Shown: piece by piece, positions 1 through 64,000 of the stretch | Position numbering within the stretch: the stretch's first letter is position 1 | How the letters are laid out: every line of letters begins with the position of its first letter | Origin: Vicugna vicugna | Taxonomy: Eukaryota | Assembly: GCA_013265495.1 (NCBI GenBank) | Contig: MU057560.1 | Coordinates: 1,624,753 to 1,688,752, forward strand | Direction: 5' to 3' | Length of the DNA stretch: 64,000 bases | Program-made: the position numbers and the translations under genes | Notes under the pieces: generated by a model | What the model saw: only the letters and a program-made list of their open reading frames with translations | The model's database searches: none | What the model was told of the DNA's origin: nothing

Positions 1-85
1 GGACATCGTGTTCCTCTGGGGGAAGGACCACATCACACTTACATCAGAAAGAGGCAAGTGCACCGGCGTGTTCAGGCCCTGGTAG

Positions 86-117
86 ACACACACACACACA
101 CACTCACACACACGCAC
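86..117. repeat. (CA)n microsatellite, imperfect
   Basis: acacacacacacacacactcacacacacgcac. Confidence 0.9.
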
Positions 118-869
118 GTTTTCTTAGTTAATTCTCACAGTCTCCCTATGACATCTAACAAAAACTCTCATCTTTATTTGTAAATAAAAATAATACTCTC
201 CGTCCTGCGGGACTTCTCTATGATTAATGACGTGTTGAGTGAAGACACACAAAGAGGCGGAGGTGACAGGGGAAGCTCGGACGCTGAGCGAGCAGCAGAA
301 GCAGGATTCAGGTCATGGGTACGGATAAGGCTGTGCTCCTGTGACACTGAGTGGTGTCCTTTATGTTGCAACCATGTGTAAGCTGCTGGGAGCGAACCTC
401 TCGTTTGAGGGGAAGAGACTTTCCCTCCGTGGTGGCTCTCAGAATAGGGTGAATGATTATGAAGAAGGGATGAAGACACCGCTTGCACTCGATAGATTTC
501 CAGGATCAAAACTTGAGCTTTGACAGACGCCTCTGAAGGAAAGCAGTGCAGGTAATAACCAGGACCTGCAGGTGTGCAGACGAGCACCTTGTGCCTACTT
601 CTCAGCAGGTTCAAAGCAGTTCACTATGGGGTCAAAATTGACATTTAGAACCTGTAATAAATGCTTTTTTCCAAATACCCAATTTTGCTAGCTTACGGTA
701 TTATAACAATTTTACCTATTTAACTCTCTTTCTAGAGAATGAGATTAAACCAGGAGACATAAAACAGTTTGATTTGGAAAGTCCATTTGTGACGTGACTA
801 AGAAAATTCACCATTACATTTGTCAATAAATAGAGCAATTTTAACATTTGAATTTTTTTCCTCCTTAGG

Positions 870-1010
870 CTTTTTTAAAATTGAAGTATAGTTGATGTAC
901 AACATTGTGTAACTTACAGGTGTACAATATAGTGATTCACAATTTTTAAAGGTCATACTCCATTTATTGTTATGATATTGGCTACATATCCTGCACAATG
1001 TGCCCTTATA
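870..1010 (-). mobile_element. L1 3'-end fragment
   Basis: ttttttaaaattgaagtatagttgatgtacaacattgtgtaacttacaggtgtacaatatagtgattc is the antisense L1 3' terminus. Confidence 0.8.
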
Positions 1011-2202
1011 GCTGATTTTGAATTTTTGCAAACTTTATTTTTAAGCTTTTTTACCATCCTACAAGAGTAAACCTTCACAAGGATGCGATTGCCAAAGTTT
1101 GAAGAGATCAACTTAAAAGTCTTGGTATGAGGAATTTCAAGCATAAAATTGAATATGATACATTATGTTCCTGGAAATATGCTCAGGTTTCCCACTTAAA
1201 CTTTTGAGATTATTTTATTGGGAAGTTTTATACAAATTCAATCTTATTTAAATGGATTTTTTTCTGTACTTTAATGTAAAACAATTTTTCCAGCTTTTCT
1301 CAATACTCATCCTTAGGGGAAAGAAACTACCTTCAAACAGCCAATCAGTTCACAATGCTCATTCTTCTAAATGTACCTGAAAATCTATCCAGGGCTTTCT
1401 TTTCCTTTAATTTTTCTTTTCAAATTACACGTAAAAAATCCCAGTGATAAATACATGCTTTCTTTCAAATAAATATATCTCTTCAAAGAAAGTAGTTAAA
1501 ATCTATTTTACAGATTATACCATGAAACATTCGTTCCAATACAGTCAGTCCTCATCTTATTTCATTTCATAAAATATTTAATATTTTCTACCTCCTGTTA
1601 AAAAGCAAAATCACATGCTAAGTGGTGGGCCCAATTAAGCTTTTAGTGTTTTTCATCTTTCTTTTACATTAAAACATAAGAAATGTTTTATCATGACGTT
1701 CATGACATCTGTAGACTTATTTACAAATTTGAAAAATTTAAACTCATTTAACAATATCTAAAATCTCAACATCATTGTCACACACGTATACACACTGAGC
1801 AAAGCATATAATGCACTGATCTTCCCAATTAATTAAAATTGTAGCTACAGGGTATATTTCACAATTAAAGATTAAGCAAAGAATAACTGCATACAAATTT
1901 ATTCTTGCTTTTAGAATTTATCTAAAACATAAATCAGGCATATCAAATCTAGACATTTTAAATATTGGCTTCTTTTGTAATTATTCTAACAAGTTGCATT
2001 TGGCAATGTGCTCCAGGACATTTTCTTTACTTGAAAAATGAGAATTGAACTTCAGTTACAGAAGATACAACTCGTTTTGCTGATTGTTATGAAAACAAAC
2101 TTGACTGAAAGATTCCACAGAAGACAGAGAACCTGACGTGAACAGCACGTAACATGTTATGAAAAGACACTGTATCTGCAAAAATGGGCTGAAATTAACA
2201 CG

Positions 2203-2690
2203 TTTATCAGTTACAGGTGGTTTTATGTGACAAACCAACCCGCATTTCAGTGGCTTAACCCAGCATCCGTGTATCAGTGCTCGCAAGTCCACTGGCCTCG
2301 GGATGGCTCTGCTGACCTGAGCCAGGCCAGGCTGGTCCTCCCTGCGCTGCAGATGCAGCCCAGTCCCGCAGGCTGGTGCCGGCTGGGCTCTGAAGGACAC
2401 CCGCCTCTCTGGTTGTCAGGACGCCGGGCACGACGGGCCGTGCCCTTCACCACCCAGCAGGCTGGTCTAAGCATCCGTCACAGGAAAGGTGGCGATCCTA
2501 GAGCTCCTGCGAGAGCAGGCCCCAGGCGGAGCACATTCCGGGCCTCTCCTGTGTCACAGCGACTGCCGTCCACTTGGCCAGAGCACGTCACTTGTCCAGC
2601 TCGCAGTCAGCACCCAGGAGGTGGCTGCCCCAGGGCACGGCCACAGGAGAAGGGCAAACACTGAGTCCATCACCCCAACAACCCACCAGG
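2203..2690 (-). mobile_element. MaLR LTR relic (MLT1G/H-like), GC-shifted
   Basis: tatcagttac...acaaaccaacccgcatttcagtggcttaa...ccacttggccagagcacgtcac are typical antisense MLT1 landmarks. Confidence 0.6.
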
Positions 2691-3039
2691 CCAGTATTTT
2701 GATACTTGCAACTCTTTCCTAAAATTTTGGATTAAATAAGGTGACTTTGACTATAATAATAACAAAAAATAGTTGTTTGATTAATCTTTGGAGAAAAATC
2801 TTTTTGGTTTCCCTTTCAGACTTTGGAAAAGTAAGAACTTTTATGAAGGAATGATAGATCTTTTCACTGAGCCACAGCCAGTTTTCATTCTTTGTTTTCA
2901 AAAAAAAATTAATAGCGAATCAAATGCAAATGTCAGCCAATTTACATCATGAAGAGTGAATCCTAACGGTAACACAGTGTGTTGTGTGATTTCAAAACGT
3001 CCAGAGGAAAGAGCATCCTGAGTGTTACAGGCGCCTCAC

Positions 3040-3086
3040 CTCTCCGTCCGCTTGTCTGTGAGCACAGTGAATCCTGGGTCCCGCAC
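3040..3086 (-). other. Candidate 47-nt internal exon (probably 5' UTR)
   Basis: Minus strand: catgttttgactttcgtAG|GTGCGGGACC...GGACGGAGAG|GTgagg. Canonical acceptor and strong donor. Confidence 0.55.
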
Positions 3087-4857
3087 CTACGAAAGTCAAA
3101 ACATGAAACAATGTTGAACAGAATTTATGTGAACCATGACTAATTGTAACAGGAAGTAATTTTATTCCATGGATGGACAAAAAGAATTGACCAAAAGTTC
3201 CATCAAGATGGTTTTCCAATAAAAATTTTTTATATTTTGTTATCTACTTATCAAAGTTCTAATGTATTTATATTTTGATCAACTGTGTATTAATGATAAA
3301 GTAATGACAACTTAGGCCCAAAGACAAATATTATTACTTATCGTGATAGGAAACAGTGTCTTTACATTTCTGTACGTAGGAGCACGTGGTAATTGATCAT
3401 TTTCAAGCATACACACAACTTAGTGTGAAATTCTGTAGAAGGGAATCAGAATGTTAAGTCAAGGGAAAAATGATTTAAAAATCCCCCAAAGTTAAAGCAA
3501 ATTTGTGGGTACACATATGCACACATGTGAGAATACGTACACATGTGTGCACATGCCTAACACTTAACCCTTAAACACATAATTGATCATGTGTTTTTAA
3601 ATGGATTAAGGTAAGCTTACAACACGGTCACTACACTGAGAGTCCACCCCGTGCATTTCAGTTTTGTATCAGTTTTGTTATGACAATGTCACTAATTTCA
3701 AAATGCCAGAAATTACACGTTGTGTAGCTGTTTTAAATCATGCTGAAAAATTTTGGACACCGACTTAAAGTGTCTAAGGGAATGTGTGGTTATTTTTAGC
3801 ACTGAAGAAGTGAATGGGTTTGAAGATAGAGGACAGTAAATGACCTGCCTGGTGAGTCAGTGAGACGCCCCACCTGAGACAGCGCCGACCCTCTGGCAGG
3901 TCTCTGAGGGACACCACGTTTTGCTGGGCTCCTTCTGGTACCTGTGCAGACAACACTCCAATGCTGGCATGGCGTCCTGCAAAGCCAATGTGACCACCCC
4001 TAACATGGACATCCTCCAATCCAGACCCCTCCAACCCAGACCCCTCCCCAGGCAGGCAGCTGATAGCCGGCCTCCGGCTACCTGGCTTTTTAATTGTCTT
4101 TCAACTCATCCCACAATATAGGAGGAAAGAGGAGCATTATTTGTTGAGACCACACAAATCCCAACCGTGAGGAAGAGTATTATTAGAAACATTTGTATTT
4201 CCAATTCAACCCTACTCTCAAATGTAACTTCAGGGGAAAAAGAAAGACTTCAGGGACAAAGATGCACTTTACCAGGCAAAGCTAATAAGCTAATAATACA
4301 GAGCAAAGGAAGATGACCTTTGTGATGAGGAGTTACATTTTACAACCTCTGGTTCTCAACTGATCATCATATTAATTCAACAAATAGTTACTGTTAATGA
4401 ATTCAACAAATAATTACTTTTATTGTAGGCTGAGTACCATGCCCAGATGACATGGAAAATGAAATATAGTTCCTGTTCCCAAAATTGGGACAATAAACCA
4501 AGACAAACATAAAATCAGGAAAACATAGTGAATTACCGGAGCGTCGTGGGGAAAATGAGCAGGCTCACGTGGGATGTAAAGGAGAGCAGGGAATTCCTGC
4601 CGGGGTGAAGGGCTGAAGGGCCAGGGCTCTCTGAATATATCGTCCTCAGCGTCCCGGGGTCCTGGGCCGGCCCCCACTTCTTCCTCTCCTGCCGTGTCCA
4701 CGCCGATCAACAGAGGAGAGCTCTGTTTAGCCTCTTGTGTCTGCTCGGGGGTTTTGCGGGGCAAGTCTAACCCATGGCGAGCAGGTGTAAGGGCACAAAG
4801 CCAACAGGCGCTCCACCTCTGTTCTGGGACAAGGGCTTCCGCACGATGGAAGTAGCT

Positions 4858-4997
4858 CTTCCGATTTCCGTGTTGTACGCGTTTGTGTAACCAGAGCCGG
4901 GATGGCTCCCTCCTGAGGCTTCACTCCCAAGGGAAGAGAATTAAGACTAGTAGTTAGGAACAGACCAGTCCTACAGCTGCATAGAACTATTTCCAAT
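4858..4997 (-). other. Candidate non-coding exon (acceptor clear, 3' boundary uncertain)
   Basis: Acceptor ctcctgtctgtctccttccAG|ATTGGAAATAGTTCTATGCAGC at 4998/4997. The text resembles a SORBS2 5'-UTR exon from memory. The 4858 end rests on that recollection and has no GT there. Confidence 0.4.
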
Positions 4998-5879
4998 CTG
5001 GAAGGAGACAGACAGGAGTGGGGTAGTTTAATGAAGGATTTTTGGTTTGTTTTTTGGCTTGTTTCAAATGCTGTCTTGACCCAGTTTTGAGACCCTGGCC
5101 AGAGAACTTCTTAAGCAGTCAAGTTCACGGCCCAACCACTTCCCTTACAGGACTGACCCACTGCCAGCTTCCATGCGCCCCGCCTCGTCACCCCAGGGCC
5201 AGCACCCAGGCAATGAGGGCCAGCCCCCATGCCCCAAGCCTGCACACCCACCCAAACTAGCCTGCCCGCGGGAGCCCTGGGGCCTGCCTCATCCCACCTA
5301 AACTGCCCCCAGCAGCTCCGGCTGCAAATCCTTGCATTCAGAGCCGCAAGTAACAGAGGCCTGAATTTCATCCACCTGGTGTCTGTGTGCTGTGTCCCAC
5401 CATCAAGAGGGCCTTTAAATCTTATAGAACAAGTGGCAAGAGAGAAACTGGAATAGAACACAAACTGCTGCCTGAGTTCAGACACACTCAGACCTTCCCA
5501 GTGTCTTTCAAAAGCCTGGCTTGAAGGGTTACTGAAAGGTGTTTACAGAAACGAAACTGAATCATTTGAATTTAAATGATATTTTCAATTACTGTCTGGA
5601 TTCTTGGACTAAGTAGCCAGCTAAGAATGCGTCTTACGCACAGAAAGGACAAAAACTGGAAACAAGGGCAGAGAGACTTAAAGAGTCCTGATTTTCATCA
5701 TGCTTTTTGAATGAAATACACTCCAGATCTTGAGCAGCTGGGGCGGGGGAAGGGGGAGGGCGAGGGTGGAAGACAAGAGGGGCACATTTCCCAAAACGAG
5801 GGACTGAGTGAAGAACACGTCCTAGGAGATGAAGAGGTCTGTGCCATGTGCTCTATGGCTCTAAGGAAACTGGCAACCT

Positions 5880-6745
5880 AATGCTCACGGTCGCTAGTTA
5901 TCAGAGAAATGCAAGTCAAAACCACAGTGAGGTGTCACCTCACACCAGTCAGAGTGGCCATCATTCAAAAGTCTACAAACAACAAATGCTGGAGAGGCTG
6001 TAGAGAAAAGGGAACCCTCCTACACTGCTGGTGGGATGCAGTATGATGCAGCCATAATGGAAAACAGTATAGAGATTCCTTTAAAAAACTAAAAATAGAC
6101 TTACCATATGATCCAACAATTCCATTTCTGGCCATACATCCAGTTGGAATTTTAATTCAATAAGACACCTGCACCCAATGTTCACAGCAGCACTATTTAC
6201 AACAGCCAAGACATTGAAGCAACCTATTATGTCCATCAGCAGGTAACTGGATAAAGAGGTTGTGGTATATTTATACAATGGAATACTACTCAACTATAAA
6301 AAGAATAAAATAATGCCATTTTCAGCAACATGAATGGACCTGGAGATTGTCATACTAAGTGAAGTAAACCAGAAAGAGAAAGAAAAATCCATATATCACT
6401 CATATGTGGAATCTTTAAAAAACACAAAAACATAAAAGACAAATGAACTTATTTACAAAACAGAAACAGACTCACAGACATAGAAAACAAACTTACGGTT
6501 ACCAGGAGGGAAAGAGATAAATTGGGAGTTAAAGATTTGCAGATACTAATTAATATATATAAAGTAGATAAACAGCAAATTTCTACTGTAAAGCACAGGG
6601 AACTATATTCAATATCTTGTAGTCACCTGTAATGAAAAAGAACATGAAAAGGAGTATCTGTGTGTGTGTGTGTGTGTGTGTGACTGAAACATGACGCTGT
6701 GCACCAGGAACTGACACACTGTAACTGACTCAACTTCAGTAACAA
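5880..6745 (+). mobile_element. L1 3' portion (end of ORF2 plus 3' UTR), with (TG)n at ~6659-6682
   Basis: tcagagaaatgcaagtcaaaaccacagtgagg...aaatgctggagaggctgtagagaaaagggaaccctcctacactgctggtggg...acagactcacagacatagaaaacaaac...gcacagggaactatattcaatatcttgt. Confidence 0.95.
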
Positions 6746-7984
6746 AGAAGAGGAAAGCTGGAAACCAGGCAGCGCGCCCTGGAGGCAGGACTGGAAGGGA
6801 CTGTTCTCCGCAGAAACTGAAAGGATTCAGAAAATAACTACATTTAGCAATCTCCCCATAAAATGGCTGGGCGCCCATCTAATTAACCAACAACAAAGCT
6901 CATCCGTTGAAAAAATTCTCATCCATGTATAGAAAGCTTCTAAACAGCTTTTCAGAGTCTTACTCTCGAATGGAACTAGACAACGAAGGATCACCAAGTA
7001 CTGAGAAAAGCCTCTGGCATGACAGAAACACAAAAAGAAAAAATTTAAAGCATTAAAAAAAGATTAAGAAGAAGCAACAGAAGAACAAAAAACAAGACAC
7101 AAAAAAACAAGCTTTGAGACAACTTCGAGGAAGCTCCAAAAAAAAGTAAAAAACAAACTTTAAAATGAAAAAAGTTCTTTTCTCAAAGAGTTAAGAGAGG
7201 ACACTTCATTTTGTTACTGAAAACTTATCTATTAAAAAACATAAATAATGGAACATTCGTAGAATCAGAAAGATTTCTTGGAATTTAAAATGTCAGAGCA
7301 AAATTGAAATCTAACACAAGTGAGAGAATTAGCTAATTCCGAGGAAAGCAAAGGGTGGTAGGAGGCAGAAAACGAGACCACAGAGCTCTGCTTTCAGCAG
7401 TGAGTCTTTCCCACTCAAGTAACGTAGGTAAATATGAGATTAGAATAGCGATACAATTACTGGGAGCATGAAGTACGGAGAGTGATGGTGTAAGCGTGAG
7501 AAATTTCCAGCTTCCGTACCAGACGCTCAAAGGCGATGACTGAAACTGGTATTAAGGAATCCCAGAATGCAAGTGTTGTTTAGAAACACAGAGCTAACTG
7601 TAAAAAGAAACAGCCAAAACAGCCCAGGAAGTGCAATCCAGACCAGCGGACCCTGCAGAGTCCTGCCGCCCCGGCTGCCTGTGCGCCAGCAAACCCCCGG
7701 CACGCCCGGTAAGTGGGCTGTGGAAAGGGCCTCTCTGTTGTGTGAGGAAGGGGCGCTCAGAGGGGAACTGACTTGGGCGGCACGCTCTGCGGTAACCCTC
7801 GTCACCGCACGCTGTAGCAGCAAGGGTTTTGAAGGGATGTCTTTCTTCAACTACGTTCCCACAGATGCGTTCTGGGTCACTCGTCCTCGTCAAGAATGCA
7901 CGAATGAAGCTAACTCAGGCATTGACTGCTAAGCAGTAAGTTTTCTTGTAAAATTCCGAAACGATTTCATTTGGAAAACAGTGT

Positions 7985-8160
7985 CTATATATGGTAGAAC
8001 CAACAAGGTCCAAGTGTGTGGCCCAGGGAACTACACTCACTACCTTGTAATGAGCTACAATGAGTAAGAATGTGAAAAATAATACATGCACGTAACTGAA
8101 TCGCTCTGCTGCACGCCAGAAACTGACACAACATCAGAAATCAACTCTACTGCAATAAAA
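7985..8160 (+). mobile_element. L1 3'-end fragment
   Basis: caacaaggtcc...cagggaactacactcactaccttgtaat...aactgaatcgctctgctgcacgccagaaactgacacaac...AATAAA. Confidence 0.85.
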
Positions 8161-8324
8161 GAATGTCTACAGATAAGGCTACTACTTAAAGCCAAGTCTC
8201 TATTCCTTTTATTCACTGAAAGAATAAGAAAATTAAACATTTTTGACAAAATCATCTAAAACCTTAGTAATCATCTCTTGTTAGAGACACACTAGTTAAT
8301 TAATATTTTTAAGGAAAAAAGCTC

Positions 8325-8905
8325 TTCACCTCAGCCAGATGAAGGGTAAGCAAACATGACAGTGACAAACCACACTGACAGCAACACCCTCGACAGGGGG
8401 TCACGCGGAGGCACTTGACCTCTGTGGTCTCCCCCAAAAACCCTGACCCGTTTAACTCTGACAAAAACACCCGTCATCCCAATGGAGGGACCTTCTACTA
8501 CAGCCTGATCAGTACTCCCCAAAACTGCCAAGGGCGTGGGAACCATGACCCATTTGAGAAAAGGTCACGGTCACGAGGGGTCTGAGGAGACACAGTGACC
8601 AAACGGTGGGTGGGGTGATGGAAGGGACCCTGGGACAGAAAAAGAACGTCAGGTAAAAACTGAGGAAACTGAGCCAAGTGTGGAATTCAGTTCATAATAA
8701 TGGATCAGTGTTGATTCGTGGCCGCGTCTATCAGCACTGTCTGTCCGTGCTGGGGATAACAGGACTGCCGTCCACCAGCGACACCACTGCTGGCACCAGC
8801 CGTTGACTGGCTCCCCTGGTCAATGGCGGAGGAGCCTGGTATGTGGCAGGGCTCCTGTGCTGCGTTCACAACACGTTTGTGCATCTAAAACTCTGCTAAA
8901 TTCAG
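8325..8905 (+). mobile_element. Old L1 (L1MC-like) 3' end
   Basis: acctctgtggtctcccccaaaaacc...cagtactccccaaaactgccaagg...gaccctgggacagaaaaagaacgtcaggtaaaaactgaggaaac match L1MC 3'-end landmarks as recalled. Confidence 0.7.
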
Positions 8906-11019
8906 AGCTATTTTTAAAGATACTGCACAGTTCAAGGTTACTTATAAAAGATACTCAGGTTTGTATTTCTGATGAAAAACGTTAAGAGATGAAGAATGAC
9001 ACTCCTCCAGCACAGCACAAGCACAGGGCTATCTCTACTCCCCTGAAGATAAAGAGCTGGGAACTCAGGTGCCTGGGAACTTACCAGAGCCCGAGAGTGT
9101 GCCTTTAACAGCCATGTTTTACTGCCTTAAGGAGCCCGTTAGTTTGATCCACATAAATATTAAGTCCTGAGAAGTTTGTATTATGTTCTTTCCACTTCAA
9201 AATATAATACTTCATATATTTCTCTGAAGAAACTTAGGTGACTTTAGCATAAACAATAACAAACAGAAATCCATGTCTTAAAGGTAAGGCAGACAAATAA
9301 TTTGTGTCAGATTCTTTTGAGAAATAAAATTACCTGTTAAATCTTCATTAGATGCTCAGTAAATAATATATGCGATAACCTGTCAAATTTTTGCTTAGAA
9401 CATTGCTAGATATCCGTGGAGATTTGCCATTTACTGATTTCATATTTCACTGCCCTCTTTAAGCAATTTTATTTAAAGCCTGAGGATGAGGACGCAAAGT
9501 GCTTTTCCTTATGGATGTACTAATACTGGGCTGTTTCATGGAATAATGACAGAATACACACTCAAGCACCAACCACTGAGCGCCTGTTGTGTTTGAGGCA
9601 CTCTGAGTTAAGGGTTTCAGAATTTTAAAGTAATATTTGTATTCTCCAAACTGATCAGATAGGTATGATTTAGCCAAAAAGGAAACTAATTACTCCTCCA
9701 TGTATATTTATTCAGAAAAAAAATGTATATCATTGATTTAAAGCCCTCTGTTATTTTAATGTGAAGTTTACCATAAAAATGAACCTGGCATCTTAATGTG
9801 TAAAATACAATATTAAATGTGAAGCCAACCCATGAAATACACATACTAATTTATGAAGGGTTTTAATAAATATATAAGACTGACTTAAACAAAAAGTATC
9901 TTTAAGTCAACATTTCAGGAGGAAAAAAAGAACACAAATTGGGAGATGAAAAGAAAGGAGGGGATATAGATTTCCATTCATTTTAAGAAAGAGACGTGAG
10001 TTATAAAAATGCAGTGAAATTATGGAAAAAAAAGTAATATTTAAGACTTTGAGATGAGCCCAAGATTGAGAGAAATTGTGTAATATTAGTTTTAAATTGT
10101 CAGAGCTGAAATTCATAGATTATGTTTCAACTGTGTACTACAGGAAGCCCCTCCTCTGAAGAAGCGGGTGTTGAGAAATAGAATTTGGGGCAAGCAGCCC
10201 AGAATCTAAAAAGACTAAGGTACACGGACTCGGGGCCGCAAGAAACACCCCAGAGACCCAGGGCAACAGGAGACTGACAGCTGTGAACACAGAAAGGGAC
10301 CTCTGAGAACAAGGGTTCAGGTTTTTCTTGCAGTTGCCAACTGCTGATTACCTAAGGAAGAAGTGAAAACGACAGAAAGAAGAGAATAAAAACTACTCAG
10401 ATCTCACCCCAAGGTTTTCATTTTTAGGAAATCAAGGAAAAAGGTGCTCTCATTTTTTTTTCAGTACCCATTTTCCATGACAAATACTTCTTTGTTTGGC
10501 AATAAATTGGGCTGGCAATTGCCCGAAGTGGTCGGAAGCCAAGGTGATGCCCACTGTGCGCGGTCCCCTAGTTACAGCAAAAACTCACGCAGTGGTCTCA
10601 GGCTCACTGACTCTGCTAAAAGCGCTATAAAACGCACTCATTTTGTGCCTTGAATAATGAATTCCTAACGGGATTTATGGCATTTGTAAAAGTTTTAGCA
10701 AATTTTGTCAAGTTAATATCTAGTCTGGCGATGGAAAAACTATCAGAAGGAAACTGGGTTAAAGAGATTATATACATAACAAGGAGAAATACGTAAAACC
10801 ACATGATTAATCACTTGAATGAATATTTCAGCTTTTGTAGTTATAGGGAGTGACAAATATTTCCAGTGATTTAGGAGAAAAGTGGAGCAAACTAATGTAA
10901 AGCTGGGGAAACAGATATAAAATCATTTGAAAAGGTTTAAAGTGCCATGTAAATGCTAAGTTGTGTGCTGTGAAATATTATGAAGGCACACACAAAAAAA
11001 TAGGGTTGTTTATTTCTAC

Positions 11020-11488
11020 TGTATGAGAGACTTTTGCTGGCCTACCTGTATCCATTTCCTTACTAACAGAAGATGGATTTTATTTGGGTGCTATGTGTCC
11101 GTCTTAAAACAAAGAGACAAAGAGTCAGCTAGAAATGGTCCCTCCATAATCTCCTGCTGGTCACCTTGGAGTGAATCCCTGGCTGGGGCTTCTGAGAAAT
11201 CCCATTGAATACAAGCTCACTCAACTGATGAATTCTTTTTTTTTTTTTCCTATTTCCTTTCTGGCCTGGAAGCAGACAGAATGTTGGATATGGCTGTACC
11301 CATAAGGTGACCAAGGAGGAAAGACAGAAATTTACAGAAAACATGCCATGTCATCCTTGGACGCCTGGACCAAACTCCAGAATCCTAATTGTAACCATCA
11401 GATAAAGACAATTAATTTCACCAGCTTTTTGAAACCATTGCTTTTGGATTCTCTGTTATTCTCACACAAATTCAACATCTAGCTGACA
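11020..11488 (+). mobile_element. MaLR LTR relic (MLT1J/K-like)
   Basis: Start tgt...ctggcctacctgtatccatttccttactaacagaag and end ttggattctctgttattc...ctagctgacac match MLT1J/K termini as recalled. Confidence 0.6.
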
Positions 11489-11514
11489 CCACATCCCCTC
11501 TTGTGGGGAATTTA

Positions 11515-12040
11515 TTTCAAGAGAAAGAATGAGGAAAACAACCCTGAAAAAATAACTAATGAAACAGAGATAAATATCCCATTATTTGTATATTCATATA
11601 CACGCCACAGAATACTACTCAGCCAGGAAAAAGAACATTTTGCCATTTGCAACAACATAGAAGGACCTGGAGGGCATTATGCTTAGGGAAATGAGTTAGG
11701 CAGACAAGTACACTGTATGTTATCATTTAAATGTAGAATCTAAAAAAAAAACCCACCAGCAACAAATGAATGAATATAACAAAACAGACTCACAGAGAAC
11801 ACACCAGCGGTTACCAGTGGGGAGAGGGAAGGGGGGAGGGGCATGACGGGGGCGAAGATTAAGGGGTACACGTTACTAAGCAAAAAATAAACTACAAAGA
11901 TATATTGTACAGCACAAGGAATATCACCAATATTTTATAATAATTTCAAGTTAAGTAAAAATATTGCATACAAAAGTCTGTTTTCCACCTGAAACTAAGA
12001 AGATATGATAAATCAACGGTACTTCAATAAAAGTAAATAC
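11515..12040 (+). mobile_element. L1 fragments: short ORF1-region piece joined to an L1 3' end
   Basis: L1 3' text gaatactactcagcc...ttttgccatttgcaacaacat...gacctggagggcattatgct...acagactcacagaga...atattgtacagcacaaggaata..., ending at AATAAA 12026-12031. The 11515-11578 piece resembles an L1 ORF1 start region (less certain). Confidence 0.85.
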
Positions 12041-12480
12041 AAAGTGCGGCCTGCAGACGTTGCTGAGGAGGCCGCAGCGGCAGGGAAACAAGGCAGGAGG
12101 CGTGAAGGCTGGCTGGGCCTGCTCGCGGCCCTCGGCGACGCACGGCCGGAGCCTCAGCGCCGAGCTTCCCCACGGCCGCGCACAGCGACGCTCGCGGTCA
12201 AGCAGGACGCCCCCAGCGCCGTAACGCGAGAAGACGCCGCGTCCGCGAGAAGCGCGGCTCTTCCGGGTCTTCACTGAGGGGGCTTCTCTTCCGAGCCGCT
12301 GCGCGGGGACACTCGGCGGACTCGCCCGGGCCGCCGCCAGCCCGCAGGGCCGGGTCCTCCGGCGGGCGGACCCGCGCTGCCGCAGCTCGGGGGCTGGGGC
12401 GGGGTGGGGGGTGCGCGGACCGTGGTTCCCGAGCCATCTGGAGCAGAAGCGCCACAGAAGCGAGGGCTCCGCCCTCCTCC
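12040..12480. promoter_or_regulatory. CpG island with housekeeping-promoter-like motifs
   Basis: Abrupt switch from AT-rich L1 to very CpG-dense DNA. Contains two CGCGAGAA motifs (~12226, ~12245), an ETS-type CTTCCGG (~12260), a GC box, and a four-G-run G4 motif GGGGGCTGGGGCGGGGTGGGGGG (~12389-12411). Confidence 0.65.
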
Positions 12481-12920
12481 CCAAGCAGCAGGAACTCCAT
12501 TATGCTTCGCTCAGCTTTCACGATTTGAAGTCTCGAGAGCCTCAGGACCGGGAGGCCACCAGCAACACCGAGTACTCAGAGATCAAAATCAACAAATGAG
12601 GATTCGCCCAGAGCTCGGTCCTGGCTGGAGGAATCACAGCCTCTGCGGGGGAAAGGAGAAGTCAGGGGCTAGTTGACGAAACCTTTGTGGCAATATTAGC
12701 ATTAACTACTGTGGGAGTGTCCCCAGGTAGAGCAGAAAGAAGACAGGTGATAGGATTAGAGAGACCTGGGCTCAAAGGCAGGTTCCAACACTTCCTAAGG
12801 CATTGTGATCAGGCAATTCACTTCATCTCCCTGTGTCTCAGTTTTCCGTTCTGTAAATCAGAGATTATGTGTCCTACCTCAAAGTTGGGTGAGCATTAAA
12901 GAAATGAACGTGTGAAAATC
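12480..12920 (+). pseudogene. SIGLEC5: Orphan fragment of a CD33-related Siglec (SIGLEC5-like) terminal exon: ITIM-bearing cytoplasmic tail plus 3' UTR
   Basis: 12480-12599 translates to PKQQELHYASLSFHDLKSREPQDREATSNTEYSEIKINK*. This has the ITIM LHYASL (12495-12512) and ITIM-like TEYSEI (12567-12584) in the spacing of CD33-related Siglec tails; human Siglec-5 is recalled as ...QKELHYASLSFSEMKSREPKDQEAPSTTEYSEIKTSK. TGA is at 12597-12599, followed by a MIR-containing 3' UTR and ATTAAA at 12895-12900. There is no in-frame ATG and no Ig or TM exon in the window. Family assignment is strong; the exact paralog is less certain. Confidence 0.88.
12750..12915 (+). mobile_element. MIR SINE relic inside the Siglec-like 3' UTR
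   Basis: MIR core-like text: tgtgatcaggcaattcacttcatctccctgtgtctcagttttccgttctgtaaat...cctacctcaaagttgggtgagcattaaa. Confidence 0.75.
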
Positions 12921-13027
12921 AAGCAGCAGAGGTCCTGTTAGCTGGTCTGTGCCCAGTGCCTGCTGGTTTCTTTTCCTGGAACAGAAAGATCTTCCTGGCA
13001 AGTTCTCCTGAGGCTGGGAGTGATTAG

Positions 13028-13142
13028 TGTTGACCTGAAACAAGTAGCCTGCCAGGTATTTCCACAGCAAAGATGAGTTTATTCAAGGTCAGCCGAGAAT
13101 TGCAATTAGGGGTCTGCAACCGTGACGAGCCTTGTGCAAGTA
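13028..13142 (-). mobile_element. ERV LTR 3' end (R/U5), truncated at the VNTR
   Basis: The minus strand reads ...AATAAActcatctttgctgtggaaatacctggcaggctacttgtttcaggtcaaCA, a poly(A) signal about 50 bp before a terminal CA, as in ERV1-type LTRs. Subfamily not assigned. Confidence 0.6.
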
Positions 13143-13587
13143 GCCCACGGGAGGCGCTCAGGACCTGCCCACGGGAGGCGCTCAGGACCCGCCCACGGGA
13201 GGCACCCAGGACCCCGCCCATGAGAGGTGCTCAGGACCCGCCCACGGGAGGCGCTCAGGACCCGCCCACGGGAGGCGCTCAGGACCCCGCCCACGGGAGG
13301 CGCCCAGGACCCCGCCCACGGGAGGCGCCCAGGACCCGCCCACGGGAGGCGCCCAGGACCCGCCCACGGGAGGCGCCCAGGACCCGCCCACGGGAGGCGC
13401 ACCACGGGAGGCGCTCAGGACCCGCCCACGGGAGGTGTTCAGGACCTGCCCACGGGAGGCGCCCAGGACCCGCCCACGGGAGGCGCTCAGGGCCCGCCCA
13501 CGGGAGGCGCCCAGGACCCCGCCCACGGGAGGTGTTCAGGACCTGCCCACGGGAGGCACTCAGGACCCGCCCACGGGAGGTGCTCAG
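13143..13587. repeat. GC-rich minisatellite (VNTR), 24-25 bp unit, about 19 copies
   Basis: Head-to-tail unit GCCCACGGGAGGCGCTCAGGACCC with variants (GCGCCC, GTGTTC, extra C), one internally truncated unit at ~13386-13401, and a partial last unit. Confidence 0.97.
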
Positions 13588-16500
13588 TGAGCGTTTCCAA
13601 GCTGAGGAAGGCTTCCGGGAAGCCTCTGCTCTCCCTGGGTCTGCGGCGCGCTCGGCCACAGGCAGCCAGCAGGCCAGCGTGTGCCCACCGGGTCAAGTCC
13701 TTTCAGCCCGCGGACCCGGCGTGTGGCGTGTTGGGGGCGGGGGCGGGGGCACAGCCACGGAGACGGGCCCCCAGCTGGAGGACGGCGTCTGCCTGAGGCC
13801 TGGCGACTGGTAAATGTATTAGGGACGCAGTTTAAACCCGAATGAGCCAAGCTCTCGGCCCGTCCCTCCATCGCCCTTCACTGGTGGGTGATTTCTTCCC
13901 CTTTCCCAGCTAAGGACGTGTGTTTGGGGGAAGAAAAGACGTGCTTGGTCCGGGGCGGAGCTGAGCCTCAGGCCTTCCGGGGCCTGGTCCTGCTGAGAGT
14001 CGTGGGGGCCACAGCCAGGGCCAGCGTGGCTGGAAGCAGGGCAGGGTCGCGTTCAGGACAGGCTCAGAGGGCCAGGCCGTGGAGCCCCCCTACCAACAAC
14101 GCTGACAACTGGGGGGGTCAGCAGTGGCCCTGGCACGTGGCTGGCTGGTGAGCCCGGCAGGGAGCCCAGTGAGAGGCAGGCGCCCGGGGCTCCGGGGAGG
14201 AACGGGGCACTTTGGCCTCTGACAGGTGCTCCCAGTCCCAGCTTTCTGTGCCCATCTTAAGTGAATTCCCTCTCCCTATCCTGCTGTTTAAAAAGGTCCT
14301 ACGATTTTCAATTCAACGCAGTCGACTGCTCTATGTCTAGACATCTTGCACTGTCCCTTTGTCTTTCTTCTCATGAAGGAGTCATCAGCGCTGAGCTCTC
14401 AGCTTCAGCAACCATTACACAGTCATTTAATTCAACTAAGTCTACACAGAGAAGGGACAAGGTGCAGAGTGACTTGTTAAATCTCAGCTTGGGAGCCAGA
14501 AGTCAAGGGGAGTGTTCAACTGACGGGCTCATCCCGGGACACCTGCAGCCTTGGAGGGACACAGTGGTCACTCCTGAGCTGCCGTGTGGCTCCACTAACG
14601 GCCCTGAGTGGATCCCCTCTGTTCACTCTCTCCCCAGACATTTCTGCCATCGAGGGACCTTCTTAATCAAGGAGTTCGCTACCAGGAAGAGCCATGGGCA
14701 GTCCCGGACACCAGATGGCCCAATCATCCTGGAGGATTTCAGAAATACTGTCATTTCTGGGAAAACGATACAATTTCCAAATGTCCCCTGATAGACTCTG
14801 TCTCTGGCTTTGCGATTCCCAAGAGCTCAATTACCTCTTTATGCTAAGACAGCACCAGTTGGGCTGATTTTAAAGAGCAGGTTTTAGATAAAATATAGCC
14901 TTTTACAGATCACTATGTTTTGCTTTCTTAAAAGAAGATAAAATTTCAAACCAATTACCTGTTTCAGAACACCTTTAAAGGAAAAAAAAAAGATTGCTTA
15001 TGGCAAACTCCGTCGACAACATTTTTCTTTAGCAGAAGATCATTTCCAGTCACCTGGATTGCACAGGCACGTGTGAAGGCTGGGGCATGAAGTGGAGAAA
15101 TCAACCTGCAATTATTGTGAGATGTTCACAAACTGCCCAGTAGTCATGAAGCCAGAAATAAATCTAAAAATGTGCAAATTGGAGCCTCTATCTAAGCTCT
15201 GGATATCAGAAACTGAGCTATTAAAACACTGCTGTTCTGCCACACAAAATAGAGAGGTGAAAGGACAAACCCTGACACCATCACATGACAGCAGGCAGCA
15301 CCTGAAAAGTGCCAGCTAGAGCTTGCTGGCGCTCAGGAAGAAAGGTAACTGGTGACAGTCTGCCTGAGTGTGGCTTTCCCTGGAAGCAGCACATCCAAGT
15401 CCTGTGGAGTCTGTATGTTATGCAAAGTCGTTTTCAGACGTCCCACCGCTCAAGCCGCTCCTCTTCCTCTCTCCTCCTTGTGACCTTTTGTGCCTGTGAC
15501 TACAGCCAAATGAAGAAAATCTACTTGTCTAGTGGCTAGAGTTTAATCCTAATTAAAGTCAGATGAAAGGAAACGCAACCCCTGGAGGACACACAGTGTG
15601 CAGGAGCCGTCTCTCTAGTTATCTGGTCACTGGGAATTCAGGCTCACCAGCTTCACCCTGACGTGGGGACGCCAGCCAGCACCTGGCCACCATCAGTGCA
15701 CCTGGGAGCTCTTCCAACCCTGCTGCCTGATTCCTTTTCAAGACCTCTGAACACTCATGCTTAGAAATTGTGGGTAGGATTCCAAGGAGGGCGGATGTCT
15801 GGGGAAAGAAGGTCTGCAAATACGAAGAGCTGGGAGAAGGCTGACCCTCCACTGCCCATCATACAGCGTGTCAGCCAAGTCTAGGAGCCATCCCAGCGCT
15901 CTGAGACCGTGTCCCTCCAGCTTAGCATGGACCGTCAGCATCCTTCCACGCCTCCCACTGAGCTTCTCGCCTTTCATTCAGCCAGCGAGGTGGCCCAGGA
16001 CTTTGAAGATTATCAAAATGCCTCTTGGAGTGTGTTTTAAAGAAAATGCTTAAAATACGAGGTTTCTATGGATTGCAGAGATAAAACAGACACGGGAGGC
16101 CTATTTTCATGCATTTCAAAATAAGATACTTTATGATTTCATGAGAACCTGAAAATTTTAATCCACAGCTAGATCAGAAAGTTGCAGGAATTTCCACAAT
16201 ATTCTGCAGGAACGTTCGGCAAATATTTATGACCTCTTTCTTTTAAGATGAACTGGACATATGCCCATGGGTGGAGCAGGCCTTACAAAGCCGGGCTTCT
16301 AGACTGTCGAACCTCACATCCACACACGTAGCTGATAAAGAGACCAGGAACCCACGTGGACCCTGTGAGCTTCCTGTTCACACTGGATCCCCAGGGTTCC
16401 CAGGCCCTCCTGGAGCGATGCAGCAGTGGTCCAGGGAGGCGCTGTCACAGCTGAGGAATACTGCGATTAGAAGACCCTCATCCTTGGGGGGCTGCTGGCA

Positions 16501-19500
16501 GGCCTTCCCCTCCCTCTCAGTACTGCTCATGGGAGAGCAGGAGATGCCTCTAGATTTACTGACTTGGAACGTCTCTGGGCAGAGATGCTTCTAAGTCTCT
16601 CCAGAGGGAGACACTATTTTTATCTTTCCAAGACTGTCTGCTGTGAGAACATTCTCGAACCTTTGCTTCGAAGATGCTCAGGAACACCAGACTCAGGAAG
16701 AATGACCCTCCAACAGTAAATTTTTGTGTCCCATTTTCAGACTGTACCACAGTGTTATGTTTGTCAGAAGTCTAGGATTTTTAAATTCTGAGCAGTTAAG
16801 CAAATTACCTTTGTGTTTCTGGAATCTTCTCTGTTTATGACATTTAGAAACGCAGTTCAAAGTTAACAATATTGAGAGTGTCAGAGGGCAATGATTTCAG
16901 AAAGGGCATTTTCTGTATTCTGTATTTTATTTTCTGAAGTCACTTATATATATATCATTTCCCCATGTAATATCCATTTGTAGTTTTTAATAAGTTTAAA
17001 TAATGTTCAAAATAGGAAAACTGTAGTGTAAAACATGGTTGTGACACTTGCCGAGGTGGACACCTACCTCTCGGTGCTGGTTATGTGGGTTCCTGATTAC
17101 GTTAATTTGTGTGCAGGTGATTTTGATGAATGATGATTGGGACGTGAAAAACATGGCTTCTGCGACACGAAATTTTAAAAAAGAGAAGCAAGAAGAAATG
17201 CTTTTGCAATGGTATATCCCCTCAATCTGAATTAAGCAGAACCTAAATGAAGAGAAACGTCAATTGACATACGTCCCCCATGGTGGTAACAGAAAGGTGG
17301 GTCCCAAGAAAACAGGTTCACTTGTGGAATCCGCTCTGGGTGGGATATCATTTAATTGGGACCTGAAGCCCTTAAGAGTCTCAGTCCTCAGACAAAAATC
17401 CAACTAATATTCAATGTAGTTTTGTTACCAGGGCGGCTTTTACAAAGAGTTTTGATTAGGTATCCGAATTTTGACTTAACTAGAAAATTCATTTACACAA
17501 AAACACGTACATTACTTTCATCACTGTGACTGGACATTCGCCATGTGTCCAGATGGCACAGAGCATCTCCTGGATTACAGAAGCCTGCAGTGTTACTCCA
17601 AACGTTTGAATTTGGTCAGGACCCCTGACTGTGAGCCCAGCCACTCACGTGTGTGCGTATCGGGGCCACGGTTAAGGTGAAGGGAGCCTGGGGTAGACTG
17701 GGCTCTCGACCACAAAGACTCCGACGTGTAAATGACCCACAAAAGACGTGCCCACCCCGTGTGTGACAGAGGACCAGGGAGCAACTGCGCCTGCACCATC
17801 CCGGCTTCTGGCCGCCCGCCCGTCCACGTGAACGCCCCGAAGGTGCAGGAGAGGCTCGACTTGCCTGCACCGAACTTGCAGCTATTGCTTCCTTGGAAAG
17901 TAAGAATAATGAGGAGAGCAAACAGAAGACACACAGTAACCGAACCTGTCAGTAGAGAAGACAAAGCATTGTTCTCGGAAACTGCTCCATCCGGGATTCT
18001 AACGCATCTCTGCGTTGGGCACCTGCTCAAAGGAAACGGTCTTCTGTGGTCCAGGACTCTGCGCTCCCTTAGCTGGGCCAGCAAATATCCTGGGACTGTT
18101 TTGTGCACACAAGTAATGTAGATATTTTTGTCATTCCATTTTATAAATGAAAGGGCCTAAAAATAATGGGCTTTGTATATGATTAATAGATGTATCTGAG
18201 GGTCTATATGAAGTTAACATGAGTTATAACCCTCTGTAAAACTATTTTTTCCACAAATCATAAATATGTACTCTTCAAAATTATATTCCTGAACCCAGTA
18301 CTTTACTGTCAAATTTTGCCAAGAAGGATAAATCTCAGATAGTTTAGCTGCACTTATGAATCTCATTATGCCCATAACACCAGTAAAATTTCAATGTAAT
18401 AGAAAAATGGGAAATTAAATTATTCTTATTTATAGAACTTAGCTAAGAAAGTCTTAATTAAAAAAAATACTTTCTACCTTCCTGTCATTTTATTTTGGTG
18501 AATTTATTTTTTTGAAGTGGAATTCTCCAGTGTTTGGGGGGTTAAGAGCAGGACTGGATCTTGTGTTTTCTGCCAACCATCTGGTTCTGTCTCCACATCA
18601 TCATTCTAAACTTTTTTCAGAAGATGATAAAAAGAGGTGAATTTTACTGTACTAAAGAAAACCTGAAATTATCTTTTCTTGATATCTTTCTTTCTTAACT
18701 AACTTTAAAAAAATAGCTTCCTGGGCAAAAAATTCCTGGTTTCTTCATAACTTTTGCTGTCCCTTAAAAGTGGAAGGCAGCCCAAAAGCCATTTAACTAA
18801 GTGGACAGTTGTGTAATGGAAGCTTCCTTCACTCAATTAACATCAGGATAGAGGGCAACTGTGCGTGCCGGGAGGAAAACAGCAAACCCACAGCTACACG
18901 TTTACTGCCGGCGCGCCGACTGCCAGATGGCTGGACACTCACACCAGAGGGAGAAGGAGCTACTCAGATCTTTTCCTCATTGCACCAAGGTGACTGCTGA
19001 AACCCTATATATTTCCTCCCAAATCATACAGCTCCTCAAATCTAGGAGACTCCAAAGAGCACAAACAGTGTGATTATTTCATAAAGACGTGGATTAACAG
19101 TCATGGTGCCACAGAGGTGCACCCTGCTCTCCACCCAGGTTGTCCATCACCACCCGAGTTTACATAGAGAACGTATCCCAGGCATTGATGTGTCCACAGG
19201 TGAGCACAGCGCCCACAGGTGAGCGGAGCTACCACAGATAAACCCATTGCTTCTCGCACGGCCCATGATGGTTGTTTCCAGTCTTAGTTTTCTTTTTATA
19301 CAACATTTGATTAATGTTTACATAAAAATTCTATTGTGTCACAGAAAATACACTCAGGACATTGCAAAGGTGTGTCTCCAGTCTACTGTTTCTTCAGTTA
19401 AGAATTATAATGTGTCTGAGGAGTGAAGCCACTTCAGGAACCAACTGTAATATTTAACAATTTATCACCAGGTATTTTTTGTGTTTGCCCAACCTTACCC

Positions 19501-22500
19501 TTCCACACATGTGGCCGACACAGAGCCACCCTGTCACTCTTCCATCCACCTCCTGCGTGTGCCATGTGGATGCCGTGTTCCCAGTCTCTCCTGGTGCCCG
19601 GGCCTCTGCTAGCCAGGGGCACCAGTTCCCCAGCTGGTGCAAGGGAGGGACGGTGACTGCCCCCAGCCTGGCTGTGGCGCTCCCAGAGCTCTCAAAAACT
19701 CTCGAGTTTTCTAAATTATGCTTGAAAGCTAGACCAAAACTCATAACACTGTCTGACTTGGTATTCAGAGTATGTAGAGAAAGTATGTAAGGCAATAATA
19801 TCACAAGTGGAGGGGAGTTGGGGGATGTAAGAGAGGTGAGGCTTCCACGCTTGTCCCAAACGATAAACCGCCAACGCCGGGAGACCACAGTGAGGTAACA
19901 CCTGGAGCTGCTCCTTAAAAATAAAAATTACAGTAAAAAATACTTGACATAAATCAAGATGGAATCCTAAAAGTGACATTCACAACACACAAGAAAACTC
20001 TTGTTGAAAACAAAGCAGAAAGCAAGAGCAGGAAAGTGATGGCAGAAGTAAGTCTTAAGTCAGAGACAGGATTAATCCCTAAAAATGATTAATTAATTAA
20101 TTAAAAGCTGGGCGTTCAAAGTGAACAAATTAGGAATGTTTTAGACTAAATCACATTATGGCTTTTTATTTATCACCTGGGAAGCTGATATTTTACCAAA
20201 TTACCATTGGATCTGTTTCCAAAAGATATATTCATTTCTAATTCGTACACTAGATGGTAAATTTTTTAGCTGCAATTTTGGAAGAGCAGAGAGCGATGGA
20301 GCAGCAGATGCCGACACCTAGCAAGGACTCGGGGCGAAGAGCAACGTCGTTGGTTAAGACGCCCGCCGAGCGTGAGAGCAGCTTCCCGGCCCCTTGAAGT
20401 GCGTGTGTTCTCCATCTCTAAGACAGAGCTCCAGTCACTGGAAGTGCCAGCTGAGGGGTGTTTTTGCAAAAGCAGGACCATGTATACTTTTGTCCTAAAA
20501 AGTTACTACATTGACGTCTCTCTAGTGCCAACACCAATGTAGTTACTCACAGATGGTTACAATTTACCGTATAAAAGTTGAAACACTTTATACACAGGGA
20601 AGAAGTAACTGAAATGTAGTATCAAGCAAGAAAAGATAAAATTTGGAATGAAAACAGGTAGGAGCATCGTGCTATAAACCCTGAGAAGTTGTTTCTGTTT
20701 AAATTCTGCAGCAGAAAGAGTAGAAAAAAACGTCTTGCCACCACACCGTCTCGGTCTAGATGATAAATCCTAACCTTGGAAAACAAATAAGAAATATTGA
20801 CAATTCTAGCAGGATCTACTAACTTGGGAAAGTAAATACACATCAAAGCATGATTTATTTACGCAGCGTGTAAGCAAAGCACACACTGTCATTTGGTTTT
20901 AAAGTTCTGAAACGGTTATTTTTCTATGCATCCACGAAGTCTGTTAAATCCATATAATCTTCACTTGATTTATTGACAAGTTAGGTACATGCTCTCACAA
21001 CGGAATGCTGCTTCACAAAGAAGGGGAAGGAATTATAGGTTAGAATCAAGGGCACTGACATAAAACACTCAGCCTTTTAGCTTTAAAAACATCTCAGCCT
21101 GTTTAAACCTTTAAATACATATAATTACCTTTAACACTGACAACATCACTTCAGGTTGAAGGAATGTGGTAGAAAACAGAACGTTTTCTGTTCTCTTGTT
21201 CCCGGCAGAGAAAGATGCCTTGTTGACAGAGAAGAGAGCAAATAGTGGGGACAACTGGGTGAATGAGACATTACGATTCAAGTTCTAGGGGTCAAGGTGA
21301 CACCGGCTTACCTCTGTGTCCATCCCTGTTTACTACTCAACATAATCTCAGTATAATAAAAAAAAAGAATTTATGGTTCTTTTTATACGGCCTTTCACAC
21401 ACGTAAAGGCACAATCATGCGTACACACAAAAACGCAGCAGAACTCTATTGGGCAGATTTTTCAGAAAGCGTTTGCTGTCTTTAATTAAATAAGCACGTT
21501 GCTCTCGGGTCTCTAAACATTAACATGAATACTGCTTTTTCAAATATGTGCTGATCTGTGAAATAGCCCTTTATTTGCTCACGTGCTTTTCTCTTATGCA
21601 AAATAATAAACACAGAAATACAGAGTCATGTTCTCCAATGGGCTGGCCCTCGGAAACACAATGTGAACTAAATCTCACCTGTACAGATCTCAGCCTGGTT
21701 ATTGGTGAAGGGATGGGCTGAAAAGCTAACAGAAACGCTTGCTGTAAAATTGAGCGTGGGTCACGAACTCTCCGAGCCAACATTTAAACCGATCAAAATG
21801 AACACCTTTGTAAAAGCAATCATCTTGGTGAGATCACAGTCCCCAGCTGGTTTATAATCAGCAACCAAGAAAAGTAAGTTGTTTGATCATTTCTTCACGT
21901 AACTGTAATATAACAAATTTTTTTAAAACCATCCTTTTCTGGTAAAAACCAAATGTTTTATTCAAAGTATCCAAGGTTCTCGCTATTAGTTTTATTTATA
22001 AGACTCTGCTAGATTCAAAGCAAGAAAAGTGGACCAAAATTCAAGTCAGCCGCAGAAATTTCATCCACCTAGACCATGACTTGAGCTCTGTGTCCTTTGC
22101 TTGAGGAGTCCCTTAATGTGTGATGTGTTGCAGTTTCATTAGAATTTTGCATGTCTGTTAGACTGAATTATTTTCCATCTTTTAGGATTTGAGGCCATTT
22201 CTGATTTCCACGCTGCATTATATTTTAATAATAACTTATTCACTTACTTAACAAGTATCCTGAGGACCTATTAGGTCCACGCGCGGTTCTAAGGACACAC
22301 CAAGAGTAACACAGGAAGACAACCCCAGACAAACGTCTGCGTCCAAAGTGATAGTTACTCCCCTTCAAAAAAGATATAATGACACATATTGGCAAACCGT
22401 TCTCTCTGTGAACTGAAAGAATTAGTATCTGAATGGGTTCTCCTCCCACGCCCTGGCGCCGAGGCCTGCCCCGCCTGTCCGTGCAAACGAGTGAGCGTGA

Positions 22501-24149
22501 GTGCAGTGGGAAATCCCGTGTGGAAGCATCTCTGCATCCAGAGTTTTGAGTCGTGATGGTCTTTTCCTCTTAAGCCATTTTAAAACTGAAAAAAAAAAAA
22601 TCAGGCTACTCTTTAGTCTCCTACTGTAGGCACAAACCATCCTGCCTCCTCCATCAAAATCAGTTGATCCTTAAACAAAAGAGCTTCCAATCCACTTGAC
22701 CATACGCACTTGAAAATTCTCCATTGAGATCCGGTTACGGTGCTTTTTGAACAAGAAAGTGCTTCAGTCACCAGCTTCCCAAACCATGGGTCCTGGCAGT
22801 TATCCTAGGAAAGTCGTCTTTTTTTTTTTTTAAAGCTAGAAGGAAGCATTTCAACCAGTGATGATCTGTATTACATTTTTTAATAAATAGAAAACTCTCT
22901 CCCTTGCCTTCCATAAGCACAGGGCGGACGCTGTGATGGGTATCTTATCAGCTAAGAGAACAGCTCCCTCCATCTCTGTTGAATCAGATGTTTTTAAAAA
23001 TCCATTCCCCAGCATGTATCTGCGCTTCATTTCAGATATCCAGTTACAAATATTTATCTTCAAGTAACAAGTTATCAAATAATTGTGGATTGCTGATCAC
23101 AGAAATGATGCCTATCTTGAAGGACTCAAAAGTAATTCAGACACGACATATTGGAATTCATATTACAGATAAAATACATCTACTTATCTCATATGGCATA
23201 GATATTGGCTGGAGCAATGTTTTCAAAGTCATGGAAATGAGGTGACAGCAAAGTGTATGAAAAATACAGAAGCCTGACAGCTCCTGAAGGCCAGGGCTGT
23301 GCACATTTCTCTTCGTTTTGCAGCAAGAAGGTATTGATCGTATGCACATCTGGCCTCCCTGTGTCCAGCGTCCCTGCTTTTCTGGGTGGTGGTGATATTC
23401 AGTGGGAGGCTCTTTAATGGGTATCATCAGCTAGATTCAACTTGATTGTACGTGAGAATCAGACCAACAAAATGCATTTGAAAAGACACAAAGATGGTCT
23501 CAAGGCTGAAATAACGTCTTTTCAGTGTAAAAACATAAGGTATGTGATCATTCTTTGTTAATTCAAAATTAAGTGTTACAGTTCTTTACAGGACTAGAGT
23601 GAAAAAAAAAAACTAAGCAAAGGGACCCTCGTCATCTCCTAGCAGTGCTCTGCCCACCTTCCCTTGCACTCACCCCCTTCCCACTGCTGCAGACACAAAC
23701 CTGGGACCCCACCTGCCCAGGTCTGGCTTGGCCACTGGAGCCTGCTTGGCCTGGGATGGGTAGCTTGGAAATGCTTGGGGATCGGTGTCCTGAGAGCAGC
23801 CACCGTTCACAAGTGGTGGAGGGTGGTTGGAGGTAAATATGGCAGCCCCACCATGGACTTGGCGACAGTCCACGCTGTGCCGAGTCACCAAAGTGGAATG
23901 GCGTCTTGTCAGCCACAGCCGTGACCCATCCCCTTTCCTTCATTTCCTTCCTGGGGTGACCTTCCAAGTTAATTGTGCTTGAGTCCTTGTGCCAGAGTCC
24001 ATTTCTGAAGGGGCCCAACCCAGGCAGAAGGGTTGAGTATTATACTAGAAGAATCATCCGCTGTAGCGCAAAGACCAGCGTGTGAGCCCAGCTCTGCTGT
24101 AACGACTCCCTGTGTTGCACACGCTCACGGCGGGCGCACGAGGCTCCTT

Positions 24150-24460
24150 GCAGGGTTTAGGGACCATCTTTGAAGAAAGAAAGCAAAGTGCTAAATTAAG
24201 TGCAAGGATGAATATTTATTTTGAATGAAAAAAAAAACCACAACAAATTACAAAGTTTAAAAAGTTGACAAATACAACTTAGAAAAAAATGTTATTACTA
24301 ATTAAGTACTTAGTTCACCTCTATTATGCTTCCCCCCTCCTCTGCTTTTTGGCTGAGTAGTTTGAATGCTTTTTCATGCGAAAATAAGTTTATGGTATTT
24401 TCTACAGATATGCTAAGCAGAAAAATAAAAAGACAATTCTTTCTATGTTATAGATTATTA
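24150..24460. mobile_element. Probable hAT DNA-transposon relic
   Basis: cacaacaaattacaaagtttaaaaagttgacaaatac...cacctctattatgc...tttttggctg resembles hAT-Tip100-type fossils from memory. Confidence 0.4.
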
Positions 24461-25837
24461 AGTCTTCCCTTGATTGACTAACTGAATATTTGGTTGATAA
24501 TTTAGACTGTAAAATTGTAAACTTAACATTTTTATACTTCTTTCTGATTCATATTTTAATTTTTCTTCAAATTGACAGCTGTTTATCGAGTCCAGACTCT
24601 GTGAGGCACCACTGTAAGGAGGTGTTGCCTTCGAGTCATTCCAGTTCAGAGCACAAAGAGGCAAAAAGACAGGCATGGAGATTCTAAATTCCATAAAGAC
24701 ATAAAATAAGCCATAACTGTGTAAACTTGTAGGAAGTTTCTCATATGGAGAAAAATTAAGTTGGTTTTATTATTTCAAACACATGGAGAACTCAATAGAT
24801 TCAAAGCACGTGAAAAATTACAGAATGTATCAATTTTTTCTGAAATCTTCAGCAACCGTCTCCTCCGTGAGGAGCCAGTGACGTCTCATACTCTGTAATT
24901 AAATTAAGTCCTTGTTCAAACTTAGCCCAACTGTACGAGTTAATCCCTGTGCTGGAGAGTGTTGTCCAGGACATAGTAACACAGCAAACAAAGAAGGCCT
25001 AGGGTGACCCGGGGTGACTCTCAGTTTCGGGCAACAAAACTCTGAAAAAATACTGACTATCAAAATATCCTTGAAGTGCATGTGACTTGGTATTCATTGC
25101 TTTACAAAGTGTGTGTCGAATTGTCCTGTGAAGAACTGACCTGTATTTTCAAAAGGCCTGAAAGGAAAAGAACAACAACAACAAAAAAAAAAACCAGAAA
25201 ACCAGCCACTATTAAGAAACGTGATGTATCAAAAAAATAAGCAAGTGCTTTAGTCACGACTGAAGGAGACTTTGCAGATCACTTTCACACAGTGCTTGGC
25301 AGAAACAGCCCCTGCAAGACGGACAGGTAGCCTGTCCTTGAACGCCTGGCTCCGTGGAGGCCGAGCGGACACCGGCACTCACTTCCAACCCTAATAAACC
25401 TTTACAGCCGCTGAAGCGGGGAGGGGGTCCATGGCGGCCCTTTCTGTGCTGTAGTCAAGGTCACGCCCTCCAAGGCTCCTTGACGGTTTCAGATTTAACC
25501 ACTGCTCCTCCACTCAGTCTAGCGGTTGTACAGACTGCTAACTCCACAACAGGGACCCGTCCCCACCTGGTTCTGGGTTTGTCCCCACAGAACAGGTCCC
25601 GGGTGTCTCGGCCTGGTGGGTATTAAGACCACTTGTTTCTTCCCTCCTGTTGCATTCCCCTCCCGAACACACCGCAGCCAGCGGTGCTCGAGGTGCCCCT
25701 AGTGCTGCGGTGCCAGCTGCTGTGGTTTGACACCTCTGTCCTGCACCATTTGCCTTCCCAAATCTCCGCGAGAGGCGAGTTTCTCATCCTTCTTCACTTG
25801 AAGCCAGTGTCACGTGGCCTATTTAGGTTTCAATTCT

Positions 25838-25901
25838 TTTTTTTTTTTTTACATTTTTTTATTGATTCATAATCATTTTACAGTGTTGTGTCAAATTCCA
25901 G
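25838..25901 (-). mobile_element. 64-bp 5'-truncated young L1 tail with perfect 15-bp TSD
   Basis: Minus strand CTGGAATTTGACACAACACTGTAAAATGATTATGAATCAATAAAAAAATGT followed by an A tail. Flanked by TTAGGTTTCAATTCT at 25823-25837 and 25902-25916. Confidence 0.9.
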
Positions 25902-28094
25902 TTAGGTTTCAATTCTGAGAGCTCAGAATGAAAATTTGAAGGAGAGGAATTTTTTTCTCTCTTTTTGCGAAGTTTAACACGGTTGGTCCACTTACGTGCG
26001 TGCCTGACCCCAAAGCTACAAAGCAAACAGAGTCTGCAAAACTCCGGATTTGGCCGCGTTGGAGGGACCGTGGAGGATCCGCAGTTACAAACACGCACTG
26101 CGTTGCAGGAGCAGAGTCCTCTCTCCTGTGTGGGCTACTGCTGTTGCCACCAGGACTGGTGCTCATTGTGCTCGGAGGGCAGTCTTACCTGCCCTATTGC
26201 TCTCACTTTACACAAGAGGTCACTGCAGCTCAGAACAGCCGCCAGCCTGGCCTCAGGCCACACAGTAATGGTGAGTGACAAGCTGGCACTCAGACCTGAG
26301 GCTCTATTAGTAAAACACCCTGTGCTGGATTTCAAGTAAGTGACAATTTTAAAAAAATGTGGTTTGTGCTCTTCTGCCACTGAAACACTTGAAATATTTC
26401 CAGTGTGGCTGCTGCTTCCAGCAAAAGCATTCGTCTCACGGCCCTGAAACCAGCAAAGCCGCGTGGCCGAGCTATAAGGAGCCCTGACGGCGGGGAGCCA
26501 GGCATCCCCCTGAGCCCTGTGTTCTAGACATTTGCAAACAGCTTTGTTAAGAGGGTGCAGGACCCGGGGTACAACTCGGTTCTCACAGCAGAGGCGCACT
26601 TTCAGGCATGAACCTAAAGGATGCCACTCCGCCCATCTTCCCGAAGCACAGGTGTCCTGCGGGCTTCAGGCCGAGGCACCGGGGGAGGTGGTGGTCAGCC
26701 CTCGGGGGGCACATCTGTGAAACGGGTTCCTCGGAGGTGCTGGACTGCCCGGGAGGCGGGCGGCCCTCGGTTTCAACAGCCACGCTTTGGAAATGAGTGA
26801 CTCTGGGGCGAGCGCGCGCCTCTGCAAGCTGAGGCACAGGTGGGTGTGACTCACAGGGAAACACGGGCTTCTCTAAATGATGGGCACAGCGCCGGGGACT
26901 GGGAGTGGCCCCAACGAGCAGCGTGAGTCTGCCTCTGACCCGCACCGGCTCGGCTCGGCATTTCAGGCTGACCCTGTCGGTCTTGCTCAAGGGCCACGCC
27001 TCCTCCCTCATTTTCTCCCTCTCACTTAGCATTTGCCCGAGTTTGGGCTCCCGTCATGGTTTCCTGGTGGTAGGAAAGGTGTCCAGCTGTCCTCAAGGCC
27101 AGCCTTTAAGACCAAAGGAAGAGCCCCCATCAGATCGGCACACACCTGGCGCCGAGCCCAGGGCAGGGCCTCCGTGGACACCCGTCACGTGAGGAAATTG
27201 GGACGCGCCACGAATCCAATGAGCTTTTTTGGAGAATGTTTTGAGATTTATGTATAAGGCGCAGGAAAGGTGTACTTCAGCTCTGTCTGAGAATAAAGTG
27301 CTGAATGCTCACGTGACTGGAATCCTAAGAATATGCTTGAACCACCTCACCATTTTATAATCTAAGGACCTGACGGTATCTTCTTCAAAGGCCACCCCCA
27401 GTGTCTCCATCTGCTGTCGGAACTCAGGCGAGCTGGACGCAAGCTGGAAGCTTGGGGAGGAGAAGGAGGTGAGCACCGGGTGGGGGAGCAGAGCCCGGCC
27501 GGCTCCCGAGACAGAGGTGCCCGCTCGGCACCGCACTCCTCGCCGGGGAAGTCTTCGGAAGGTGCAGTGGAGTCTCCCCCGGCGTGGGGTACTGCACCAC
27601 TTACAGCAACCACACGGATAGCGTCTGCGTCGTTAGCACCTCGTCATTTCGCAGTTGCTCCCAGTGATGACAGCTACGACCTAGACAAGACAGTGTGTGA
27701 AGAAGGCCCACGTTTGGGTCAGGGTCAGGGTCAGCCCTAAGGCTCCAGAAAAGGAGTAAAAGGGTTTTCATTGGTCATGAAATCTCCCCCAAATATCTTC
27801 ACTTCAACGAAAGTGAATAAATGAGACGCTCGGTTGAGTCTTATTTCTCTCTAGTCAAGCCTTCTTCTCTGGCGGGTGTTGAAATCCTCTTCCCGAGCAA
27901 ACCTCTCAAGAAGGCCCCTGCCTCTCCAAGGAAAGGCTGGAAGGGGGCTCGGATCGCCTATCTGGGGCCACGGGAAGGTGAGTCACCTGCATTAGAGTCA
28001 ACCCACAATAAACGGGTTCAGTCCTGAGGACTTCTGTGTTGGCGGGGGGCTCATGGGAAATAATCTATTAATTTTAAAAGGCAGAAGGACTGAG

Positions 28095-28245
28095 GGAGAA
28101 GGAACTTGAATTTTAATATCAGTTTTCCCCCAGCCGTGCGACACTGGGCAAGCGCATTAACAAGTAGGGCCCTGGTTTTCATTTACGAAATTGGAACGTT
28201 ATTGATCACCTGGCCTGCCTCAGAGAACTACGTGATATGACCTAA
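28095..28245 (+). mobile_element. MIR relic
   Basis: ccgtgcgacactgggcaagcgcattaac...gttttcatttacgaaattggaacg...ctgcctcagagaac. Confidence 0.5.
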
Positions 28246-29369
28246 TTCTCCTCGTCAAAAGACTCTGAAAAGTAAAAAGCCACAGTTGTCACCATGTATT
28301 AATGTCATTGTTATTATTATTGTATAGCTTTAATAAATGAGTTTATTAAATGAAACACTAATGGAGTTTGCAATTAAATATATTGCAAACTTGAGCTCTT
28401 ATCTCTGCATAGAGGACACATTTATTATTCTAAAATTCAACCAGTGAGCAATTTTTCCAGGCATAAGTTATTCTGAAAATGATGAAATCTGAATGCGACA
28501 TGTGATCATTTTAATAGCCCTGACAGCCTACACTGGCAAATAGCATAATTGCTGTATCAAGGACTTTAGCTAGTGTGAAAATACATCACCACTTTTCTCT
28601 CCTCGGAGTAGGTGCTCAACCACTGAGAGTGGACTTTGATTCTAAAAGCATGTTTTTCTATAATAAGAAGAAGGCCCGTGATGTATTGCTATCAACTTAG
28701 GCTCAGGCAGTGATCATTTTTTTAACTTGAGACTGAGACAGAAATATCACTACAGAATTCATTTGGTGGAGAGAGAACTATTAGCTTTGACATAAATAAT
28801 TTAAACTAGCCAAAGGTATGAGAGTCCAAAAAAGCTTCCCGCAAGCCATGCGATACACGTAGTAACCGTGGTCACTGCTGCACAGACGCAAATTAGCGTT
28901 GTCAGTGGGAGAGAATGCAGAAGTCATTCACAGCATCACAAGGTGAGGAGGAATCATAAGGGGCCAATCACCCAAGGTCAGCTCACACTCACCAAAGAAT
29001 ACCCCGCACTCTGCCTGTACACCCCCAACAAGAGGAGACGCGTCCTCTCCAGAGACAGCACGTTTTCGTTTTCTCATAGATCTGAGATTTCAAAGAAAAA
29101 CCTCTTTACTTAGACCTGAAGTCTGTCTCCTTCCAGTATCTTCTGATCATTTGAAGCTGTACACAAAAGGCTAACCTCTCTGCCGTGTCAAACTTTCAAG
29201 TATTTTCAGGCCGGCACTGACGATTCCCGGCTTACCTCTACTCAGACAGCAGCGCTGTTGCCCCCAAGCAGTCCTTAAATAGCCTCAGAGGAATCACTTT
29301 TACCCCCTTGGTCGTTTCCTCTGGATGATTTTTTATATCTCACTTAAAATACAATGGTGTGGAAAGCAC

Positions 29370-30860
29370 GCTTTCTGGTCGCATGTTGGAGGTTGAAGCA
29401 GGCAAACATTCCTGCTGATACAGAAAAAGGTGATAAACTATATCTTAAGAGATAACATTTTCAAGGCATTTAGAGGACTTTGAAAACCACAAGGAAGCGA
29501 TGGATTAAATTTTACAGGAAAGGAGACCCACTTGGAGGTGAGCTCATGACACCCGCTCTTTCCCCTGTGAGCTGTTCGCCAGCCTTGAGCAGGGCTGGAG
29601 ATTTGGGTTTGGCCCAGAGAGAAGGCTGTTGCTGGTGAAAAGAGAAACCAGCAAGGAGTTAATAGTCAAGCAGGTCCTGAGTGGAAAACCTCGAGTATCT
29701 ACCTGGTTTTCACTAAAGACATTTGCTGAGTCCTGAGGCTGCACAGGGACCAGAGGGCTGGGCTAAGAGATTCGGATGTTCAGACTAAAACCGCCTGCAC
29801 TCTCACACCACCTGGGACTCAGCGATGTTCGGGGAACAGTCGTGAAAGCAAAGCACGAGCGAGCAAAAACCCTACAGGGAGTGTTGAATTAACACGAGAT
29901 GGTCCACAACAAAGACTGGAGTGGGGCACCTGTTGACAGTGGGCATCCAGAGGTGAGACTTCAGCTTTGGCTCCTGGAAAGGCCATTCCTGGATGACAGA
30001 GGAACCAAGCAGGAATACAGGCTTCTTCTGAAAACAGACATGTCTTCCTGCAAGATGTCAAATTTGAAGGCAATCATCAGCGGAGTCTCCATAGACCTTT
30101 GCCATCGTCATTCTTGTCATTGTCCGCAATATAACTGGAAATGACTAAATGTGCAGAGACAAGTCAAAGATAAATAAAAATGAGAGAAGAAGATAAAAAG
30201 AAACAACAGGAGAAGACCCCCAACATGATCAAAATACTGGAGTTAATGAAAAAAGAACAATGAGTAATGCATTCAAAAGCACTGGAACAGAGGAACCAAA
30301 GACGCAAGAGACAGGAAATTGTTTAACTACACTATCTGAATCTGTAAAAAGGTGGCTAGGTGATGATCTAGATCTAAAATATTTGATATCTGAGTCCACA
30401 GCCCCAATGAGTGAATGTAACTGCATAGTAAATGCTGTAGAAGAAGAAAATGTGGTCGCCAAGGCAGCTAAGTAGTCAGTGCCCCCAGATGAACAGCAGA
30501 ATGAAGCACGGAAGAAAAGAAAGCTCACAGAAGAGAGGCAGGTAAGACGGCGGGGCGCACTCACTGTGAGACTGAAGTCTCAGAGAGAGAAAACAGAGGC
30601 CAAGCAACAGTCGGCAAGATAAGGACCAAGGATCTCCTGGAAACGTGGAAAGGTAACAGGACAGAGTCAAAGAGACTCGGTGGGAAAAGCACAGAGAAAC
30701 AACCCGGGCGTGGCAGAGCTGAGCGTGGAAACCAGAAGCAAACCTTCAAAGCGTCAAGAGAAAGCACAGGACTTCAAAGAGCCTCGGTAGGACTGGCAGC
30801 CAGCTTCGCGAAGGAAGACAAAAACAGAAGCTTGAAGACAATGGAATGACACCGCCACAG
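29370..30860 (+). mobile_element. Ancient L1 5'/ORF1 relic
   Basis: A-rich + strand with degenerate L1M ORF1 landmarks (atcaaaatactggagtt...; gcaaaccttcaaagcgtcaagagaaa...gaagacaatggaatgac). Confidence 0.5.
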
Positions 30861-32487
30861 CATTGCTTCTCAGAAGATTATTAGTGAAGTATCTGGAGAC
30901 ACCATTAGACTGCGTTTTGTCCTACCAGCCAGGCATCCGAGTGATGGGACTGTTACAGGCTCTAGGCAGCATTTCATAAGCCTGAAGTCATGCACGGAAG
31001 AATAATTTCAAGCAGTGGTAACAACTGGAGATGAGTATGGTGTTTAATCATTTGCCCCTTAAAGAAAGCTCTTCCTGCCTGGTGTTTGCCTTAAGCACTT
31101 TTTGGTCCTACATGATGAGACAGGACAGCATCCAGTGATAATCTGCTGATTATGGAGAACTGTAAGCTTGATACATTGGGAATCTTCACCAGTTACGCTG
31201 ATAGCCAAGATTATTATAATAATCTTCAGAGGGAGAGAGTAATTTTCACCAGCAAACAGCCAGGCGCTGGAACAACACTTGCACATGTGTAAATCCACCG
31301 CACACAGCTTTGCTGACACCGTTAGAACAGTGGCTTAAGTAAGAGCCAGTTTTTTTAAGAGTGGATCATAAGCTTAAAACAAAAATGCTATCGCAAAAGC
31401 AGTTTAGGCTTGAAGCCACAGAAAGTATTTCCTCCCGCAAACCATACAGGAAAGCGTTTGAGAAAGTAACTGATCCGCCCGATAAAGAATGGAAGGCAGA
31501 GTCGGCCCAACTTAACTGCTCCGGTAATTAGCCATCCCTTTCCGGCAGGGGCGGACTCCTCTCCACATGCTGATAATTATTCCTCTTGTCATACCAGTTA
31601 CAAAGATGTGTTTCTCTGCTTCTAAGCTAATTATGAGAATTGAGTTCTGAATTTCCAAGTTACCTAATTCTTCAGTGATCTGTGATCATTTTCGAACTTT
31701 CTCAAACAGCAGGTATTTTTCAATCCCACCTAATTTTAGCCGGCATTTAATTATGTGCAAAGACTAATCCTTTTTCAGGGTTGGTCTTGAGCGCGACTTT
31801 TTCTTTTTGACGACCCCCCTGAGTGGCACTTCTCAGGAGTCCTGCTGTGCTCTTGAAGGGTCTTGGTGATGTTAACGGCAATTCTGTGACAAGACCCCAA
31901 AAGGAAAATCTCTTCCTATAAGGAGAAAAAAATATATATAGTGTACACTGATGGGAAATGACTACATAAATTATTACAGAAGACGCTTCTATAATGATAG
32001 ACCCAGAGAAGCTACAAAGGCTCCAAATGTTAGGAACACTAGCAATAAGTCTTTAAGTGGGACACTTCAAAAAATATATAATCTTAATTTTGCTACCAGA
32101 TTCCAGCCCATAAATAAATTGGAACATGCCTATATTTATCTTGTTTGTCTTCAAATAATTCATCAATGTATTTCTTTATTTTATTTTATTTTTATATTTC
32201 TTTATTTTATTCAGGAGCTTATGAACATCTCTGACAACTCTTAGGGCAGTAACACTTCTTTCTGTAGGGGCCTCATGTCTCTAGTCGTGGCTTTAATGAT
32301 TTAAGCCACTTCTTACAATCTAGATTATTCATCTTTTCCCTAAGACCCAACCTACCAACTAACCTAGTCATTTTTTAACTCTTCCCTTAAGAATCAAATA
32401 GAATGTACATGACTTAGAGATAAAGATGATGTTTCACTCAGCTTTATCCTCTCTTGTGCCAAATGCAATGCCTTAAAAATCATAGGT

Positions 32488-32567
32488 GCTTCAGCATCTT
32501 TTACAGCAGCCAAGACATGGAACAACCTGAATGCCCACTGACAGATGGCTGCATAAAGAGGCTGTGG

Positions 32568-32625
<58 letters not shown>

Positions 32626-33075
32626 TACTACTCAGCCATAAAAAAGAAGAAAATCATGCCATTTTGCAGCAACGTGAATGGACCTGGCAATTATCATACT
32701 AAGTTAAGTAAGTTAGAGAAAGAAAAATATCACATGACATCACTTATATGTGAAATCTTAAAAAATGACACAAATGAACTTATTTACAAAGCAGAGACAG
32801 ACTCACAGACATAGAAAACAAATTTATAGTTACTGGGGAGAAGGAGGTGGAGAGGGATAAATTGGGAATTCAGGAATTGCAGATACAAACTACTACATAT
32901 AAAATAGATAAACAACAAGTTTCTACTGTACAGCACAGGGAACTCTATTCAATACCTTGTAATAACCTACAAGGGAAAGAATATGAAAAGAAATATATAT
33001 AGATGTATGTATGACTGAATCACTATGCTGCACACCAGAAGCTAACACACCATTGTAAACGGACTATACTCCAAA
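32488..33075 (+). mobile_element. L1 3' end containing a (CA)n microsatellite
   Basis: acagcagccaagacatggaacaacctgaatgcccac...tactactcagccataaaaaag...acagactcacagacatagaaaac...cagcacagggaactctattcaatacc. Confidence 0.93.
32575..32623. repeat. Perfect (AC)n microsatellite, about 24 units
   Basis: Uninterrupted acacac... run. Confidence 0.97.
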
Positions 33076-33772
33076 AATAGTAAGCATTTTTATTTAATGA
33101 ACTTAATTTCATTGAAAATCATTTGCCCCTTCACTTCAGATTGTAATCATGGGCTCGTATATTTAAAACTGGTGAATAGATGTCAAATATTGTGCTCTGT
33201 CAGAGACAGGTAATTGTTGTGTTGAGAAAGGAGTGGAAACAGCATTTATTTAGTCTAGCTTATGTCCCAACCACTACAGTAGATTCATACGTGTGCCACA
33301 TCATATAATCTTTACAAAAAATGGAGTTACCATCTCCCTTCTGCATGTGGGAAACCGAAGTTTGCCGGGAGAGTGCCGTGCACAAGGCTACGGGCTTTCG
33401 GCAGATCCTGCGTATTCCGGCTCCATAGCTGGTACTTCTTCTCACTGCAGGAACTTGTTCCCCAAAACAAGTGCAGACTAAATCAAGACAAAGCAATTTG
33501 GAAAGCACAATGGAAAATGTGCTTATCGATACTCCAAGAGGAAATAAAGACTTGGAAAGCTTCCCCATCCATTTCTTCCTTTGGCTGTGAAGCTCTCTCA
33601 GCAATCTGAGGAGACACGCTGTTTGCTGGTGAATCAGGACAGAACATCCCTCCTCGCTAGGCTGCACAATCAGTCTTCTCCCTGGTCTCCAGGACTCTGC
33701 AGTCACCATCACTGACTATTAGAAAAAATGATGACATTTCAGTAAAAATGTCTTTGTGACAAGTGAATAAAC

Positions 33773-33848
33773 CAAAAAAAAAAAAAAAAAGGAAGGAAGA
33801 AAAGGAAGGAACAAAGGAGGAAGGAAGGGACGAAGGAAGGAAGAAAAG
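33773..33848. repeat. Poly(A) plus (GGAA)n purine tract
   Basis: A run followed by ggaaggaagaaaaggaaggaacaaaggaggaaggaaggg. Confidence 0.85.
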
Positions 33849-35460
33849 TTCCAATTTGAGAAAACTAAGGCAGCAGGCACTGCATCTGTGACATCATTCA
33901 GAAAAGACAGGAAATGAAAACGCTGTCTCTTTCAGACTACTTTCTGAGAATACAGGTCCTCGTTTCGGAATCCGTGATCAGCCGCGGTTCTGTCCCCAGG
34001 TGGGAAGTCAGCCCTGGTGACTCCCGTCTGCGCAGCCACCACCCCTTCAATCAGTAGCTTCCTAGATATTCTTTCCTTTTCCTTCCTTCCTTTCTTTTTT
34101 CCTTCTTTCCTTTCTTTCTTTCATCTTTTTTAATAATTACCACAGTATCTCATTCCCTGAATCATTAAGAAAGCTCCACGAGTTTTTCCCAAAAGGGTGT
34201 TCTTCGTTTGTCTTACTCTCTATTCACGGAACCACTTACCATTTGGATCTTGGACCAGTTACTGAACTTCTTTCGATCTTTATTTTTCTCATTTGCAAAA
34301 CAAGAGATGATGGTGAAGACGGTGGTGCGCCACAGCCCCGACTTCACAGAGGTGGCCACGCAGAAGGCAGGATGTGTAAGCGCCCCAGTGCGAGGGCGGC
34401 ACAGTGACCCCCCGGTGCAGGTGTTGGAGGAGGCAGGAAAGGAGAAGCACCCTTAAAGCAACTGTTAGACGGACCATTTTTAAGTCATCGTATAAAGATT
34501 TCATACACATGTGTTAAATATTGTTTGATGCTCTACATGGTGTCTTCTTAAGACCAAAGTCAGTATCTGGCAAGGTCTGCCTGGAAGCTTCTTAATGTTT
34601 ATTTCCCTATAAATTTTGACCATGAGCTGAACACCTCAGCTGAGCTGGACGTGGCTCCCGTTGGTAACCAAGGTGACATTTTTGGACTCATTTTAGAACA
34701 GACAAGATTAATAAAGTCCAAAGAATGGTGGGTTGTCATGACGTGAAGGGGCACTGGTTTCCTTGGTGAAGATGAACTCACACAAAGACCCATCTGATGA
34801 AAACCGTGGTCCCAGAGCACAGCGTGCGGGGTCCTCCCGGGCGGCTCTCCGTCAGTCTTGACCAGAAGTTACCTCCACACACATTGTCTGTCTGCATGGA
34901 GCAAATAATTCCACACACCCTCATGCTCTTATAGGTTTACTTTGTATTTCATTGTAGCATAGAATGCAATAAAGATCGATTTTTTCTTATAAGACTAACT
35001 GCACTCCTGCCATTGCCTTTTCTAGCCATTGTAAACTGAACACAGTCCTACAATGACAAAACCAGGATCCTGTATGTTGCAATGACTCACTTTATTCATA
35101 AATTGCCACCAAAGGAAACAGTGCTTATTATTTATCTCTGAATACACACAATTCTCTCAGCGGTATCAGTGCCTTCGTCCACTGTAAGGCAGGAGGCAAA
35201 AATTATTTCCTTGGCTTTATCTATGACACAGAATTTTAATAAGCTGATACGTAGAGGAATTTGCCTTCTATCGTGACTCAGGCATATTCAGGAAAAAGCT
35301 TTTTTTTTCTGGAGCTTTTACAAAAGGCAACTGATAATAGTTATCCAGCTAGGTCCAGAAAGTCAAAACTGACCCAAATTTGCCGTCTGGAACCACAGAC
35401 CAATCTCCACCTCTCATTGCCTTGTTCTTGTATATACCAGGAGTGTGCTCAGATGTTTGT

Positions 35461-35497
35461 TGGCTGGTTTGGTTTGGTTTGGTTTGGTCTGGTCTGG
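35461..35497. repeat. (TGGTT)n/(TGGTC)n pentanucleotide repeat
   Basis: tggctggtttggtttggtttggtttggtctggtctgg. Confidence 0.85.
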
Positions 35498-36039
35498 GGT
35501 TCGGTGTGTGTACAGCTTGACCTATTGGGTGGTCAGTCCCCCTATAAAGACAAAGAGAAATTCTGAAATCCACTTATAGGGAAACATCAGAGGGTCTGAA
35601 AACTGTCTCTTGAACATTGTCAGGTATAATTTGAAAGATGATTAAATGCCACTCGAGGCCTGAAGAACTTTAAGAAAGCTGTTGTCTCTGAGTTTAAGAC
35701 TTGATCAATTTGACATAAACAAAAACTGTCCTCAGAGTCCCGGCCTCTGCCCAATGTCACCCCTGGAGATGGAAAACGGCACTGCAGGAGGAGGAATGGA
35801 AAACGCACGTGGGCCGAAGGCCTTCCCGCTGCCAACGCTGGGCAAGGCGCTTCCTTTGCTGCCCCAGCACAGCCCTCACGAAGCAGCGAGGAGCTGGTAG
35901 CGCCACCTCGCTGGCCAGGAAGGAAGTTCGTGTTCCAGGGGGGTGACGCGATTTCCTCGAAGCCAAGCAGCTACTAAATCACTGCCTATGCCTGACCCTC
36001 CTTCCACTGTAGGTGGACGTGGACTGTTTCAAACACAGA

Positions 36040-36310
36040 GATATAAAAGTGTGAGTTTGAGGTGCGCAACATGTTGATTTGGCCGCACAGACGCTGCAAT
36101 CCGATTGCGGCCGCAGGGCTGGCCAGCACCTTTATCACATCACAGAATTTCCACTGCTTCTCTGTGTTGAGAACAGCTAAGAGCTGGTCTCAGCGGCTCT
36201 CACGCTCACAGCAGAGCACATTTGGTCGCGACCACCGTGTTGTGCAGCAGGTCTCCAGCACCCGCCTACCCACTGGCTGCCAGTCTGTGCCCTAAACAAC
36301 AGCTCCCCAC
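36040..36310 (-). mobile_element. L1MA-like 3' end, strongly GC-shifted
   Basis: gtgcgcaacatgttgatttg...atcacatcacag...gtgttgagaacagctaagagc...caccgtgttgtgcagcaggtctccagcac follows the antisense L1MA 3'-end layout. Confidence 0.65.
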
Positions 36311-36499
36311 GTCCTGCAGCCGACTTCCACATTACAGCCAAGCTCGTGACGCGAAGTACCTCGGTGACGGGGCAGCAAGTGGGGGACGCAGACGGAGCTT
36401 CCCCTGGGACACACCTGCTCTAGCGACAAATGGAGACTAACAGCAAGGCAATGAGCAGAGGGAAACACTCGTCTCATCAAAAGTCCTGCTGGCAGACGC

Positions 36500-36935
36500 G
36501 CTTGTTCACAAACAGAAACAGCCTCACAGACAGAGAGAACAAACACGGTTACCGGGAGGATGGGGTGGGAAGGGGTAAGTTGGGAGCTCAAGATTTGCAA
36601 ATACACACTACTACATATAAAATAGATGAACAATGTTAACCACTACATATAAAAATAGGTTAAAAAATGTTCTTCTGCACAGCACAGGGACCTATATTCA
36701 ATACCTTGTAATAACCTTTAATGAAAAAGAAAATGAAAACGAATGTATGTGTATGTGCATGACGGGGACAGTGTGCTGTGCACCAGAAACTGACACACTG
36801 TGACTGACTACTTCAATTAAAAAAAAAGAAGTTAAAAAAAATAAACAACAAGGTCCTACTGTACAGCACAGGGAACTATAGTCAATATCTTGTGGTAACC
36901 TATAATGAAACAGAATCTGAAAATGAAAAAAGAAG
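36500..36935 (+). mobile_element. Two L1 3' ends, one (36634-36838) nested in the other
   Basis: The outer L1 breaks after ...aaaatagatgaacaa (36633) and resumes at caaggtcctactgtacagcacagggaact (36849). The inner copy ends in an A-rich tail. Confidence 0.85.
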
Positions 36936-37401
36936 TCATTTTAGAGAAAATAGGTGGAAGAATGGCAGTCTGTCCTTAAAGGGCCTTTCCAGCGCCATGA
37001 ATGTTGTGACCAAGTTCCCTGGTGCTCAGCACAGAGCAGTGTCAAATCACACAGCGCTCGAAGAACCCCAGGAAAAGGCAGCTGGAACTAACAGAAGCCA
37101 GGGGCAGAATTCCAGCGGCAATGAGGCCCACGCCCGGCGAGGTGGCTGGGAAGATCGGGGATAAAAAGCCCAACACCCTAGCAGTATAATAATGTCATTT
37201 TTAAAAAATGATACCGTGGAGGCCGAAAGCCCAGGTGTTAAGAAGGAAGATGGCTCCAGGACCCATGCGGTGGGATGGAGGTTGCACGAGCTGCAGTGGT
37301 GCCCTGAGACTTCGGTGGGAGCAGGGCCGGACTCACCGGAGCAGGACCAGTGACAGCGGGAACTGAAAGCCAGCCGCTGCAGGACCTCTCCTCTGTACAG
37401 G

Positions 37402-37573
37402 GCGGTGGTCCTCGGAGTGTGCATCCTTGAACCAGGAGCAGCGCATCACCCAGGAACCTGTGAGACATGCAAATTCTCACAGACCTGCTGAATCAAACTG
37501 GGAGTGGGACACAGCAATCTGAGTCAGACCAAGCACCCAGGTGATTCTGATGCCCTGACGTTGGGAACCACTG
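37402..37573. mobile_element. MER5A-like hAT-Charlie MITE
   Basis: gcggtggtcctcggagtg...gcatcacccaggaacctgtgagacatgcaaattctc...cagacctgctgaatcaaactg...caggtgattctgatgc...tgggaaccactg. Confidence 0.85.
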
Positions 37574-39467
37574 ATGCGTGGGGAGCTACCATCTTTAAAT
37601 GTTGTAATAACTCCACACAGTCTGTCACGCAGAGCCAAGCTCCTCCCGTGGCAGGTGAGGCATGCAAACACAGGTAAGGCCAGGTGAAGACGCAGAAAGA
37701 CAGACTGTCCACGACACGGCCCTGGTCCCCCTCCAGCCGCACCGGATGGCGCTCCGGGGGCTGAACTGTTGAGCTCCGCGTGCAAGTGTCATTACTTGAC
37801 ACATTTGTCTTTGCTCGCCTGCTTTCCCTGCCTTAACCGTCTTTCCTTACCACTCGTTTTCCCTGCTTAACTCCTACTCAGTCTTAAAAACTCTAGCACC
37901 TGTAGTCTGAGAAAGTGAGCGCATCTCTTTTACTCCGCCAGGCTGTGCGACGCGACCCTCTCCGCTGGCTCCACACAGCCAAGCGCACATATAAAAGCTT
38001 AGAACACTGTCCTCCCACGGAGATAAATTCAAGCCAGGAGAACCTGTCCAGAGCAGCTGTCCAGTGAGCACGGAGCCCTCCCATTTACCTCTGTGTCTCC
38101 GCTCCGTCCGAACGGTCGCCAGATCACTCGCTGCCGCTTCCATGACTCAGCCGGTTTCTCACCATCATGTCAACTTCCACTGAGCTGAAGACTTAAATGC
38201 CATGTGTGCAAATTGTCATCTTGGTGATGCCTTTTATATAAAAGCGCTTAGAAGACATACTGCCATTCAATGAAACTCAGCCATCATTATATAAACCTGA
38301 GGAAGTCTGGGCGAAAAAAGTTTGTGACTAAATAAATAATTCAGTGCTTCCTTATTAACAATGAAAGATATGGAAATTTAAAAAGTAATCTTGCACTTCC
38401 CAAGCCAGACTGAGACAGCGATGTGTGGATGTGTGTATTCAAGTGTGTGCATATATATATGAATGTCTTTATACGATGTTAATTAATTTTATTCTTTTCC
38501 AATCTGGGTGGGAAAGATGAAATTTCATTATTCTCTGAAGATAACACCGCACGGGGGAGAGCGATCTGGAATCTCCGTTTGTACAAGGCAATGCTTTTCC
38601 TCGTCAGGTCAGGACGCTGACAGGCACGTCTCTTGCTGGATGACCCTGAGCAGGGCTCCGCCTGTCAGTCAGAAGCGTTTGCATTCCCATATATGCAGAG
38701 GATTTCTTTCTACTTCTTATGTTATTTTTACGTCCCTCTGAGCTTTTCCATAGCCTCTAGACAGATTTCTGAAAAATGAAAAAAAATGTTAAAGGGAAAA
38801 ATCACAGGCCCCCATAGTGATTTTACTTTTCCTACAATTAAAAATAAAGGACCCTGAGAGATACAGGTAAAAGTCAACAGATAAATTACAATAATTTTTT
38901 TATGAAAATCAGATAATCCAAGACAAAATCATTTGTCCTTTTTCAGTCCTACCTGTTTTAGTACTAAATGGAATGCTAAGCATGATTGACAAGCTTACGT
39001 GCCTAATTCACAGATGCCAGAAAATATTTTAGAATTCAAAGTTCTCCACAGAAAATAGCTTTTGTCATCGACACCGGCATGAACGCCTTTAGGAAGTCGG
39101 ACGCGCGTGGGGCTGCTGAGCTGGCTGGGCTCAGGGCAGCTGGGGGGAGGGGGCCTGGAGGACGGGGCCCTCCATCCAGCCCGGAGGCGAAGAACACGGG
39201 CCTGGGACGCGACCAGAAGCGCCCCCCATCCTTGTCCCTCAGGTGATACGGCTTCCGTTTAATTTGCTCACATCTTAGGATTTTACGTTACTTGACTGCC
39301 TTTACTTCTATATTTTCAAAGATTAATCGCTTTACGATTTAACTTCATTCCTCATTCTATGTAGCTACTCTGCCTTCCAAATTCTAATTGTGTTTATTTG
39401 GTTTTCACGCGGAATCCTCTAGATCTCTCACACTGAGTGTCCTTAATCTTTTGTATACGTTCCTTCA

Positions 39468-39534
39468 TCTTTTAAAATCTTGTATGTCTTTTAAAATCTT
39501 ACATGTCTTTTAAAATCTTATATGTCTTTTAAAA
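39468..39534. repeat. 19-bp AT-rich tandem repeat, about 3.5 copies
   Basis: Unit TCTTTTAAAATCTT(G/A)(T/C)ATG. Confidence 0.9.
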
Positions 39535-39918
39535 GTCTGTTGAAATTATTTCCACTTAGTCTAATTTTTACCCTCTATCATTAATCTTACCTTCCCAGGT
39601 TTTTATCATCTATTTTTAGCACTGCCTAACATCCATTTTTAAACATTTTATTAACTTAAGATGATCGGTTTAATATTCTTATTTCATTTCATTCTCTTCT
39701 TCTTGATTTTTATTATCTATTTCTTATTACCTGGAATTACTCATTGATAGTAGGCAATCATGGGAAGAAGTCCTTGATCTGTGGGTAACCTCCCCAGCCA
39801 CACCCCAACATCATCTCCGACATCTCTCCCATCCTTTATAATGCAGCATCCACTTCCCTGTTCACTCAGAAAAATGCTCTTCTCTAAAGTGAGGACATGA
39901 TTTACCACAGAAGTACAC

Positions 39919-40110
39919 TTTTTTCAGTTGAAGTACAGTCAGTTACAACGTGTCAATGCCTGGTGCGCAGCATGTTTCAGTCACACGTATACATACATGT
40001 ATTCATTTTCATATTATTTTTCATTACAGGTGACTACAGGATATTGAATATCGTTCCCTGTGCTGCACAGTAGAAACTTGTTGTTTATCTATTTTATATA
40101 CAGTAGCTAG
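39919..40110 (-). mobile_element. L1 3'-end fragment
   Basis: ttttttcagttgaagtacagtcagttacaacgtgtc...gatattgaatatcgttccctgtgctgcacagtagaaacttgttgtttatctattttatata. Confidence 0.9.
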
Positions 40111-40169
40111 AAAAGTAGTTCGATCATTGCAACGTTCTTACTTATCTTTTACAATCCAGCATAAATACT

Positions 40170-40390
40170 GCCTCCTCTATGGAGCCTTCTCTGACTGCAT
40201 TAACATCCTTCCTCTAATCTCTGTTCTCCAGATGTGTCTCCTGTTTCCTACATCACCTTGTAAGTGACTGACTGTCTCATATCTCTGTCTCTCCTGCTAC
40301 TGTGCACACCCCTTAAGGGCAGGGAACTGCCTTATTCACCATTACATTTCCTAACACATGACCGAGATTTAATACTTTTTGATTGGTGGA
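40170..40390. mobile_element. L2 relic
   Basis: ggagccttctctgac...ctgtctctcctgctactgtgcacacc...aagggcagggaactgccttattcacc. Confidence 0.5.
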
Positions 40391-41231
40391 AAATTTGAGG
40401 CAAGTTTCAATTCAGTAATAGAATCTTAATGAGAGATTTCTGATATAGGAACATGTTTCCTTGAGATGGAGTGTGAGGCTGGTGACTACAGATGCCCAGG
40501 CATAAACTGGACGCCCCGCGTGGTGGGTGGGAACTCAGACTGGATGACCCCGGAGGTCTCCACGCTCACTGGATGACTGCTCTGGACAGGTTCCCCTGGC
40601 TTTAACCACGAAGTCCATACCATTGACTAGATTTAGGTCCACTCACCACCCTCTGGAAACACACTCTAATATATCTGACACGGACGTTAAGATATTCACT
40701 TACCTGTCCTGAGAGTTTTAAATCCCTGTCACTCTCTGTGGTACCATGGGAGGTAGGAATCCAATGTCATTTAACTTCTCGTTAGTGAGAGGTAAAGGGG
40801 TCATTGTTCAGGAGAAACTCATTCAGGGGAGTTTGTCATCTTCTGTTGTGTGTCAGATATCCTGGGAGAAGCCTGAGGTGGTGGAACAGGCGAACCGCCC
40901 ATAGTTGACCACGGCCCCGGGCACGGCCCAGCTCCTGCGACACAGCATATGGATCCCACAGCCAGCGGCCACCAGGATGGAGCCCTGTGCCCTGCCCCTG
41001 TGCACAGAGGCAGTGGGGGCCGTGCACCTCCTACCACTTCTGCTCTGTGGGGTCTCCCCCAACAATGCTGTTCCTGCCCCAGTGAACATGCTGTCAGGTA
41101 GCACGTCCTCATTTTCCTGACGCACGTAGAACACTGGTTTTTCCAGGACCTCTTAGTCTATTGAAAGGGCAGCCTTTCTCCACGGCTGTGCAGTGCAGCC
41201 TCTGCCGATATACTGCGTACACACTGGTCTG

Positions 41232-41662
41232 TGTTGTGGGCTGAACTGTGTCTCCTGAAAAGATACGTTCAAATCTGACCCCCGAGAGCTGTGAATGTGA
41301 CCTTGTTTGGACATAGGACCTTGGCAGATGTGATCAAATTGAGATGAGATCACACTGAATTCGGGTGGACCCTAATCCAACGACTCGTGTCCTTATCAGA
41401 AGAGGGAAGTTAGACACAGAGACCACAGGGAGGAAGGCCGCGTGCCCGTGCAGGCAGGGGCTGGGTTCATGCATCTAAGCCCAGGGAGGGTGAGGACTTC
41501 CAGCGAACAGCAGAAGCCAGGGGAGGCAAGGCGAATTCTTCCCAGCCCTGCAGGCACCCCGGCTTTGGACTTCCAGCTCCGGGAGCCGTGAGAGAACATG
41601 TTTCTGTTGCTGTAAGCCACCCAGCGCGTGGTTCTTCATCACCACAGTCCCAGAACTAGGAC
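41232..41662 (+). mobile_element. MaLR solo LTR (MLT1B/C-like)
   Basis: tgttgtgggctgaactgtgtctcc...gaatgtgaccttgtttggacatagg...gggtggaccctaatccaacgact...tttggacttccagctccggg...tttctgttgctgtaagccaccca. Confidence 0.9.
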
Positions 41663-41699
41663 CGTCTGATTCTGGGCTCTTTATTCTTTCACCCCTTTA

Positions 41700-42620
41700 T
41701 GTGTTTATTCCTATAATAATACAACACTTGCTTAGTTGCTATGGACGTGTAATAAATCGCGCCACCTGGAAGGGCAAACTCTCCACCTGTAATTCTTCAA
41801 AAGGCCCCAGCTGCCCCCAGCCTTCTGCTTTTCCCTGTGATCTTAGCGTCAGTTTATACGCGTCTGTGAAAAACTTGCTATAGATGTTGATTGGAACTTG
41901 GTGGAATTGGAAGACTAATTTGGGAAGTGTTAGTAAATTGAAGATCGAGTGTTTTTCAGCCATGAAAGTGAGGTGACTCTCCATTTGTTCAAATATTCAG
42001 GAAGGGTTTATAATTTTCTCTATAAAGACTTTGCGCGTATTCAGTAGATTCATTCCTGGGGCCCTGTGAGCGCTGTGGGCGCTGTGAGTGGAGGCCTCGT
42101 GATCACGGCTGTTCTGGTGTGACTTCTGCGCGTTGATTTCGTTCCCAGGAGATGCGCCAGCTTCCCTGGCGGCTGCAGGTCGGTGGGTTCCTTTGGATTT
42201 GTCCACAGACCATCTCTCACCTGCATGTAAGACATCTTAGTCTCGCCAGGTCTAGTGGTTCTGCTTTTTTTCTTTTCTTTAAACTTTGGCAGAAGGAGTG
42301 CTAATGGGCGTGCTTATAACATCTCTGACTTCGATGGGATGGATCTAAGTTGCTGCCATGAACATTGAAACTGCATACAGGTCTTCTAAAAGATGAACAC
42401 ATATTATCTGTTAGAAAAGTTTCTTTCTCTTAAGAGCTTGCTAAGAGCTTTTTCGAAAAATAATGAACATGTAGAACTTTTTCAAGTAATGTTTCCATCA
42501 ATATCATACCACTGTTTGCCTTTCTGTGGTCATCATGGTGGATGAACATTAACATTTGTCCATGTTAGTAAGTGGACAAATCCATAATGTCAGGCCATCC
42601 TGCAATTCCTGGGAAAATGT
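41700..42620 (-). mobile_element. Ancient L1 ORF2 relic
   Basis: gatgttgattggaacttggtggaattggaagactaatttgggaag...ccatgaaagtgaggtgactctccatttg matches antisense L1M ORF2. Confidence 0.65.
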
Positions 42621-43779
42621 GTAAGTAAACGCTTCCTCTGTGGGCACAATTTTGCAACCACTCAGGAAGGCGGATTCCCTCTTCCAGGGCACCCTCGAGT
42701 CCGGCACCTTCTCATCTCTAACTCCTCCAGGAAGAGGGCCGCTAAGAAACAAGGAAACAAATATCTAAAGCAGCATCTGCTTTGCGACATCAGAAAGTAT
42801 CTGTCTCACTCCTGAGACCCGTGCACGTGTCATACGCCCCTAGTAGGGAAAACTACCCTTAACATTGTATTGCTGCTCTGTGTGAAATATAAGGGGAAGC
42901 ACACACATGTCTTCCTGAGGCATCAGTAAGGCAGGTGTGTGCGTCCCTTCCCCACAAAGGACCCAGTAGAGCTGTTTATGACTGAGTTTCCCTCAAAACC
43001 GTAAAAGGTATATCTGCGTCACTTGAGATGACAAATTTATCCCATTAAAATGATCTTTTGACCTCGTGTGGTCTTAGGAAATGATGTATATTTTTACTAT
43101 ATTAAAGAAAATTAAATCAAGTCCACCAGCATCTGCAGAGCACCTGCCCTGTGTGAAAGACGTGATAAAGGAAAAGGCTTCCTCCCTGAGGCGCTGAGAA
43201 GGTTAAGACAAGAAAAGATTTTTTTTAAGTTTATTTTTAAATGATAAAACCATAGCTAACTTACACCAGGTACTCAGAACTGTACGAATTCACCGAAGAA
43301 AAATACAGTTTTTACCCAAGGATGACAAGAAGAAAGAAGAGCTTCAGGAGAGCAGGAAGGTGTAGGAATGGATGAGCAGGAGAAGCTTCTGGAAGGAAAA
43401 GCAAGAATCGGCCAGGATGTGTCAGGAGACCAAGGAGACTCAGTGACGGCTCCCTGACGCCCCAGATGCTCACTCTGTGCTTTGCACCTGCACCGCTGCG
43501 TGCACTTCTAGCAAGGCCCTTCCCTGGTGCGCAGCGCGGGCGTTCATTCTCAGGTTCTTTCTCCCAAGGCCTTCCTCCGCGCACGGATTCCGGCATCGAA
43601 ACTGGTACTCAGTGGGCTCTCAAAAACTATCTAATGGAACAGTAAAAGAATAAATGAGCTGCTATATTTTAAAAGAGAGTTTTCATATTGAAACCAGCTT
43701 TGGAAGGATTTGCCTGGCTGTTCGCAGACCTAGGACAAAAGGGAAACCCAGAAATGGAAACACGAGCTAGAAACCTCAC

Positions 43780-44730
43780 ATAGATGTGGGCTGAGCCTCG
43801 GGCGAGGCTGCGGCCAGGAGGCTGGAGGAGGAGCTGCTGCAGAGGGAGCCTGTGCTCGGGACTGAGCGCAGGGAGACGGCAGGCGGGCGCAGGGGCGGGA
43901 GGCGGCCGGGCGGGACGCCTGCTGCCCACCGGCCGCGGGACTGTGTCTTCGCTGCATGACAGGGGGTCGCAGCTTCGCCCTGAAGCAACACGGCTGTTTT
44001 CTCACCGCTTCAGAAGGTCAGAGGTCCAGGTCCGAGCGAGCGGCAGAGCTGAGCTCTCCGCGGGGCCTACCAGGCGGTGACCATTTTACAAGAAAAAGGA
44101 AGCACCGTCTGTGTTTGCCTGCTCAGGCGGGAGGCAGAGAGGGCCGCCCACCAGGGGGCCTGAGGAGTGGGCCTGAGACAGGCGTCGTCCCCCTCCCCAG
44201 CCTCGTCCTCACTCCAGCCCTGCGGCCTCCACCCCCACGCAGCCAGCGCCAGCGACACACCGTTGATCGTGCAGCTCCTCCGTGGTGCCGGGAAAGCGTC
44301 AGCATCCCTGCAGACGGCCGCCGCCGCTCAGGACCCCTTCCCGGCTCAGCCCCAGCCTCCCCTCAGAGGGCAGCCTCCTGTGCCCCACGTCCAGCGGCCC
44401 CCGCCGCCTCCCGCCTGCACCGCGGCCCCCACCGCCTGCTGCTGCCGTGACCGCTGCCACGTCTGGTCTCCAGGCGGCCCCGGGGACCAGCCTCCAAACC
44501 TGAGCTGCGCCACACTCTCCCGGGCTCGCCGGCTTCCCTCCTGCAGCCGTGCAGGCCTTTCTGCTCCCAGACTGAGGACCCAGCGCTCGCCGATGCCCCC
44601 ACCCCGATCTCCACCAGGACCACAGGCACCCCCCCTCGGGTCTGTGCTCACAAGGCAGCTTCCTGACGGGGGTCTGACCAGACACCCCCTTTGACAACTG
44701 CCGCAATCCCCGCACCCGGCTCCGCTTTCC
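43780..44730. promoter_or_regulatory. CpG island / probable alternative promoter of the minus-strand host gene
   Basis: About 950 bp of CpG-dense, non-repeat DNA with GC boxes (GGGGCGGG ~43892). Minus-strand donor CACATCTAT|GTGAGG at 43780/43779, and a second donor ACTGA|GTAAGT at 44758/44757. Confidence 0.65.
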
Positions 44731-47558
44731 ACCCACAACCTTAGAAAGCATACTTACTCAGTATACGTATATCCACTGTTTACGGTCCTCTCCTTCCCGT
44801 CCCCTTTCTCCAGAAAACACAGATTTGGGGAAGGCGGGAGGGAGCTGTCTCTGCTTCCCCGGTGAATCCCAGGTGCCCCGGACTGCGTCAGGCCTGCAGC
44901 CGGCACACAGTAAGTGTTTGTTGAGTAAGTCAGGGAAAGTGCTTTGCGTGAATGAACCCGTTTGGGTCTCAAAGGAGCCTAGTGAATTAGGTGCTGGCAG
45001 AGTGCACATTTCACAGTGCAAGTAACAGACACACCAACCTAGACACGTTTAGTGTGTCCCCACCAGGAGCACACGGCTACGGAGAGACGACGCAGGAATT
45101 CGGAACCGAGCCCTGGACCCCAGCGCTCAGAAGGACTTCCCGCACGGACAGGCTCTCTGAGGCCTTGTCAATGGCGCAGAAGCTCACAGCAGGCCGGGAT
45201 GCAGGCGCCCTCCTTTCTAACTTCAGTGACGCACACGTAGCAAAGCATCAGGCTCTTGGTACCAGTCAGCACTCACTGAACCAAGCCGGTGAGCCAGCCC
45301 GTGGGACGGACACAGAAGCTGGCCATGGAGCGGTGCCAGCCAGCCGCCGCCCTGCCCTGTGAGACAGCCAGCCACGCGCCTCCTTCACACGTTAGCAGGT
45401 TCACAGCCAGCCAGACAACTGGCCAGACGCAGAGGGACTGAGATCACAGCAGCACAGGAAACCTGGTTATGGCTTTAAAAAAGAAATAAGAGAACTATCA
45501 CGATGGACCTAATAAATGAGCCAAAACACATAGCACCGTGCTGTTGAATGGAACATAAACAAGCAAAAAAGACAGTTCTCCTCTTTCTGAATTACCCTGG
45601 TTGTGTCCTGTGTAAACATAGAAGTGCTCACAGCAATTTAATTGGAAGACGGTGAGGCACCGGGGTCACATCCTTCCGCGGATCCCACGGCACAGATAGG
45701 AAACACGAAACACGCTCAAGCTGGAGGCACTTTCCAGAGCTCCCTGGGAACATGCATGTTGTTCCTGTTAAAAAGAGGAAGTTTTGTTATTACCCAAATA
45801 AAGTTAATTTATGGAAAACAGATGAAGTATCCGGTGTGGGTTTGTAAAGCTCGTATTTAATCAGGGCATTCTAAGTTCAGGTGTGTGCAACTCAAGCCAT
45901 TGCAAAGACATCGTTCACTTTCCCGCAGGTGATAGTACGGCCAATTGTTACGCACAAACATTAAGCCATCCTTTAACAAGGAATTGTGAAACATTAATAT
46001 TTACTAATTTCAACATTTCATCTCTTTAAAGCGAGAAAAGGGGGGTTGCATAAACTCCCAAACGCTTCCAGCAATAAAAGCATTCCAAGCTCACCAACAA
46101 GAGCATGCGGCTAGAAATCGCTCTCTCAAGCTCTTTTGCCAACCAGACAAAACAGCTCCTGCCTGACACACAGGGCTGGTGATCTTCAGAGACCCTGGGT
46201 GACCCTTCTTCTCCTCCAGTAAAGCCAGCTGGAATCCAGCAGTGATCCTGGAGCCACACACCAGAGTCCCTGGAAGTTCTCAGCGCTCTGACTTCTGGAC
46301 CCCACGTTCCCAGCTTTCTCAAGCATCCAGGTACCTTCGAAGCATCAAAAATTGTCACACGCTCCACATAATAATGCCTACATTACCAGCATCTATTGAT
46401 TGAGAAAATAAATGATGGCAAATACTTGTTAAGAATCAAGTACTAAATTTGCATGGTTTTATGGTTTTTAATCACAATAATAACCATGTACATTAAAAAA
46501 AATTAAAAGGCAGCATTGCAAGACTGTGTTCCTCCTATAGGCAGCGTCTACTGCACAAGCAGATCCCTCAGGTTCCCACAGGGGCTCACTGCTCACCAAC
46601 ACCCCACCCAGAGAAACCCCAAGTCTGTGGGGGGACTCGCATCGCAGGAAGGAAATTGGAGACTGGAGAACCTCGGGACGTCAGGAGACCTTCTTACCCT
46701 CACGTCTGTCAGCATTTTCTAGCAGCATCTCCACTGTACGAACAGGGCTAAATGTCTCCTGTATCTGGGAAGCAAACTGCAGATACATCTACACCAGCAG
46801 AATTTCTTTGTCCCCTTTGTGGACACGCCTGAGCCAAAAGGAAGGATTAACAGTGAGCGGTCTGGCCGCGTTGGAAGGCTCACAGGAGACCTTCAGTCAC
46901 CGCGGGCACTAGGTTCTCCCACACAGAGAAGAGCGGTCTCCCATCGGCGTTCTTCCCCTCAAGCCCGTTACTTGTAGGAAAGGGGACAAGTGAGGCGCAG
47001 GGGCCACTGAGGCCTTATTTCCTCATGACCTCACGAAAGGTCAAGGGAGCTGGTGGCGATCAGTAGCAGGCCTTTCTTAGGTTAAAAAAAAAGACTCTTA
47101 GAAATAAAGTGTAGGGGGGAAAATATTTTAAACATTTAATTCTATAGTAAAATGTAAAAAAACAAGCTATTTTCCAGGGATTCCCTGAACTGCATTTCCT
47201 CATGAGAGGCAACTCTGGGTAGTGACCACCGTGACGGTCATTATGGATCTAAAACCACAGCTGTGAACTCAGTGTCTTCATCAGTCACCACCCAGAGCTA
47301 TTCCTGAGCTTAGGGCATACATGCCGGTATCAGAAAAGAGGAGGGAAAAACAGAAAAACATTGCAGGCTTCCTAAGGCAGCTTCACTCGAAAGACCGTAA
47401 CTAAGATAGTTCGATGTTGATTTGTGGGTAGAAAAACTGTTGATCTTGGCTATGTGAGTTTTTGCCGTGAAACTAAAGACAACATAAGCGTATCAAACAG
47501 AAACAGGTAACATATGATTCCACAAAATTTGTCTAGTAAACTTTTACACTATCCATAC

Positions 47559-47790
47559 CTTTCCTTTTCTTTGCCTCACCATTACTTTCCCTCAAGTCAG
47601 CTGTTTTTAGAACAAAAGACACTCAAAACCATTGTTTACAGTGTTCTGAAACACAGTGGGAAGAAAGGGTTTGCGTGTGTAAATGTGTGTGGGAGAGAGA
47701 GGGGGAAAGAGAGAGAGGAGGGGGAGAGAAGAGGAGAGGAAGGGAGGGAACGAGGGAGGGCTTCCGAGTGGAGAAAATCGAAGCCAAGAC
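47559..47790 (-). promoter_or_regulatory. Candidate alternative first exon with GA-rich tract
   Basis: Purine tract at 47691-47760 (pyrimidine tract on minus). Minus-strand donors GGAAAG|GTATGG (47559/47558) and ATG|GTGAGG (47580/47579). Confidence 0.3.
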
Positions 47791-49029
47791 AGTGTCCTTC
47801 CCAAAGGTCTTTCTAAACCTTCTTGGCTGCGCTCACAGCAGTTCTGAGCTGTCTCCAGACAATGGGGCAATTAGGCTAATGCCATCATTCTGTTGTCCCT
47901 TTTGTTCCTGAAGCCTGTTCTTTAACACGTGTCTAAATAATTTAATTTATGGATGGGATGCTGAGCAGGTTCAGTGAAATGGGGGCAGGAATGCTATGAA
48001 TCTCAATGCCTGTCACTTTCCTGTAAGTCCTTCCACGTTAATAAGAGGGATTTGCCGGTCCCTTTTTAAAGGTCCACAGAAGTCAGTAGCCTACAGCCAC
48101 TGATGATGATAGCTGGATTCGTCTGCATTAAATGCGTCCACAAATGATGTGCAAAAGCGCTGTTATTCCTGAATATCTGCAAGACAATTCTGAATAGCGT
48201 TAACTCAGCTAAAACAAAGAGGAACAGACATTTTAATTTACATCGTAATTTCACAGTGAATAAAGTTGAGCCAGCTAGAAACAATGAAAAGACCCAAAAA
48301 CTCCCATAAAGGTTAAACATGGTTTTCATCATTAGAATTTCTTCTTTAAGAGAACTGGCATTTTATAAGGCCAGCGTCCTCATCCATGCCGTAGGAAAAG
48401 CACTGGAAATAGAACATGATTTTTATTTCTAATAAAACGTATTGAACACTTATGTGAGCTAGTCATTGTGCCAGCCAGGGTGGGGGTGGGGAGGGGGCTG
48501 TGGGAAGGTTTCAACAAGGAAGGAGCTGAGAGGAGTCCAGTAAAGAGGGGAAGTTGTAAATGATAGAAAAGTGAAGTTTAAATTCAGCCACACATTAACT
48601 GTGCAGAATATCTGCCTGCTGTCAGCAAATACATATACAGTAAAATCTCAGTCAGTGCATTTACAGAATGCTTTCTGATTATATAAAGATGGATCGTAAA
48701 ATGCTCAGCTCACACTAATGAAGGAAAGATATGCATTGATCAGCTTTCCTGACCAAATCTAATTAACAGATTCATTTATATGTAATCATTGAAGACCACT
48801 GTCTTAAACAGCAAATGTTTTTATTTCAGAATATAGAAAGTGTTCGAGATTGGCTGTGTCTAGGACGGAACCCATAAGGAGTGTGTTGGAAAAAAATCCA
48901 TTTTGTCAATCGATTATGTGAGGATTTGTTGCTCTGATTTTTAAGTGTTGTGTGTTTTAAGGGAAAAAAACTGAAATGGAAGAAAGAAAATGAAACAAGA
49001 AAAGAAGAAAAAGAAAAAATCAAAAGCTG

Positions 49030-51560
49030 AATTAAGGATTCTAGGAAGATGGCAGTGGGAGAATAGTTCTGAATCTCTCCCCAAAGCACCACGTAAAAGC
49101 AGACAAGGGCCAGGACAATATACTGAAAATCCACAGACAGCATTTACACTAAAATTAGGTGATAAGGCACACCTGGGAAACCCTAATTAGCAGCAGGGGC
49201 GGTGGGGGATCACAGTGGTCACGTAAGCTGAGTGGTCAGAGCTGCAGCAGAAAGCAGAGGAAGGCAAGCGGGCAGGGCATGCATGCTGCGCTAAGTGCCG
49301 GCGGGTGCGCACGGGGAGATCAGCAGTCCAGACAGGGTGGCGGGAGGGACCCGCGCTGGGCTTGCAGACTCAGTCCATGGGATAAGACCCTTCTCTGTGA
49401 AGACACTGGTGGGTGGGAGTAGAGTCCAAACTGAACAGGACAACACAAAGGGAAGAGGCAGCAGATTAAAAGGAGACTGAAATCAGAGGAGGCAGATCTC
49501 AGAATGTTTGCCATTGTATTTTTTTTTTATTTCTGAAAGTTGTAGTAAAATATACATAAAATTTACCATTTTCACCCCTTTTAAGCATGCAGTTCAGTGG
49601 TATTAGGTGCATTCACCTTGTTGTACAACCATCACTATCATCTATCCACAGAACATTTTTCATCCTGCAAAACTAAACTCTGGACCCATTAAGCAATAAC
49701 TCCCTATTCCCGTCTCCTCTCAGCTCCTGGCAACCACATTTCTACTTCCTTTCTCTATGAATTGGGCTACTTTAAACACCTCACAAGAATGGAATCATAC
49801 AATGTTTGTCCCTTTGTGACTGCCTATTTTACTGAGCATAACATCCTCCAGGTTTGTCCGTGTTGGAGCATGTGTCAGATTTCCTTCTTTTTTAAGGCTG
49901 AATAATATTCCTTTTATGTATATAACACATTTTCGTTTACTCATTCAACTGAACCATATGATCCAGCAATTCCATTTCTGGAGCCGTCACCAAAAGAATT
50001 GAAAACAAGGCCTCGGGAAACACCCTAAGAACACCCTTGTTCATAGCAGCATTGTTCACAGGCTCCAAAGGTGGAAGAAACCCAACTGGTCACCATAGTT
50101 TATCATTTTATTAAAACAGAAAAAGAGGGAGCTCCAGCACTGTGAAGCTAGACAAGGTATCTTCAATGACACCTCCTTCCTAAAAGGACTGGAAAACTCA
50201 TTTCCAATGATTATATAAAAATATCCCAAAAAGTAGGAAAAAAATCACTACAATGAAAACACACCATAAAGACATGCCCACAAAACCAAGGAAAATACTA
50301 ACCTAACATTTCTAAGTGAACTAAATGATTTTTTTTAATAGAAACTGTGAAAATGACATAACAAATATTTAGCAAAAAGCAAAAATGAGATGGTTAGAGA
50401 AACAGAAGATTTGAAAAGAAAGGTAAAAGTACTAAGGGAAAAATTAAAAATAAACGAGTCTTTTTTCCAAAAATGAAGGCCAAAGTAGAAGTCGCACAAG
50501 AATAAATAAACACAATTGATACGCATTAAAATTTAGAAGATGAGAGAAAAAATTATGGTCTTAAGAAGTTAAAGAAGGTACAACATGCTTATAAGAGTCA
50601 ATGAAGAAAATACTGAAGCAATGGGACAGAAGAAATTCAGTAAAGTTTTTCTGAAGTCTTGTATTTTTTAAGACAAAAACACATATGAAAAGGGAACTCC
50701 CATGTGCCCAGAAAAAAGGGGATGTCACTAAGAGCTATTCCAGTAAATCTACTGCACGTTAATGAAAAAGAAATCCTCAGGGCACCAAAGCAAGCGACCA
50801 AGTAATTTATAAAGGGGAAAACAAAAGTGGTAATCAGACTTTTCAGCAGAAACACTGAATGACAGAAGACAGTGGAGTAAGACAGTTATCATACTCAAGG
50901 AAACAAAATAGGAGTCAAACAGTCTTTATATATAAAGGAGATAAACTATCATCAACATACAGAAACTCAGAAAATAATACTGCCATGAACTCCTCGTGTG
51001 TAATCGACTGGAGAATGAGCTTCCAACAGGTGGGGGAAAGGACGTATGACAGCATGAGGACTGGGAGTCAGTGGTGACCACGTGGTGACTTGCAGTACAA
51101 AGATTACGTGATGATCACACGTGGCATGGTGCAGTATGGGAAAGACAGATGCAGGGCAACCATCAAAAACTGAAAGAGTGAGAATATATAAAATGCAACT
51201 GCTCACAGGAGGTGTTACAGAAATTAATGGGGTGACAGAGACATGTGTTAAATTAGATATTTAGGAAGGAGAGAGATGTTAGCGGATGTTAGATGGCAGA
51301 AAAGAGGACAGAGAGAGAGGAAATTAATAGACAATTTTATTATTGTTCACAGTAGGAAATAGATAGAAAATAGACAAATAAAGGGACCTGGAGTTTTATT
51401 ATAAAGATAACCATTTTCTAAAACCACAAGCCTATCTCAATGGCAAATGGGCAGGAGAAGAAAAGGAGAGAAAAGAGAGAAAAAGCCACCAGATGAACAT
51501 ACAGTTATATGAATAAAAGCATACTTTGTACACATTCAACATAAAACCACGAGAGGACAT
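49030..51560 (+). mobile_element. Ancient L1/HAL1-like relic interrupted by a younger L1
   Basis: Begins ggattctaggaagatggc (L1-type 5' end). ORF1-like A-rich body 50110-51000 (aaatcctcagggcacc...atcagacttttcagcagaaacactgaatgacagaagacagtggag). Confidence 0.55.
49520..50097 (-). mobile_element. L1MB-like insertion with inverted 5' segment
   Basis: 49520-49948 is an antisense L1 3' end with a T tract. 49950-50097 is sense L1 (ccatatgatccagcaattccatttctgg...ttcatagcagcattgttcaca...aaaggtggaagaaaccc). Confidence 0.85.
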
Positions 51561-53329
51561 AGCAAGCATACACATATGTGTGAGTTGATCTAATTCACTT
51601 CCTGAAGATGTCAAGGAAAAGTTGTTGTGTCAGATCACAAAAGGCTAATTTTGGTGGCAGTTTGGGGCCAAAAATCATCTCTAATATCCTTCTTAGTTAA
51701 ACAAAATGATGAATTTTTTTTAAATCCAACAGATAATACTAAAAACCATACACCACACAATGGTGTTATAGTTGAATTATTGCTATAGAAAGAAGTTCAT
51801 GGATACAGGCGTTTTTCTTTAAATATCAGATTAAGAGAGCGCGTACAGAACATCCTGCTCCGCCGGCCCTGGGCTCCTCCGTGTCTGGGCCAAGGTGCTG
51901 ATTTGCCTTTCCCTTTAGCCTCTTTTCCGACTTGAGCTGACTTTCTACTGAGCTCTGGGACCTTCTAACTGTGAATATCTCTCAGCCACTAAGGCGTTCA
52001 CCATCATGCCACCCACCCCTTCTGTCTGCTCCCTACTGAGGTCCAGATGGATAAGCCCAAATTTCATTAAAAATCCACAACCCTCTGGACTATTGACTCC
52101 CTGAGGCGACATCTGGCTTGTAAGGAAAGTGTGTCTGTGTGTGCATGTTATCTGTGAGTATTATGCACATACAGTGCATCCTTTAGGGATAAAACTTTCT
52201 CCAATACTATGACGATGCTAGCCCTAGAATATGAGAGACATTTCTATATTCTTTGTGGCTAATGTCACCATAGTGTTTGAATAAGAAGATATTTTTATTA
52301 CAGTTAGAATTTATAAGATTATGGTAGAAAACTATATTAAGAAATTTCTGCGATAGCTCCTTTACTGGTTAGAAATTCAGTCAAAATTAAGAGAGTATAA
52401 GTCAAGAATATCTCCTTCTTACTTACACCATTGCCCCAAAATTTGATTCTTAATAAGACTCAATTACATTCAAAAGATATACTTTTATGCCATTATGAAT
52501 CACTTAGTAATACAGATGTTTAATTATATAATTAGATTTTTAACTCAAGTGCCACTGAAGATTAACTTAATTGCAAAATAAAATTATACAAAGAAAAAAT
52601 CAATTTTCTAAGGGTAAACTTGGGCTTATAAAAGACATTTTTCACACAATGTGGAGAAAGATATTGAGCATTTCAAATAGAATTAAATACAAAATAGAAA
52701 AATTGCTTTAAAATATATACATAGATTAAATTTATAGATGATTTAGTTTGTTTAATATGAAACACTAATTAAGTGGAATTATATTACTGTCTAGAATAGG
52801 CCATTTAAAAAGAAGAACATAAAGTTCTAAAATATTAACATAAGCTAAACCAAAAAGGGGCGAAACTCAAATGGGTGAATAGCAGTAACTACATACAGCA
52901 TCCTGGCGTGACATCTACAGGGAGACTTTACGAGAAGATTAAATTCCTGTAGTTTCATCTGGCAACCTTAATACAAACCCAAATCTAAGTTTACATCAAA
53001 GCTATATTCAAACCTTGATGGTGCAAAATTAATTACATTCTCCAAGGTAAACATTCTTTCCAGAACATCACACTTCCTTATCTTCACGTGGACATTCTTC
53101 TTAATGTGATAAGAAATAGACGAAATCAATATGAGAATGCAGGATCACATCTGTAACTTGGAAATTACAAGCTCTACATCCCAAAAACCAAAAGCAACAA
53201 AAACTAAAAACTAGAGAAGCACAAAATTTGGTAAAATGGTCATTTACTCAGCAAGTATATGTTTTTCTCTTTATTTCAGCTATAAACCAACGGGAAATAT
53301 TATTAGAATTACTGCCATTTGTACTGTTT

Positions 53330-53505
53330 ATTAATACACGCATGTGTGTACACACATGTGTACATAAGGAGTATGTTTGTATAAAGAGAGATACATAAAC
53401 ATTTATGTATATTAGAATAAATTATATATATATATACTTATAAAGGAATGAATATGTATACATATATGTACAAATTCATATATGTATACACACATGCACA
53501 TATAA
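53330..53505. repeat. (TA)/(TATG)/(CA) low-complexity tract
   Basis: Alternating purine-pyrimidine AT-rich sequence. Confidence 0.7.
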
Positions 53506-55054
53506 AAAAATCCTTAAAGAAAAGTGTGTGAGCTTCTATAAAACTTCATAAGCTAATAAGTAGATTTAAAATTATATATAAAGATTGAAAGCTGTGACAT
53601 GTTTTTCAATAAAATTGGCTTATGTAAAATCATGTTCATTTTTCCAAATTAAATGATATATATTATTGATGAGGTTCCCACCAAAATTTTTTCACGTCTT
53701 CTGTTTCAGAGGGAATTAAAATAATAATTCTAAAATGCAGAGAGAAATGAAAAGTGGAAAAATTTTAAATGTTGTAAATGAATTGTAGCTAAGACCTTTT
53801 TGCTTCACCCCACATGACACTAAATTCAACAACAAATAAATTGTTTATCTCACGTCTATCACATGTTAGACATCTTTGTTGTATGGTTCTAATTCTAACC
53901 TGGCTGCATGCACACGCATGCACGCATGAACACATAATGAATACATGGGTTGCTCAGTTGTTCAGAACAAGGATCGGCATAACCAACAGCATCTGGACAG
54001 CATCACTCACACGTCCAGCAAACTAGAGGAGAGAGACATTTCTTAGTTTCAAATCCACTGAAAACGGTAAAAGTTAAACACTGGTGTCTGCACAAAAAGA
54101 CAAAGTAACTGCGAAACTCTGGCAGGAACCAAAGTCACATACAATGAAGATTTATGTATGTGATGCGTTTCTGGAGAGCTCGCTCACGTTCACAAGGAAA
54201 GTATTCTTTTAAAAACCCAACAGATAAAATAGCCACGGAGAGAGGACAGTTGAGGCCAGAAGAAAATGCAGCGGAGACACGAACACAACTGCAAGTTCCA
54301 CACCTAAAGAGCCCAGTTGACCCTGACGACCCAGCAACAGCAGAGGCGCGCGCCCACCCACCCTCCGCCTGGCCTCCCCGCGCTGGCGGAGGCCGGCACC
54401 CAGCGGCCCCTCTGTCGGCCTTGCCACCTGCACCAGCTTAGCGTCGGTCGGTAGGAAGTCAGCTGCTCACGCTCGCAGCCTCTGTGCAGCTGCGTTCTTT
54501 ATCCTCATTAGGTAATTGGTAAAAGGAGCACCCAAACCGAAGAGCTAGGCCCGCGCGGAGGTGTTTATGTGAAGGACGTGCTGAGTGCTGTGCAAAGCCT
54601 CAATTTGAAAAGCAAGTGAAAAAACAAATCGCTGTGAAGCGGGAGGTGCAAAGGAAAACCTGAGATTTCTCCCCAGAGCTCTGTGATCTCATTCCACGGT
54701 GAAGCAAAGCCACTGGACGTTGCTGGCAATGGATACAAGTGTAGTTAAAGAGAAAATGAACAAAATGGTCAGTTGTCCGAGCCACACCCAGAAAGCCAGC
54801 TCTGGCTGTGCACCAGGGGACTGGCTAATGGTCTGTTTTAATACGATTTAAAATGGAGTGAGATGTTCAGTAGATTTATTGGGTATCTTTCTCATGAATT
54901 CTCACGAATCATGACTTTCTTAAATCATCCATTTTTGGGGTTTAATAGCAGTGGTGATATTTTCTGTGTTTTTTTCCTATGCTGTGGTTGTTTTTAAGTT
55001 GAGTTTATGCCACGCCCTGGGCCGTGTTAGGCAGGCTCCGTAAGGGCACACTAA

Positions 55055-55145
55055 TGTGCGAGGCTGCTGGACAAAGCCCCACCCCTGGGGCTTCAACAAC
55101 AGAAGTCTATCCTCTCCCCGCTCTGGAGGCTGGACGGCCGAGATG
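55055..55145 (-). mobile_element. MaLR (MLT1) LTR fragment
   Basis: ggctgctggacaaagccccacccctggggcttcaacaacagaagtctatcctctccccgctctggaggctgga. Confidence 0.65.
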
Positions 55146-55214
55146 CAAAGGAAGGAACTGATTGAAGTATCAGAGCGTTTTATGCACAGTAGGTGGAGAA
55201 GCAAACTCCAGGGG

Positions 55215-55440
55215 TACATTGGGAGCTCGAGATTTGCAGACACAAACCACTGGACATCAAGCAGATGAACAAGCTCCTCCTGTACAGCGCAGGGAACCAC
55301 AATCGGTATCTCGTAGTGACCTACCGTGACAAGGAGTATGAAAAGGAATCTGTGTGTGTGCATGTGTGACTGGCGCACTGTGCTGTGCACCGGAAACTGA
55401 CACAACACTGTAAGCTGACTGGACTTCAGTTAAAAGCAAA
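55215..55440 (+). mobile_element. L1 3'-end fragment, GC-shifted
   Basis: attgggagctcgagatttgcagac...ctgtacagcgcagggaacc...tgctgtgcaccggaaactgacacaacactgtaagctgactggacttcagt. Confidence 0.9.
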
Positions 55441-57599
55441 TATATAAATAATTATGTTTAGATGCCAAATAAAGACCAGGTTTTTAATCCTGATAATATA
55501 CAGCACAACCTTCAACTGGAAAAGCCTTCTTTACTAGAGAAACACACCGCCCCCAGAACACACCCCCACCCCCTCTAGAACTGTAAACAGAGACCTTGCG
55601 TGGACTTTGTGCGTTAGAGGACGCTGGAGTGGGAGACACTTCCTGAAACATGGCGTTTCCGTTATTCTTTGATCCAGTGATCCTCACCTGTAGCTGCTCA
55701 TGAGAATGATCCACAGAGCGTTTGACATTCACCAATGCCCAGAACCCCTGGCCAACCACATGGTTTCTTAAACTCACGTGTTTCTAATATTCCACCAGGG
55801 TTGAGACCACCATATTATTAATGATTGTGAGATTTTTTTTCTTTCCAGATTGAATATAAAGAATTATTTGGAAAAAAAAGACCAAATTCATGTCAGTTAT
55901 GAATAAAAAATCAAAATCTATTATCCACTGAGCAGGAAAAATGTAATTACTGAGCACATCTCACACGTCAGGTTCCGTGCTGAGGACAAGACTCTTTCTT
56001 TCTTCATAAGGGAAAAATATCTGTTGGCAACAGAAAAGCACTTCTAACACTGTGACAAATCAGCCATGTGACCTGGGGTCTTTCCACAAACACTGATTTT
56101 TTTAATTTCTCATCAGTGGAAGGAAATTATAAAATCAATGATTTCTACCTCCCAGGAATATGTGAAAAATGATTAAGAAGAGGAAGAGGACAGTGCTGTG
56201 CAGGCACAGAGCAGTCTACAAAAGCCGTTATTAACAGCAGAATCATCCTTGGCGTCAGTCCGTGGGCTGCTGTGTCATTCAGCACCGTGCAAGCTTCTCC
56301 ACGCTGCTCATCTCTGCAAATGAGCAGCACCGAAAAAATGGAAAAGGAAGGTCATTATTCACACAGAGGGACCCGCAGCATTCACACTTCTTAAACGAAG
56401 CTGGTAAATATGCTGGCTTTTTTCCTGTGATATATAGAATTGGTCAAAACACATTATATCCTTACATGCTTCAAAATCTACTGGTTAAAGATGAAAGAAT
56501 TTAGGTCCTGATGAAAAAAAAAATGCAGAATCCAGAGAAAAAGAGGTGAGGTATCATTTTAGACCTAAAGACAGTCATTTGCACAATTTAATAGCTTTTA
56601 TTTTTAAAATTGCCATCGTGAGGATGCTGGTGGTGGCAATGATGTTTGGGGACCACGGGTCCTATAAATAGACTATGAGACAGAAAAACATGTGGCGGCA
56701 AGTTCGAGGTCTCGCCTGGCGGCTTCGATGGGTGTTTTAGAGACAGTCGTCCAGGGAGGCCTGCGCGGTTTCTGAGTGGGGTTGTGTGCTTCCAGACAGT
56801 CCGTCGGGGCGAAGCAGGATGGCCTGGAGTGAGCGGGGCCAGAGCTGGCCGGACCAGACGCAGGACAGCCTGGCCCGCAGTGACGCCACAGAAGAGATCA
56901 GGGACAACGCCACGTGAAGTGTCGCAGACGCGGGGTTAGAGGTCTTCGTCCCCGCACGTGGGACAGAAACAAGAGAGAGGGCTGAGGGTGGCTGGCTGTG
57001 GCCTCAAGCCGGGGTGACTGTGAGAGATAAGGTGGTTCTAGCAGAAACTCAAATTTGCAGGGAGTTAGAGAGGTTTGTGCCTGCATTGCTACCTCTGCTT
57101 GCAACTGACCTTCACCCCAAAGGGCTCTGGCACCCACCTAGAAATGCACTGAAAGCAGAGTGAGGAATAAATCCTCTGTTGGTCCCCGGGATACCCAGAA
57201 AGAATCAATGGTCTAGAACCCTCTCTTCAAACACAGTGATTGTTGATTTCTTATCTCCTGTCTGCTGTCAACAACGTCCCCTTGTTTGGACAAAGGCATT
57301 TGCTTCAAAGGCATCTCCAAGAAGCAATGCAAACTGAGACATTTTTGTCAACCTTCCAAATGACCTCCTGTGCGCCTGTCTGGAGGCCAGGTGGCTTCAG
57401 AGGTAATAAAGACCCTCCCTGGTCCCCATGTCTGCTCCATCTCTAAGCCTCCGTAAGGAAAAGGCTCCCCCAGTCACTAATTAGCAGCAAGTGCTGGGAC
57501 CGCCGTTCAGGGCTGAGACGCCCAGGAGTGGAGATGGAGCGGCGGGGTCTGAGGGAAAGAAAGCCGGCCTGGGACACTCATTTTCTTTCAAACTCTAAT

Positions 57600-57755
57600 T
57601 AACTTGCAGTGTGACCTTGGACAAATCTCTTAATCTCTCCCCACTTGCCGTCCTCCCACTGTCCGAAGGAGAGACACCGGTATTTATCGACTCCCTGCCT
57701 CTCTGGAGTTTCGCAAAGATTAACAAGATACAATTTATAAAGCGCCTTGAGCCCT
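57600..57755 (+). mobile_element. MIR relic
   Basis: gtgtgaccttggacaaatctcttaatctctc...aaagattaacaagatacaatttataaagcgcctt. Confidence 0.7.
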
Positions 57756-59599
57756 ACCGCATTGCCACAGAAATCAAAGATTGCCTGTTTAATTCCACGT
57801 GCACCCAGAATGCATTTCCTGTTGTGCAGTGTGTACAGCATTGCCTGCGTCCCTGACTTCCTGTAAAATGCTCTTGCGCATGCATGAGTGGTTCATCCAG
57901 TAAGTCCTTTCTGTCCCCACCAACTGTGATTCCTCTGCCCTGATTAATCAGCTAAACCTGAAGGAAAGCCTCACCCTCCGGCTCCTTCCTTGTGTATTAC
58001 ACATGCTAAAGTGAACAGTTTCCCTACAAGTTAAAAAAAACTGTTTAAATGTGGGGGGAGAAATAGAGACTGGAATAAAAGCTGTTTGAAATACAAGGCT
58101 CGTGTCTCCCCATTGCTCAGTATTTTATGTGTCTGAAACATGCACGTGACTCTGAGTAATTGCCCAGCACTTGCCCCAGTCCTCGGGGCTTAGGCAAATC
58201 CCTAGCTTCCTGCTGGCCACGGCTCTTTCCTTTTCCTTCTCTTTTTTATCTTTAATGCACTGTGCTACAAAGATTTGTATAGCAGAAAGGAGCCTCTCTT
58301 CCCTCAACTTTTCTCAATGAGGGAATTAAACATGTCACCCAAAGGCAAGAATAAAACCTTACAGAAGACAGTCTGCAGCTGAGATCTTCAAAAGCTAAAT
58401 TGTTCGTAATGAAGTGTTCGAAACTAAATGCTCAAATTTGAAACAAAGAGAGAAGGAAGAAAGGAACAAACCAGAAAATTGGGTCCCCAGGATGGATTCT
58501 GACAAGAAGGTGAAAGATGGACCTGGCCCGTTTCAGTGACTCCCCTTTCATCTGGGAATTGGGCTGCCGTAGAAGATGAACGTCGTGCAGATGACCGTTG
58601 AACGAGCCCACTTCGCTTGTGAGATGCCGTTCATTTTGTGTGTGTGCGTCTGGTCCCACCGCACACCCTGTGGTCCAACAGCGTGAACACCTATCATGGG
58701 CTGAGTGAGGACAGAAGGAAGAGAGAGGGGGGAAACTGTCTTAGGCATCTCAGCCTGATACGTCTCCTGAACACTTGGAGATGGTTTGCTCCCAAGCCGC
58801 TCGCTGCTGCTGTGCAAACTAGGGTTAAAGCTGAAGGAAAAGACATTTGTAGCTTCAGCTTTGCAATCCGAATTCAAATGAGATTGGAGTGGAAAATGTA
58901 ATAAGGATGATTTTGTCACAAATTCCTGGCGGCTTCTTTTTCACGCCTGAGGGGGTTAGGATGGAGTCATGCCAGTGGGATGCAGGGCTCCTATCTGCTC
59001 CTGGACTCAGGGCGCTCAGAAGAAAAGGGCATCCGCACAGGAGCAGCCCCTCTGTAAAAGGAAAACTGTGCGGAGTGAAGGCAGAGAGAGTCGGAAGGCC
59101 CCAGGGAAGCGCGCCGCGGCACTCTTGCATTCCTCCTTCCTCCACAGGCCTTTCTCACTTTGCCTTTTCCCTAACTGTAACTTCTATGCTAATACATTTT
59201 GTAAAAATAGACAAAATTAGGGACTTGAAGTTTTGTCAGAATGAAGAGGTCAGCAGATCCTCTTCCCCTAAAACACAGATACTAAACTGCACAAAAATAT
59301 CAGAACAACCATTTTAAGGGTTCTCAGTACTAACCTAAAGCAGACAGCGAGTGGAGGAGTGTCTACTCGTGGAAAGCTGCTGAGCTGTGGGTCACATTGG
59401 GAGGCGCCTGCAGTGGTCCTGCCCCGGGCCGCCTGCACTCTCCCGCCAGCCCAGTGATGGTCGTGGGGCTGCCTGGGCAGGGGCGGGAGGGCCTGGCACA
59501 AGGAGGAAGCCCTGGCATACTTTGAAATCGCCTCTGCCTACGTACAGATCCAGCAGCAGAGGGAAGAAAGCGTATTGGCACAAAGAGGTCGAGCGCAAA

Positions 59600-60910
59600 C
59601 TTCAAACAGTCACCACTGAGAAGTGAACTGTGCACACCTGGGAGTGCCCTCTGAGAATCCAGAGCACAACATAAAACTAAGAATTAAAAACAAAACGAGC
59701 AGAGATCCCACCAGCTCCAGATCACAGGGGAGATCAAATCTAGGCAAGTTATTATAAATACAACAAAACAAAAAATAGAAGCAACAATAACCCTCAGGGA
59801 AAAAATTCAGAGTTGCAAGAACTCGTTATCTGAAATGTCTCGTCTTCAACCAAAAATTATGAGGCTTGCAAAACCAGGGAAGTGTGACTCGTATTCAGGA
59901 AACAGTGGGGAAGCAGTCAGTAGAAACTGTGAGTGGGTCCAGACGCTGAATTTAGCAGATAAAGAACTTCAGAGCATCTAAAAATACTCAAATTTTGGAA
60001 ACTATATTTAAAGAGTTAAATAAAATATGATGAAAATGACTGCACAAATAGGGAATCTCAATAAAAATCTGTAACTACCAAAAAGGGCGATGGAAATTTT
60101 GACGTCACAAAGGACAGCGATTGAAGTGGAAGCTTTGCGGGGTGGGCTTGACATGCAATGGATGTGAGACAGTAGAAGAGAGAAACTGCGAAAGAGAACA
60201 AGAATCGATGGAAATAATTCAACCTAACAACAGAGTAAAACACGGAAAAAATTAAGAACAATTAGCTGCAGAAAGTACCTACGGGACGTCAGGGAGGCGA
60301 GCACATGCAACAGGAGCTCCAGAAGGAGTGATAAAGGGGAAGAAAGGCAATGAAGTGATGGCTGGAATCATCCCCAGTTCTGTGAAAACCACTAACCTAC
60401 AGATCCAAGTGGTTCACTGAAACCATGTAGAAAAACCCAAAGAGATCCGCGTCTACCTACATCACAGTCAAGCCGTGCAGAGCCAAAGCGAAGAGAAAAT
60501 CTTGAGAGCACTGAACAGAAGCACGCCTCATCCATACACACAGAGGTGTTGGCTGAACATGGCCGACCGGTCAGCTGAAGCCGTGGAGGCCAGAAAGCAA
60601 CAGAATGATGCTCCGAAGGGCTTAGAGAAGGATGCTCAGCAGGAAGTCCATGTATCAGTGAAGCTGCCCTTCAAAACTGAAAGTGAAATAAAGACGTGTG
60701 CCCACAAAGAAAGGCTGGGAGAATGTGAGTAGCAGACGTGCCTTATAAGAACTGTTAAAGGCAGCCTTGCAAGCCGAGAAGAATGTAAGATGTTAACTTG
60801 AATTCACAGGGCAAAAATGAAGAGAATTGGAAATTACAAACAGGGGAGAGTTCATATAAAAGGCTCTACAAATATATTGCTTCTCTTACCTTCCTTAAAA
60901 GACATAAGAG
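59600..60910 (+). mobile_element. Old L1 ORF1 relic
   Basis: The ORF track at 60475-60732 (EEKILRAL...SVKLPFKTESEIKTCAHKERLGE) is a decayed L1 ORF1p C-terminus (cf. KEKILKAAR...PAKLSFKNEGEIKTF). Confidence 0.8.
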
Positions 60911-62044
60911 GTGGGAGGAGGGACAGGTTTGGGGGAGGGAGGGCAGGATTCAGAGGGACAGGTGTGACCGCATCTTGAAGGAGGAGAAGGGAAGGCCGCA
61001 CTTCCTGGGAGCTGTGTCAGCCCAGGATGTCCAGCCACCGCGGCGCTGGGAGCCGCGAGGAGGGGAGGAAGGGGGGTGAGGACCCAAGGTGAGGACTGAA
61101 GGTGAAGACCGGAGGGGAGGAGGGGGGTGAGGAGGGTGCAGGACCCACGGGCCTCCCCAGCCATTCAGCTCTTAGAAACTGTTTGCTCTTCATTCTGGCT
61201 GTGGTGGAAGACAAGACTTCTTGGTGTTAAATATGCCAACTACACGTGCATGCGCGTGAAACAAGTGTAGGTCATCTCCATCACGCATGCAGACCGCTTG
61301 GAGCCGCAGAGACAGAAAAGACACACTGGAACAGTCTGCAGACAAGTCACGGCCCCGCGCAGAGGCAGAGCGTCAGGCGTGTGGTGTCCACAGACGCCGG
61401 CCTCGGACCCAGAGCTCTTTGTGCAGAAACAGCCGACTCGGCGCTTTCCTCTTTTGATCTCAGGTAACATTGCAGGGATTAAATTCTTGCAATGACCAAC
61501 TTCATTTTTAATGCAATTATTCATTTATTTAATAAATATTTATTGAGAGTGAATGTGCCGGTCTCTATGCTTAATAAATTATTAAATTTTAATCACGGTG
61601 TGTGTGGACAAGCGCCCTGATCTGAGGGTGGATAATGCTCTCCTTATGCTCCCATTTACTACTCGAATTGATATTAGACAGTCATCATAAAATTACTTAT
61701 CATGGCCCAGTTTTTCCAATTACCACAATGCCATTGAAGGATCTACAAAAGAAAAATATCTCATAAAACCCAGGCTTAAAAAATACGTAAAGATCTTTTG
61801 TAAAAGGACTGACCCGCCCCCAGTTTCTGAAAGGACTCTTTTCTCACCATAAAGAATCATTGAAAAATACAAACATAAAAAGCCTGAAAAACACACTCCC
61901 ATCCCGCCGCACAAAGGCAGGCACTCATAGTCTATGGGCGTGTTCTTCCAGCCTTCTGTCCCCAGTGTGTAGGTTTTCTCAGGTGAGACCTTGAGATTGG
62001 TCTTTAAATTTAACAGTCTCACCCTAGCTGTTCCCAGCGTTACT

Positions 62045-62235
62045 GCTTATTGAACCAGAGCCGGTCTACAGCGTTGTGTTAGTTTCCGGTGTTCAGCACA
62101 GCGACTCAGCCAGACATACACACACATAGACTCCTTTCCACACTCTTTTCCATCATAGGCCATTGCAAGGAATTGAGTGTAGCTCCCTGTGCTGCCCAGC
62201 AGGACCTGTTGTTTATCTGTTTGATGTGTAGGCGT
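62045..62235 (-). mobile_element. L1 3'-end fragment
   Basis: ttattgaac...gttgtgttagtttccggtgttcagcacagcgactcag...gctccctgtgctgcccagcaggacctgttgtttatc. Confidence 0.85.
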
Positions 62236-62399
62236 TAGTTTCTCCCCAGTGTTAATGAACACTCATTGTAGACATCATTTCACCTTCCAAACAGCAACCA
62301 GATGAAGTGGCCAGATTTCTCTAGATTTTTTAATTTTTTGCCAGCAGAAATAGTACACGGTGAGTGCTTTGTTCAGAAGGTTTTGCCCAAATGGAGTAG

Positions 62400-62740
62400 A
62401 CAGCAGCATTTATCGTGTTTACTGTGCGCCTCACACCATGCTTTCCAAGCATGATCTCATTTAAAGGCCACAATAATCTTATTGGGTAAAAGTTATTATT
62501 GCTCATATTCCCTAAATAAGAAGCTGAAGCTGAGAGCGATGACCAAGAGGCACAGTGACGTCTGCTGAGCGCCCGTCATGTGCCGTCTCTGCGGTGCTCG
62601 CCGGCTGTCACCTGCCCCGTGGGGAGGATGTCACTGCTGTCCTCCCCGCTTCACAGGTGAGGACACAGAGGCAGCGGCTCCGGGAGGAGCTTCCCCGGGC
62701 TGCACACCCCACCTGAGCGGGAGCGGAGACCTGAGCTGCT
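62400..62740 (-). mobile_element. Two adjacent MIR relics, the second GC-shifted
   Basis: 62400-62545: agcatttatcgtgtttactgtgcgcc...atctcatttaaaggccacaataatc. 62555-62740: ctgctgagcgcccgtcatgtgcc...ccccgcttcacaggtgaggacacagaggc. Confidence 0.65.
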
Positions 62741-64000
62741 GGCTTCGGAGACAGGCTCGTCACCACCCCGGAGCGCGGGCGGCTGGCGGAGCGGAGGAAC
62801 TGACACTGTGTCCTCAGGACACCTTCCCAGAGGCCATCGCCGCCCTGGAGGCACTAGACCCTCCACAGCACCCACCAGGTCACACTCTGCTCCGGAAAGC
62901 GTGACTCTGCCCGTTTGCGCAAGGGCCTGGTGTCTGTTTCCATCTTGCAGAAGCAGCAGCAGTACGTGCTTACACACTGAGTCTTCTGCTCCGGGGGCTT
63001 CCTAACCGATGCGCCTGCGTTTAGATATTGCCCACGTGGTACCAACCTCAACACCCGCCACTGGGCGTGGCTTCTTTCCCTCACCTCTGTGGCTCCCGGT
63101 GGCTTTCACATGTCCCACCAGCAGACCTGGGGGCATCCGTGCCTGAGTGACCTCCTGCAGGGACGGGAAACAGAGAAGGAGTCAAGGGAAAGGGAAGGGA
63201 GAAGAGACAGGAGGAGGCAAGGTCGCTCCCTTCAGCAGGAGGAAAACCTGGCGGCGGGAGATGCGGAGCAGAGGTTCTAAACCATGTCTAGGAGCGGGGT
63301 CACCTCTCTGCAGATGTGGGGTCTGGGGAGGATGACCTGCCCACGCGGCGGGGAGCGGCGGGCACCTGCCTGCGGGTGAGCTCACCGGCCAGGGCTAAAT
63401 TTATCCCTAATCAGAATGCAGGACTCTGAAAATTTCTGTGAACACCCCCAGCTCTCAGGATGCATTTCATTTGCCTCCAGAAAACCGTGACACTGTGTTT
63501 GTAGGAAGGAGAAAGAGGATTTTTATAAACAAACTCACGACAGGTTTTAAGGACATCAGGGGGAACTCACTACGAAACACTAATAATTTCAGTGTAAACG
63601 AATCTAAAACACATAGATAAAATTGCTCCTAGATTGCATATGCATTTTTTAAAAAATCAAAACAAAAAAATGCCTTGGGCATAACATATTCTATTTTTAT
63701 TTTGAATTTTCGTAAGTGTCTATCACAGCAGCCTCTGAGGAGAGACACAAAAACATAAATGTAGTTAGTGACCAAATCAGCAGCAGGACCTGCGAGCCCC
63801 AAACCTCAGGCCCCCCCATTCTCGCCCCTTAATTTGTTGAAATATCCATTTCCAGTTCAGGATGGAACAGCCGGAGCCCCCGCTCCCTCGCTGGAGGGAG
63901 CATCGCCCTTCCTGGCAGGCGCCGAACGCGGGCTGCTGTTTACAGAGCGCCTGGGGGACGTCCCGGGCAGCTCCGATGTCGGGTGTAACCACAGACCTTC

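Follow-up and report, generated by a model that had tools for sequence, protein, structure and literature searches.

The window, the whole 64,000-nucleotide stretch of Vicugna vicugna DNA that was analysed (G000:C391:1624753-1688752), comes from an assembly of 2.03 Gb in 12,405 pieces and holds zero N. Within the window, a CpG island of about 1.1 kb is interrupted by a block that appears by composition as a foreign body within it: the GC content of the block is 0.49 and its CpG observed/expected ratio 0.36, and both flanks differ from it. The block fits exactly between the CpG island on its left and a minisatellite, whose first unit follows on its right. The features of this region, in positions of the window, are the following.

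12045-12483, no strand: left flank, unique CpG-island-like DNA of 439 bp, GC 0.75, CpG observed/expected 0.98
12484-13141, plus strand: copied block of 658 bp, corresponding to G000:C9192:579772-580429, the 3' part of a SIGLEC5-like last exon with 3' UTR/flank
12486-12599, plus strand: coding remnant of 37 codons and a stop, with the ITIM LHYASL and the ITIM-like TEYSEI
12767-12907, plus strand: old interspersed repeat in the block, recognised by its local alignment with another copy, in the parent intron
13020-13100, no strand: short multi-copy repeat in the block; 37 of 40 among the matches listed cover only this part
13142, no strand: possible filler base (A), part of neither the parent nor the array
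13143-13587, no strand: minisatellite of about 18 units of 24 bp, GC 0.78, 445 bp (TRF: period 24, 85-93% matches; family D1)
13588-13811, no strand: right flank, GC-rich and unique, GC 0.72

To the left of the island, at about 11590-12045, lies an interspersed repeat with matches elsewhere at 72-76%. Apart from this left repeat, the flanks were found nowhere else in the assembly, which contained no empty-site allele or haplotig of the locus. The minisatellite is resolved into variant units. As a side observation, it has no second locus in the genome, none of the three plus-strand frames is closed by a stop within it, and its minus-strand translation matched Pfam Prion_octapep at 26.6 bits, below the cut-off of 32; we took this match for a low-complexity artefact.

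Base-by-base comparison demonstrated that the block and its parent sequence on the scaffold C9192 are identical at 658 of 658 bases, with 0 mismatches, which is far beyond chance. A genome search likewise gave window 12484-13100 an identical second place at C9192:579772-580388. Mismatches set in immediately at 12483 and at 13142, and the borders are sharp on both sides. Searching the genome for the parent led to a complete plus-strand SIGLEC5-like gene, within which C9192:579772-580429 is the counterpart of the block, and which has signal, V-set, three C2-set, TM and two cytoplasmic exons.

C9192, about 566.9 kb, plus strand: signal exon
C9192, up to 567333, plus strand: V-set exon
C9192:567525-567824, 568749-569000 and 569089-569376, plus strand: C2-set exons
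C9192, about 569.6 kb, plus strand: TM exon
C9192:570530-570640, plus strand: short cytoplasmic exon, with a 9-kb intron after it
C9192:579693/4 to the stop at 579885-579887, plus strand: last exon, preceded by ...TTTGCTCAG

The closest public proteins are Siglec-5 of Camelus dromedarius, C. bactrianus and Vicugna pacos, with 98% identity across the last exon, and the third and fourth Ig exons of the parent are 100% and 99% identical, respectively, to the V. pacos protein. The parent is evidently the SIGLEC5 orthologue, inside the Siglec cluster. When the Siglec-5 protein (P0005) was searched genome-wide, 40 of the 45 matches fell on C9192, at 554-780 kb and at 1.514-1.519 Mb; on C391, the matches were the tail itself and one weak Ig-like match 1.44 Mb away (E 7.7e-4). 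An earlier reading made from the letters of the window (the sequence-only reading) had proposed that an inhibitory-signalling module was copied out of the Siglec cluster into a foreign locus. As assembled, the 658/658 match bears out a copy from C9192 to C391, and the flanks of the block do not map to the Siglec cluster.

The coding part of the block lies at the end of an open plus-strand frame at 12225-12599, which has 124 codons, follows a stop at 12222-12224, ends ...LLPKQQELHYASLSFHDLKSREPQDREATSNTEYSEIKINK and is closed by a TGA at 12597-12599; the tail before this stop reads ...QQELHYASLSFHDLKSREPQDREATSNTEYSEIKINK. An in-frame ATG is absent from the upstream stop to 12596. The ITIM consensus is I/V/L/S-x-Y-x-x-L/V. 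LHYASL occupies 12495-12512 and TEYSEI 12567-12584, both on the plus strand, and the block thus carries the cytoplasmic ITIM and the membrane-distal ITIM-like motif of CD33-related Siglecs. The 39-codon tail at 12480-12596 that the sequence-only reading had pointed out, with both motifs, the stop and an ATTAAA, was located in all these elements. Siglec-derived are 37 of the 39 codons, together with two bases of the preceding codon, and codons 1 and 2 (P and K) are flank and junction sequence. The 37 remnant residues are identical to the camelid Siglec-5 C-terminus; like the SIGLEC5 cytoplasmic tail, the block presents a true C-terminus with an ITIM and an ITIM-like motif, whereas its locus, unlike the SIGLEC5 gene, lacks signal peptide, V-set, C2-set and TM exons. 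Siglec-5 is described in PMC4042635 as inhibiting via the cytosolic ITIM, which recruits SHP-1/SHP-2.

Beyond the stop, the block holds 542 bases of 3' UTR/flank. The repeat at 12767-12907, which we take to be a MIR, gave an alignment score of 68, compared with 26.4 +/- 5.0 (maximum 44) in 300 shuffles. The only AATAAA/ATTAAA of the block, the ATTAAA at 12895-12900, may simply be repeat sequence because it falls within this interspersed-repeat alignment. Among the matches listed in the genome search, copies of the element at 13020-13100 were found on many scaffolds at 83-90% identity. This element, about 75-80 bp long, with dozens of copies and occurring in the SIGLEC5 3' flank too, is a young, high-copy repeat.

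The anatomy of the copy does not follow the exon. Identity begins at C9192:579772, which is 78 bases (26 codons) inside the parent last exon, and the copy consequently lacks the parental acceptor (...TTTGCTCAG|GG) as well as the first 26 codons of that exon. A complete exon, in the sense of a whole exon with the parental acceptor, is not what was copied; the description of the block as an exon module has to be given up in this respect, since the copy starts within the last exon, without an acceptor, and extends into the 3' flank. The apparent acceptor at 12485/12486, a pyrimidine run followed by AAG|CAG, is a product of the junction itself. At the left junction, block and flank have at most one base in common. 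The right junction lacks any overlap, and one untemplated base stands between block and array. A 6-base match between the parent flank and the repeat unit, CCCACG, was not counted as evidence on the right junction, since its register is off by 1-2 bases and it may be due to chance. The last bases of the block, ...CCTTGTGCAAGT, are followed by the minisatellite, with no A-tract, and the block continues 241 bases beyond its only ATTAAA. The 3' end of the block has no poly(A) signal followed 10-30 nt later by a poly(A) tract. No direct repeat of at least 5 bp brackets the block, as judged from a direct-repeat search and the junction sequences, and a target-site duplication is thus absent. A 10-base repeat, CAAGCAGCAG, present at 12482 and 12920 (D9), was judged to be chance; we estimate that about two such pairs are expected per 2 kb.

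The window flanks bear no hidden homology to the flanks of the parent sequence, their best local score being 18 against 15.9 +/- 2.2 in shuffles; blastn of window against parent flanks gave no match below E 0.16. On this ground, the block is not a conversion tract within a diverged paralogue. Beyond the block, comparison of the window with C9192:530-640 kb yielded only one repeat match of 74%. Segmental duplications are conventionally required to span 1 kb or more with no less than 90% identity, and the block, at 658 bp, is below this length.

Other Siglec parts were searched for throughout the window. No Ig family of Pfam was found in any of the 271 stop-to-stop ORFs of at least 70 aa, nor among those of 48-69 aa, of which 300 out of 365, lying up to 53.7 kb, were scanned. 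In tblastn with eight Siglec-5 proteins against the window, the tail alone was matched (E 9e-19 to 2e-11), and all non-tail matches in the window had E of at least 0.29; nothing in the window matched Siglec-5 residues 1-480, the part that includes signal peptide and TM. The genome-wide search placed the V-set and C2-set Ig exons, missing at this locus, on C9192. The sequence-only reading had reported no signal, V-set, C2-set or TM exon in the 12 kb upstream of the tail; by Pfam and tblastn this holds for all 64 kb, and upstream Siglec Ig or TM exons to which the tail might be spliced were likewise not found in the window.

The sequence-only reading had set the tail in an intron of an unrelated gene and antisense to it; such a host gene is putative, and none was recognised by the means applied. 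Pfam revealed no host-gene coding exon in the 271 ORFs of at least 70 aa and the 300 of 365 ORFs of 48-69 aa, and the three sub-threshold matches in window ORFs (Prion_octapep, DUF7773 and EIAV_Rev) are chance matches. None of the ORF translations was recognisable when inspected by eye, and Rfam gave 0 matches on the window. CpG-rich islands were also observed elsewhere in the window, at 43800-45000 and 26000-28000 (GC 0.65 with 65 CpG in 44001-45000; GC 0.55-0.58 in 26001-28000). Pfam recognised no coding exon in either; promoters or first exons without coding sequence are possible. A (CA/TG)n microsatellite at 32550-32620 gives a run of HT/TH codons in the ORFs 32430-32699 and 32557-32811.

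Independent traces of the junctions were sought in proteins and sequence collections. In the protein database, none of 72 near-length candidates gave a score, and no junction-spanning model was found; 19 longer protein matches were all of Siglec type (16 Siglec-5, 1 Siglec-11 and 2 unnamed), with the tail alone aligned. A 35-mer across the left junction had 0 matches in metagenome contigs, in a search of almost no power. Among the 24 sequencing runs listed, 14 (guessed to be DNA or with no kind stated, from five studies and organisms A, B and C) contain 0.69-0.80 of 238 words sampled from window 11900-14300, and the RNA or RNA-guessed runs X15-X20 contain 0.06-0.19 of them, shares that are uninformative on junctions, expression and presence in other species.

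As the best explanation of these data, we suggest, at about an even chance, that the block is a real, inert and very recent class 2 templated insertion, a patch left by the repair of a double-strand break. A CpG island beside a GC-rich tandem array is a plausible break site. On C391, a break would have occurred at the border of the CpG island and the GC-rich minisatellite; 658 bp would have been copied into the break from the 3' end of the SIGLEC5 orthologue, with the DNA itself or a read-through transcript as template, and the patch would have been sealed by end joining. Since the block passes its only ATTAAA by 241 bases, an RNA and a DNA template are both possible. It would be an accident of the template's extent that the patch includes the final 37 codons and, in them, the two tyrosine motifs; the patch, having no start codon, membrane anchor or parental acceptor, would not be an inhibitory receptor module and would probably lack function. 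Zero changes in 658 bases imply that the copy is either very young or not real. For the same reason the intact frame, which the sequence-only reading had taken to suggest retention or recent copying, is uninformative on selection, and the missing ATG gives retention no help. In sum, the observation made in that reading is confirmed, and its interpretation is partly supported.

The presence of the junctions in the animal is something we infer from the assembled sequence, and an assembly artefact is the rival that weighs most. In that case, which we hold to be quite possible at rather less than even chances, the animal would have the C9192 copy only, and a 658-bp SIGLEC5 3' piece would have been misplaced into a gap at the border of CpG island and minisatellite. 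Complete identity is also expected of a misplaced assembly piece, and the site lies exactly at the edge of a 445-bp array of 78% GC, beside DNA of 75% GC. Edges of GC-rich tandem repeats are hard to sequence, contigs tend to end there, and scaffolders or gap closers may insert wrong pieces. The genome is a scaffold-level draft in 12,405 pieces; the size of the block probably corresponds to about one long Sanger/454-type read or a small contig; and the protein models and metagenome contigs, the latter with low power, offer no independent trace of a junction. Yet both junctions lie within about 660 bp of one otherwise unique locus, which a simple A-B chimera would not yield, and neither side of the block carries an N, in a window that is N-free; the 110 kb of C9192 examined hold just one 30-N run. 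A join by k-mer assembler overlap is unlikely because the left junction has at most one common base, and with no more than one base common at the junctions, overlap joining leaves the arrangement unexplained. Moreover, the left end falls in a single-copy exon, where a contig end would be unexpected unless there were two real copies, and the resolved variant units of the minisatellite suggest that reads spanned the region. False duplications and misplaced contigs of draft vertebrate assemblies resemble the block in their perfect identity to a second place and in sites at GC-rich tandem repeats, but they are usually separate small scaffolds, haplotigs or local tandem copies by gaps, whereas the block is N-free between two unique flanks. 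If the block is an artefact, it is a misassembly able to seed a false "SIGLEC5-like" annotation.

Biological rivals to the repair patch fare less well. That the ITIM module is retained, or available, as a working exon, with a host transcript spliced to the chance acceptor at 12485/12486 and gaining an ITIM/ITIM-like C-terminus and terminator, has in our estimate a slim chance. The junction does make a pyrimidine-rich run and an AG directly before in-frame codons, in or beside a CpG island that is a possible promoter, and the open frame has 124 codons; this frame, however, is without an ATG, upstream of it no coding exon of any type was recognised, the junction is absent from annotated proteins, and zero divergence leaves selection without evidence. 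We know of no way for an ITIM to act without a membrane-anchored receptor. Slimmer still is the chance that, in a real insertion, this acceptor allows a transcript that begins in the CpG island, or in an exon further upstream, to terminate with the ITIM/ITIM-like tail of SIGLEC5; if true, a repair patch would here have given rise to a new terminal exon with an ITIM, seen at zero divergence. An L1-mediated retrocopy of SIGLEC5 mRNA, whether a processed pseudogene truncated at the 5' end or a class 1 templated insertion, appears even more improbable. It would account for a block that is the 3' end only of a transcription unit, as in 5'-truncated retrocopies, and that contains an ATTAAA, but is contradicted by the junction sequences: poly(A) tract and target-site duplication are both absent, the target is GC-rich, unlike the TTTT/A type, and the block overruns its sole poly(A) signal by 241 bases. 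Siglec clusters shed pseudogenes, and by tblastn only the tail is recognisable in the window, as might be expected if an old Siglec gene had decayed where it stood and left its last exon as a relic. Such slow decay is incompatible with 658/658 identity to a gene on another scaffold, with unrelated flanks, and with the rest of C391, which is without Siglec exons; identity, flank comparison and scaffold-wide search together contradict the relic, whose probability we regard as negligible.

The repair patch that we favor has known counterparts. In their account of the two classes of templated insertions (TSI/TSIP), Onozawa and Aplan (PMC5110952) describe class 2 as double-strand-break patches from a distant, usually transcribed region, with no TSD, no poly(A) and signs of end joining, and class 1 as marked by a TSD, an A-tail, a TTTT/A target and a signal 10-30 nt before the end. 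Measured against that account, the block resembles class 2 in being a sub-kilobase piece whose template is a distant transcribed locus (C9192 to C391), in lacking a TSD, a poly(A) tail and a near-end poly(A) signal, and perhaps in its junctions, with at most one common base and one extra base. It shares with 5'-truncated processed pseudogenes and class 1 insertions, which are mediated by L1 ORF2, the 3' end of a gene standing alone at an unlinked site, but shows none of the four class 1 marks given in the same account. Class 2 insertions, as reported there, were proven by PCR and population data, whereas the junctions of the block are putative. If real, it would be a clean, datable non-primate case of templated double-strand-break repair with zero substitutions, and would illustrate how gene fragments with intact signalling motifs are scattered. 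Either way, the data offer evidence neither for a new inhibitory receptor nor for a shuffled exon with a function.

Some further observations concern the Siglec cluster itself. The parent and a Siglec gene about 13 kb upstream have a 1.24-kb block in common at 96.9% identity (C9192:553971-555206 and 566723-567955), which spans the signal, V-set and first C2-set exons with the introns between them; further downstream, the likeness of the two genes is only about 75%. A TM-like ORF of the upstream gene contains an arginine. The two genes of this camelid resemble an inhibitory/activating pair of the Siglec-5/Siglec-14 type whose 5' parts have undergone gene conversion; a pair of this type with such conversion is described for primates in PMC4042635. 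Across C9192:554000-780000 and 1514000-1519500, Siglec-like Ig exons form at least seven gene-sized groups, and several of these exons have in-frame stops, for example those at C9192:633422-633712, 630048-630263 and 764578-764739. A second ITIM-type tail exon lies on the minus strand at C9192:1514697-1514831, and its DNA is 77% identical to the block.
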